Source: Octopus sinensis (taxonomy: Eukaryota). Taken from it: DNA of 64,000 bases. Below are positions 1 through 64,000 of the stretch, one piece after another. Both the position numbers and the translations under genes were made by a program. Under the pieces are notes generated by a model. That model was given only the letters and a program-made list of their open reading frames with translations, made no database searches and was not told the DNA's origin. Location: contig NC_043001.1 in the NCBI RefSeq assembly GCF_006345805.1, forward strand, positions 72,912,001-72,976,000, given 5' to 3'. Position 1 is the stretch's first letter. Each line of letters begins with the position of its first letter.

Positions 1-396
1 TCATAATTGTAGTATCCTACGCTGATGAGAAAAGAAGTTTGGGTAAGGTAGAATTTTCTAATTCTTATGCTTTCCTAAAACTTGATTTCGAAACCTACGT
101 CCGTAGGTGACTTAAAATTGTATGATAGATTGCCGTCATTTCATTCTCTCTTACCTGTCTGTGTTTGCCTTTCAAGTGCTGTGTTTTTACTGAGATCTCC
201 CTTTTAGTGGAAAGAATAGCTATAACTCTTTGACTGCTATTTCTAAATTCGGTGTGTGGCGAGGCAATTCATTGCTAAACCCTTAATTGCTTAGTATTAC
301 TTAAATTTTCCTGGAATGAGGCTTTTACATGCCGAAATCTACTTGGTGTAATTAATAATTATTCCAAATTAATTAATTTCACCCTTTATTGTTACT
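1..396 (+). mobile_element. 3' part of a hammerhead-bearing Penelope-like/retrozyme-like element, ending at (TA)n
   Basis: Hammerhead followed by several hairpins; 205-385 resembles 30155-30335 and 30957-31136; abuts a (TA)n tract. Confidence 0.6.
11..112 (+). ncRNA. Type I hammerhead ribozyme motif (canonical core, long stem II, minimal stem III)
   Basis: Stem I CCTACG(16-21)/CGTAGG(102-107), extendable by AGT(11-13)/ACT(110-112). Core CTGATGA(22-28). G29-C89 closes a long stem II containing AAGTTT../..AAACTT and the AGAATT-ttct-AATTCT hairpin. GAAA(90-93); stem III AC-ctac-GT; cleavage triplet GTC(99-101). Confidence 0.85.
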
Positions 397-397
397 G

Positions 398-488
<91 letters not shown>

Positions 489-912
489 ATGTATATATAT
501 TGTGTATGTATATATATGTATGTGTATATGTGTGTATGTATATATATGTGTATGTGTATATGTGTGTATGTATATATATGTGTATGTGTATATGTGTGTG
601 TGTATGTATATATATGTATATGTGTATGTGTATGTATATATATATATATATATGTGTGTATGTATATATATATATGTGTATATGTGTATGTGTATGTATA
701 TATATTATATATATGTGTATGTATATATGTATATATATGTGTATGTGTATGTATATATATGTGTATGTGTATGTATATATATATATATATGTGTATGTAT
801 ATATGTATATATCATACGAGTGTGATCGTTGACAGAGTGGGTATTCGACTATGATTGTTACCAGCAATATGTATGTATATGTATGTATGTATATATATAT
901 ATGTATGTATAT

Positions 913-943
<31 letters not shown>

Positions 944-1104
944 TGTATGTATATATATGTATGTAGTATATATATGTATGTATGTATATATATATATGTA
1001 TGTATATGTATGTATATATGTATATGTATGTATATATATATATGTATGTATGTATATGTATGTATGTATGTATGTATGTATATATATATATATATGTATG
1101 TATG

Positions 1105-1135
<31 letters not shown>

Positions 1136-1267
1136 ATGTATGTATATATGTATATGTATGTATATATGTATATGTATGTATATATGTATATGTATGTATG
1201 TATATATATGTATGTATGTATATATGTATATGTATATATGTGTGTGTGTATGTATATGTATATATAT
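397..1267. repeat. Compound (TA)n/(TG)n/(TATG)n microsatellite with a ~58-bp unique insert at 811-868
   Basis: Direct reading; explains the YI/CV-rich ORFs. Confidence 0.98.
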
Positions 1268-2060
1268 CTGTGCATTTTCAGAGAATACTAAACCGTCTGA
1301 TACAGGATCCTGTTTTTAGGAATTCCCAATAAATTATGAATGCCCAAATTCTGAGGTCAGTTATATAATGACATGAAATTAATTACCCATTAGTAAGAAT
1401 TCAAATAAAGTAGCCCTGAAAAGGGTTTTAATGCATTCACAGAGTATATAGAACTTAGAAAGAAATGCTAATAAGGTAACTATACTAAAATCATGAAGCA
1501 TGCTACATAATAACAGGTTAATCAGATAATAAGAATTCAAAGTAAATAACTCTGAAAAGGGCTTTTGTGTGTTCCCAGAGAATATTACCCTCAGGGTGCT
1601 AGTGTTGGTATATTCGTGAATAAGTCACTAATCAAAATAAGTGGATCTATTGTTTAGGAAAATACTAATTACTTGTTTAAGGTTTGTACTGGATAAATTG
1701 CGAAAACAATGCTAACAGTTCAAATACTAAGAAATAAACATACTCAGTTTCATTTTTACCAAATAATTTAGGAAAATGAATGGGATATTTCCCTTGGCTA
1801 TATATAAGGGTCCCTTCCAGGGGTGAATGGGTTATTTTCCTTGGTTTTTAAAAGAAAGTATGTTAGATATATATATAAAGATCCCTTCCAGGGGCCCTAT
1901 TGTTGATTTTTTACAATAATCTGAGTATGCCATGAAGTTTCCAGACAGGAGTTCTACTCACATGTCAAGCTTCATCAAAATCTATAAAACGATGTAGGAG
2001 GAGTTTGGTATCAACTCCAAAATGATACCCACAAACAGAATTCCCATATATGTAGTATAT
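1268..2060 (+). mobile_element. Possible non-autonomous Helitron/Helentron (DINE-like) remnant
   Basis: 3' end 'gtcaagcttcatcaaaatc...aggaggagttt...cacaaacagaatt...tatatgtagtata' resembles DINE/HINE termini; internal degenerate direct repeats (1394-1450 vs 1530-1585; 1779-1823 vs 1826-1894). Confidence 0.4.
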
Positions 2061-2083
2061 ATATATATATATATATATATATA

Positions 2084-2420
2084 GGTGTAAGTGTGGCTAT
2101 GTTAAGAAGTTTGCTTCCCAACCATTTCATTCCAAGTTCAGTCCTACTACGTGACACCTTGAGCAAGTGATTTCTACTATAGCCTTGGGTCAACCAAAGC
2201 CATTGAGTGGATTTGGTAGATGGAAACTGCAAGAAGCCTTTTGTGTGTTTGTGTTTGTCCCCCACCACTGCTTGACAACCAGTGTTGGTATGTTTACATC
2301 CCCATAACTTAGCAGTTCCACAAAAGAGATCAAAAAAAGAAATACCAGTCTTAAGAAAAAAGTACTGGGATCCATTTGACTAAAAAATTCTTCAAGGCGG
2401 TGCTCCAGCTAAAAGATAAA
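2084..2420 (+). mobile_element. tRNA-derived SINE, family A
   Basis: Pol III A/B-box-like head (gtggctatgttaag...gttcagtccta); body matches many other copies in the window, e.g. 56137-56532. Confidence 0.85.
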
Positions 2421-3704
2421 ATACATATATATAGATGTATATGTTGTAGGTGCAGTCTTAGTTGTCTGATTACAAAGTCTGTTTCATTACCGCATGGTTA
2501 TGGATTCAGTTCCACTGTGTGACATGAAATTTTGGGCAAGTGATTTCTAGTACAACCTTGGACCAACCACTTGTCTGTTAGTGGAATTGGTAGATGAAAA
2601 GCCACCATATGTGTACTCTTAGAATAACGATTTAAAATATATTGACAGTGCAGTACAAAACTATTCCTACTGGATAAATTCTGCAGTTATTTCAGTAATA
2701 GCAACTGATCAGATTGATTAGACATGTAATAATTAGTTATTAATACACAATTTAATAATTAATGGAGATTGAACCCAGTTTCCAACTGCTCCAGCAACCA
2801 TTCATTTCAACTTGTCTTCTCAACTCAGTGCAGGTATTAAAACAGATTGTCTTAGTGTTCTTATAATATTTCATCCATTTGTAAAGTTCAACTATTTCTG
2901 CTACTGCAAGAATCCATTCTGTATACAAGATTTGATTTCAAGAATATCTGGCTCCCATTTATTGATTTCTTTAATACTGAACACCAATGTTAGCTGTGTA
3001 AGGAATTCCGTTTGTGATTATAGTATTTTTGAAGTATATACTTAAATATTCATGCTATTCTTTTCTTTTCTTTTTTTTTGTTGTTTTCAGTTTTGTTTAT
3101 ATACAGTTGATCTCAGCTTCTTGTATATGAAATGGTTATTCTAACTTCTCAGTATTAAGAATACTCAGGTGTGTGAAGCTTGCATTCTAACCCTGAGGTC
3201 TCTGTTTCAGTCCCACTGTTTGGCATCTTGAACAAATGTCTTCTACTATAGGGTCAACCCCTGTGAATGCATTTAGTGGACTGAAACTAAAAGAAACCTG
3301 TCGTGTGTGTGTGTACTCTCATTTTGACATCATGTGATAGTTGTAAATGAGTATCACTGTTATATAAGTAATTTTATTAATTTCCATTCTTCTGTGAAAA
3401 ACATGTATGGCCATAGGGAAATATTACCTTGCTTGAAAACAGGTGAGGGTTGGCAACAGGAAGGGCATCTAGCCATAAAATATTTGCCTTAGTGAATTCC
3501 GTCTAACCCATGCAAGCATGGAAAAGTGGATGTTAAACAATGATGATGATGATGACTTCGTTTCATATCTCACCCCTTGTTTTTATTATTATTCGTCTTC
3601 ATTTGATTTTAATGTAAACTGCTCCCCTCCCCAACTCAAAAATTACAACCCATTTTTGTAATTTTCTTATTATGAGACTCACTCTTTGGCTAATAAAAGG
3701 GAAG

Positions 3705-5496
3705 GGCATTGGAAGGATTGTTAGAGCATTGAACAAAATACCTTGCAAATGTTTCTCCTAGCTCTTTGAATTTTAAGTTAAGTCCAGTGTAGGTCAACTT
3801 GCCTTTCCTCCCTTTAGAGTCGATTAGATAAAATACCAGTCAGATACTGGGTCATAGTAGTAACTAACACCCTCCTCTTCAAAATTGCTGGCCTTGTTCC
3901 TAAATCAGAAACTACTATTATTGGTAGGGATCTGGCAAAATTGTTGAAGTGTCAGAAAAAATATTCTTTCTGTGATATTTTTTCCCATTTTTTTACTTTT
4001 TGAGTTCAAATCTTGTTGAAGTCAACTTTGATTTTCATCTTTCCAGAGTTGATAAAATAAAGTGCAAGTAGCAGGGTCGATGAGATTGACGAAACCTTTC
4101 CCTCAAAATTGCTAGCCTTGCACCTGAATCAGCAACTATTATTATTTCAAAAGTTTTTGTATCTCACCCCTATGATGGAATTTAGGTGGGTTTACTCTTA
4201 GATAACAAGTCACCACCTGTAACCTCCGTCATCCAAAGATTTGCAAATGATCTACACTGTTCCTAAGAAGTAGGCAAGTTTCATGTATTCAATATGCTTC
4301 TGCTAGCCAATCTTTTCTGACTACTTGAGCCTCTTCCACATTGTTCTTAAGGCTCCAATGATGATGATGATATTATTATTATTGTTATTATCTAAGGCAG
4401 CAAGGTGGCAGAATTGTTATCACACCAGGTGAAATGCTTAGCAGTATTTCATCTGCCACTACTTTCTGAGTTCAAATTCCACCAAAGTTGACTTTGCCTG
4501 TCATCCTTTTGGGGTTAATAAGTTAAATACCAGTTGTGTACTAGGGTCGATGTAATTGATTTAGTCCTTCCCTCAAAATTTCAGGCCTTGTGCCTATAGT
4601 AGAAAGGATTATTATTATTATTATTCTATGTTTGACTTTTGCCTTACATTTGTTCAAATTGGCTCCAAGTCTCACCCAGAGACCTTAAGAGACAACAAGT
4701 TGGAAGTTCATGTTGGTGTTATGCCTAGGGTGCCATATATTTGGTTTTGTACTTAGTGTTGTACTTGTGAATGTCTAAAAAAGCATACAAAAATTATGTT
4801 TGTTTTAAAACTTGAAATTACATAGAAAGTATTTTGCATAAGATATGAGCAGTTCCCATGAGCACTATCTTTTGAATTTCTGTCATTTTTGGGTTTCCTG
4901 GTATCTGAGTTAGGTAGCGATCAGCCCCTTTTGCTATCATTCCCAGGGCACCTATGACAACAGGTATTGATTTAGTCTTCAGGTTCAACATATTGCTTAT
5001 TTCTATTTCAAGATCTTTGTATTTGCTCAGATTTTGGTAGGTCTTGACAGATATGTTTATATCGATTGGGACAGTCATATCAATGAGGAGGCATGTTTTT
5101 TGTCTGAAGTCTTTCAATATGAAGTCTGGCCTATTCGCATCTATCTTTCTGTCAGTTTGAATGGTGAAGTTCCAGAGGAGTGAGATGTGGTCATTTTCAA
5201 GCACTGGATGTGGTTTGTGTTCCCACCAGTTTTTTATCGTGGGGCAAGTCCAGGCTTTTGAAAATTACCCAGTGAATATATTGTGCAGCTCTATCATGCC
5301 TGTTGAAATACTCTGTAGGTGCAAGAAGACTGCACTTGGAGACAACATGATCAATGGTTTCATTTTGTTGTTGACATACACGACATGTTGTGCTACTGCC
5401 GTTCTTTAATATGTTAGCCTTGTAGTTCCTTGTAGGTAGGCATTGATCTTGAGCTGCTATGATAAACCCTTCTGTTTCAGATTTTAAGCCAGAGAC

Positions 5497-5535
<39 letters not shown>

Positions 5536-6420
5536 AGGCAGTGAGCTGGCAGAATCATTAACATGCTGGACAAAATGCTTAGCAGTATTTAGTCTGTCGC
5601 TGCATTCTGAGTTCAAATTCCACCAAGGTCGACTTTTCCTTTTATCCTTTTGGGGGTTGATTAATTGAGAACCAGTCAAGTACTGGGGTCGATATAATGA
5701 CTACCCCCTCCCCCCAAATTCCAGGCCCTATGCCTATAGTAGAAAGGATTATTATTATTATATAAGGCAGCGAGCTGGCAGAATTGTTAGCATGCCAGGT
5801 GAAATGCTTAGTGGTATTTTGTCTGCTGATACCTTCTGAGTTCAAATTCCACTGAGGTTCACTTTGCCTTTCATCCTCTCAGGGTCAATAAAATAAGTAC
5901 CAGTTAAACAGTAGGGTCTATGTAATCAATTCATCCCCTCCCCCAAAATTGCTGCCTTTGTGGCAAAAGTTGAAACTATTAGTATTATTATTATAGCAGT
6001 AACCTAGCAGAGTTATTAGCATACTGGACAAAATGCTTAGTGGCATTTCATCTATCTGTGTTTTGAGTTCTAATTCCACTGAGATCATCCTTGCTTTTGT
6101 CCTTTCAGGGCTGATGAAATAAGTACCAGTCACGCACTGGAGTCAATGCAATCAACTAGCTCCCTCCCACAAAATTCCAACTCTTGTGCCTTCAGTAGAA
6201 AGGATTATTGTTATTAAGCTGGCAGAATCATTAGAGTGTCTGATGTAATGTTTAGCTGGCTCTTTATGTTCTAAACTCAAATCTCAATGAGGTCAGCTTT
6301 GCTTTTCATCCTTTCAGGACCAATAAAATAAGTGCTAGTCAAGCACTAGGGTTGATGTAATTAACTAACCCGCTTCCCACTAAAATTGCTGGCTTTGTAC
6401 CAAAACCTGAAACCATTGTT
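3705..6420 (+). mobile_element. Head-to-tail cluster of about 7 SINE family B copies with (ATT)n tails, interrupted by a Dong/R4 element
   Basis: Recurrent 'aaggcagcgagctggcagaat...ttctgagttcaaattccac...gactttgcctttcatcc...agaaaggattattatt' at about 3705, 3925, 4394, 5536, 5764, 5995 and 6217. Confidence 0.85.
4626..5497 (-). mobile_element. 5'-truncated R4/Dong-clade non-LTR retrotransposon (CCHC + restriction-like endonuclease), frameshifted
   Basis: ETEGFIIAAQDQ...CRVC...ETIDHVVSKC...RHD, then LLWNFTIQTDRKIDANRPD...CLLIDMTVP...KYKDL...IPVVIGALG; stop at 4818; (ATT)n on both flanks. Confidence 0.9.
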
Positions 6421-8644
6421 GTTGTTAGTATTATTGTTATTGCCTGCCGTAAAAGCACATCACATGAAACATTTTCATGTCATGGAACCTCAAATGTTAA
6501 AACTGTTTGGCATGTCATTCTCAAAACGTTGTCATCTACAAAGACTCTAACATATTTTCAAAAAATTCCTTCCAAACAATATATTAAGTAATATCTATGT
6601 TCTAAGAGCAAACTGGAACACTTGTTGAAGTTTTGCATCAATTTCAAATCTCTGTAAGGTCAAAATATTTCAATAACATGTAGGAATGCTAGTGTCTTCA
6701 AAACTCAGCATGTCTCCACAGCTACACAGCTGGATTTTTCTATGTAAAAAGACAGAAAAAAAAGGGAAAAGGAATTAAGAAAAATCATGCTTAACTTCGA
6801 AGGTTTTAATGTTTATTATTTTCCAGACAACTTGATCATTAAAGATGTTTGCATCAGTATCATTTCTGACTGCCATCAAGCATCTTTTTCTTGGACTTGT
6901 ATGTTGTCTTAGTGGTCTAGTGGATAAGTACATTATTATCTTTTGTCTAATAATCAAGGTTCCTAGTTCAAATATAGTTAGGTACTGCAGAATAAAACAT
7001 TCGGTGATGATCAGACGTCAAGTTGTTTAATGCGAATGAATATTAAATATTTTAATGTTTAATATTAAGGAATATTACAGGCACAAAATAATTTACAGGC
7101 ACAAAAATATGTTTGTGTCTCCATGTCTTGATATTGTGATCTAACTGTAAACAAATGCCACCTTTATGAAGTATTGCATTTGTTTGCAGTTATCTGGAAA
7201 AAATGTTTGGCCTTTGTAATGTTTGTGTTTGCAAGTTTGCCTGGAAACGTATGAGGTGGTTAACAAGAGGAAGAGCATCTGGTCAAAGAAAATTTGTCCC
7301 TGAATTTCATCTGACCTAAGTGTGGAAAAGTGGATGTTAAAACTGTGATGTTGATGGTGGCATTGAAAGCTTTAGGTGTGAAACCTGCCTTATGTCTTGT
7401 AGGATAGTCTCTTATTCTCAGTGCTACTGATATAAAACAATTCAATATATAAGATGTCCCCTTATACTCATCATTGTATTCCATTTCTTTCAACTGTGGC
7501 TCTAACCAAGTATAAGCGTGCAAATCCAAATAGCCAGTCAACTGCGTGTGTGTTGGGCAGTGAATTAGATCTTTTACTGTCATTTGCATTAATTAACTTG
7601 TTTTCGTTTCTTTTACTGATCTCGTTTTTTCTTTCTTTCTTTTCTTTAAATAATAAACGAGACAGTAAGAGACTTGATAAAGAATGTCGGACAGGTTGGA
7701 ACACTATTTTTTGATTATTTTTTTGTTTAGGAGATTAATGAAGAAAATTACCAAAGTATTTATTATCTTTGTCTTTTAGTTTAACTAAATGTTTAGTTCT
7801 GAATCTAGACCTAAATGATAATATAGAATAAGACAGCTGTGCAGATAATTAAAGAGTTTCAGCATTTGTTAATTTCTTGTCAACTAATTTCTATACTTTT
7901 TTCTCCCTATACCTGCTTCAATACTCTCCCTCTCCCCCTCTCTCTTTGTTTCTTTTATGTGAAATGGAAATGTAAGAACCATGTCAAGCTATTTACAAAA
8001 GCGTAACAAAACACAGAAAAATACAACTTTGAAGCTAAATAGTTCAGTTTAACAACTGTGCAAAAATAACTGGACTGTTATGTAATAAGAAATGGTGGTG
8101 CTGAGGGTGGGTGTGATGATGATGGTTTGATGATGGTGACGGTGGTGTGCAGGTGGGTGTTTAAATGGTGGTGTAGTGTTAGATGTGATGGTAATACTTT
8201 TGATGGCAGTGGTTTTGGTTGTGGTGGTGGATATGACACTGGTAGAGGTGGTGGTAGTGATGATGTTGGTATTAGTAACAAATTGGTGACAGGGCCCTTG
8301 AGATATTGTATTATGTCAAATTGAAATGTATAAGGATATTCTAAATTTGCTGCACTTGTTTTCTAATTTTAACTAGTTGCAGCATCAGCAGCAGTAATAG
8401 TAGTAGTGATAGTGTTGGTCATGATTGTGGGTGGGGAAATTGTGTTAATGAAACTTTATACCATAACATTATCTTTTCATATACATTTTACCTAATTGTT
8501 AGTGTTGCAAATTTGTTATAATGCCAACAATTCAATATTGGTGATAATTAAGCATATGTTGTCACATGCACACAGATGTGTATATATGCCTTCACCTCTG
8601 CTAATGTTTTTAAAAGTTCATTGCTTCATGGAAAAAATTATTCT

Positions 8645-9125
8645 TGAGACACCAAAATATTGGCTTCAAACTTTGGCACAAGGCCAGCAAATTCGGGGAA
8701 GTGGATAAGTTGATTACATTGACCCCAGTATCCTGCTGGTACTTATTTTATCGGCCCTGGAATGATGAAAGACAATGTCAACCTCGGGAGAATTTGAACT
8801 CAGAATGTAAAGAAGGACGAAATGCTACTAAGCATTTTGCTTGGCATGCTAATGATTCTGCCACCTTCCCACCTTCTGAGACACCAAAATATTGGCTTCA
8901 AACTTTGGCACAAGGCCAGCAAATTCGGGGAAGTGGATAAGTTGATTACATTGACCCCAGTATCCTGCTGGTACTTATTTTATCGGCCCTGGAATGATGA
9001 AAGACAATGTCAACCTCGGGAGAATTTGAACTCAGAATGTAAAGAAGGACGAAATGCTACTAAGCATTTTGCTTGGCATGCTAATGATTCTGCCACCTTC
9101 CCACCTTCTGAGACACCAAAATATT
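8645..9125 (-). repeat. Exact 232-bp tandem dimer of a family B SINE
   Basis: 8645-8876 appears identical to 8877-9108; the 17-mer TGAGACACCAAAATATT occurs at 8645, 8877 and 9109. Confidence 0.92.
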
Positions 9126-9207
9126 AATAATTATTGTAAGTTCACCAGTAATTGTTCTAAAACCAAATGTTTACAGTGCAGCCTGTAGTCTTTAATCCTG
9201 ATTGCCA

Positions 9208-9499
9208 TAACCCTTTAGCATTCAGATTACTCTGTCAAATGTAATGCTTCTTTATTCACATTGTTTTCAATTAATCAAGCATTAATTGTTTAATCAAGCA
9301 TTAATTGTTATGATGCTTTACTCACATTGTTTTGAATTAATCAAGCGTTCTCACAGTTTTGAGATTTCAATAATGTGACTGTTTATTTTTAGAATGATAT
9401 TGTAGGGTAGGTGTGAGAGGCTGGATCTGGTCAGTTTGAACATAAAACTGGCAGAATATTTAGGCTGGATAGGGCCGGTTTAAATGCTAAAGGATTAAT
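9208..9499. mobile_element. piggyBac-like MITE (family 1)
   Basis: Ends taaCCCTTTAGCATT...AATGCTAAAGGAttaa; an inverted copy lies at 34375-34598. Confidence 0.7.
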
Positions 9500-9889
9500 T
9501 TCTCAATACACTGTCGAAGGAAATACAAAGGCTTCTTAGCAGAATTTCTAAAAGCACTCAGTCTTATATACTTTTTACCATTAATCTGACGACCTTATCA
9601 TCAGTTGGCTAAAGTCAGTTCATACTAACTGAAAATATATGCCACTTCCAGTTAGTGAACAATTAGCATTTGCAATGAGTACACAAGATATGTCCCCCCC
9701 CCATCATCTTTTGACAACCAGTGTTGGTGTGTTTGCATCCCTGTAACTTAGTGGTTTGGCTAAAGAGATCAATAAAATAAGTACTAGACTTAAGAAATAA
9801 GTCCTAGTGTCAGTTTGTTCAATTAAAACCTTTCAAAGTAGTGCTCTTGCATGACTGCAGTCAAATGACTGGAACAAGTTTTAAAGAAA

Positions 9890-9925
<36 letters not shown>

Positions 9926-9927
<2 letters not shown>

Positions 9928-10238
9928 AGGCGCAATAGCCCAGTGGTTATGGCAGCGGACTCGCGGTCGGAGAATTGCGGTTTCAATTCTCAGACCGGGC
10001 GTTGTGAGTGTTTATTGAGCGAAAACACCTAAAGCTCCACGAGGCTCCAGCAGGGGGGTGGTGGCAAACCCTGCTGTACTCTTTCGCCACAACTTTCTCT
10101 CACTCTTTCTTCTGTTGGCCTGCTCACTTAGCCAGCGGGGTGGCGTCATTTGAAGGCTAAAAACAATGCGAAGCGCATTGTGACCGGCGATGTGTAGCAA
10201 CATCTGATAGCCTGGTCGGTCACGGTGATCACGGTGAT
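9926..10238 (+). mobile_element. Young CpG-rich tRNA-derived SINE inserted in (TA)n (possibly octopus OR type)
   Basis: tRNA-like head GGAGGCGCAATAGCCCAGTGGTTA...GGTTTCAATTCTC, short repeated tail (TCACGGTGA)x2, (TA)n on both sides. Confidence 0.85.
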
Positions 10239-10330
10239 ATATATATATATGTATGACAAACTGTTATCGCAAAAAAAAAAAAGCAGATGTAAAATTATAA
10301 TGACATTTCATTTTAGTTTTGTTGTTGTTC

Positions 10331-11345
10331 TGGGTTGTCTGTGTTTCAGCTCTTTCCTGCAGCTTAGAGCTGCAACACTTCCCCAGCTTAGACATGCAAC
10401 ACATATACTGTTCCAAATATGGCCACCAACTATGTGTTTCCAGTGATACCTGATACAAGTTACCAAGTTTTTGCTTCCTTTGAGATGGTTCTGAGTGCAC
10501 ACATTACAATGGGTGTCACACTCACTCTTTATTCTCTATGAATATGCTCCACTTCAAATGCCAAGTCTTGATACCTTTTCACTTCTTCATTCAATGTCTT
10601 CACAATGTTCTGATCTGCAGGTACTGTTATGTCAATGAGGATGCATTCTCATTTCTGGTCAATTATGTTGCAGCTTCATATGCATGTAGATAGTCATATT
10701 CCAGTTGGGTTTCATTTGATCATTGTTAGTGACTCACAATGATTGGTGTTTGTGCCACTTGTTAGTACAAGGGGACACTGAAAAGTTCCTGGCTTTAAGA
10801 TATTGTGAAAGGCCTGGTTGGAAGCCCAACCATCTGAGAATTTTTACAAGACTTAGAAAAACTGAAGGACCATTGCAATAAAAGTGTGTGAGTCTGAGAG
10901 TGAAATATGTTGAATAAGATCATAACTGATCCTTGTGTATTTTCTTTTACTCAAAGTCAGGAACTCTTCAGCACCCCCTCGTACACTCTTGCCTACACAT
11001 CCTGCATGTCTTCCCATGTACTCACTTTTTCATGGCATTCTTTTGTACTGCATCCAGGCTAGTTTTGAACACCCACTAACTACATGTCAAATTGTTTCAG
11101 ATGTTTCTACACAATCTACACAGTATTATTTCTGATGTCTTGTCCATGCTGTACTTGAATGCATTAGTTTGTAAACTTGTTCTTGCACAAGTTTCAAGCC
11201 TTCTGTCTTCTTTGAAAATCCATGACTTAGCCATCTCCAGGATTCTTTATCAGATACATCTGATGTTTGTTAGACACTTTCCATGTTGAACTTTCTCTTT
11301 ACAGTTATATTGGTGAACTTTTTCTCATCAGTCCTCTTTTTTTAC
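10331..11345 (-). mobile_element. Older decayed R4/Dong-like retrotransposon 3' end, interrupted by a mariner MITE
   Basis: Minus-strand fragments WRWL..KKTEGL..CRLC..HVVSGCSKLA and ECILIDITVPADQNI..RYQDLAFEV..TPIVMCALRTI, with stops and frameshifts; (TTG)n flanks. Confidence 0.75.
10768..10981. mobile_element. Mariner-derived MITE
   Basis: TIRs CAAGGGGACACTGAAAAGTTCCTG / CAGGAACTCTTCAGCACCCCCTCG with TA on both sides; second copy at 54114-54334. Confidence 0.85.
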
Positions 11346-11364
11346 TGTTGTTGCTGTTGTTGTT

Positions 11365-11595
11365 ATGTGGAAAGCTGGCTGAATCATCAGCATTCCAGGT
11401 AAAATGCTTAGCAGCATTTCGTTTGTCTTTACATTCTGAGTTCAAATTCCGTCAAGGTTGACTTTAGCCATCATCCTTTCGGGGTCAATAAATTAACTAC
11501 CAGTGAAACACTGGGCTTGATGTAATCAACTAGTCTCTCCCACCCAGATTTCAGGCTTGGTGCCTTTAGTAGAAAGGATTATTATTATTATTATC
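11365..11595 (+). mobile_element. SINE family B
   Basis: Same body and (ATT)n tail as the 4394-4625 copy. Confidence 0.8.
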
Positions 11596-13124
11596 CTCAT
11601 CAGTGCTGCTACTGATGTTGACAATAGTGGCATCAGAATGTAGTAGTAGTAGTAGTAGTAGTACCGTACTTTGAAAACAGCAACTAGGAAAACAAATTAG
11701 CTTTCCTAGTTGGTAAATTAATTTAGATTCGTTTAGTGGAGAAATGTATGATAAGATCTGAGGTATATGCAAAATATGTTTAACTCTTGAAGTCTAATGT
11801 GCTGACTAGTTCTGCTAATTCAAATAGGTAGAAATTTCTTTCCTTTTTCCAGTCAATTTAGAATATAAAAATGGAATTATATATACATCTCTATATAATA
11901 ATAACAGCTGATATGGTCATTAACTGGTTGATTGGTTTATTTAGTGATATTATATGTCGTTAATAGAGAGTGAGGAGGAAGTGAGAGGAAGACACACAAC
12001 CTCAGACTTTGCACAATGTACTGGATGTGTTGTTCATAATACCACCACTAGAGTGATCACTTCCTTGACATGACTAAAAGAACCTCACAATTTTGTGTCT
12101 AAATATACTCATACACATGCCTGTATGCACATACACACACCTGTTTGTGTTTTAAAGTAATCTAATAATTGTTTAATGTTTCTGGTATCCTTAATTGCTC
12201 TGCGTGGTATGTTTTGGAAATGTGTAAATGTTAGAGTACAACTGTTTTACTGATATATTTTGTTTTTACAGTTTTACTTGCATTGCCCAACTTCCCATCC
12301 TTACCACTGATATAATTCCACACTGTTGACATTTGCTGCTGTTTACCAATATCAGCCAATTCCCTTAACATTGTTCCTCCTACTTTGCATGCAATTTAGA
12401 ACTTGGTGTGACAAAAGTTAATGCCAGTTCTGACCTAACAGCCTTATTCTCTTCATTCCAGCAGCCATCAATCTCCACTTACAAAAATAAACTTTCAACC
12501 TCTCATATAGAATCCAAGGGTTAATAAGGCCTCTCTGCATGTGTCAAAGGGAGCATCAAATGACTCATGCTGTTTTGTTACGATTGAAGTAGCTGAGGGT
12601 GGAGTAAGCTTTTGTCCAAGAATATCAGCATATACTTTGACAAAAACTTCCCACTCTTCCTTCTCCCCTCTCTCATACACAGGCTCTGTCATAAGTCATG
12701 AAATAACTACCAAGTGGAATTGAATTGTCATAATTAAATTTGTTTTGATTGAGACATAGTATCTAGGACTGCATTATCTAAAGTGTCCTTCTTAAGACAG
12801 ACAGAGGGAGGGAGGAAGAAAGAGGTATTTGGCTTCTATTTCTTGCAGGCTGAGTGACCACATAGAGGCTCCTTCATTGGTTTGTTGTAGTGTATTTGCT
12901 TGGTAGTGTAGTGTTATTGTTTAGTCCTAGTCAGCTGTATCAAATAGACATGTTATCAAACATGTTCCAGCTGCAGCTATGCCATCTTGACTGCTGATAT
13001 ACGTCTCGATATTTCCCAGTCCCGGAACCCAAAATATTGCAAATATGCTTCAAAGTTGAAGGAGCTTATTTTGAGCATTTTATATGAATTAGGCAAACTT
13101 TAAAATTACAATATATAGGAAGTA

Positions 13125-13550
13125 GACAGCAAGCTAGCAGTATTGTTAGCATACTGGGAAAAATGCTTAACAGCATTTTCTCTGTCATTACATTCTGAGT
13201 TCAAATTCTGCCAAGGTTGACTTTACCTTTCATCCTTTCGGGGTTGATAAATTAAGTACCAGTTGCATACTGGGGTTGATCTAATCGACTGGCCCCTCAC
13301 CAAAAATTTTGGACCTTGTGCCTAGATTAGAAAAGAATATATAGTATAGGAAGTAGGTAGCAAACTAGCAGAATTGCCAGGCAAAATGCTTAACAGCTTT
13401 ACCTCTGTCTTTACATTCTGAGTTCAAATTTGCCTTTCATCCTTTTGGGGTCAATAAAATGAGTACCAGTTGTGCACAGGAACTGATGTAATCAACTTAC
13501 CCCCACCCCCCAAAAAATTACTGACCTGGTGCCAAAATTTGAAACCTATA
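13125..13550 (+). mobile_element. Two tandem SINE family B copies
   Basis: Two successive 'gcagaat...ctgagttcaaatt...catcctttcgggg' units separated by the repeated flank 'tataggaagt'. Confidence 0.8.
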
Positions 13551-14904
13551 TGTAGTATAGAAGTTTTCTACTCAGGTTTTTGTTAGTACTTGTTTATAAC
13601 ATAACAATATCTATCACTTTTCTTTTACCCACAACCTCATCTTTTCTTTCTGAAACATCAATCATTTCTGCATTTTTTTTTTTTTTTGATGAAGTTTTTC
13701 TTCTGGCAGCTCAAATATCATTTATATCAGCACCACCTAGGACTGTAATCCATCCTTATCAAAATTACAACTGATTAATAAAATTTCTTTACATTTTACA
13801 CTGTTTAATGTTCACTTTTCCATGCTTGTACAGGCCTGACAGAATTTGCTGAGGCAAATTTTCTGTGATTGAATGTCCTTTCTGTTGCCAACCCTCACCT
13901 ATTAACAAGTAAGATATTTCTCCAGGAAGACTGAAAATGAACAATACACCTCTCATTAATTAGAGGTCATTAAAATATCTTAAATTAGATTTTTGAAGTT
14001 ATTTTTCATTTATGATATTTCATTACTTGCTTAATTTTAGAATCTAATCTCAGTAAGAAACTTTTATTTTTTTTTTTTTACCTCTAAATATGCATACTGC
14101 ACTTTGTACTTTGAAGATACTTGAAGGTGTGTTGGAGACACCTTCATGGTATGAGTTAGCAATCTCAGAGTTCCTCATCCTCACTTGAATCAATTTTCTG
14201 GTAATCAATCAACCAAACAGCCAACCAACCACTACCAATCTCAAATCCTGATTACTTTTAAGAGAACAATTTGTTATTGGTCTGATTTCGAGGTGTGTAC
14301 TTGTTGTGAAGTTAAGTTAAATGGACTATAAAAATAAGCTGTTGTGTATATCATCATAGAAAAAGAGGATTAATTACTAATTAATATCTGCAACTCAATT
14401 CGTATTGATAAACAACAATTTATTCTAATCTGTTCTGAAGTTTTTGTTTGTTTGCTTTTCTTGATTGTTTGTTTTACTTTTTACAAGTATTCAAAAATAC
14501 ATTTGTCATCACCTATATCCCTTTCATTCTTTTTATTTTAATTTGCATTCTGTTGTCTTCATCTCATAGTAAGTCATCATCATCATCATTACTATCATTC
14601 TCATCATCATTGTCATCTTCATTGCTTTGTAATTTAGATTCCTTCCTCTTATTGGCCTGTTTTAACAGGATTATATTACTTACACTTTATCACAGTCTAA
14701 AATGTTTTTCAGTTTTAAGTGATAGCCCTTTATATGATTGATAGCTGATAGTGCTCTCTCTCTCTCTGTATGTGTCTTGTCCACATTCTTGCAGAGAGAA
14801 TAGTTTTAACCCTAGTAATTAGAGACAGTCTACTAGAATTAATAAAATTTCCCTGCCAAGAATGTAACTAGTGGGTCCAGTTTTCCAGATTTTAATGCTG
14901 ATGT

Positions 14905-15131
14905 AATAATAATAATCCTTTCTACTAAAGGCACAGGGCCTGAAATTTTGGGGGAAGGAATTGGTCGATTACATCAACCTCAGTGTTTCACTGGTACTTA
15001 ATTTATCAACTCCAAAAGGATGAAAGGCAAAGATGACCTCAGAGGAATTTGAACTTAGAATGTAAAGACGGATGAAATGCTACTAAACCTTTTGACCAGC
15101 ATGTTAACGATTCTGCCAGCTCACTGCCTTA
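14905..15131 (-). mobile_element. SINE family B
   Basis: Reverse complement of the family B consensus. Confidence 0.8.
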
Positions 15132-15445
15132 GTGGAAGTAACAATAATCTTTTCTACTATAAGATGAGACACATTGGACAATGTAGTCCTCAATATACAA
15201 AATATGGAATGCGTTTGATCATAAATTTGCTCAATCATGTCTAAGCAGCAAACAACAATACCATTGATTACCCCCACCCCCCATACTAGACTGGTACTTC
15301 ATTTTGTCAACCATAGACAGATGAAAAGTACCAGCTGAGTACTGGGGTCAATGTAATCAACCTATCCCCCCAACTTCCCCAAAATTTCAGGCCTTGTGCC
15401 TATCGTTGAAAGGATGATGATGATTATTATTATCATTATTATTAA

Positions 15446-15482
<37 letters not shown>

Positions 15483-15875
15483 CTGTAAATAACCATCAAC
15501 GTTGCTTGTTGTTGTTACTCTGACATTTTCCTCACTGTTGATTACCAATGTGAATGTCATTCATTACTCCTGACAATTAGAGATTGCTTCAACCTAATTA
15601 TCTCTTCACTAATTTCGCTTTCCTCTACCATTATGTCTTTTCTGTCTAAGTTCAAGGCTAAATACTACCCCCTCTCCCTTCTACATCTCTCTGTGTGTCT
15701 CTTTCTCTCTGTCTCTACCACTCTCTCTTTCAGATTAGTTTTCACCTTGAACTGTTTCTGTACAAAAGGAAAGTTTGTTTTTAATGATATTTTGCTTAAA
15801 ACTCTCTATACTTAACCAATATTCCTTGATAAAATCCACATTGCTTACCTTATGCTTCTTGCTAGAACCCCCATT

Positions 15876-15930
15876 CTTGTTAAAATCCCTATACTTGTTA
15901 AAATCCCTATACCTCTTAAAATCCCCTATA
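15876..15930. repeat. 18-bp tandem repeat x3
   Basis: CTTGTTAAAATCCCTATA units. Confidence 0.85.
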
Positions 15931-16337
15931 TTTGTAACCCCACTCTCCATGTTTTATATTTCTTGTTTCTGGATATTACATCATTCCACAACTTATATAA
16001 AAACCAATGGGAGCTCCTGTACACAGGCTCTCAAATCATATCCGCTTAAAAAAAAATTATACATTGGATAATATACTGCTAGATAAACCATGTGTGAATA
16101 AAAGATTTGATGATCTCACAGCTGGAATGTCTTTGATTAAAGCCTGCTGGATCAGGCCAGTCTGGGTTAAGCAATATCAATGACGGTCAACTATCTCCAT
16201 CTTAAATTATTAACTTTGTAAGTGATTTGCTTTTTGTTATACATTGTATAACACAACACCAGTCTGGACAAGAATCATCATGAATGCAGTCAACTTTATC
16301 ACTTAATCATAAAAGAATATGTTTGTATATTTATAGA

Positions 16338-16379
<42 letters not shown>

Positions 16380-16548
16380 AAGACAGTTGAACTGAGAATC
16401 TCTCTCTCCCTTGCTCTCTCTCTTTCTCTCTCTCTCTCTCACTCACTAAAAGTCAACTTTTTGGAGATACATTGAAATAGAGGACACTATGATACATCAT
16501 TGAAATACAGACTATTGATATGTCATTAAAATGAAGCATTAAGATATA

Positions 16549-16940
16549 TCATCATCATTTAGCATCCGCTTTCCATGCTAGCATGGGTTGGACAGTTCAA
16601 CTGGGGTCTGTAAAGCCAGAAAGCTGCATCAGGCCCAGTCTGATCTGGCAGTGTTTCTACGGCTGGATGCCCTTCCTAATGCCAACCACTCCGTGAGTGT
16701 AGTGGGTGCTTTTTACGTGCCACCGGCACGGGGGCCAAGCGAGGCTGGCAACAGCCATGAACGGATGGTGCGTTTACGTGCCACCAGCACGGGGGCCAAG
16801 CGAGGCTGGCAATGGCCATGAATGGATGGTGCTTTTGCGTGCCACCAGCACGGGGGCCAGGCGAGGCTGGCAACGGCCATGAACGGATGGTGCTTTTTAC
16901 GTGCCACCGGCACGGAGGCCAGTTGGGGCAGCGCTGGCGA
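16549..16940 (-). mobile_element. SINE (family C, (ATG)n tail) with an internal ~60-bp GC-rich tandem repeat
   Basis: 'catcatcatttagcatccgctttccatgctagcatgggttggac...ggctggatgcccttcctaatgccaacc', then about 3.5 copies of 'cgtgccaccggcacgggggccaagcgaggctggcaacagccatgaacggatggtgc' (16705-16920). Confidence 0.8.
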
Positions 16941-18800
16941 CGGCCACGATCAGATGGTTTGCTTACTTGTCACCACCACTGGTATCACAGCTGCAATTTC
17001 CATTGATGTTGATCGACTTCGATTTTGGTTCTGCTTTCTGATATCTGATTTGATAGGACTATGGGACATTTCATTTGCTGTAATAATCTCACCACCTTAA
17101 TAATAAATGTGGTTTCTGATTTTAGCACAAGATACGCAAATTTGAAGGGAGTTGGTTTACTTAATACCATCAACCCCAGTTTGTGATTGGTACTCTGTTT
17201 TTATTGATTTTGGAAGGCTAAAAGTCAAAGATAACCATATAAAGATTACCTTTCATCCCTAAAAATTAGCTTGCAGAAACCATTCCCAAACGAAACCATT
17301 GCATCCTGAAGTAGTCATGATCAGTGTAGTCAGACCCACGTTCTGTGCAGCACAGGATGAATTTATTAAGGGCTTTTACTAATGTTCTTCATATCTAATG
17401 TAAATTTTCCTTTTTTTTATGACTGTTCTTTTACTTCTCTTCTTGTCTCCCCCTCTCTCTGTCTTAGCCTCTCTTTCCCTCTCCCTCTCTTCTGTCTTAC
17501 CCTCTCTTTCCCCTCTCCCTTTCTTCACCACTGTATCTCCCTTGATGGTATTGTGTTGCATGAAATTCAGACTTTAACAGCAATAAATAAGTTTGGTTTT
17601 ATTTATTTATTTTTCCTTATTTCTTTGAGTTTTATTAACAGTGTATGAATAGAACAAAACAGTTGAAATTTCCTGCTTATTATGAATGCTTTACTGTTAA
17701 TGTTTATGGAGAGACTATTCTGAAGTATAAGCATGTGTGATGATAACTCCAGATTGATGCTGGAGCAGGAGGGAGTGGTGAAATATTTATGATCCAACAT
17801 TAATCCCCTAATTCCCCCTCCCTTCCATGTTTACACATTAATATCGAACTCTCTGGTGCCACAGTGTCAACATTCTACAGAACAAGAAACATATTTCTAT
17901 TTAGATGAGGAAATGGGAAGCTTTTATTTAGAAATTTTGCTATCAACCATATTCTTCAGTTTTAGTGGCCATTTGATTCATCATTTACAGGAAGTGTGTA
18001 TATGTATGTATATTCTTGTGTTTGGGTGTGTGTCTATAATAATAACCTTTCTGTTATAGGCACAGGGCCTGGAATATGTTTTGGTGATGGGAGGGTACTA
18101 GTCAATTACATCAGCTCCAGTGTTTCACTGATACTTAATTTATCGACCCCCAAATGGATGAAAGGCAAAGTCAACTTTGGTGGAATTTGAACTCAGTATA
18201 TAGCAGTAGACAAAATACCACTAAAACAGCTGATATAAATATTGGTCAGTGGATCTCTTCAGTCATACTTTACATTGTATTCAAAGAGGGGAAGAGGGAG
18301 TAAAAGAGAGATACAGACAGGACGGGTGTGCATACTAGGCTCGATAGCAGACAATGAGTAAAGGAATGGCATGCGTGTGTGTGCGTGCACACACACACAC
18401 ACAAACATACATACATACATACATTCATACATAAATACATGCCCTCTTGCATACATGTAATTGAAAAACTGGTTAGAATTGGCAACAGGTAGAGCAACTG
18501 TCTAAAAATCCTGCCTCAAATAAATACCTATCTAGCTCTTGCTAGCATAGAAAAACAAACATTCAATGAACAGATAACAGATACACCCGCATACACATAT
18601 GTATATAGGTTACAGGTGTGGCTGTGTGGTAAGAAGCTTGCCTCCCAACCATATGGTTCTGTGTTCAATACCACTGTGTTGCACCTTGGGCAAGTGTCTT
18701 CTACTATAAACTTGGGCCAACCATAGCCTTGTGAGTGGATTTGGTAGACAGAAACTGAAAAAAGCTCATCGTTTATTTATATATATATATATATATATAT

Positions 18801-19468
18801 AAAAGTAGATAACTGGTACAACAAGGCACCAATATTTACTGGAAAATAGCAATCGTAATAAATACGACGCTATTGTATCACTTCACTGTGTATATACTAG
18901 CAAAGACGCGTGTGTGCAACAAACATGAAAAAAATTTGTCTTACCTCTAGGAAGAACATCTGATAAATGGACAACCTAGAATCAGATAATGCAGGACCGG
19001 TTTCTGACTCTTCAAATATGTTTGACAACGTAAATTTGATTAGTCTTCATCAGCTGCATTTACCTAGACAAAATTTCAAATGTTGCCACATCAATACCAG
19101 TATACTTGTCTGAACGCCAAAACGTTAACAGAACGAAAACAGTGAAGAAGTTTCAATGAAATTAATAATGCAATACAAATGTATTACTTTCCAGTAAAGG
19201 ATAGCCCCATAAGGGTAAAATTATACGTATAAAAGTAGATAAATGGTACAATAAGGCACCAATATTTACTAGAAAATAGCAATCATAATAAATACGACGC
19301 TATTGTATAGCTTCACTACGTATATACAAGCAAAGACGTGTGTGTGCAACAAACATGAAAAAAATTTGTCTTACCTCTAGGAAGAACATCTGATAAATGG
19401 ACAACCTAGAATTGGATAATGCAGGACCGGTTTCTTTTACTGGAAAGTAATACATTCGTATTGCATTA
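18801..19468 (-). mobile_element. Hammerhead-bearing non-coding element: 430-bp-period direct repeat plus short inverted head, in (TA)n (Penelope pLTR/retrozyme-like)
   Basis: 18801-19004 resembles 19231-19434; 19435-19468 is the inverse of 19166-19199; hammerhead at 18988-19060; (TA)n on both flanks. Confidence 0.8.
18988..19060 (-). ncRNA. Minimal type I hammerhead ribozyme motif
   Basis: Minus strand reads AATGCAG-CTGATGA-a-GACT.TCAAAT...ATTTGA.AGTC-a-GAAA-CCGG-TC-CTGCATT: perfect 7-bp stem I, palindromic ACCGGT stem III, GUC cleavage between 18995 and 18994. Confidence 0.88.
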
Positions 19469-19723
19469 TATATATATATATATATATAGAAAGAGAGAGA
19501 GAAAGAGCAAGGGTGTGAGAGGTATTGGTACCGAGAAGACCCAAAGAGTGGCAGGTAACACCAAGTAAGTGCTATGGACACACCATAGTTAAACTTTTAG
19601 TTCAATAGTGGTACGAGTGAGGAGTCTAATGTGAGTCTTGTATTAGCATGCATATATATATATATATATATATGTGCATGCTGTGAGTAGTTTTCAGGAC
19701 ATTTTTAAGGAAAAAGATATATA

Positions 19724-19771
19724 GTCTTACAGCTGTTTCTGGGATATTATGGATATCTCTTCATCAGAGAC
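19724..19771 (-). ncRNA. Minimal type I hammerhead ribozyme motif
   Basis: Minus strand reads GTCT-CTGATGA-a-GAGATAT ccata ATATCCC-a-GAAA-CAGCTG-TA-AGAC; palindromic stem III ACAGCTGT, GUA triplet, 4-bp stem I. Confidence 0.72.
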
Positions 19772-20324
19772 GATGTGAGATGGTTAAATAGAGGTAAGTA
19801 TTTGAGTTTGAAATTAGGAATTATTATGGAAAAGGAGGAGATAGCAAATATAGAGGTGAAAGGAGAATGACAGTAGAAATAAAATATATAAAGATTGTAG
19901 TTGCAGTTCCATTATTCGAAGAAAGTGGTAAAAAAGTTTCCTGTACATGATATGTAAGTTCCAATAGTAGTTTGTTTAGTCATTTCAAAGTATGGAGCCA
20001 TGGATTCTGTGTTACTCATTCGAAAGGATCTTCACACCATAAGACCCTTTCGAATGAACAACCCAGAATCCACAGCTCCATACTTTGAAACGACCAAACA
20101 TGAACTACTACTGGTACTAACATACCATGTACGGGAAACTTTTTTATCACTTCTGTACACCACTTTCTTCAAATAATGGAACTGAAACTACAATATCTCT
20201 ATATATTTTATATTTCATTTCTACTTTCATTCTTATTTCCCTCTATATTCCCTATCTCCTCCTTTTCCATAATAATTCCTTATTTCGAACTCAAATATTT
20301 ACCTCTATTTAACCATCTCACATC

Positions 20325-20372
20325 GTCTTTGATGAAGCGATATCCATAATATTCCAGAAACAGCTGTAAGAC
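20325..20372 (+). ncRNA. Degenerate hammerhead motif (core C3->U), inverted partner of 19724-19771
   Basis: GTCT-TTGATGA-agcgatatccataatattcca-GAAA-CAGCTG-TA-AGAC. Confidence 0.55.
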
Positions 20373-21497
20373 TGTATCTATATCTTTTTCCTTATAAATG
20401 TCCTGTAAACTACTCACAGCTTTGGCTTTATCTCATTTTGTCTAATATATGTGTGCGTGTGTGTGTAAAATGTTATATAGTAACGGAACAGTTGTGGTAG
20501 TGGGTGGAGAGGCAGGCCAATATACTGATATATAATGATACAGTTAGGAAGGGTGTGTGTGTCTGCATCTGTGCACGCATGCACACACACACACACAATA
20601 ACAGAAATGGCAATGACAGAGAGGAGGAAACAGAAGAGAGCATAGGATTGGTATAGATGTTTAAATATGTTTTTCTAGACATTTTGACATTTTCTATAAA
20701 CAGCAGTCATATCAATATCTTCTGGATTTTGTTTGTGTATGTATATATATATACCTGTGTGTATGAGTGTGTCTCTGTATTTGTGTGCATCCATATATAT
20801 GCATGTTTGCATATTTGTGTGTGTGCACGTGCCTAAGTATGTATGGATGTTTGCATATATGTATTTGTGCACATGTATGTGTATGGGTAAGCATGTGCAG
20901 GTATGACCATATGGTTGAGAAGTTGGTCTTGCAACCATGTAGCTTCAGGTTCAGCCCTACTGCATGGCGCTTTAGTCTCCTACTATAGCCCCAGGCATTT
21001 CAATGCCTTGTGAATGGATTTGGTTGATGCAAACTGAAAGAAGCCCATCACATGTATGTAGACACACTTACACACACTGAAATCGATGTGATTCATTTGT
21101 GCATGGAAAAGTGGACATTAAAATGATGATGATGTTGTGTGTGTGTGTGTATAAAAGCACCTAACACACTGTAAAGTGGATGACATTAGGAAGGGCATCC
21201 AGCTGTAGAAACCATACCAAATCAGTCTGGTGTAGCTCCCTAGCTTGTCAGCTCTGGTCACACTGTCCAACCCATGGACAACAGACATTAAATGATGATG
21301 ATATATATTTATGAAGTTTGCTTCTCAACCATAAGATATTGCCATGGCATGGCACGCTGGGCAAGTGCATTCTGTTATAGTTTCAGATCAATCAAAACTG
21401 AAAGAAGCCCATCATATACATGTGCATGTGTATCTGTGACCTGTGCGTGGCCATGAGAAAATATGATCTTACTTGGAAACAGCTTAGGATTGTTGAT

Positions 21498-21605
21498 AGG
21501 AAGTGCATCCACCATAGAAAATACCCACTCGTCAGGAAGTGCATCCACCATAGAAAATACCCACTCGTCAGGAAGTGCATCCACCATAGAAAATACCCAC
21601 TCGTC
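21498..21605. repeat. Perfect 36-bp tandem repeat x3 inside a SINE
   Basis: AGGAAGTGCATCCACCATAGAAAATACCCACTCGTC x3. Confidence 0.95.
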
Positions 21606-21942
21606 TGACCCATGCAAGCATGAAAAAGTGGTCCCCGTTAAACAATGATGATAAGGATATAAACATTGTATATAATAGTTTCCACTTTAGTGAAACACTT
21701 ATTTACAGTAAAGTGTGACACTGTCACAACATCTGGTCTTTGTCTGCCAAAAACAACACAATTTGTCCTGATAAAGAAATTACATAATTAACAGCTCTCC
21801 ATATATTGTTAATTAATGTTTCATGTGATGATTGTCTTTTGTTGTTATTGCTGGACAGGACAGCATATTTCGTCTTTCCTATGTAGGTGTGTGCGCACGC
21901 GCGCGGTATGCATGCATACAAATATATGTGTGTATGTATGTA

Positions 21943-21995
<53 letters not shown>

Positions 21996-24312
21996 TCACA
22001 CAAACACTTTTTATTCAGTCTCTATGGCAACATGACTGATAATATTGTTCTCTGCTCTGTAATGGTGAGGGCAGGGTGGATGTTTAATAGATAACATTTA
22101 TGCTGTTATACTCTGTGACCCAAGCACATTTTCCTGACATCAATACAGTGTTTGATGTATCTGTCGTTTTTGTTGCTTGTAGCACCTCCACTCCATCCAG
22201 ACAACTCTGATCAAGCAGACTAGCCTGAAATCAAAATACATTCCACACATGACCACCCTGTCTAGTTTCTTTTTTCGTTTTTGTTTTACTTTTTCATCTA
22301 CCGTGTATATCCTCCTCTATGGTGTGATTTGAGGAAAATCTAGCTATTTTTAGAAAGTCATGCAACTACATGAAGGCATATTCCTTTGAACCATTTTTTA
22401 TATAACGTTTTAGAAAGACCTGGAACTGTGGCTTGCTTTAAGAGCTTCTTGAATTTGGGGTGCATGAGAATATTTGTGGGATTGGTGTTAAGTTAAACAA
22501 CAGCATATCCATGTTCTTTTGCCATAAATCACCACATATATACAGTGTATTCATCTCTCAGCTCCTGTGTACTCTGACTTTGACCTGTAATTTTGTGCAT
22601 GAGCTATACTCAGCTTAATCAGTTCCTTTCCTTATAACTACTCTATTGTTGGCATACACATATACAGGGACACTCTCACACTCATAGATGTTTGTGTGCA
22701 TGTATGTTTTGTACAATCTGCCTTTTGTATTGTTGTCTTCAACAAAGTGAGTGTTCTTCTAAACTTCTCATTGGTTAATCCTGATGGGGGAAAGGACTCT
22801 GATCAGAAATATTCCAACCGTAATTGCTTTTTCCTTTTTTTTTTTTTTTTTTTTTTCAAGCATATCTCAAGAACTACATTGTCCATTCTTCCAATTTGTC
22901 TGAGATATCTATGATTTGATGAAGGTTTGGCTGCTTTTTCTAGCAGATCATGTGACCACAGTTTTACTCATTGTTGTCTACCTAGTTCACTACACTATTG
23001 TATGCTTCACCCTCATCACCAGCTAAGACAGCCAAATAATATTTATTTAGTGCACCTATTGAATGGTAATACAGTATCCTTACAGTTCTGATATTGCGAG
23101 GTCTTCCTACAATAATGAAATTGCTTCTTTCTGGCTGTTATTATATTGACTCCTGGAGGCCAGTGTCATGAAGTGCCATTTTATTCAACAGTATGTTCAG
23201 TTCCAATCTCTTATAAATATCTAGCAGTTCTTTCTTGCACAGATTCTGTAATGAAAAAAAACATCTGTTTGCAGAGATAAGGCTATAGAAATGGCAATGC
23301 CTGATTCTTATGAGAAAATTTAAAGATGTTTATGGAATCATTATCCACTGACATATTCAGACTGGTGTCTTCATCTTGGTTGCTATAGTCACACCATTTC
23401 AGCCATTGTATACTCCAGCTATTTTCAGAGGAGCTTGTGGCCAAGAACTGTGCAGTTATGACTGAGAATGCAAAGGTTAAACCAGTTACCCTACTAAAAA
23501 TAAGTTTAAAGAAAATAATAATAATAAAAAACAATTAGTGGAGTGAGATGGGGAACAAAAAATATCAGGCATGGCTGAACATATGTAGAGGTACAAGAGA
23601 AGGCAACAAGCCTTGTGGAATATAGTCAAGACAGATGTTAGGAAAGAGGAAGATGGTGATGATAGTTAGATAAGGAACAACACTGAAAGATATGACTACT
23701 GAGAGTGCATTTTATGTATTGGACTTTAATAACATTTTTAGTAAGCCCAGTATGTGATGAACATCACATGGACGTGCTTAGTTATCAAAGAAAGAATATT
23801 AAAGCTACAGCCATAAATCATAACTTCTGTTTCTTAATTGTTCTATAGGACAACAGGATAAGGAATATAAGGGTTGATTAACGGTTTAGTTTAGCTAGTG
23901 AATATAAGTTCAGTCACAGATCAATCAAATATATGTGCGTGTGTGTGTGTGTGTGCTTGCCAAGACTGCGAGATAGCATTATTTAAAAGCTGAAACAATG
24001 CGAAGCATAGTTTTGAATAATAACAATCACCAATTACCTCCCCTTAGATTTTTTTCTACTTGCTGATTCATTTACAAACTCTCCTATAAGCAACATGGAC
24101 TAAAAACCTCTTTCAAAAAATACGAAATTGCAATTTTCCTTCAATTTACTGTCTTATGATAGTGAAACACGAAACCAGTCAACTCATAATATTCTGTCTT
24201 TTAAGATATATTAAAAATATATAAATTGGGTGTATTTTCCTACTTTTATTATATACTTTTTCACTACAACTCACCATATGGGGAAGATCTCTTTTAAGAA
24301 ATTCCATTTTAC

Positions 24313-24333
<21 letters not shown>

Positions 24334-24343
<10 letters not shown>

Positions 24344-24490
24344 AAGTTAAATAAGGCCGGTTTTTGAGATTACCTTAGGTTTCACATCCATAAAGGATTT
24401 AGCTTTATGGCGTATTATCTGATGATAAACCCTTATGGACGTGAAACTTAAGGTAATCCCATAAACTGGCCTTATCTAACTTTAATATAT
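24334..24490. repeat. ~65-bp-arm inverted repeat between (TA)n tracts with hammerhead-like boxes
   Basis: 24334-24401 is the inverse of 24426-24490; CTGATGA(24419-24425)...GAAAC(24443-24447)...GTA. Confidence 0.7.
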
Positions 24491-24739
24491 ACTGCTTTAT
24501 TACTTAGAGTGTGCTTCTTTCTTTCAGATTCATGTTTTTACAGATGATATATAATATATATATATATATATATAAATTAGAGAAAAAACACTATTATGCA
24601 ATTCAAACAATGATATACATAAACCAAATCATAAATAAAAAATAAAATAGATTTTTTAAAACATATAACTAGATCACAAAAAGGACAAAAATGAATAATC
24701 AATATATATATATATATATATATACATACACACACACAT

Positions 24740-24811
<72 letters not shown>

Positions 24812-25799
24812 CAGGTAATGCACTATGTTCTTGAGCAAAACACTTCATTTCATGTTGCTCCAGTCCACTCAGCTGGCAAAAACAAGTAATCCTGCAATAG
24901 GCACTGTCCCATCCAGAGGGAAATATATACACACACCACAGAATCTAACAAACCAGCCTTATGAGCCTATGGCTCAGGAAAGACATTTGATCCTTTTTCA
25001 CACACGTGTGCACACATATTCTCACTCTGGTCCCAGCAATATCACAAGTAGTCGAGAAACTTAAAAGAGAATATCCCTTAAATGGACAATAGATTAAGGA
25101 CAGTCTGCCTTCATGGATTTGATAATGGGTTGGATAAAAAACATTACTGAATAGGACAGGCAGTAGAAGAAGACTGGAAGGTACTATAAATAAATGTTGT
25201 GACTATAACAACCAAGATAAAAAGACTCTAATAGAATACATCAATGTATAATAATGATAATTTCTAAAGAAGGGTGGAGTGTACAATTACTAGTGTTGTG
25301 ACTATAACAACCAAGATGAGGATATAGACTGAACACATCAGCATATTCATTTTTGTGTCTCTTTCCTAAGTTGGACAGTTATTTATCCAAGGCAGTACTA
25401 TTTATGGTTGGATGCTATTTATTTCACCCACCATTACCTGTTTTACAAGTCATGGACACATTGAGAGTGTGGAGCTGTGAACATAATGACAGGTTTCTTT
25501 TGGGGTAGGTGGGTTGGGGCTTTTGTTTTTTTTCCCACTCAGGTGTTCTCATGCAAGAAGCAGAAATGCAAATCTTCCATACAAATTTGTGCTCATGTTT
25601 TTGCACGTGCACACAAGACAATCTTCCATACTTCCGCTTAACCAATTCTCCCACAAGGCGTTGCTCAGCCTAATATAATAGTAAAAACCAGTTGCCTGAG
25701 ATGCCATGCAGTGGGAATGAACCTAAGAGTATGTGGTTGCAAAGTGAACTTCTTAACCATACATCCATATTTTCTCTTCTCAGAAATTCTCACATGATA

Positions 25800-26565
25800 T
25801 AACAAAGAGAAACAGGTTGTCCAGTTGGTGAATCTAGGTCTGAAACTAAAACATACCATTAAACAAGAGGTAGAACCTTCCTTTGCTTGCACACCCACTT
25901 CTCATAAATCACTTGAAGCCTCTCATGACCTCCTCATCAGAAAAACCATATCATTTTATTGTTCACCAATTGTGTGATAGACCAGCAGATGTCTCAGTCT
26001 TAGGTCAACACATATAGCATTGAGATAGAGTTGGTTGATAGATGTGTGTAGTCAGGTATTGTTTGTTGTTTAATCTACTTCAAAGCTTTTATCCTATACA
26101 GTAAAAAAAAATATGGTACTTGTAGCTTTTTAGTTTCATTTAAAGCCTTTTGTTACCATATTTTTGTTGAAACAAACTGCCTTTGTTTCAATTAATTTTG
26201 AAGAATTTAGTAAAATAACTTTGTCATTATTAACTGTTTTTGTTACCATATTTCTGTTGAAATACATAGCCTTTGTTTCAATTAATTTTGAAAATGATGA
26301 AGAACTTATCTAAAATAACTTTGTTGTTACCAAGCCAGTATTTGGAACATAAATTAGTATGACATTTTGATAGGAAATTTTTATTTCGATCACTTTAAAA
26401 CAGAAAGTTAGTATTGTAGAATTAGGGATGGTCTCAGGCAGGTTGGTATCAAAAGGGTGAGAGCCTTTCTACCTGGAGATTTGTTTTTTATGTTCTGTGA
26501 ACTTGGGCACTGCTATGGTTATGTGCTTCACAACCACATAGTGTCCAGTTTAATCTCATTACATG
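25800..26565 (+). repeat. Local segmental duplication, copy 1 (copy 2 at 33765-34905)
   Basis: Shared unique-looking sequence 'tagaaccttcctttgcttgcacacccacttctcataaatca...', a shared MITE and a shared downstream SINE head. Confidence 0.9.
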
Positions 26566-29500
26566 ACACTTTAAGCAAGTCTCTTCCATCACAGCTTTGT
26601 GTTGACCAATGCTTCATGAATAAAATCTGACAAACTGTGTAAAACATTAGAGAGATTGTTTAATATCAGAGCCTCATTGACCTGATAGAAATAGCAACCA
26701 AACCTCTCTCACATTACAATCAAGTATCCAGAATAGCATGACAGTCACATGTTTATTTTTTCCATTTATTTTCCCATTTTCTCCATATTAGTATAGCTTG
26801 GACAGAAATAGTTTTGTGGCAGGATTTTATGGCCAGATGCTCTTCTTGTCACCTACCTTCGTTTGTTTTTCAGTTAAGAAGTTTTATAGTCCACAAGTCT
26901 TTGAAAGCATGGAGCAATCAGTTGTAATGTCATCACAGAATGTCAACATCAACACCACTTCTTTGTTCAAATGGTGACAATTGAAATGTTAACATTCATT
27001 GACACATCATGATCATCACATCTACTTTTGTATGTTTGCATGAGTTATCAGAATTTATTGGCTGAGATTTTCTACAATCGGTTGCCCCTCCTGTCACCAA
27101 TCCTCACTTATATTGAGGCAAGCTAATATTTCCTCCTGATCAGGTATGTTTTTGCAGAATATTGGAAATGAATGACACCACTTTTATGACAGGGTCACTT
27201 GTTTACAACTATCATATGGTGTCAAGACAATGAGACATAAACATACACACACTCATAACTCTGTCTCTCACACACATACATGCATGATGGACTTTTTCCA
27301 GTTTATGCCTACCAAACCCGCTCATATGACTTTGGTCAGCCTGGGACTGCAGTAAAAGATACTTGTCCAAAGTACCACAAAGTGGGACTGAACCCAGAAC
27401 CATGTGGTTGGAAAGCAAGCATCTTCATCACATAGCCATACCTGAATGTACTACATAGATATATTTTATTAATAAACTGTGGAAGTTAGAGAGTGACTCA
27501 AGTTTGTGCATTAGCACTTATCAATGCACTGAATTTCCAGACCTTTTTGCTAGTTATAAATAAAATATATGTTTTCCTGTTTGCGTCACCAAACACATAG
27601 ACACACACACGTATAATAATGTTCCATGATGGTAAGATCAACAAAAAAGGTACTTCATCTAGTGAGAGATAAATATTATTTAATAGACACAATACATGAT
27701 TCTATGTGCTACTACTAGTTTCATGTGTTGAGAACATCCCAAACAATGTCCTATAATACGCCTGACATTTCAGCACAGTCATCAGGCACAGCACACACGG
27801 CCTAATGAGCAAAAAATTGAATGAGAGAAGAAACGAGAAAAGGCGAGAAGGAAGTATATAGAAAAAGTGGAAGATTTAAAAAAAACAACAGAAAATGAAA
27901 AAGTAATTAGAAAGAAGCAAAAGGGGGATGATGATACTATGATAGGGTTGATCCATTTTCTGTCTAACAAATTCATTCATAAGGCATTGGTTAACCCAGG
28001 GTAATAGTAGAAAATGCTATATGATAATCCTAAATATGCAACACCTAACAGAATGTCAGGACAGTCTTGGGTAGAAACTCTTTGATCATTGGCCTTCTTG
28101 GTTGTAATTCATCTGGGAGCAAAACTACTAATGTTGTTTTGAATGCTGGTCTAGTTGCTGACATAATCCAAAACACTACTGTTATCTTTCTGACTGATAT
28201 AACAACAATAGACTGAGATTAGTTTGTGTGTTGACCATCCCACCAACATTGAAGTCCTCCTATGCACAGCTGAGAGCCAAGCACTTGCTGATGATACTGT
28301 AAATAAAAGATACAACTAATAGTTTTGATGGTGTTTGTTAAATGCTGCCTGAAATGAGGATAGTCAAGCAGCAATTATTTTAGAAATTATGCTATGATAA
28401 ACAGTAACATTTGGAGATTCTGAAGAGAATCATCATCATTGTCATTTTAACATCCACTTTTCTATGCTTGCATGGGTCTGATTCAGTTTTATCAACGAAG
28501 ACTTTCTATGGTCTAATGCCCTTCCTGTCACCAACCCTCACCTGTTTCCAAGTAAGGTGATATTTCCCCATAGCCAGACAGGTTTTTTTGCAGAGGAGAT
28601 TGGAAATGGACACTGCTTGTAATGATGATGAATCACATTTGTAACTATTATGTGATGTCAAAACAACGAGACACAAGCATATACAAACACACACACATAT
28701 ATACTTTCCCAAGGTGCCACAACACTGGGACTGATCCCAAAATCAAACTTCTTAATCATACAGCCACATCTTTAGAAGAAAGCTAAGAATTTAGGGATGT
28801 GTTTGTTTTGTATGTGAGTGTTGAGGAGGTGCTTAGGATGTGAAATTTTGGGGTTGTTGTTTATCTCCAGACAAGATATTAAATCATACAAAACTTTTAT
28901 CAAAGGCAAACCAAGAGTGATTACCTAGTCTCTTTCATTCAGGCACAAGTATTTAGGACTACATTTCTTTTTTGTTTTATAAGACAAAATGTGATTTAAG
29001 GGAAGTTTGGCTGCTATTTCTAACAAGTCAAGTGACCATACAAGTGCTTCCTTGTTGCTTTTTCCTTTGTCAGCAGTGTATTGGTAGAGATGATTGAGCA
29101 TCAGACAGATTACTTCTAATTATTTATTCTACCTCTTTGTGCTCTGAGTTCAAATTCTGCTGAAGTCAGCCTTGCCTCTTATTGATGAATAAAAGTACCA
29201 ATTCTGGGCAGTGGATTGACAGAACAGTAGGAATGTCAGACTGGATTCCTTGCATTATTCCAGTTCTTTGCATTCTGAGCTCAAATCCACCACAGCCTAC
29301 ATGGATAGTAGACTTAATCCATATCCTGGATTAATACTCCACCAGGCACCTTGAGTGTCTTTTAGTGGAGTTCACACTGTTGCAAGCATTCGGGCTCAGT
29401 CTCTGGTTTGAGTTTACATTCCTCCCTTCTGTGTCAGATGCTCTGTAAAGATTCATGGCTCTTGCTTTCTTTCCTTGCTGAAGGATAAAAGATAAATCAG

Positions 29501-30000
29501 TATTCATTGTAAACCACCACATGACATCTCACAAGCTGACAAAATCATAAAAATGTTTCTTTTGACTCATTATGTTCTGAGTTCAAATTCTGCGGAGGTC
29601 AATTTTGCCTTTCATCCTTCCAAGATTGATAAAAATAGTCAAGAACTGAGAGTGGGTGTTATCAACTGACCTCCTTCCCTCAAAATCACTGACCTTGAAA
29701 CAGTTATTATTTAACCACTACAGATTCACCTCAGTTCCTGCCATTCCTCTTACAGAATCATTATGAGGTCACAATAGTAGTAAAAAGGCAAAATGCACGC
29801 CTCAAACTTTATAAATATGTTTCTTTTTTCTTTATTTCTGCTTGGTTTTGAGAAGTTGCACCACTCCTATTTGTCAATAGAGTGACATTAGAAAGAGATT
29901 CAATTGTACAGTTTACATATTTGTAGAAATAAACCATCCCACACATAATGACATGACGAAAAACTGAGTTTAAAGTAGTAAATATATATATATATATATA

Positions 30001-30340
30001 TATATTTGAAGTATTAATTTATAAAAAGTATTAATTTATAAAAAGTATTAATTTATAAAAAGTATTAATTTATAAAATGTGATCTTTCATTGTTTTTCCC
30101 TTATACCTATGTGAGTTATTTTTCTGAGTATGCATTGTCTGGAGACTTTTATTTGCAGTTGAAGAAATAGCCAAATTTTTGGCTGCTATTTCTGAAAAGT
30201 TCGGTGTGTGGTAAAGTGAATTCTTTTACTTTACCATATTTTTATAAATTAATACTTCAAATATACCGTAAATGGTCTTTACATACCGAATACTGCTTGG
30301 TCGAATTTATTAATAATTAATTAATTCGACCCCCTTTTTT
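30001..30340 (+). mobile_element. Structured non-coding element related to 1-396, with inverted head
   Basis: 30001-30027 is the inverse of 30239-30265; shares gctatttct..ttcggtgtgtgg..ttacat.ccgaa..cttggt with 205-385; flanked by (TA)n. Confidence 0.6.
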
Positions 30341-30341
30341 G

Positions 30342-30372
<31 letters not shown>

Positions 30373-30750
30373 CATGTGTGTCATCATTGCTTGATGTCCA
30401 CTTTTCCATACTTCTATGGGTCAGATGGAATATGTTGTGGCAGATTTTCTGTGATCCTATGCCCTTCCTGTCACCAACCCTCACTTATTTCCAAGCAAGG
30501 TATTTTTGTCCCTATAGCCAGATATATTTTCGCAGAACATTAGAAACAAATGACACTGCTTGTATGACAGTAACTGGAGCATCACCTTAAAGGGTTTTAA
30601 TCAAACAAATCAACCCCAGGACTTATTCTTTGTAAGCCTAGTACTTACTTTATTGGTCTCTTTTGCCAAATTGCTAAGTTACAGGTACATAAACACACCA
30701 ACATCGATTGTCAAGCATTGGTTGGGGGACAAACACAGACAGAAAGATAT

Positions 30751-30808
<58 letters not shown>

Positions 30809-31140
30809 TTGAAGTATTAATTATAAAAAGTATTAATTTATAAAAAGTATTAATTTATAAAAAGTATTAATTTATAAAATGTGATCTTTCATTGTTTTTC
30901 CCTTATACCTATGTGAGTTATTTTTCTGAGTATGCATTGTCTGGAGACTTTTATTTGCAGTTGAAGAAATAGCCAAATTTTTGGCTGCTATTTCTGAAAA
31001 GTTCGGTGTGTGGTAAAGTGAATTCTTTTACTTTACCATATTTTTATAAATAATACTTCAAATATACCGTAAATGGTCTTTACATACCGAATACTGCTTG
31101 GTCGAATTTATTAATAATTAATTAATTCGACCCCCTTTTT

Positions 31141-31175
<35 letters not shown>

Positions 31176-31552
31176 CATGTGTGTCATCATTGCTTGATGT
31201 CCACTTTTCCATACTTCTATGGGTCAGATGGAATATGTTGTGGCAGATTTTCTGTGATCCTATGCCCTTCCTGTCACCAACCCTCACTTATTTCCAAGCA
31301 AGGTATTTTTGTCCCTATAGCCAGATATATTTTCGCAGAACATTAGAAACAAATGACACTGCTTGTATGACAGTAACTGGAGCATCACCTTAAAGGGTTT
31401 TAATCAAACAAATCAACCCCAGGACTTATTCTTTGTAAGCCTAGTACTTACTTTATTGGTCTCTTTTGCCAAATTGCTAAGTTACAGGTACATAAACACA
31501 CCAACATCGATTGTCAAGCATTGGTTGGGGGACAAACACAGACAGAAAGATA
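30001..31552 (+). repeat. Near-identical 803-bp tandem duplication bounded by (TA)n
   Basis: 30008 aligns to 30811 and 30741 to 31544; the differences I saw are single-base indels in homopolymers or TA runs. Each unit has a 17-bp repeat x4 (AAGTATTAATTTATAAA). Confidence 0.93.
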
Positions 31553-31560
31553 TATATATA

Positions 31561-31605
<45 letters not shown>

Positions 31606-33060
31606 CATACATACATACATACACGACAGGCTTCTTTCAGTTTCTGTCTACCAAATCCACTCAAAGTTTTGGTCAGCTTGAGGCTATAATAGAAGTCGCT
31701 TGTCCAAGGTGTCACATGATGGAACTGAACCTGGAATCATGTGCTTGGAAAGCAAGCTTCTTACTACACACCACACCATACATGTTTATACTTGTATGTA
31801 TATATGTGTGTGTATTTGTGTAGCTTCCACTGAAGAATATAAACATCAGCATGAAATTGAATAAATGAAGCTCTGGTCTCTCTCAGAACCTTGTAACCAA
31901 CAAAAATAAACATGCAGATTTAATCCAACTACATCATGGGTTAGTGCTTTTTATTATAGCCCTGGGCCAATTAATGCCTTGTGATTATAAATGGAAACTG
32001 TGTGGAAGCCCTTCATGTGTGTGTATGTTTGTTTGCTGCCTCGCCTTCAACTGTGTGACAAGCAATTGTTTGTTAATGTCTATGTAACTTGGAAGTTCAG
32101 CAAAAAAGTACTGAGGTCAATTCAGTCAACTAAAATTTCTTAAGGCGATGCCCCAACATGACCACAGCTCAGTGACTAAAACAAGAAGAATAAAAGAATG
32201 AAAGAAATGTGTTTATGTAGTATAAACACTTGCACACACACATATATAATGTTGAAGAATAGAGAGGAGAGAGAGAATAGTCCTAATTTGCTTTAGTACT
32301 AGTGTTGAACAGACTAGTAGTCATCGTCGTAGTGGTGGTGGTGGTAGTAGTAGTAGTAAGGTGATCTAATTAATTATAGACACATGTGATTGGTTCGCAG
32401 AAATCCAAGTGGCAGAGAATGTAACATCAGTGAGTGAGTGAAATGACCCTGGTATTTTCTGTCTGTCTGCTGCACAGTAGCTCTCTCTCCCCACTACTAA
32501 CAAATACACTTCATATGACTGATCATTATTACAGTGAGCCGCTCACATTTCTGTGTCTGTAGAATGACAGTAGGTCATTGTCATTTAAACTTTGTGTGAA
32601 ACAAAAACCTGAAAACAAACAACAGCTCTCCCCCCCACACCCCACACACACACCAAAGACAAATAAAAATGAAACATTAAAAACTTTGTTTATGCATTTA
32701 AAAGAAAGTTTCTTTTTTTGTTTTCTTTCCACTCCTCCTTCACATCCCACTTCATCATCATCATCTAATGTCCATCTTCCCTGTCAACATGGGTTGGATG
32801 GTTTGACAGGATCTGATGAGCCAGAGGACTGTGGAGCTCCAGTGTTTGCTTTTAGCATGGTCTCTATGGCATGATGTCTTTCCTTATGCCAACTGCCATC
32901 TCTCATAATTCATGATACTGTTTCATTAAGCAAGATAAACTTTGTTATTGTTCCCTAAGTCAACCCTTCATTAAGCTCTTAAATAATTTCATTACATTGT
33001 TTAAAACTCTATTTTTCCACAGAGTTCCATGTAAAATTTTATATGACTATTACTTTTCCT

Positions 33061-33098
<38 letters not shown>

Positions 33099-33764
33099 CA
33101 ACTCTTATAACATGGTTAGCATTAGGAAGGGTATCCAGCTGTAAAAACCATGCCACAGGAGACAGCAGAGCTTGATGCAACCCTCTGGTTTGCCAGCTCC
33201 TGTCGAACTTTCCAACCCATGCCAGCATGGAAAATGGATGTTAAATGATGATGATGATGATGGTATTAATCATTAAAGAATAGATAGGATTGGAATGTAA
33301 AACACATTTCAAAAAACATGTTCTTAATAAAAATAGCAGAACTCTGTAGCGAAAGAAGTAGCTTGACTGTAATCAGCTAAGATAGAAGTATTCTAAGGAT
33401 GCAAGTTATACACACATACAGTGAGGTAGAGAGTACAATGTGTCCTGATTGTATCACTGTCCCATGTATAGTTTACCACTGCATGTCAGTGTGCATAACT
33501 CCACATGTGCTTTTTTTTTCTTTTTTTAATCCATTAGATGGGTTTAAAGTATATGTGGATCCGTAGATTGTACTTATGTACATTATGTACTCAAAGTTTG
33601 CTCCTATCAGGCCTGATTAAGGTCAGCAATCACTGATTGGTCAAGAAAAATTAACCAATGAACATTTCACAATACCACTGTAATTGTGAAATGTTAAATC
33701 CCCTCCACATCTGCTACCCCTTTCATTTCTTTTTTTTTTTTTTGATCCAGTAGAACCATACAAC

Positions 33765-34905
33765 AAACAAGAACATGTTGACCAGTTACTTGGTGGACCT
33801 AGGGCATACCATTAATCAAAAGATATAGAACCTTCCTTTGCTTGCACACCCACTTCTCATAAATCATTTGAAGTCTCTCATGACCACCTCATCAGAACCT
33901 TGTCATTTTATTGTTCACCAGTTGTGTGATAGACCAGCAGACATCTGTCTTAGGTCAACACATATAACATAGAGATAGAGTTGGTTTTGTGGTCAGGTAC
34001 TGTTTGTTGTTTAATCTACTTCAAAGCTTTTATCCTGTACAGTAAAAAAGAATATATGGTACTTGTAGCTTTTTAGTTTCATTTAAAGCCTTTTGTTACT
34101 ATATTTCTGTTGAAACAAACTGCCTTTGTTTCATTTAATTTTGAAGAATTTAGTAAAATAACTTTGTCATTATCAACCCTTTTGTTCCTGTATTTCTGTT
34201 AAAATATGTTTTGTTTCAATTAATTTGAAATGAAGAACTTAGTAAAATAACTTTGTTATTAAGCTGGTGTATTTGCAACATAAATTAACATCAGGTTTTG
34301 ATGGAAGAAGGCTATAATTTAGATACAAACCTGCTTGAGACCATCCTTGGTTTTTATGATATAAACTTCATGCTTTAACACTTTAGCATTTAAACCGGCC
34401 ATAACCGGCCAAAATATTCTACCTTTTGTTTAAACCAGTTAGATCCAGCCTCTCACACCTACCATATAAAGTTTTTCTTAAAATGAGCAATCACATTATC
34501 AAAATCTTGAAGCTAAAAGATAAAGCATGATTAATTTAAGACAATTTGACTAAATAAACATTAAATTTGACAGAATAATCCGAATGCTAAAGGGTTAAAG
34601 TGTTTGTAGTTTAAACTTTCTATGAAAATTCAGTATTAATTTATGTTCCAAACATCAAGTTGATAACGAGAAAATTAGTTTCAAAACCAACTGAAATAAA
34701 TAAAGGTAGTGTATTTCAACAGAAATATGGCTACAAAAGGGTTAAAATAGAAACATTGTATCATAGACTCAAGGGCAATCACTGTTGGAATGTTATCAAA
34801 AAGGTTAAAGCTTTTTGCTGGAGATTTTAATATTCAGTGCATTTGGGCACTACTATGGTTGTGTGCTTCACAATTACATAGTTTCCAGTTCAATCCCATT
34901 TCATG
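33765..34905 (+). repeat. Local segmental duplication, copy 2, with extra nested MITE insertions (~34325-34800)
   Basis: Aligns to 25800-26565; contains the piggyBac-like MITE 34375-34598 within another MITE. Confidence 0.85.
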
Positions 34906-35637
34906 GTACTTTGTGCAGATCTCTTTTTCAGATATTACCATCCTATTTTTTGTACAGATAGTATATTTAGAACTATATTGTATGATGTGTCCTTCTTAGT
35001 ATATTTAGGAGTACATTGTATAATGTGACTTCCTTTTTAATGCAGTTGTGTGATTTCAGGGATATATGCCTGTTATCACTAGTAGATTGAGTGACCCTGT
35101 AAAGATTCCATTGTTTTCTCATGGTGGGTATTTATTTAGAGTTAGTTGCACTTTTTTCACTAACCATTCAACCATAAAATAGGAGGGAAATTTCCAAAAG
35201 ACAAACATCTAATGTTTACAGTTGAATGACTGTTCACTGAAGGGGAACAAAATGCACAGCTTAATTAATTCATAAACTATAAATTACAATTAACTAAAAT
35301 TATAAAGTTATTGATCTTTTTACATCCTGACTGTATTAAGAATATTGTTATGTTAATTTGGCTTTCATTCTAGCAATTATTTACTAATTGTTACCGAAAT
35401 TGAGTGAAGTTCTGTGTGTATTTGTCTGTAAATGTGTGTGTGTGTGTGTGTGTTATTGTTATTATTTAGGCAGTAAACTGGCATCAGACAAAATGCTTTG
35501 CAGCATGTGTTCTGGCTCCTCACATTCTGAACTCAAATCCCTCTTTTGTTAACTTTGCCTTTAATCCTTTTAGTGTGTGTGTGGTGGGGGTCAGTAAAAT
35601 AAGGTACTAGTCAAGTATGATGGGAGCAGGGTGTCAG

Positions 35638-35697
<60 letters not shown>

Positions 35698-37216
35698 CTT
35701 CCCAACTATATGGTCTCATGTTCAGTTAGACTGTGCAGCACCTTGGACAAGTGTCTTCAACTATAGCTCTAGACTGACCAAAGCAATGTGAGTTGATCCG
35801 GTGGATGGAAACTGAAAGAAGCTATTGTGTGTGTGTGTGTGTGTATTTTGTTATATCTCAGGAAGGTCAATATGCCAGTAATAAACACATATATTTCTCT
35901 GTTTATTAGTCATCTGGTTAACCATTTAACTAATCAGTTGTTTAATTAATTGTTTGGTCAAGTACAACATTTGCTTGTTGTTGTATAGCCCCAGGTCTAC
36001 ATTCACGTTCCATCCATGACCATCCCATCTTTTATTCAGACATAGCTGGTGCCATGTTAAAAGCACTGGTGCTGGCACCACATAAAAATTACCCAGTACA
36101 CTCTGTGGAATAGTTGGCGTTAAAAAGGGCATCTAGCCGTAGAAATACCAGAACAGACCTTGGAGCCTAGTGCAGCCCCTGACCATACCAGCTCTGGTCA
36201 AACCGTCCAACCCATGCCAGCATGGAAAATGGATGTCAAATGATAATGCTGATGATTGCACATTATGTAATGTGTCCTCTCTTTTTTTTTTTTTTTTTTT
36301 TGTAAATATAGAGCAAATTTGACTGTTAGTTTGAGCTGGACATGTGACCCTGTTGCAACTTCGTTGTTGGCAACATTTGGTTTACATTTCTGCTGCCAGA
36401 AGTCTGTGTGATTCAAAAAGTCATTGAAAGCCAAACCTATTCTCTTTGCAAATCTGTTCCAGATGAAAAGCAACCTTGGAGCCAATGTGAAGATTTCCAC
36501 TTAATTATTTTCATTGAAAATGTAGTTATGGCTCTCTCTGCTTAGGCCTCAGATCATAGCAGGATTCTTTGTCTGGTTATGAAGATTTATATCATGACAA
36601 AATGTCATTTATTCATATTTAATTAAACCAATTGTATCATTATTGAAGAAAACGATAATTACAGTATCTATGACAGGTTCTTTATTCTATCTGCTTTATT
36701 AAAGAAAGTGAAATCTTTATGTTTCACTGTATATTTATCTTTTTAACATTTAGTTAGATTTCAGTACACTGACTTCTTGGTGAATACTCTACAGTAGGTA
36801 GATAGGACCCTGTTAATATGATATTAAGTAAAACAACTTCTTAATGATTACTGTAGGTAAGTCAGGCACTGTTAATGTGGGATTAAGTAAAATATCACTG
36901 ACTTCCTAATGAATAATATAGGTAGGTGAGAACCCATTAAATTAATGAGCTGGGAGGGTAAGCAGTCCCCTTCATAACTATGTACATAGTAACTCTATGA
37001 AAGCCTATTGGAGGAACAGTTTGTGTTTAGACTTAATCTAGTGCCTGGCTTAACACTATGACTAGCCTTTGGGTGTCTTTTTGGGGGTTGTAAGTATTTA
37101 GATCCAGGCTTGGCTTTGAGAATAACTTTCCCCTACCCATCTCTGACATCCTGAAAAGAGTGATTGGATTCTCCTTTTTCTCCTTTGAGATATTGAAATA
37201 TTTATATAGTGTGACC

Positions 37217-37320
<104 letters not shown>

Positions 37321-37834
37321 TTTTCTTTTGTCTAATTGAAACTTTCAACAAAAGTGCACACCCATCAAGAATACTGGTATTCTGAATCTTTCAAATGTGA
37401 TTGCAACTTTTTACTTGTCCTTTTACTCCTTATGATGTGTTATCATACATTCATGTTATTTTCCATTTGTCTATCAACTGTTGTCTCTTGAACACTGAAT
37501 ACTGTCACAGTATTTTGTGGCTCTATAATTTAATTTGACAAACTTACAGAAAAATTAATTGAAGCTAATCTGTCACTGTTGTATGAATCAAAAATATAAA
37601 TCATCAAACTAGACTGAAATTTTAATGGGTGAGCATTTATATCAAAGATGAGTGCTTTGCCTGTCTAGAATCTCTTTCATTCTCTTTGGAAATGGCTAGC
37701 ATCAGGATCATGGTTGTTAATTTATTTCAAGAAGTTTCATGCCAAAAGAGAAGAATATTTAATTGCAAATGTTACATTAAAAACAAATTTTCAAGAGTAA
37801 ATTGTCCACTAAATCAAGAAGATAATACTAATGT

Positions 37835-38527
37835 ATCCAGTTTTGGCACAAGGCCAGTAATTTTGGGGAAGGGGAGTAGTTGATACTATTGACCCAAGTA
37901 CTTCACTAGGGCTGTATCAGATCTGAAAGGATGAAAGGCAAAATTGAACTCAGCGCATAGAGTCAGGAGAAATGCAGCTAAGCTTTTTGTCCCACATGCT
38001 TAATAATTCTGCCAGCTCGCCACCTTGTAATTATTTCAAATATTGGCAAAAGGCCATCAGTTTTGAAGAGAATGAATTAGTTGATTACATTGACCCCAGT
38101 AATTTACTAGCATTTTAATATGCTGATCCCAGTACTTGACTGGTACTTTATTCTATCAACCCAAAAAGAATGAAAGACAGAGTTGACCTCAGTGGAATTT
38201 GAATTCAGAATGTTAAGATGGACGAAATGCCACTAAGCATTTTGCCCAGCGTGCTAATGGTTCTGCCAGTTCACTGCCTTAATAATAATAATAATAATAA
38301 TGATGACGACGACCTTTTCTACTAAAGGCACAAGTCCTGAAATTTTGGTTGGAGGGGACTGGTCAATTACATTGACCCCAGTGTTTTACTGATACTTAAT
38401 TTATCGACTCCAAAAGAATGAAAGGCAAAGTTAACCTTGGTGGAATTTGAACTCGGAGCATAATGACAGATGAAATGCTGCTATGCAGTACCTGGCGTGC
38501 TAAGAATTCTGTCAGCTCACCACTTTA
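37835..38527 (-). mobile_element. Cluster of about 3 SINE family B copies
   Basis: Repeated reverse-complement family B bodies separated by (AAT)n. Confidence 0.8.
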
Positions 38528-41500
38528 AATAATAATAATGATATTTTTTTTTAATGTTTTCTTCCAAGTTTTCTCTGCTGTTTTCCTGTTCCTGTCTGGA
38601 TATTCTAATAATCAACTTTAATATCACAATAAACTTGGCTACCTGTAAACAGCAGAAGTACCTCAGTGCAATAAAAGGTTGCTATATTAGCAACCAAGGC
38701 AGAATGGAAAGCCTTGATAATGAATTAGAGCATGTAAATGAGCAGATAAGTATGGAGAATGTATCTATTTTTGGGAATGAACGAATGTTAGTATATCATG
38801 AAAGCATTATTTATAGACTAGTGAGGGGCCCCAAATAGAGACGGAAAAGCATATAGGAAGTTGTGATATTCATTCATGCTTCAATGGTACGGGCCGAGTC
38901 ATTCTAATTAAGAATGCAAATCAGGTCAAATTTAGATAAACAGATCTTATATATAATGAAATAGAAATGGTTGTATGGCACAGGCATATTTATGTAGGGA
39001 AGAAGTTTGGTTTGTAACCACATGGTTTTGTGTTCCATCCCACTTCTCACCACTTCAAGCAAGTGTTTTCTAATCTAACTCTGTGTTAACCAGTACTTTG
39101 TAAGCAGGAACTGTGGAAGCCCATCATGTGTGTATGTATGCAATATATATAATTTGTGTGTGTGTGTGTGTACATCTTTGTATTTGTGTCATATTTAATT
39201 ACCAGTGAAGGTTTAGTTATATAACCCATAACTTAGCAGTTCAGCAGATAAGAGGCCATTAAATAAGTACCAGAATTGAAATAAATACTAGGGTCAAATT
39301 TATCAACTGAACTCTTTTAGTGTGGTGCTCCAGCATAGCTGTGGTTCAGTAACTGAAATAAATAAAAGAATATGTTGTGTGTGTCTCTTTGGCATTATTT
39401 ATGTAAATTGTTTACCATTAAAATCTGACTTCTTCAAGGTTTCTTGCACTTATTGCTGTCTTTTACTTCTTTTGGGAATTCGGTCCCCTAGTTAGTGTTT
39501 ATGCATGTGCCTGTGTGTATGTGAGTGTGTGCCTGCCTGCATGTATGTGTAACTTAGATGTTGTTGATCATTGGGAAGTCAAGCAATGACAACATGCCAG
39601 TGTGTGGTGTTGTATTACATTCCACAAACTGAATGATACGATATCAGCATCATATAATTAACTTGTATATTTTGTAAACACTCACTCACTCACATGCTCT
39701 CTTTTCTCGTACGCTTATATGCACACTCACACGTTCACACGCACACACTCATATGCTCACTCATATACACACATAATGTATTAGTAAACTGAATTTAAGT
39801 CCCCATTTGTAAGCCTGTGTTTTCTGGGATTATTCCTACAAGTGGTTATTTGGAATATAGCATCCTGAGTATTTATTTATGGATTTAACATGGCAAAAAA
39901 TTAAGATGACTTTTATAAAAACACACTACCAAAACATGGGTCTTTATGCATTTAAGCAAAATGGAACAGTACTGGTGTGTGTTGTTTCATTTAGCAGTCA
40001 AACTTCATTGTCTAAAAATATCCATGCTGTATTTAAAAAAGAAATAAAAATACATCAGTGTAAGATCAACGGTAATTATACCTGTAAAGAAGAGACTTAG
40101 ATATCTCTGTACATTCTAGCTGTTGTTACAAACAGCCACTTCCATAGAGGCCAGACAGTGAATCAAAACCAATATCACCTGATATTAATCATAGAACACA
40201 AGTCTGCTGCAAATTTCAAAAATTCCTTAGAATGATTCACGTCACCTGATGATGGCTTTTGCAAGAAATTTGGAATAATGACACTGTAGCTGTTTTAATT
40301 TTAAATATCATTAGCATCATCATTATATTCATTAAGCTTACATTTTTTGTTCCATTTTGGCATGTGTTGGAAAGATTTACAAAACAGAAACCTTCCTCCA
40401 CTTGTTAATTCCAAATGCCTATTGTGCCAGCATGTGTTTGCATGTGCATGCTTGCATGTGTGTGTGTGTGTGTGTGTGTGGCTATGTAATTTGAAGATGC
40501 ATTCTGCCTGCTGTTGTTGTTTAGGTAAAAATTCATTCTGATCTGACAGAGCTATGATTGAAGAAATTCCTCATCACCCATGTATAGTGTATCTAGGACT
40601 GCATTATCCGATGTGTCCATAGTTTTTGTAACACAATAAGGTAGATTTTTGAGGGAGTCCTGATTGATATTTCTAGCAGCTTGAATGACCATGTAAAAGT
40701 TTTGTCATCACCTTGTGTTGTGATGATAGAATGATTTCATGTGTTATTAGCTTATGAAACAAGAATCAGTTTCAGAAAATGTCTATGTAAGAGTAAACAT
40801 ATAAATGTAATTGTTACATCATCATCAACATCATTTTAATGTCTATTGTTCCATGCTTGTATCAGTAAGACAGATTTTCTGTGGCTAGATGCCTTTCTGG
40901 TTGCCAATCCTCACTCATTTCCAAACTAAGTAATATTTCCCTCATAACCAGGCATTTTTTTCTTTTTCTGCAGAGTATTTGAAATGAATGATGCTGCTTG
41001 TATGACAGTAACATTCACATGATGCTGAGGCAAGGAGAATCAAACATGCACTCAGTCACACTCACACTTACATACATGTATTTACGCATATATGATGGGA
41101 TTCTTTCAGTTTCTATCAAATCCACCTACAAGGCTAGAGGCTATTGTAGAAGACACTTGGCCAAGGTACCACTCAGTGGAATTGAACTGGAAACCATGTG
41201 ATCGAAAAGCAAACTTCTTAACCACACTGCTGCTCTTGTGCTGTAGCATTGTAAAGTATTGAAAAAATAATTTACAATGCGATAAACAAAAAGTTCAGAC
41301 AGAAGAAACTGGTCAAAAACTGGTCAAGTTTGTTTTCTATAACATGTACAAGTATGTAGTTAATGTAAGGAAAACGAGAAAAAAATGTATTGTAGCTTTG
41401 GGTAAAGCTATTTCTAAACAATAATGGGTTGGCATTTGGTCAAGGTTCTAATGTTAAACATTATTATTTTTTTTTTAATATTTTTCTCTTTATCTCCTCT

Positions 41501-42289
41501 TCGTCCCACACTCTCCTTCACTTATGTATGCAACAATTTATTGGCCTAAAGGTCTTCCATACATGAGGGAAGGTTCTAACTTTCAAAAGAAGAAGGTTCT
41601 TTGAAGTCACTGTGAAGAAATTGAGGAGGTATCACATGTTTATGGCTTACAAACAATTCTGTTGTTTCCTTTTCTTGTTTTTCACTTTTTCTGTGTGTGC
41701 ATGTATGCATGTGTTTGTGTGTATTTGTATGTGTGCACATTAATGTTTTTGTGTATGTGTGTTTGTATTGGTATTTCTAAATGCATGCGTGTATATGTGT
41801 ATGCATGCATGTGTGTGTATGTTTTAGTATCTGTGTTTATATTTGCATATATATTTGTGTGTATAATTGTGTACCCGCATGTGTATTTGTGTTCCACTAA
41901 CCTCAAATACTTACTTGTTGATAAAAATCTTGGAGAGAATATTTACAATTAAAAACCATTGGCTCAATGAGAGAGAGAAGGTGGAGAGAGCCATATGCAG
42001 TCATTTAACCTGCTAGAAATAGTAACCAAATTTCCTTCAAATTTCACTCTGCTCTCTTAAAAAGAAAGGATACGTCTGATAATGCAGTTGTAAATATACT
42101 AAGTTTGAATAAAAGACAGCATAAGTACTGGTTGAAAAGTATAAATGAGAAGATGGATCCCTGTAGTACTCCATTCTGGAAATACAGGTTCTTGAAATGT
42201 TGTTCTTGTACACTTAATGTAGGTTTGGCAGTTTAACAGATGCTTTGCTAAGCTATGTTTTATTTGGTGCTAAGTTAATTTGTATGTGT

Positions 42290-42670
42290 GGTGCAGGTGT
42301 GGCTTTGTGGTAAGAAGCTTGCTTTCTAACCACATGGTTCTGGGTTCAGTTCCACTGCATGCTACCTTGGACAAGTGTCTTTTGCCATAGCCTCTGGCTG
42401 ATGAAAGCCTTGTGAGCGGTTAGACTGAAAATTAAAGAAACCCATCCAGTGTGTGTGTCTTTGTGTCTTTGTTTGTCCCTCACTACTGCTTGATAACCAA
42501 TATTTGTTTATGTCTGTAACTTAGCAGTTCAGCAAAAAGTGACTGATAGAATAAGTACCAAGTTGAAAAGAAAAGATAAGTACTGGGGGTCAATTTATTT
42601 GACTGAAAGTTCTTCAAGGCAGTGCCCCAGCATGGCTGCAGTCTAATGACTGAAACAGATAAAAGATAGC
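42290..42670 (+). mobile_element. SINE family A, near full length
   Basis: ggtgcaggtgtggctttgtggtaag...gggttcagttccactgc...tgactgaaacagataaaaga. Confidence 0.85.
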
Positions 42671-42689
42671 AAAAAAGATAAAAAGTATT

Positions 42690-42870
42690 TTTGTATGTGT
42701 GGGCAGCAGGGAATGGAGTCAAAAGCTTTTTTGATGTTGATAGTTTTTAAAATGGTGTGTATGTGAGAGGTTTTGGTTGTTGTTGAAGCCATCGGGTACT
42801 TTGTTAGGTTTGTGGGTTGCGTGATTGATTGTGGGTTATAGTGGTCTGAATCCATGTTGTGATTCTAAGA
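42690..42870 (-). pseudogene. LINE (I/Jockey-like) reverse transcriptase fragment
   Basis: HTILKTINIKKAFDSIP resembles the RT motif DxxKAFD; preceded by a QHGFRP-like segment (caacatggattcagacca). Confidence 0.65.
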
Positions 42871-42944
42871 AAGATATGTGTGAATTAGTAATGTTAACCT
42901 TTTCATTGCTATATTCTTAACCAAAATACACCTCTTATGTGTTT

Positions 42945-43300
42945 CAATTAAATTCTACTGGTTTTATAAAACAATTCTTTATTATTTATCAACATATTAA
43001 TGATTTTTAGAACACAATTTAACAAGAGGTTCTTAAACAAATCTATTGCATTCATTTTTGTCTCAAAGTGACTCTAATTACAGGTAAATACAACTAAATA
43101 TTAAATGCTTCAGTTAAATTCTAATATAATCATGAATTTAGACTAGTTTCATAAAACTTTTTTATTTATCAACATGTTAATGTGATTCTTAGAACACAAT
43201 TTAACAAGAATTTCTTAAACTGATCAACTGCATAATTTTTTTCTCAAAGCAACTCTAATTATAGGTAAAAACAGGTAAATTCAACTAAATATTAAATTAT
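42945..43300. repeat. Degenerate ~170-190-bp tandem duplication
   Basis: 'tttatcaacat.ttaatg..ttagaacacaatttaacaaga...ctcaaag..actctaatta.aggtaaa..caactaaatattaaat' occurs twice. Confidence 0.75.
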
Positions 43301-43659
43301 TTCAATTTTATTTAAACATCATCATAGGAAACAAAGATTTTCAAGGATTTTTGTGGGTGTGCTCCTGGACTACTAGGCACATTGCATCCTAGAACAAGAC
43401 ACTTTATTTCTTGTTGCTCCAGTCTACTCAGCTGAAACAAGTACCAGCTGACTGCTAGTGTAACCCTCTCTCCCTCCAACTGTCTCATGTTTTATGTTCT
43501 GCTAGTCAAAGAGTAGGTTCACCAAGAGAGTACCTATATCTGCTCACAACTTCATAGGCATTACTTACAACAATTAGTAAAAGGATGGGCTATGTTGCCA
43601 AGTCATTTGGTAATGGTAGCTATTCTGTTTCGCTCTCTCTCTCTCTCTCTCTCTCTCCT

Positions 43660-44350
43660 TTTGCATAGGAGGGCTATGGGTTTGGATCTGTACAGTCTTA
43701 CTGCACCAGTGTTTTTATTCAGTATTAGAATTGTTATGATTTTTTCCCCTGCTTCTAGATTCTGGGAATATGATAGTTCTTGTACCGGTAGTTGTAAATG
43801 TTGGTGAGTGCAAGGGTTCCTTTTGGCCCAAGATATTTTGGAGATATTTTTGCGGATTTCCTCTACCCTAATACTTTTGAAATTTCTTTTTGGAAAGAAC
43901 TTAAAATGATAGTCCAGGTGGAAAGTGTACATTTTTTTGTGTTCCTATATAGCTTACAGTCACAGATTTTCAATAAGGACTTTTGTTTGATATTACATTA
44001 CTTGAGGTTCTCATGACATGGGATGTTGCAAGACTGATATTGCTGTTAATTAATCTATATAGTGTTTCCATGTTTGTTTTGTGGTTTTTGTTGGATACAA
44101 ATGTTTGCCAGATTTCTTGAGTTTTTTTTATAGTATATTTTTGTTATTTCTTGTGGAGTTATTTATTTATTTGAAAGAGTTTTATATCAGTTGTGTGTGA
44201 GTTTTATTTATTTATTTATTTATGTTTTTTTTTTGGTGTATTATTGTGTTTGAGGTTGTGTCTAATTCTTATGAAGTTGGCTATTTCTTGGGTATGATTT
44301 ATTAATGCTATATTTCTTAATATATTTCCTTGTTGTATAATATCGTTAGA
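43660..44350 (-). pseudogene. LINE fragment upstream of the RT core, collinear with 42690-42870
   Basis: KIITILILNK...YRS.PIALLCK resembles the 'IIPILKP.K...YRPIALL' pre-RT motif. Confidence 0.55.
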
Positions 44351-45127
44351 TGTGTTTATAGTTAATTTATTGAATATATGTACTGCAGTGTGTGGAAGGT
44401 GTGTGGCCAAATGGTTTGGGTGTTGCACTAGCAATCATATGACCATGGTTTTGATTCTCAGACTGAGCATTCTGTTCTTGAACGAAACACTTCATTTCAC
44501 ATTGCTCCTGTCCACTCAGCTTTAAATGAGTTCTAGTAAAAGCTGAGAAGTTAGCCCTGTGATGGAGCGACATCCTCTTCTAAGGGAAATGTTGTAATCT
44601 TAGATACGTACATCATGGAAACTGGATTAAGCTTCGGCCTTACGAGTGATGTTGGTAAGGGTAGATGAGGGTGGTGGTGTGGTGGATGAGGGTTATGGTG
44701 GCAGAGTTGGATAATGGTGATGTAGATGAGGATGATGTTGGCAGGGATGAATGATGGTGATAGTGGGAGGAGGTGGATGATGGTTGGAGTGGATGACAGT
44801 GATGTTGGTGGGGTTGATATTATTAAAGTCAGTAGGGTAGATATTAGTAATGTCTTAGGGTTTGTGCATAACACTTCGGTATAAATCATTGTTGTAACCT
44901 GCACTTTTTCATGCTAGCATGGGTCAGACAAAATTGACTGAGGCAGATTTTACTATGGTCAAATGCTTTTCTTGCTGCCAACTCTCACCTGTCTACTAGT
45001 TGAGTAATATTCCTCTAGTCCTTCAAATTCAAACAGCACTATGACTGGACAGGTTTTCACAGATTGCGAAAGAATGACATTGTTTGAATTTGCAATGTCA
45101 CAACAAAGAAATGCAAATGTATATGTA

Positions 45128-46344
45128 CACAGACATGACAGAAGTAAATAATCAGAAGTTATTATCGTTAAAATTTATATAAATCTGAAATCATACATTT
45201 AAATTATTTATTATTATAATGTGAATATCTAATATTTAGTAGACATGCCCTTTGCATTTTTCAATGCGAGAATCCTTTAAGGCATGCTGCTGATCAGATG
45301 ATGAATATTCCCTTGGGGAATTTCTTGCCAAGTTTCATGCAGTAATCTCAAAAGATCTGGCTTTGAGAATGCTTTCTTGTTCTTTTTATGAAGTGTCCTG
45401 TCCATTATGCCCTAGAGGTGTTTATAGGGTTCATATCTGGTGATTGGCTTGGCCATGGAATCTTTTTAATGCCATTTTTTTTTCCAACCAATCTTGAGTC
45501 TTATTAACCATGTGACAGTATATCCCCATCTTCCATAAATAAAGAGTCTTTTCCAATTATTTCACCACTGGAGAAGATTGGAAGGAGTCCTTTCTGCAAT
45601 ATGGGCACATATTTATCTGAGTTTATGTTTCCTTCACACTCCACCAGCTCTGATTGATCATTGCTCCAAATTGCTCCCCAGACCATTACATCAATCTTTT
45701 CATGTCAAATGTTTGATCACAGAGTCTCCAGACCCGCACTTGACCACTGTCAGAAAATACAGTAAACCTGGATTCATCAGAGAATATTATAGTGTCCCAA
45801 AATTCTAGCGGCCACTCCATCATCGCACTGGTCCAATCTTTTCTCCGCTTGATATTAGCTAGTTGAAGGAGGGGCTTCCTTCCTGTTGCTCTGTCATAGT
45901 AACCATGTTTGCGGAGATACCTGACAGCTGTTCTGAGACTGACATCAACTTTTCTTGCTATGTCAGAGGCCTTGCAATGAGGATTACCCTCCACACTTCA
46001 CTTAACAAAGAGAGGGGTCTTGTCAGAGGGCCCTGGTCTACATGGACAAGGTGATGTGTACTCCTCTCTGGTGGATTGCACAATCACCCTATTAACTGTA
46101 GAAAGTGGGATCCCCAGTTTTTTTGCGATTTTACCTTAAGTCTACCTTCAGATTGATCCACAATATGGCCTCTTTGAAATTTGGACAGTTCCAAGGCTTC
46201 TTTTGTATGTGGCATGATTAAACAGCCACATATAGAACCTGAAACTTTAAAATGTCTGTTAATAAAAAATATAAACTTTTACAAGTTAAAATGAACATAA
46301 AACAATGTTTGATGGGGTGTCTATTTAACTCTGTCATGTTTGTG
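45128..46344 (-). mobile_element. Full-length decayed Tc1-family DNA transposon
   Basis: TIRs CACAGACATGACAGAAGTAAATA / TATTTAACTCTGTCATGTTTGTG; TA at 45126-27 and 46345-46; transposase pseudogene inside. Confidence 0.9.
45229..46215 (-). pseudogene. Tc1 transposase pseudogene (multiple frameshifts and stops)
   Basis: MPHTKE..ELSKFQRG..KIAKKLGIPLSTV (HTH), RKPLL, W..IIFSDESRF, MVWGAI, FMEDG, WPSQSPDMNPI, KGMSTKY*. Confidence 0.92.
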
Positions 46345-49051
46345 TATATGTATACATACATAAATACACACACACACACTCAAAAATTTCTTTCAGTTTC
46401 TGCTGACATAATCCACTTACAAAGCTTTGCCCAAGGTGCCCCACAATGAAACTGACCCCAAAACCATGTAATTGCAAAGAAAACTTGATAAGCTCTTAAT
46501 TGCCAATCTTCTATCTTCAGTAATTTCTCACGTTCAGTTGAAAGCAATCCTATTTTCAGGTTTTTTGTAGTTACTTAACTTTGCCTATACTTGCTTAACT
46601 TTGTTTATAGTTTCTGAAACTTGCTGTTCAAAGTGATTGGGAATATTATGAATTTTTTTTACTTTCTTTCAACATTTCTGAAGAAGATATAAATTTTCCT
46701 TTGAGAAGCAGCCATCTGCAACTGGCAGCCACAATGAAAGTAGGCCAGTTCTCACTAACTTACTTGCCCTGCCAACTTCATACACTCTTCTGAAAAGTAA
46801 AACTTGCTACATAATTACAGCAGTGAACTATTCAGTCATGTTCACATAAGAAAAAGAAAATAGTGCTCCAGCTGGGTCATGACACAAGCAAAGTCGTACA
46901 CACGTATGTCATCATCATCACCATTACTGTGTTAACATCTTTTCCATGTTTGCATGGGTCAGACAAGAGTAGGTACGAGCAGAGTCCTTTTTGGTCAGAT
47001 GTCCTTCCTGTTGCCAACATCTATTTATTTCCAGATGAGATAATAATATCCTAGTCTGTGAGACAACTAACAACCCAGACATGTTTTTTATGTGTGAAAT
47101 TGGACACAAACTGCACTGTTTAAGGCACCATCTGTTTAATGAGATTATGTAATCTGTCAGGACATGTCGAGAAGCTTGGATATTCTTTCAATGTAGACTG
47201 CAAGTCAGTGACACTGAGAGGAAAACCATTGTTTATAACCAGCAAACACAAGGGAAACACAAAAACACTATAGCACACAGGCACCCATGCACACACACAC
47301 ACACACACACTTCAGTTTTCATCACCCAAATACATTTGCAATGCTTTGGTTGGTCCAGGGTTGTACTAGAAGACACTTGCTCAAGGTGCCATGCAGTGGG
47401 ACCAAACGAAAGACCATGTGGTTGAGAAGTGAACTTCTTAACCACACAACCATGTGCCTATCACTTAATCGAATTCTCATTCCACTTCACCTCTTGCAAA
47501 AACATTCATGCATAGCTTTTCCCAATGGGGTAGAAAAATATTGATTGTTGTTAATTGATAAAGGATTGGTGCATGTCACCTTCACAGGTGCCACTCTCTT
47601 GACTAATCTCACTGACAGCTAGCAACCTCCTCTAATATGTTGCAGTCTAGTAATAAACCATTTTTGATACCGACCATCTAAAATCAACCCTAGACCTATG
47701 TTACAGATTCGCCATTTTAAAGTGATCTAAATTAAAACCTAATCAAAATTTCACCATTAGCATATTCCAAGCACTAGCTAAATAACAACAAAGTTATTCT
47801 ACTAAATTCTTCATTATTTTCTAGCTTAATCAAAAGAGAAGCAGTATATTTCAACAGAAACATGGTTACAAAAGGCAGTCATTTTCTGTTCACTGTCTGG
47901 TGTTTTTTTTTTTTTGTTCCTCCCACACTCTTCTTACCTCCTAATTCTTTTGCTTTACTCTACATGGCACTCATTGTATTTTACAGTTAGGATAACTGGA
48001 ACAACCATACCTTAGCTAAGGGCTCCTGGCTAGTCATGGATGGCAAGGATGACCTGTTTTTAAAGGTCATTGTTCATTTGTTCATTTTACATTTGTTTTT
48101 TTTATACCAGTATGAGTTAAATGACTGGATTACTGAACCATTGTTTCCACAGTCAGATACCTTTCCTGTTGCTAACCCTTATTTGATTTTCAATTTTTTT
48201 GTTTTTCGTATTACAAATGTCTTCAAAGGCATGGAGCAAACAGGCAATTTGTTGACAAGAAAAGTGACACACCCACTTGTAGCAACTTCCATACAAACAT
48301 GCAAATTTTCAAATATATACTCACACACAGTAGGCTTCTTTCAGTTTCTACAAACCAAATTCTCACAAAAATTTTGAGTCACTCTGAGGTTATAGCATAT
48401 AACACTTGCCTAGTGTATGTGTGTATTTGTTTAATGCATATATATCTATTGAACCTGTGTATTTGTTCAGCATGTGGATTTATGTATACATCTGTTCAAG
48501 ATAAGTACATGTACGCACACACACATAGGCATCTATGTCTGTTCAACACGTGTGTGTATATACATGCTTGCACACACATATGCACTCATGTGTCCCTGGA
48601 TATAACATTAAACTTCATCCAGTAGTAAGGCTCCAGTTTGGGAGAATTGAAATTGTGGGGAGCATAGAGCCACTCCTTAATCACCATTAGTCTTAAGTTT
48701 ATTCTAACCTAGACTGGTAGGATCTGTCAGAGTCCCATCTCTGGGTTAGATGTTTCAGGGGTCAAGGAGACTCTTGTTATTTTTGACAAAGCTCATGGGG
48801 ACAGTAGATCTTCAAGAAGAAAAATACTCTGACAAAACTTGCGGTCAAAATAGTACCAGTTGTCTTGCTCTGCTTTTCACTAGAACCTTCTATAATGACC
48901 GAGAGAGTGGCAAAAATATTGTACGTGCTTTTGTCATTTAAATCCAATGATATACAGATGTCTCGCTGTCAGTCATTGTGCGACAGCTACCATCTCACAG
49001 ATGAGGTAATCATCATCATCTTATATATATATATATCTGTCGATGTGTGTA

Positions 49052-49344
49052 TAATAAGAATAATGAAATTATTGTATACAGTGCTCAGGTGCACCACAAC
49101 TTGTGAAAAGTGCGTATAAAGCATGTGCCTTAATGTACAAATGTCTGGGAAGTGAACAGTGTATGAGTCAGATACATGTTTGCGTGTGTATGGAGGGGAG
49201 AAAATCAGGTGTAGTGTTGGTGAATGTCAGGAAGCATGGAAGTTTTGAAGGATGCAGTGCTCCCGACAACTAACAACTGATGCCGGCAGTTTGTTCCATG
49301 CTTCAGCAACTCTTAGCGTGAAAAAATGTTTCCGAAAGTCATGG
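49052..49344 (-). mobile_element. CR1/L2-group LINE 3' end (5'-truncated)
   Basis: Minus strand HDFRKHFFTLRVAEAWNKLPASVVSC..ASFK, then a 3'UTR and an (ATT)-type tail. Confidence 0.8.
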
Positions 49345-49364
49345 TATATATTTATATATATAAA

Positions 49365-49635
49365 GTATATATTTATTGAAACATGTGTATATATATCTGT
49401 TGACATGTGTGTATATATCTGTTAACGCGTGTGTGTATATATATATATATATCTGTTAATGTGTGTATATATATCTGTTGACATGCATGTGTATATTTAT
49501 CTATTGAGACACGTATATTTATCTGTTAACACGTGTGTGTATATATCTTATGACATGCATGTGTATATATCTGTTGACACATGTATGTTTGTGCATATAT
49601 ATATATATATCTTTTGACATGTGCGTGTGTATATA
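49365..49635. repeat. Degenerate ~22-32-bp minisatellite (TATATATCTGTTGACATGTGTG)
   Basis: About 9 variant units; one more unit at 49030-49050 on the other side of the LINE insert. Confidence 0.8.
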
Positions 49636-51393
49636 TTCTTTCAATGCATGTAAAATCAAAACAAAAGAAAGAGATACCTTTCTGTGGTCAATTGATCTGC
49701 AATAAAGAGCAGCTAAATTTCCCTCAACTCACGCTCTACCATGTGAATAAAGAAAAGAGACATTGAATAATGTAGTCCAAGGGGTAGCTATGCTATGTCT
49801 GGATAATCATTGTCAGAAAATCTATTATCATTAGTCTGCTGGATCAGAGCTAACCTAAGATTCAACAATAACAGTTCATAGAAGATGAAACATTAAACTA
49901 GAATGATTAGATTTATATGCTGTTGTTGTTTAGCCTCAGGATAGCCCTGACCAGGCAGACTGTGATCAAATCTTTTCCAGCCATGACATGTTGTCATTTA
50001 GCTATAGCACATCAAGAACCATATTTTCCAATTCTCCAATGATTTGAAGGAGATTTGGTTTGCTATTTCGAGCACATGCAAGCAACCATCATGGCTCCCC
50101 CATTGGTTTCTCTGTTTTTTTTAAAAAAATATATTTCTTATTATAGTGAGATATATATTAATCCTATGTTTAGTTCTTAAATCAGCCATTTGGTGAAATG
50201 ACACACAAGCTTTGACCATGCTATCTTTGTAGGGGCATCAGGGACTATATAATGCTTCTTTCTTTTTCTTAATCAGTACTTGGGGAATTTGAGGAAATTA
50301 GATAGTCATTTCCAGCAACTTAAGACACCACATTGAGGCTATCATTAATATCATGAATTAAAAAAAAACAAATCTATTTGTTTCTTGTATTTTTTTTCTC
50401 CTTTATAATAGTCTATTTCTCCCAAATTTCCCAAGGTAGTTGTATACAGCCTCAAATGTTCAAATGACATTAATTAATAAACACTAGGATGATTTTACAT
50501 TTAACAAATCTACCTCACTAATTACTTAATAAAGAGACATTCCTACTATTAATTAGAAGTAAACCAGTTTGTATTGCATAATTAACCAGAGTTTATTTCA
50601 TGCATAGCTAGGATTTTTTCATGTGACAGTTAGAAACCTATGTGCGCTCATATGTGACTTTATTTACATTATATAAGTTTGTGTGTGTTATAGGTATGGC
50701 TGTATAGTTAAGTAGTTTGTTTGCCAACTATGTAGTTTTGGGCTCAGTCCCACTAAGTAGCACATTGTGTAAGTGTTTTCTACTATAGCCCCAGGTTAGC
50801 CAAAGCTTTGCGGGTGCATTTATTAGATGGAAACTGAAAGAAGCTTGTATTATATAGATTTGTGTGTGTGAGTGTCACTGTCATAAAAGTAGTGTTATTC
50901 ATTTCCAGTTTTCTGTGAAACCATGTCCTGCCAGGGGGAAATTTTACCCTACTTGGAAACAGGCAGGGTTTGACAACAGGAAAAGAATCTAGCAATAGAA
51001 TGTGTGCCTCAATAAATTTTGTCCAGCCTATGCAAGCTTGGAAAAGTGGATGTTAAAATAGTGATGATATCCATGTGTGTGTGTGTGTGTGTGTGTTTAT
51101 GTACATGCATATATATATATATATATATATGTATATTGATGTGTGTGTGTGTGTATATATATGTGTGCATATGTATATGAATATATGTTCTTTTATTCTT
51201 TTACTTGTTTCAGTCATTTGACTGCAGCACTTAAAGGTTTTTAGTCGAACAAATTGACCCCAGGACTTATTTTTTTTAGACCTAATACTTATTCTATTGG
51301 TCTATTTTGCCAAACCGCTAAGTCATGGAGACACAACACATCAACACCATTTGTCAAGCAGTGATGAGGGCTCAAACACAGCAATGAAGACAG

Positions 51394-51429
<36 letters not shown>

Positions 51430-51819
51430 GTATATGATGAACTTCTTTAATCTACCAAATCCACTCACAAGGCTTTGATCGGAACTGTTCTCTTCCTCTC
51501 TCTCTCATTCTTCACTCTCTCTCTCCCCCTCACCATTCTTCATGGTCTCCTCGCAGCCATCCCCCTTCTTCTCTCCCTTCCTCTTGCTCCTCCTCCCCCC
51601 TTCCCGTCGTCCACCCGCGACGATACGTCCGCCCTGACTGTCTTTTTGGCCTGGCCTTCAAGGTAACTGGATGACATTCTTCCTGCTCTCCTGTCGTTCA
51701 CAAAAAATTCTGCATTTGCAATACTTTTTTCGTTCGGCGTCAACAGCCCTTCTTATCTTGTTTTTCCCTGTCCTGTCTTTTACTGTTATATCTTTTTACT
51801 GTTTATATTTTTTTACTGT

Positions 51820-52560
51820 TTATGTATATATATATGTATATATATATGTATATATATATATGTATAGTATATATGTATATGTATATATGTATAATATATG
51901 TATATATGTATATATATATATGTATATATATGTATATGTATATATGTATATATATATATATGTATATATATATGTATGTATATATATATATTATATATGT
52001 ATATGTATATATGTATATATATTATGTATATATATATGTATATATATATATGTATATATATATGTATATGTATATATGTATAATATATATATATGTATAT
52101 ATATATATGTTATATATATGTATATGTATATATGTATATATATATATATGATATATATATATGTATGTATTATATATATGTATATATGTATATGTATATA
52201 TGTATATATATATATTATATATATATGTATATATATATATGTATAGTATATATGTATATGTATATATGTATATATATGTATATATGTTATATATATATGT
52301 ATATATATGTATATGTATATATGTTATATATATATATGTATATATATATATGTATGTATATATATAATGTATATATATATATGTATATATATATATGTAT
52401 ATATATATTGTATATATATATGTATATATATATATGTATATATATAATGTATATGTATATATGTATATATATATATGTATATGTATATATGTATATGTAT
52501 ATATTATATGTATATATGTATATGTATATATGTATATGTATGTATGTATATATATATATG

Positions 52561-52593
<33 letters not shown>

Positions 52594-53178
52594 GTATATA
52601 TATATAATATGTATATATATGTATATGTATGTATGTATGTATGTATGTGTATGTATATATAATATGTATATATATATATGTATATATGTATGTATATGTA
52701 TGTATGTATGTATGTAGTGTATGTATGTATGTATATATATATGTATATATATATATGTGTATATATATATAATATATATATATATATGTATATATATGTA
52801 TGTATATATATATGTATGTATATGTATATATGTGTATATGTATATATATATATGTATATATATGTATGTATATATATATATATGTATATGTAAAAAAATA
52901 CAAACTGGGACAAGAACGCAAAACATTTAGAAGATGATACAAAAAACACGGACGGGACATTCGAAGCCCTCAATCTTCAGTCAAGAACCGGATCATCCTC
53001 GCAATTTCGGCTGATTAATCTTGAGATCGCTCCGATCCGGCCAGCCCCAAGGAATATATATGTATATGTATATATGTATATGTATATATGTGTATATGTA
53101 TATATGTATATGTATATATATGTATATGTATATATGTATATGTATATATGTATGTATATATATATATAGGTATGTATG

Positions 53179-53212
<34 letters not shown>

Positions 53213-53338
53213 TATGTATGTATGTATGTGTGTGTGTGTGTATGTATGTATGTGTATGTATGTATGCATATTTGTATGTATGTATGTATAAATGTATGTA
53301 TGTATGTATGTATATATATATATATATGTATGTATATA
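51820..53338. repeat. ~1.5-kb compound (TA)n/(TATG)n microsatellite with a unique insert at 52891-53054
   Basis: Direct reading. Confidence 0.98.
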
Positions 53339-54113
53339 TGATGATGATGATTGTGTCATTCTCATCTGCTACATTACTTACAATATAAATTAGTTCACTA
53401 TTTAAAATTTACCAGAGTTCTTTAAAAACAATGATAAAAATATTTTTTAATGATGGTCACAGATTTGAAGGGAAAGAAGAAACTCAGTTGTATTGACCCT
53501 ATCCAGTACTTTCATTGGCCTCTTCAAGGCAGTTAGTAGTAGTTCTTTATGTCAACTAACTTTTTGTCAACTACAACTTCAATTTTTAGCTTTTCAATGG
53601 CACTGATTGTTCACCAATACATCAAGCTCTTCCTGGAAAAAGGGAGACATAAAATTGTCAGATTTAGCTCACACACTGTATGTGTGTGAACCAAACAATT
53701 TAGAATGACTCTTGTCATTTATTAATACTGTTGTTGTTCTTGTTGCTAGTCAAGGAATAATAAAGATTGTCAACAAGAGTGTCCAGCTTTAAAATTTTGT
53801 CTCAAATATGTCCTCTGTCTGACCCATGCTAGTATGGAAGCACAGATGTCAAACATGAATAGTTCTACTTCAAGCTGATAAAAGCATGATTTAACTATGT
53901 GAAGTTGGTCTTTAGTCTTTGCCAAGTTGCTTTGTTTAGCTTTTATTCTATAGCTGTAGTTTTAACATCACTACATGTAGCTATTTTGTTAATAATGCAA
54001 AACTAGATATCTCTAACTCCTCACCTCCATAAATTTTCTTGTCATTTCAACACATATATACACACACACATATAAACTTACATATTTTATACCTCTAGAT
54101 ACATATACATATA

Positions 54114-54334
54114 TGTGAGAAGGTGCTGAAAAATTCCTGGCTTTAAGGGTATCTTGAAAGGCCTGGTTGGAGACCCAATTTTCTGATTTCTCTTACAGGG
54201 TTTAGAAAAACTGAAGGACTGCTGCTATAAGTGTGTGAATTTAAGGGGGGAATATGTCAAATAAAATCATAATTAATTGATCCTGCTGTATTTTCTTTTA
54301 CCTAAAACCAAGAACTTTTCAGCACACCCTCATA
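54114..54334. mobile_element. Mariner-derived MITE, second copy
   Basis: GAGAAGGTGCTGAAAAATTCCTGG...AGAACTTTTCAGCACACCCTCAta; body matches 10768-10981. Confidence 0.8.
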
Positions 54335-54989
54335 TTTGCACACACACACACACACACGTGTGCTTGCGTTTGTATTCTATTCACCAAAAAAATCTAATGT
54401 GTGAATAGAACAATACTGTAAAATGGAAAAAAATAAGATGCACCTATGTATACATAATTGATTATGTTGGAAAACTAGAAATAAGATAGTCTGTTTCTGC
54501 CATCTTGACATCCCCCTTGCATCCACCCATACATATGTAGACACACAAATAGATCATCTTTGGTTTGGATGTGGAGTACATTGTTTATCAGAAACATTCA
54601 TTATACATTCTTGTGCAAATGAGGCTGGGGTGGGGTGTAACTTAATTAGGATTTAAGCATGATCTTTTCTTTTTTCTAACCATACTATACTATGTTCTGA
54701 TTGATCAGTTTTGAAACTGGTGATGGTTTTGTTGATGGTGGTGGTGGTGTTGTCCTCTGGCCATACATCATCTGTTGTTGTCCTGGCCATTTTCATAGTC
54801 TGTGATTTGAGGAAGGTTTGACTACTGCTTCTAATTGAACAAGCAATCGTGTATATACAAGGGTGTTTCAAGTAATGCAATTTTTATTTGCATTATTTTC
54901 TAGACTCACTCTGTCTGTGTGTGTGTAGGTGTCTTCATTGGCTCTCAACAAACTATTAGTCTCTAATTTGTTGTTAGTTGGTGTTGTTG

Positions 54990-55021
<32 letters not shown>

Positions 55022-55760
55022 GTTTAGGTCTTGGCCAGCTCTGGTCAAGCATATCTATGATCAAAGGTATTCTGGACTTGATAACCTTGTCTTTTTTTCG
55101 TATATCTAAAAATAAAATGTTCAATGTATGTTTTTTTTAAAGACAAGGTGTGATTTGAAGAAGATTTGGCTGCTGTTTCTTACAGGATTATTGATCATGC
55201 AAAGGCTCTTTCATTAGGTTGTTTGCTGCATGTAGTCCTCAGTATCAGTCAACCATCTGAGCCATCAATGGTTGATACTATATCAGTTTTCAAGACACTA
55301 GTTTTTACCTTGCTGAATGACACATACAAAGTATATTTCTATAGGTGACAGTGGTAGCATTGTAAAATTAAGATGTGTTTTATCAACTCCAATACTCTCT
55401 GTCCTATATTGAGAGATAGAAGGGATGTCTGTGCCCTTTTTTCAGGAGTGGGATAGTTTGGTGTGGGTCTATCAAACAGTTGTGTAAAATATACAAGACT
55501 GCTCTTCACCCATTTGTTACTACATTTCTGTTGAAACAACTGCCTCTATTTCAGTTAATGCTAAAAAAAAAAAAGATTAAGGATTTAGGAAAATATCTTT
55601 CTCGTTATTAAGTTGGTGTTTGAAACATGAATTAACATGGAATTTTGATGGAGGGTTTTAAATTCAAATCACTTTCAAACAAAGAACTTGTATCATAGAA
55701 CAAAGCAGCAATCTCTGGTGAGTTACTGAACGCAAAGACTGATAGTCATACAATATTTAA

Positions 55761-55989
55761 CCCTTTTGTTACCATATTTCTGATGAAATATACTGTCTTT
55801 GCTTCAATTAATTTTGAAAAATTTGATAAAATAACTTTTCCATTACTAAGCTGTTTGGAACATAAATTAATATGAACTTCTGATAGAAGAAAGTTTTATT
55901 ATTGTTTTTTTTTGTTTTAGATCACTTTAAAGCAGGAAGTTTATATGATAAATGCAGAGGTGGTCTTATTTGGTTTGATATCAAAAGGA
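55761..55989. mobile_element. piggyBac-like MITE (family 2)
   Basis: TTAA-CCCTTTTGTTACCA...TGATATCAAAAGGA-TTAA; related copies at about 26145-26460, 34088-34320, 34600-34746, 47660-47876 and 55508-55730. Confidence 0.7.
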
Positions 55990-56136
55990 TTAAGGCCCAT
56001 CATTCTTAACTGGGTGGGGTAGAATTTAGAATTTCAGAGGAAAATTTGGGGATTCCAGTGAGGAAATTGGTTTGGAGTTCAGAAATTCTCCTTCAATATT
56101 TACATTTTCTTTTGCATTTCTAATTTTTTTTTTTCT

Positions 56137-56532
56137 TTTTTACTCTTTTACTTGATTCAGTCATTTGACTGCGGCCATGCTGGAGCACCGCCTTTAGTCA
56201 AGCAAATCGGCCCCAGGATTTATTCTTTGTAAGCCTAGTACTTATTCTATCAGCCTCTTTTGCCGAACCGCTAAGTTACGGGGACATAAACACACCAGCA
56301 TTGGTTGTCAAGCGATGTTGGGGGGGACAAACGCAGAAACACACACACACACATACATATACATATATAAGACGGGCTTCTTTCAGTTTCCGTCTACCAA
56401 ATCTACTCACAAAGCTTTGGTCAGCCCAAGGCTATAGTAGAAGACACTTGCCCAAAGTGCCACGCAGTGGGGCTGAACCCAGAACTATGTTGTTGGTAAG
56501 CAAGCTACTTACCACACAGCCACTCCTGCACC
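56137..56532 (-). mobile_element. SINE family A, well-preserved full-length copy
   Basis: Reverse complement has a tRNA-like head GGTGCAGGAGTGGCTGTGTGGTAAG...GGGTTCAGCCCC, an internal (TG)n and a TAAAAGAG tail; many CpGs retained. Confidence 0.9.
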
Positions 56533-56988
56533 TGTTAATTAATGTTAAGGATGTTAGTGTTAAACAAATAAAAACCTGTTAATGTTATGCAATAAATAAT
56601 GTGTACAAAATAACATTTTTCTTCTGATATGTTTGTGGGGAAATCAGGATAAAGAAATGGTAAAGGAGCAGTGGGGATTACAAGAGAAAAGGTATGAAAC
56701 ATTGCATTTGATAGGGGTATACTGTGTCCCACAAGGTATTTAAAAGTTGGGAAACATTTACCACCAATACCACCTCCTCTTCCACTGAGCTAGCAGTAGG
56801 TAGAAATAAAATTTGTAAGAAACTAGTATTGTTGCTGTTGTTGTTGTTATAGAGTGTGAGAAGGAAGCAGCTTGTGAGATAGTGTTGAGAAAGTTGTTGC
56901 GTAATATGTGAGTCAAGTGTTGTTAAGGAATGTTTTTTTTTTCCACTGTGAACATTTATTTGTGACAATTGACAGATCTGCTCTCTTC

Positions 56989-56992
<4 letters not shown>

Positions 56993-57077
<85 letters not shown>

Positions 57078-57128
57078 CTCTCTCTCCTCTCTCTCTCTCC
57101 TCTCTCTCCTCTCTCTCTCTCTCTCTCT
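56993..57128. repeat. (CT)n microsatellite
   Basis: Direct reading. Confidence 0.98.
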
Positions 57129-58228
57129 GTGGTGGGGGTTGTGAATCTTTCTTTTGTTTATGTTTTTATAAGAATTCATGTTGTTATGATGCTAATTGTG
57201 GGAAGAGTGGTTAGTTGACAGATATGGTAACACCAGATTAAATGTCTTAAAATTTTCTTTTTCTTTTTTGTGCCTTTCACATAATTTTTTAAGATCAAAT
57301 CTTGCCAGGTTTGGGTTCATTCAACTTTGCTGTTCAGCTTACTGAGATCAAATTAAAACAAATACAGCAATGGAATGGTTCTTCAGTTCAATCCCTAGTA
57401 CTCCTCTTTCTTCCTGACAAAATTTGTTTTTGTTGAAAATTACTTTTGTCATGGAGAATGACCAAGATTAGTAAAGAGTAATATCTAATATAGCACCTTG
57501 TGTATCTAGTGTGCAGTACCCTAAGTATCTAGTGTAGTATTGTACCAGATCCATACAGTATCTGGTATATACTACACAGTATTTGGTGTGAACTAAAACT
57601 AAAGTTTTGAACTAAAATTTCATTATGGTTGCTTTCATCCGTCATGGCTCAACAAAGCTATTACTGATTGTATTTCAATTAGTAATTGTTATTCTTATTG
57701 ATTAATGATTTTTTTTTATTATCTATATTTTACACTCCTCTTGCAAACTGGTCTCCTGACAAATGAAACTTGTTAATACTATCGTATAGACTATATAATT
57801 CTTATTAAATACAGTTTGTAATTGGGGCTTCTATCACTATTGACCTTAGAAAGAAAGCTATTAACACACCAGTTTCACATTTCTTGTGTCCTAAACAACA
57901 GACTAAACTTTTATATGTTGGTTTGTCATAAGCAGAAATATAATCACTGGCTGTTTTGATAAGTTAATATTTTGTAATTAAAATATTTATATATACTATT
58001 TTTCACTCGAGGTTCTTTGCTTGTGTGTGCACATGTTCATGCACACACACACACACACACCTTGTTAAGTAATGTACACGCACACACACAATAATGACAG
58101 GCTTCTTGCAGTTTCTGTCTACCAAATCCATTCAAGGCTGAGACTATAGTAGAAGACACCTGCCTAAGGTGCCACACTGTGGGACTGAACCCAGAACCAC
58201 ATGTGTGTGTGTGTATATATATATATAT

Positions 58229-58261
<33 letters not shown>

Positions 58262-58265
58262 AACT

Positions 58266-58351
<86 letters not shown>

Positions 58352-58749
58352 CACACACACATATATATATAAATTACACACACACAGCACCATTTACTGC
58401 CCATGTTCTGTGCTGGCATGGGTTGAACAGTTTGATAGGATCCAATTGATCCAAGGACAGTATCATACTCTACTGTCTACTTTGGCATTATTTCCGCAGC
58501 TTGATGCCCTTCCTAATACCAGTCACTTTACAGCCTGTACTGGGTGCTTTTTTTTTCATGTGTTGAGCACTACCGAGATTACCATGCAGCTTGTAAGACT
58601 GTAGACTTTGCAAGAGATGAGAGGTGAATTATGAGAGAAGGGTGTCATAGCAGAATACATTTTTTTGTTGTGGCCAAGCTATATGGTTACTCACAATATA
58701 GAAGAAAGGGTGGGGAGATCAGAATGGATCGGGGGGGGGGATAAAAATA

Positions 58750-59160
58750 GTGGTGGATGAGGTGTCAGGTGGAATCCTCTACATATGAGGTGAGTGGAAG
58801 TGAGTGGGGACGGAAGAATTGGGAGTGTAGATGGTTGAGGTTTGCCAAACTATTTGGGGAATGGGTGAAGGGTGTGTGAACATAATGAAGAACAGGTGTT
58901 GAAGGGTGGTCAGTAGGGGAAGTATCGAAGAGTAGGTGACAACTGTAGAGTTTAGATAGGGTTGGTTGAGGACTGGGTGTTGTGAGTGGTGGAGGTGACA
59001 ATGATGCATGGGGGTGAAGAGCAAAAGTAGGTGCTGACTGATAATGCTTGGAGTGAAGAACTGTAGAATAGGAATGAGGATACAGTAGTTGGGGTGGGGG
59101 TGGGGGAGAATGTGTGGTTGGGCAGGTTGCAAGAGTATGGTGGAGGTGGAGAGGGCAGCT
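58750..59160 (-). pseudogene. Highly decayed LINE RT fragment
   Basis: LTSYVEDST resembles the SYADD catalytic motif; C/A-rich strand bias like the other LINE remnants. A similar weaker remnant lies at 44650-44880. Confidence 0.4.
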
Positions 59161-59528
59161 GTAGTACAGACCTAATTGTTGAATAATACAGATATGTACT
59201 TCATGAGTCGGGAATATTTTTCTTGCTGCACACCATGGTAAACTTTGTATTTTGTGTTTTAACAGTTTGTGTAGCTGTGCTTTGTTTAAGGAGTTTTGAT
59301 TACTGTCTTAAACTGTATAGACATTATCTTGGTTCTGCAGAAAAGCAGAGAAAGACAAAGGAAATAATTAACTATTGAAATAATATCTACTAATTAATAT
59401 TCATTGATATCATTTATTGCTGTATCTTTTATTTCCAAATATCTTTAGAAATTTTATTGTTCAGTCATCTGGATAAACTTGTAAAACTTTTTGTATTTGT
59501 AAATTTTTGTTTTTATAGTGTAATTATA

Positions 59529-60260
59529 CAGAGTGGCACACAAAAATGTAGTTCCAGTTCTATAGCATAGTGTAAATACAGAAATAAATTTACACACATG
59601 AAAAATCACCCAGCCTTCCATTTGCAAGTGTCCTTGTATTATTCCAACCACTGGTAACTGCTGAACAAAGATGGTGCACTAGTCGACTGTTTGCTACATT
59701 ATCCTCACCACATGTCACTACATTAGTTGATGTAAGATTGCATTAAGTGAACATCTCTAGCCATTTCTGCAAGATGACGTACTCAATATCAGAAAGAGTG
59801 GAGATTGTAGAGGTATATGTGAGAACAGGTTCTGTTTAGCAAATGCATGAAATTTTCAATGTCAAATTTCTGGGCAAAGACTTACTGGCAAAGAGAACAA
59901 GACAAATGTTGATTAAAAAGTGGAATGCTACAGGGTCAGCTCACAGCACCCCCAAACAAAGAGACCTTACAGTTTGAATGCTAGAAGTTAATCAGGACAT
60001 TTGCCAAGTCCAAAGAAGTCAATGTGTAAATTGGCCATATCATTCACATATCATTTCACATATGTACAGCAATTAAAAGTGAATGACAAGAGCAAACAAG
60101 TAAATTAATGCACATGGCTTCTGAATAGCAGTTACAAATGGTCAAAATAACACAATGACACTTGCAAATGGAAGGCTGGGTGCTTTCACATGTGTGTAAA
60201 TTAATTTCTGTATTTACACTACACTATAGAATCCAGGCTACTTTTTTGCATGCTACCCTA
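59529..60260 (+). mobile_element. Internally deleted long-TIR Tc1/mariner element
   Basis: ~135-bp TIRs (59529-59665 vs 60125-60260, e.g. CACCCAGCCTTCCATTTGCAAGTGTC / GACACTTGCAAATGGAAGGCTGGGTG); TA at 59527-28 and 60261-62. Confidence 0.88.
59774..60036 (+). pseudogene. N-terminal HTH (DUF4817-like) of a Tc1/mariner transposase, with stops
   Basis: MTYSISERVEIVEVYVRTGSV*QMHEIFNVKF...LIKKWNATGS...SPKKSMCKLA; absent from the ORF track. Confidence 0.8.
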
Positions 60261-62184
60261 TACTAAACTTCATTTAATATTCAAATTCATTCACATTATT
60301 ATACAATAAGAAGCATATAAGATACAGAAACATCCAAATTTTTTCCTCTAGTTATTCAACAGATAAACTGCAAGGTTTCAGTCTTTGAAATGCCACATAA
60401 GCACTCACTTAACCCATTGTGAATCACTGTGAAAGTAAACTGTACCTGTTGGTATGAGTACTAGGTCTTACATAATAAGGGGACAAGGGAGTAATAGTCT
60501 ATCAAATAGGGACATCTGGGTGAAGATATTATATTTGATGGCTGGTGTGCTGTTCACTAACTGACAGGGTGGACAGACATCACTTGTTCTCAATTGTCTG
60601 ATAAAGGTCACACGAGTGACTTTAATGTCATAACTCTGGTAAACTACTTGAGTGTGTGGGCAAAACTACACGAGGTGGGTTATGTGAACCTCAGCATCAC
60701 TGAGTGAATGACTTCAATGGTAAAATTTCCTGGCTAAAGAGGAAAAAGTTCCCCGACTGAACTATAACATTCTTGTGTTTATGACAAAGGGGAACTACCT
60801 AGTTGGAAGTAATACCAACTGTGGTCAAATGTAGGAAGAGATGAGCACTTACAGGTTCTCATGACCAAGACATGCCATGTGATTTCATAATAATGGAGAA
60901 CAAGCAAAGAGTCATATATGTATATATATAATTAGATGAAATTCTCATTAAATAAATCATTAAACTCTCATTAAATGGTAAGTGTATCATCAAACAACCC
61001 TGGAGTGATGAAAGATAAAATTGACAGTGGCAACGTTTCCATTCCTGCCATTCACTGTTAGCACAGATTTTTCTACATGAACTGTTACATTTATTACCTG
61101 TACTAGCATGACAGCCTGTTTGTGATCAGTCTTTCTCTTTTAAATATGGGAAAGTCACATTAAATATAGAAAAATTAATGGGAGAATGTCCAGAGACACC
61201 TGCTACATGAAACCCATTTAATAAAGTAGTCACTAACATATTTAATATAGTAAACCAAGACATTTTAATTTATTCACTATATCAGGTTAGCACTCTACAA
61301 ATTGTTGATCATACAACAAGCAACCCTGGATATTTACCCAGGTTATTTTTGTAAAGAAATAATAATTGCAGTAACAGATACATTATTCTTCACTGAGGGA
61401 GTTCTAATAAGACAGAAACATGCCTGGATATTTTCTGACAACTATGGACATGTTTCAGGCTGTTTATTTAATCAAGAGAGAAGGTAGTGCTCACAATTCT
61501 TCATAGGGGCCCTAAAACTGGTGGGAGGGAAGGAGGATGGTGTCCTCAAACCAGAGACCTTGCCTGAATGATTCACAACAAGGTGGACTTTGCTGAAGGT
61601 ACCCAAGGACCAGAGTCAGGGTGAAGCTAGGTGACAGGTTAAGTGTACCACTCAAAGTTCAGCATACCACCTAGAAATAAAGTCCACCATCCAAACGTTC
61701 AGTCTACCATATAGAGAGGTTTAGAACCTTAGATGAAATCTACCATCCAAGGATTAAATCTACCATCCAAATGTTCAGATATATCTACCGTTAGACCTCT
61801 TCAACATAGTGTAGTCAAAGATTTTACCTGGAGCAAAAAAGGTACAAAACAATGACCAGTATAATTTACTTGATTAAAAAACAAAAATGAGCTAAGGAAA
61901 ACAACAATGACCTGAATTTGGATAAGAGTGAAGGACTTACTGTCCTTTACCTGCAGACAAAGGTCAGACATTTTTTCCTCTTGAATATGTTAACTTTCAT
62001 AGATTCCTAATCCCTTAAAGTTATCCCCCAATTTTTTTTCATAGTTGCTTACTGTTACCACTAGGTTTTAGTTTTCTTTCCATAACTAAGAGGAAAATTT
62101 AAGTAAGATTTTTTTGCTTATGGCTTTTAGTACATCATTGGCTAGATTTGTACCATTGGGCCATTTTTATTAGCTCATTTTTAA

Positions 62185-62476
62185 TAGACATTTTGTTACC
62201 TTATTGGTAACTTGTTGGTTTATGTACACCCACTCATAGACAAGTTATAACCTTAATGATTTATATACATCCACTTATAATCATTTTACAACATTGTTAG
62301 TTTATTTGCACTCAGTCATATACATTCAGTAAATTTGTTGGTTTATATACACCCACTCATAAGCATTCTATAAAGCACTCGATCATAGACATTTCTTCAC
62401 CACACTGGTTTATACACACCTACTCAAAGACATTTTATAACCTTATTGGTTTATACACATCCAGCCATAGACATTG
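62185..62476. repeat. Degenerate ~41-bp minisatellite, about 7 units
   Basis: Units like TTGGTTTATATACACCCACTCATAGACATTTTATAACCTTA. Confidence 0.8.
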
Positions 62477-63129
62477 CAGCTATCTCAGCATTATAGCCTC
62501 TACCAGGAACTAATTACTTACACACACACTATCATTATGTTCTTGTATGAAACAGTGTTAGATGGAGGGATAGATGTTATTGACCAATCAGAATGGCAGT
62601 GAATTAGCAGAATCATTTGAACATCAGATAGAATGCCTGTTTGTGTTTGGTTATGTACCTTTATGAGTTCAGATCCTACTGAAATCAGTTATGCCTTTCA
62701 TCCTTTGGTAGTTGACTATATAAAGTATCAGTTAAATACTGGGGGTTAAGTGTAATCCATTGTACCCTCCTCCTGAATATGGTGCCTTATGCCAATTTTT
62801 AAAATTGATATTGGGCTTTGAGTAGTTGTATCAGAATCTCTGTACTCTAATGTCCTATTTAGCTGGAGTTTAGTCTCATATCCTCTTAACTACACAAGTG
62901 TTTTACCCAAGAACACAGCACAAAGCACTTCATTTCATGCTCCTTAAGTCTACTCAGCTGAAAATTAGTAGCAGCAACTGCTGGAGGTTAATCCTGTAAA
63001 GGACTGGTGTCTTGTTAAAGGGTGGGTAATATTGTTCTTTCCATCACTTAAGACACCATGTAAAATGGGACAAGCTCTGACCCTGTGAAGTTGTACATTC
63101 ATGGCAGGCCTAAGACCAGTCTGGATAGA

Positions 63130-64000
63130 GATTGTCAGTCACTACACATTTTGTTGGTCACCAGCATGAATACAATATTTCAACTAAAGAATAAGTATAA
63201 AATTACATGGATGCACCCTGGTTCTAAGAAATGGCATCTTATAGATTACATGCTCACCAAGAAACGAGACACTAGGGACTTTGCTGTTGTAAGAGTGATG
63301 CATGGTGCAAAGTGCTGGACTGACCACAGGCTGTTGCGTGCCAAGGTGAATTTTGTTGTCAAGCCTAAGGTTAGAGCAAATAATAAGTTACCTAAACGGA
63401 TTAATGTCGATTATCTTAAGATTCCGTCTGTACACAATGAGTTTGTGAGTGAGATAAATAATTTGTCCTGTGATGGCAGTTGGAAGTCATTCAAAGAAAG
63501 AGTATACAAGGTTTGTAGTAACATTCTTGGCTTTGCTGTAAAAAAATACCAGGATTGGTTTGACAATAACAATGAAAAAGTTAGTCTTATCTTAGAGGAG
63601 AAGCAAAAGGCATTTAACATGTTGCAAAATGTTGACATGTCAGCGAACAGGACATTGGCTACCTAATTCAAGGCAGTAAAAGCAACAGTGAGGATGATGC
63701 ATGAAAATTTGGTGGAGTGATAGATGCAATGAAATCCAAGAAGCTTCAAATGCTAACAATTCCAAACTTTTTTACTCTCTCTTGAAAAAAGTTTATGGAC
63801 CAGTTTCATCAAAGGTTGCACCACTTCGGAACAAGGATGGCACAGAATTATTAACAAATCCTAAGGATATTGTTGGGAGATGGAAAGAACATTTTGATGA
63901 GTTGCTCAATAGACCCACTGAAGTTGACCTCTCTTTCCTTGATAATATACCTGAAAGACCAATAAAACATGTTATAGCAGAAATTCCAAACCTGACTGAA
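63130..64000 (+). mobile_element. RTE-clade LINE (APE endonuclease C-terminus and linker), disrupted; continues beyond the window
   Basis: NTIFQ..TWMHPGSKKWHLIDY..CWTDHRLL..QDWFD; stop at 63664-66; then in another frame WWSDRCNEIQ..LKKVYGP..LRNKDG..RWKEHFDELLN. Confidence 0.92.

Follow-up and report, generated by a model that had tools for sequence, protein, structure and literature searches.

The locus raises the question of whether diverged repeats in one genome share a conserved RNA structure and, if so, what that structure might do. The window, that is, the whole 64,000-nt stretch of Octopus sinensis DNA analyzed here, is AT-rich, repeat-dense animal DNA. An initial annotation had pointed to a multi-hairpin RNA domain shared by elements at 0.2 kb and 30-31 kb. 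We find a predicted fold that recurs in three elements, named A, B and C, and we propose that it likely positions a Penelope-type reverse transcriptase (RT) at two internal start sites, one in a loop and one 3' of the last hairpin. We assign this reading a probability of roughly 0.64. Penelope-like elements (PLEs) have odd ends, namely pseudo-LTRs (pLTRs), tails and inverted arms. To our knowledge, only one PLE has been studied in vitro. A compact fold marking both starts would provide a defined RNA substrate with clear mutations, as well as a structure-based route to non-coding PLE derivatives. PLEs occupy 6.8% of the Octopus vulgaris genome (supplement of PMC13282606; cited papers are represented throughout by the portions available to us).

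Elements A, B and C and their predicted fold

The sequence motifs of the initial annotation were located where it had placed them. Its 12-mer occurs at 248-259 and 30200-30211, and also at 31002-31013, and the pairing partner at 325-336 and 30279-30290, and also at 31080-31091. The upstream AATAGC/GCTATT hairpin (215-241 in A, 30166-30190 in B), the terminal hairpins (P3 in Table 1) and the (TA)n at the end of both copies were confirmed as well. A single 803-bp tandem duplication contains the copies at 30.2 kb and 31.0 kb, which thus count as one independent copy, so that the annotated set consists of two independent sequences, A and B. The duplication (29981-31609) is flanked by (TA)n tracts, and unequal crossover or an assembly artefact could explain it. 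Homology of A and B is evident from blastn (71% over 231 nt, E 1e-18), and a covariance model built from B scores A at 68.2 bits with structure versus 49.6 bits with sequence only. The third element, C, lies on the minus strand.

Table 1. Coordinates of the features of elements A, B and C in the window
Feature	Position	Strand	Basis or remark
Type I hammerhead of A	16..107	+	sole match of strict descriptor
Possible GT-AG intron of A, between hammerhead and domain	107..207	+	weak, from sequence
P1 hairpin of A	212..244 (invariant 6-bp core 215-220/236-241)	+	pair probability 0.89
P2, enclosing helix of A	248-257/327-336	+	pair probability 0.97
P2a, loop and P2b inside P2 of A	258-281, 282-309 (28 nt), 310-321	+	
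P3 hairpin of A	345..383	+	folding
Site 1 of the A family, loop junctions to (TA)n	295..301	+	contigs
Site 2, insertion end of A, 14 nt after P3, at (TA)n	397..398	+	sequence
Element C	18.8-19.5 kb	-	found near weak Rfam hammerhead match at 19 kb
Second terminal repeat of C	18798..19005	-	93% to 19435-19222; ends into (TA)n
Type I hammerhead of C, palindromic helix III	18988..19060	-	descriptor; Rfam Hammerhead_HH9
Complete domain of C	19170..19304	-	folding z: sense -3.6, antisense -1.7
P1, P2 and P2a of C	19304-19275, 19274-19265/19198-19189, 19260-19245	-	
Loop, P2b and P3 of C	19244-19216 (29 nt), 19215-19206, 19187-19170	-	
Inverted 5' arm of C	19433..19469	+	37 nt, 95% complementary to 19165-19201
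Inverted 5' arm of B, reverse complement of B's own loop	30001..30077	-	sequence
Element B1, direct copy without hammerhead	30072..30341	+	(TA)n from 30342
P1, P2 and P2a of B1	30163-30193, 30200-30209/30281-30290, 30210-30235	+	
Loop, P2b and P3 of B1	30236-30264 (29 nt), 30265-30276, 30299-30331	+	
Second unit of the 803-bp tandem duplication, holding B2 (not independent)	30784..31609	+	98.8% to 29981-30807

The predicted order is common to A, B and C: P1 is followed by a 10-bp P2, which encloses P2a, a single-stranded loop of 28-29 nt (28 in A, 29 in both B and C) and P2b, and then by P3. The 6-bp core of P1 is identical in the three elements. The stem had been described as 12 bp long; ten of these pairs stand as P2, but the last two G.U pairs fit better in P2a, the base of which reads GGU/ACC in A, B and C. 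In the window copy of A, both P2a and P2b are weak (pair probability 0.0-0.09), and common alleles of the A family at 260 and 313 restore one pair in each. In C, the pair probability is 0.59 for P2 and only 0.19 for P3. A, B and C differ in loop sequence, with no short repeat in common.

Both A and C carry a type I hammerhead. That of A consists of helix I (16-21/102-107), a core at 22-28 and a long helix II, with predicted cleavage after C101. Position 95 reads G in ~100% of the depth in all four sequencing runs described below, which makes helix III palindromic. An Rfam search missed this hammerhead, while that of C matched Hammerhead_HH9 at 24.2 bits (E 0.0014 in a 665-nt search), under the gathering score of 52. 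The domain of A had been said to follow the hammerhead directly; the hammerhead in fact sits ~100 nt upstream of it. B starts downstream of the hammerhead position, and the 5' start of B1 aligns weakly to A at ~112, about 10 nt past the predicted cleavage site.

Possible short GT-AG introns lie between hammerhead and domain in A, in B (30112-30158) and in C (19374-19316, minus strand). The putative intron of A has a GT at 107-108, a pyrimidine tract and an AG at 206-207, and an AG stands at the aligned place in B (ending at 30158) and in C. A common A-family allele at 109 improves the putative donor. A spliced joint was not seen in the A-family contigs.

Insertion ends within the fold

We then compared the places where the elements end. 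A belongs to a multi-copy family, for which contigs from four sequencing runs of four organisms were aligned to 1-397 (346 to 2937 contigs per run). (TA)n adjoins all five visible ends of A, B and C, and the ends fall at two places in the fold. Site 2 lies just 3' of P3: A ends there, B ends 10 nt after P3, and the inverted arm of C starts at (TA)n 2-5 nt after P3, covering P3 and the 3' strand of P2. Site 1 lies in the loop. The second repeat of C ends at loop nt 14-17; in the A family, three contigs of run X2 join (TA)n at 295-297 (loop nt 14-16) and one X8 contig does so behind 301 (nt 20); the inverted arm of B starts at loop nt 26-29. Site 1 therefore spans a zone rather than a single base. 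Among the 24 loose ends listed, beside 192 unlisted ones, two are of the (TA)n type and both fall in the loop, which holds five of the 38 TA steps of 1-397. Three further A-family joints, each in a single contig of ambiguous orientation, fit the same two places: 99-357 and 1-349 agree with an inverted arm that starts at site 2, and 297-109 with a copy that stops at site 1. The use of the sites is swapped between families. A and B end at site 2, with the arm of B in the loop, whereas C ends in the loop and has its arm at site 2.

In run X1, 18 contigs of the A family run on beyond site 2, behind 395, and C extends past both sites. Since the sequence continues past both ends, these are likely internal start sites downstream of the hammerhead rather than the RNA's 3' end. 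Thus, of the "conserved 3' structural module" proposed in the initial annotation, the conserved predicted fold holds in A, B and C, but its placement at the RNA 3' end is probably wrong. The accompanying guess of RT recognition or priming agrees with insertion ends at two places in the fold. As these two places belong to a shared fold, the fold likely sets the RT start.

Alternatively, the fold might be a 5' UTR element that serves translation, splicing or stability of the uncapped, hammerhead-cut RNA, with ends occurring there only via an accessible UA-rich loop. This would suit a domain that in each of A, B and C begins right behind a predicted 3' splice site and whose sequence continues past both ends, and the Penelope pLTR is described as having an intron and a promoter (PMC8557442). 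We consider it unlikely, because it explains neither why two low-similarity families combine a fixed loop length with ends at loop nt 14-17, nor why C, a 430-nt unit in which no ORF was seen, retains the fold.

Pairing controls and variation

Whether the pairing itself is conserved was judged from the comparison of three independent sequences (n=3). MAFFT misaligns P2 of C, and the helices were therefore compared by coordinates. The covariation claimed earlier is strong with C, which lay outside the initial set, but amounts to little in A versus B alone: P2 has nine identical pairs, one one-sided change and no two-sided change between A and B, while seven of its ten pairs show two-sided changes in C versus A and in C versus B, with three unchanged and none broken. 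In a window-wide search, the covariance model built from B recovered A and did not recover C; in a 191-nt search, it placed the P2 domain of C on the correct model positions, at only 6.2 bits (E 0.03). We regard C as a likely homologue of A and B.

The P1 hairpin occurs at only five places in the window, all of them within A, B or C. The full descriptor, composed after C had been seen, matched none of 600 shuffled windows, two of 5000 shuffles of the downstream region of C, and none of 240 P1-hairpin orientations in 262 unrelated loci. These loci came from pattern scans for homologues, which yielded seven loci in metagenome contigs, at least 120 in prokaryote genomes, and 15 and at least 120 in viral contigs, none relevant. 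Used as negative controls, none of the 262 has the P1-anchored architecture or a (TA)6 tract. A looser descriptor without P1 gives 0-4 matches per shuffled window and one chance match at 16.7 kb, and misses A.

The A family has 23 variant sites in 205-397, 12 unpaired and 11 in helices. All 11 helix variants are pair-compatible, an outcome reached in 2 of 200,000 null draws; six keep pairing and five gain it by repairing mismatches of the window copy. The variants are all one-sided, and the five repaired positions were included with the variants already known; B is paired at the corresponding positions. Between 11 and 32 A-family contigs of each of the four runs diverge after 269 into a different P2a and loop sequence; judged by that sequence, they are a further A subfamily. 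The common allele at 271 turns the P2a loop (268-271) into UUCG in the A family. Parts of A are present in 20 sequencing runs (nine studies, five organisms), among which no RNA run is listed; this distribution has no bearing on expression.

These controls also address the possibility that A and B are an ordinary diverged repeat family, that the likeness of C is due to chance, and that the pairing reflects the generic foldability of a retrozyme-like RNA. The AT-rich sequence, the failure of the B model to recover C and the 9/10 identity of P2 between A and B would be expected from it, and retrozyme RNAs are generally predicted to be self-paired (PMC7229834). Nevertheless, the descriptor controls and the 11 of 11 compatible variants make it improbable, as do the end positions, which played no part in the descriptor.

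Strand of the fold

The six variants that keep pairing all interchange G.U and Watson-Crick pairs. Variants of the G.U type favor the sense RNA, which is also the strand that carries the hammerheads. In A, B and C, the sense strand is favored by RNA energies as well, and the folding z relative to shuffles is -7.9 (sense) and -6.1 (antisense) for B, and -1.9 and +0.4 for A. The initial annotation had likewise taken the G.U pairs to favor the plus-strand RNA. That B folds on both strands might suggest a functional fold in the cDNA strand rather than in RNA, for second-strand priming or endonuclease recognition. This is quite improbable: on the cDNA strand, both the G.U pairs and the variants of G.U type turn into A.C mismatches, and the DNA energies, which do not discriminate between strands, give the cDNA no advantage.

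No known RNA family could be assigned, just as the initial annotation had stated. The Rfam search it had named as a check returned only low-complexity or sub-threshold matches over the domain, none near a gathering score. We considered a SECIS role, in view of the Naiad selenoproteins, and rejected it; Rfam gave no SECIS match. Motif searches in the available portions of the supplements of PMC8557442, PMC13282606 and PMC8967140, where line breaks can hide matches, gave no match to A-C.

Penelope-like architecture

C consists of (TA)n, the 37-nt inverted arm, a 214-nt repeat, a hammerhead-bearing spacer, the second repeat and (TA)n. The two repeats are 93% identical with a 430-nt period, forming a partial tandem of the pLTR type, and the fold of C spans the end of the first repeat. 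An inverted truncated 5' copy is present in B and in C, and three opposite-strand joints of this type occur in A-family contigs. PLEs are described as having type I hammerheads within their terminal repeats, together with partial tandems, inverted 5' copies, tails and a preference for (TA)n (PMC4209133, PMC8557442, PMC3846280). We found no RT or endonuclease ORF linked to A, B or C: B and C contain no ORF, the window edge truncates A, and the A-family contigs extend only ~24 nt upstream of A. The assignment is therefore one of architecture, by which A, B and C are likely PLEs, and our guess for the clade is a Neptune-like one.

That the fold is instead the 3' UTR or tail of (TA)n-targeting non-LTR elements of the Dong/R4 type, or of SINEs using them, is highly improbable in spite of the ends adjoining (TA)n, the abundance of Dong-R4 elements in Octopus vulgaris (table in PMC13282606) and an RLE-type fragment at 4.8-5.7 kb, because PLEs have been described with type I hammerheads whose helix III is palindromic, with a partial tandem and with inverted arms (PMC4209133, PMC8557442), and because the element continues past its ends, unlike a true 3' end.

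Proposed mechanism and known systems

Returning to a fold that sets two internal RT starts, we infer the binding, nicking and priming steps as follows. An RT-GIY-YIG protein supplied by an autonomous element would bind P1 and the base of P2a and nick both strands of a (TA)n target. Each nicked 3' end could then pair with UA in the RNA, so that one strand would prime 3' of P3, at site 2, and its partner inside the loop kept open by P2, at site 1. Of the two products, one would end up as the long direct copy and one as the short inverted arm, and families would differ in which site gives which.

The closest precedent is Poseidon of Anolis carolinensis (PAc), the purified protein of which nicks and extends both target strands, with RT starting at two internal sites on either side of the genomic tail (PMC11167929). 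PAc resembles A-C in its upstream hammerhead, in two internal RT starts matching genomic ends, which are putative in A-C, and in AT-rich targets, of which both strands are extended in PAc (PMC11167929). In PAc, one AC-rich stem-loop 111-118 nt into the ORF holds the starts, which bracket a tail of 30-40 bp (PMC11167929). In contrast, the A-C sites belong to a multi-helix fold for which no ORF was seen, and are 65-100 nt apart (~65, 77 and 100 nt, versus the published 30-40 bp tail). They also lie at UA steps able to pair with a (TA)n primer, unlike the PAc start, which is not homologous to its target (PMC11167929). The fold is best read as the counterpart of the Poseidon start signal in (TA)n-targeting families.

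Traits of Neptune, Hydra and Naiad elements that recur among A-C are (TA)n insertion, partial pLTR tandems and an inverted truncated 5' copy, and the two ends of A-C may correspond to their tail (PMC8557442). Naiads are described as being without canonical hammerheads, unlike A and C, and the available part of PMC8557442 describes no conserved fold beyond the hammerhead and SECIS for Neptune, Hydra or Naiad. Visual comparison with the supplement of PMC8557442 gave no match of A-C to the 3' ends displayed there for Naiad_Obim and Naiad_Ovul, or to the Hydra-1_Obim hammerhead. Animal non-LTR retrozymes are non-coding units of 200-450 nt with a type I hammerhead, derived from PLE pLTRs, and no initiation fold is described for them in the portions available (PMC7229834; bioRxiv 10.64898/2026.07.22.740005). 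The 430-nt period of C is retrozyme-like. Unlike retrozymes, which are recognized as tandem units with at least two complete hammerheads, A-C show no array with two complete hammerheads, C having one complete and one half hammerhead and A having one.

Two-site internal initiation is already known, while the conserved multi-helix fold and the swap of sites between families appear to be new. The literature that we covered, which includes few subscription papers, describes no such fold in PLE terminal repeats. As a sequence, the A-C family may already be catalogued in Dfam or Repbase.

Loop repeats and telomerase RNA

The RT of PLEs is the RT family closest to telomerase. The inverted arm of B makes an exact 27-nt pass over 30265-30239 and then three passes that restart at 30257, with a 17-nt period; the passes halt 3-4 nt short of P2a, with an overlap of two bases. 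One X2 contig of the A family (depth 3.8) likewise repeats loop segments, with a joint from 307 to 286. These could be traces of a template core like that of telomerase RNA, in which P2 encloses a loop of fixed length, P2a acts as the boundary, and the RT realigns and recopies the loop. We offer this tentatively and consider it doubtful. Slippage would likewise yield identical units, and other perfect tandem repeats occur in the window at 8645-9125, 9271-9309 and 21498-21605.

Telomerase RNA has a boundary helix and a short alignment region, which is 2 nt long in rodents (PMC4993307). Similarities to its core are the single-stranded stretch within a long-range helix and the helix on the 5' side, and the 2-nt overlap in the repeated loop of B parallels the rodent alignment region (PMC4993307). 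Unlike telomerase RNA, A-C contain no telomeric repeat, and the likeness is one of layout only. The literature covered, with few subscription papers, describes no PLE RT that adds repeats. Recopying of the loop, if real, would bear on how a telomerase-like RT gained an internal template.

Other elements in the window

Several other repeats were observed. On the minus strand, 4821-5700 is the broken 3' end of a non-LTR element with a zf-RVT match just under the Pfam cut-off, and its motif is one that we take to resemble a restriction-like endonuclease. A fragment of a Tc1-type transposase (HTH_Tnp_Tc3_2) lies at 45689-45997 (minus strand), and two LINE-like ORF fragments are recognizable by eye at 63064-64000 (plus strand), with no Pfam match. 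A weak hammerhead-like motif at 27785-27700 (minus strand), found in a relaxed scan, may be due to chance.

Element D (19680-20420) is a large inverted repeat with arms of ~360 bp, which are 85-95% complementary in pieces. Each arm contains a hammerhead motif with palindromic helix III (at 19767, minus, and 20329, plus), and the element ends ~55 nt after the hammerhead, near (TA)n. Its six frames gave no Pfam match. Element D is likely another PLE family. Element E (24340-24553), situated between (TA)n tracts, has a hammerhead-like core at 24419 and no P1 hairpin, and its inverted 5' arm is long. It shows two apparent ends ~58 nt apart, and its arm begins with nearly the same bases as the arm of B.

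Follow-up and report, generated by a model that had tools for sequence, protein, structure and literature searches.

In the genome of Octopus sinensis, a short repeated unit between TA runs contains a hammerhead ribozyme motif. Which kind of element left this insertion, whose enzymes copied it, and does its ribozyme take part in the copying? We addressed these questions by computational analysis of the surrounding 64,000 nt (the window) and of the 2.72 Gb genome sequence.

Structure of the window element

Read on the minus strand, the element consists of a (TA)n run, an inverted piece, half a hammerhead, a stretch of 430 nt, a further 194 nt and a second (TA)n run. We numbered the unit u1–u430, u1 being the first base past the hammerhead cut. 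The 5' flanking (TA)n (19470–19488), likely the target microsatellite, is followed by an inverted, 5'-truncated piece (19433–19469, plus strand) which corresponds to u224–u260 and has the second ('tail') end of the family described below as its 3' end. The upstream half hammerhead (19425–19434, minus strand) is truncated and contains GAAACCGGTC without CUGAUGA. A full lap of the ORF-less unit, u1–u430, extends from cut site to cut site (18995–19424, minus strand) and terminates in a complete type I hammerhead (18988–19060, minus strand; cut after GUC, 18995). The partial second lap, u1–u194 (18801–18994, minus strand), forms a pseudo-LTR (pLTR) and stops at CTACTTTT, the main fixed 3' end of the family, beside the 3' flanking (TA)n (18778–18800).

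Most of this outline agrees with the first-pass annotation, which had been made from the sequence of the window. The second GAAACCGGTC-CTGCATT does lie exactly 430 nt upstream (19434–19418), (TA)n is seen on both flanks, and the upstream copy is without CUGAUGA as first noted. The inverted head, described as 34 bp long, is present with a length of 37 nt at 95% identity (19433–19469 versus 19165–19201); it is placed 5' of the upstream half-site on the minus strand. A direct repeat of 214 nt with 93% identity (19222–19435 versus 18792–19005) begins at the second GAAACCGGTC-CTGCATT, and thus the repeated part extends far beyond the ribozyme half. Among stop-to-stop frames that overlap the element, none exceeds 98 aa, and the frame of that length crosses the TA repeat, in line with the earlier statement that no meaningful ORF is present.

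The hammerhead comprises, on the minus strand, a 7-bp stem I (AATGCAG, 19060–19054, with CTGCATT, 18994–18988), the core CTGATGA (19053–19047), a 42-nt stem II region (19046–19005) and GAAACCGGTC (19004–18995), the GUC cleavage triplet reaching to 18995. The CUGANGA and GAAA core, the NUH site and the closing stem I are all present. A search of the window for the core pattern gives a single match, compared with none in 100 shuffles. The proposed minus-strand hammerhead with 7-bp stem I and palindromic ACCGGT stem III (19060–18988) is confirmed, including the A·A beside its core. The term 'minimal' holds for the very short stem III, a palindromic ACCGGU, and not for stem II, which is long (4 + 5–6 + 3–4 bp). 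A check against Rfam gave HH9 as the best ribozyme match (24.2 bits, E 0.021), short of the gathering score of 52.

Dimer cleavage is described for PLE (Penelope-like element) hammerheads (PMC4209133; also in sections of the review PMC6765202), and a 6-bp swapped stem III is predicted here. When the segment between the upstream half-site and the GUC farther downstream is folded, the prediction is a hammerhead of this swapped dimer type, ACCGGU forming the 6-bp stem III. This predicted fold is disrupted by the inverted head once the entire insertion is folded. As the window copy has one complete ribozyme, a dimer mechanism could cut in cis at the upstream site only.

Further putative signals are located on the same strand. 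A candidate 5' splice donor, GAG/GTAAGA, is found at 19369–19377 (GT at 19374) and again at 18939–18947, and a putative branch/3' splice acceptor region ending in TTCAG (u315) may be assigned to 19110–19129. Judged from the sequence, donor and acceptor candidate likely mark a retained intron of the PLE type. A hairpin, GGT(G/A)C...GT(A/G)CC, directly precedes the first fixed 3' end (19245–19260; second copy at 18815–18830) and is likely a signal for initiation of reverse transcription (RT). Positions 19156–19230 correspond to the 'tail' segment, which separates the two fixed 3' ends and covers u195 to u260–269. A spliced-junction pattern was found at none of 318 loci, which is uninformative because spliced RNA would be without the RT start sites. 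Four contig sets of uncertain, possibly RNA, type contain pieces of the family with no joint at cut or splice sites; ends, strand and level are invisible in contigs. The unit folds as a predicted rod (linear z −4.8; circular z −5.1 with 62% paired; antisense −85 kcal/mol).

Other repeats were noticed in the window. An unrelated hammerhead family is represented 210 nt away (19680–20420) by a foldback whose two head-to-head arms measure about 370 nt each. Its hammerhead has the core CTGATGA (19767, minus strand), a palindromic ACAGCTGT stem III, a GUA site (19728) and A·A as the 10.1/11.1 combination; the family yielded 2445 first-look candidates of 79–87% identity. A relaxed scan gave a weaker hammerhead-like match at 27710–27790 (minus strand), with a 5-bp stem I, a long spacer and ACTAGTAGT. 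Other dispersed-repeat-like sequence is tandemly duplicated at 8645–9125 (period 232 nt, copies 100% identical) and at 5519–6216 (period 229 nt).

A dispersed family of partial tandem copies

Short partial-tandem copies, at least several hundred in number, make up a family that is dispersed over the genome. The DNA search returned 2193 first-look candidates, which do not represent a copy number and of which 40 were scored. Exact patterns for three short words gave 94, 140 and 474 genome matches, the last for a 20-mer, and the intact core with stem I gave 229 exact matches genome-wide; all controls gave 0. When mapped onto the tandem unit, the loci up to L190 provided 156 distinct segments longer than 100 nt, and a later independent sample provided 95 segments, 82 of them new. 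All mapped segments are circularly permuted pieces of the 430-nt unit, which has a GC content of 33%.

The 3' ends are fixed. Among 84 segments of the first pattern sample, inspected by eye, 67 end at u191–204, ten at u257–269 and seven elsewhere. The main end is placed near u194 despite the spread because BLAST runs on into TA; (TA)n microsatellites were seen beside the 3' ends of fetched copies (flanks of 35–90 nt, by eye). The 5' ends are variable and 5' truncation is common. Inverted 5' pieces recur in many copies and, as in the window, often terminate at the second 3' end (e.g. L116/L117).

Copies longer than one unit always re-enter the 430-nt unit. The longest have 892, about 820 and 800 nt (about two laps), and none of those seen goes beyond about 2.1 laps. 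In 46 insertions with an overlap of at least 60 nt, the sequence directly upstream of the pLTR is another lap and never unique sequence. The laps of one insertion differ less among themselves than from the median other copy in 45 of these 46 cases; they have subfamily and sometimes rare alleles in common, and recurrent differences between upstream and downstream lap are confined to the 3' end itself. Given these near-identical laps, the template was likely a single monomer sequence read repeatedly, via a circle or a template jump. At L122 (3009–3671), the copy breaks off at u381, within the ribozyme, and resumes at u2, immediately past the cut, possibly a template switch at a cleaved end.

The first-pass annotation had proposed a non-autonomous self-cleaving family whose tandem copies could release a unit-length RNA. 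The family is indeed multi-copy, ORF-less and hammerhead-bearing, with ends of the PLE type; no long tandem arrays came to light. A pair of exact 3' half-sites one unit apart occurs at five places genome-wide, with no trimer, as seen with exact patterns, which overlook diverged copies, and in an assembly in which arrays may collapse. Two complete ribozymes are present at a few loci (L002, L004, L010, L011, L015–L017, L022, L029), the window copy not being among them. It had also been argued that constant attachment of the copies to a PLE ORF would make the element an ordinary pLTR. Such attachment was not observed: in flanks of 35–90 nt viewed by eye, no family copy was seen to enter an ORF.

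The same annotation had asked for conservation of the core or covariation of the stems among genomic copies; the core is conserved, and stem II shows one compensated pair. The CUGAUGA positions are at least 97% invariant, the cleavage triplet alternates chiefly between GUC and GUA, and stem II contains a compensated C-G to U-A pair in 5 of 33 rows. The covariation score of stem II was matched by 0 of 500 shuffles, with just two pairs varying on both sides and the rows being related. Covariation beyond the ribozyme is nearly absent, with a double change in 3 of the 123 pairs of the rod fold. A G10.1-C11.1 pair is typical of PLE minimal hammerheads (PMC4209133). It is not generally kept here: among the first 100 listed cores, counted by eye, A-U is the most frequent (46), followed by the A·A of the window type (25), G-C (11), G-U (9) and other combinations (9). 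The A·A of the window is thus a trait of a subfamily that spread.

Autonomous elements and a sister family in the same genome

PLEs with long open RT and GIY-YIG frames (781 and 775 aa, stop to stop) are encoded in the genome. Several PLE families have a Cys-rich linker of the Neptune/Nematis type, the clade being assigned by the linker alone. Their 3' regions carry hammerheads with palindromic stem III and stop at TA runs. A scan for the GIY-YIG family gave 5029 candidates, from which 30 and 20 loci were compared with the unit. None of these 50 loci, a small sample with one family dominant, revealed a meaningful BLASTN match to the unit or the exact GGTAC-GTACC hairpin pattern; we therefore infer a partner PLE rather than identify one. 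Many GIY-YIG matches have identical scores and open frames of 781 aa, which suggests a young, possibly active PLE family.

Altered hammerhead cores are present in Neptune/Nematis-type PLEs of this genome (L037, L038, L047, L051–L053, L049, L276). The dominant family of this type has U3-A8 (TTGATAA), L049 has A3-U8 (ATGAATA) together with the same GAAACCGGTC as the window, and L276 has CUGAAGA.

An ORF-bearing element was also sought with a core pattern containing a shorter stem II. The matches (652 candidates) instead represent a second ORF-less family, family B, with a unit of about 446 nt. Its members (L282–L313, e.g. L285 1408–2019) were compared by alignment tools and show a partial-tandem and inverted structure like that of the 430-nt family. 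Family B is colinear with u1–u200. It keeps the ACCGGU palindrome, the GAG/GTAAGA donor about 45–50 nt past the cut and the GGTAC-GTACC hairpin adjoining the first 3' end. Its stem I occurs in CTTGG/CCAAG-like and CTCGG/CCGAG-like variants, and a partial unit folds weakly (z −1.6).

Mode of copying and relation to known elements

We consider it probable that the window element is an insertion of a non-autonomous, retrozyme-type PLE with a hammerhead motif, copied in trans by autonomous PLEs. Mobilisation was likely effected by the Neptune/Nematis-type PLEs of the O. sinensis genome. Sections of PMC8557442 describe as PLE signatures partial tandems, truncated 5' ends, inversion of a 5' copy, a tail and insertion into microsatellites; the family shows partial tandems with pLTR, 5' truncation, inverted 5'-truncated copies, two 3' ends and (TA)n flanks. 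The PLE tail was shown to arise from two internal RT start sites (PMC11167929), and two adjacent internal RT start sites with a tail constitute a PLE-specific signature, which supports copying by a PLE. A single ORF with RT and GIY-YIG between pLTRs, the hallmark of autonomous EN+ PLEs, is absent from the element.

In the proposed mechanism, a PLE protein would nick (TA)n DNA, and RT would begin within the unit RNA at about u195 or about u260–269, beside the conserved hairpins. It would proceed upstream through the ribozyme and, in long copies, enter a second lap, either around a ligated 430-nt circle or by a jump on a monomer. The hammerhead would cut slowly only, as a swapped dimer via ACCGGU, and some templates would gain a 5' end at u1. 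Tentatively, the family may be a PLE parasite that cycles via a ribozyme-cut, ligated 430-nt RNA circle, primed internally by the PLE and copied by a rolling-circle mode. If so, its junctions (RT starts, homogenised laps and u1 ends) would represent a fossil record of hammerhead cleavage in vivo, and direct junction-level evidence of retrozyme-type units using PLE machinery.

It is doubtful that the family is a canonical metazoan non-LTR retrozyme, in which arrays give rise to abundant circular RNAs of about 430 nt that serve as rolling-circle templates. Such a retrozyme would have the ORF-less unit, the GC content of 33%, the stable predicted circular fold (z −5.1), the near-identical laps in insertions longer than the unit and the two complete ribozymes at L002, L004, L011 and L016. 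The five two-site places without a trimer in the whole genome, that is the lack of arrays, speak against it, as does the ribozyme, which is of the minimal, palindromic PLE type. The length of 430 nt slightly exceeds the 170–400 nt of expressed invertebrate retrozymes, while lying within their repeat range of 150–450 bp (PMC7229834). This explanation overlaps with copying of a non-autonomous element by PLEs and is distinct only in claiming abundant circles; Li et al. (2026, bioRxiv 10.64898/2026.07.22.740005) argue that metazoan non-LTR retrozymes themselves derive from PLEs and are non-autonomous.

Do the insertions record cleavage at all? In the first pattern sample, of which 80 of 84 segments were kept (three duplicates and one internally deleted piece were dropped), 11 of 80 tracks stop in u1–u8 versus 2.9 expected (p 2e-4); minus the discovery loci, the figures are 8 versus 2.6 (p 0.006). 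The clustering was not replicated in the independent sample (3 stops in this 8-nt window versus 2.2 expected, p 0.38), where two of the three stops begin exactly at u1. Exact u1 starts were found in four independent insertions (L091, L003/L121, L214, L236) versus about 0.6 expected by a hand estimate from hazards. As a record of cleavage, the clustering of 5' ends at the cut site is no more than suggestive. About 85% of the tracks pass through the cut site (11 stops against roughly 80 passes), and as most tracks read through, uncut or religated RNA is the main template.

This read-through and the weak independent sample would also be expected if the ribozyme were a vestigial passenger, the copies being made from uncut linear read-through RNA that stems from older partial tandems, and the ends near u1 reflecting stalling of RT at stem I. 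The A·A combination at 10.1/11.1, found in 25 of 100 listed cores, belongs to a subfamily that spread successfully, and cleavage is dispensable in vitro for an anole PLE, where hammerhead mutants did not block insertion and no RNA ends were found at the cut site (PMC11167929). The role of the ribozyme in EN+ PLEs is called unclear in sections of PMC8557442, and eight of nine Xenopus dimers were without cleavage in vitro (Li et al. 2026, bioRxiv 10.64898/2026.07.22.740005). We nevertheless regard a vestigial ribozyme as unlikely, in view of the invariant CUGAUGA, the restriction of the triplet mainly to GUC/GUA, the compensation in stem II and the four exact-u1 insertions; moreover, purely linear copying would not maintain homogenised laps.

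It is quite improbable that the family represents the 3' pLTR, in tandem repetition, of an ordinary PLE with an ORF that every copy has lost by 5' truncation. PLE insertions have undergone heavy 5' truncation and most of them are solo pLTRs (PMC4209133 and sections of PMC8557442), axolotl PLEs have tandem minimal hammerheads (PMC7229834), and the limit of about 2.1 laps leaves room for an ORF farther upstream. Against this, another lap, never unique sequence, was found upstream of the pLTR in 46 of 46 insertions, the laps have subfamily alleles in common, which a fixed tandem UTR would not regenerate, and the ORF-less design is repeated in several subfamilies and in the sister family. That a satellite or a local duplication mimics a family, the ribozyme-like motif being due to chance, has practically no probability. 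A few local duplications including flanks might be quoted for it (L108/L109, L111/L112, L122); it is refuted by the dispersal of copies over many large contigs, by the junctions with their fixed 3' ends and by the core's occurrence in 0 of 100 shuffles.

As a PLE-copied, non-autonomous element, the family can be placed among known systems. With metazoan non-LTR retrozymes (PMC7229834) it shares an ORF-less unit of a few hundred nucleotides, one type I hammerhead per unit, low GC content, a stable self-paired fold (here predicted) and coexisting PLEs. Unlike the retrozymes, which form arrays, it consists of dispersed partial tandems of at most about two laps, and it has a minimal palindromic ribozyme, a long stem II and PLE tail and inversion junctions. 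Linear and circular RNA are abundant in vivo for retrozymes; for the 430-nt unit a circle is hypothetical. Like the pLTR hammerheads of EN+ PLEs (PMC4209133; in this genome, the Neptune/Nematis-type elements L271 and L280), its ribozyme is of type I with palindromic stem III and long stem II, and the partial tandem, inverted 5' copy, tail and TA-rich targets are common to both, as is a putative intron near the ribozyme. It differs from EN+ PLEs in having no ORF between the repeats, in its size (430 nt versus about 3 kb), in a tail of about 65–75 nt instead of 30–40 and in having G10.1-C11.1 in only 11 of 100 listed cores.

Chlamydomonas MRC1, as portrayed in sections of PMC8557442, is likewise ORF-less, forms pLTRs and head-to-tail insertions and likely borrows PLE enzymes. 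According to the same sections, such non-autonomous PLEs generally share the 3' end with their autonomous partner, whereas none was found for our family, and most Chlamys are without canonical hammerheads, whereas our family has one. The anole Poseidon element PAc (Frangieh et al. 2024, PMC11167929) also has two internal RT starts downstream of a hammerhead and AT-rich targets; it is, however, autonomous, with starts about 85–120 nt past the cut and in the ORF, compared with non-coding starts at about 195 and 260–269 nt in our family. A non-autonomous hammerhead-bearing PLE derivative fits best, a category already known from MRC1 (sections of PMC8557442). We found no published account of such a family in the octopus and cephalopod hammerhead or Penelope literature, repeat libraries and supplements aside; related molluscan families may appear in the supplements of PMC7229834 and PMC4209133. 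The giant-squid paper gives just a count of 235 Hammerhead_1 matches.

The kind of element is thus known, both from retrozymes as PLE derivatives and from non-autonomous PLEs, and the family represents a clean model and a natural data set for the PLE mechanism. Hundreds of independent insertions of the 430-nt unit record the start and end points of RT. By virtue of this record, cutting by PLE-type minimal hammerheads in vivo becomes testable from genome data alone, as does the origin of PLE insertions longer than the unit, from a circle or from a template jump.
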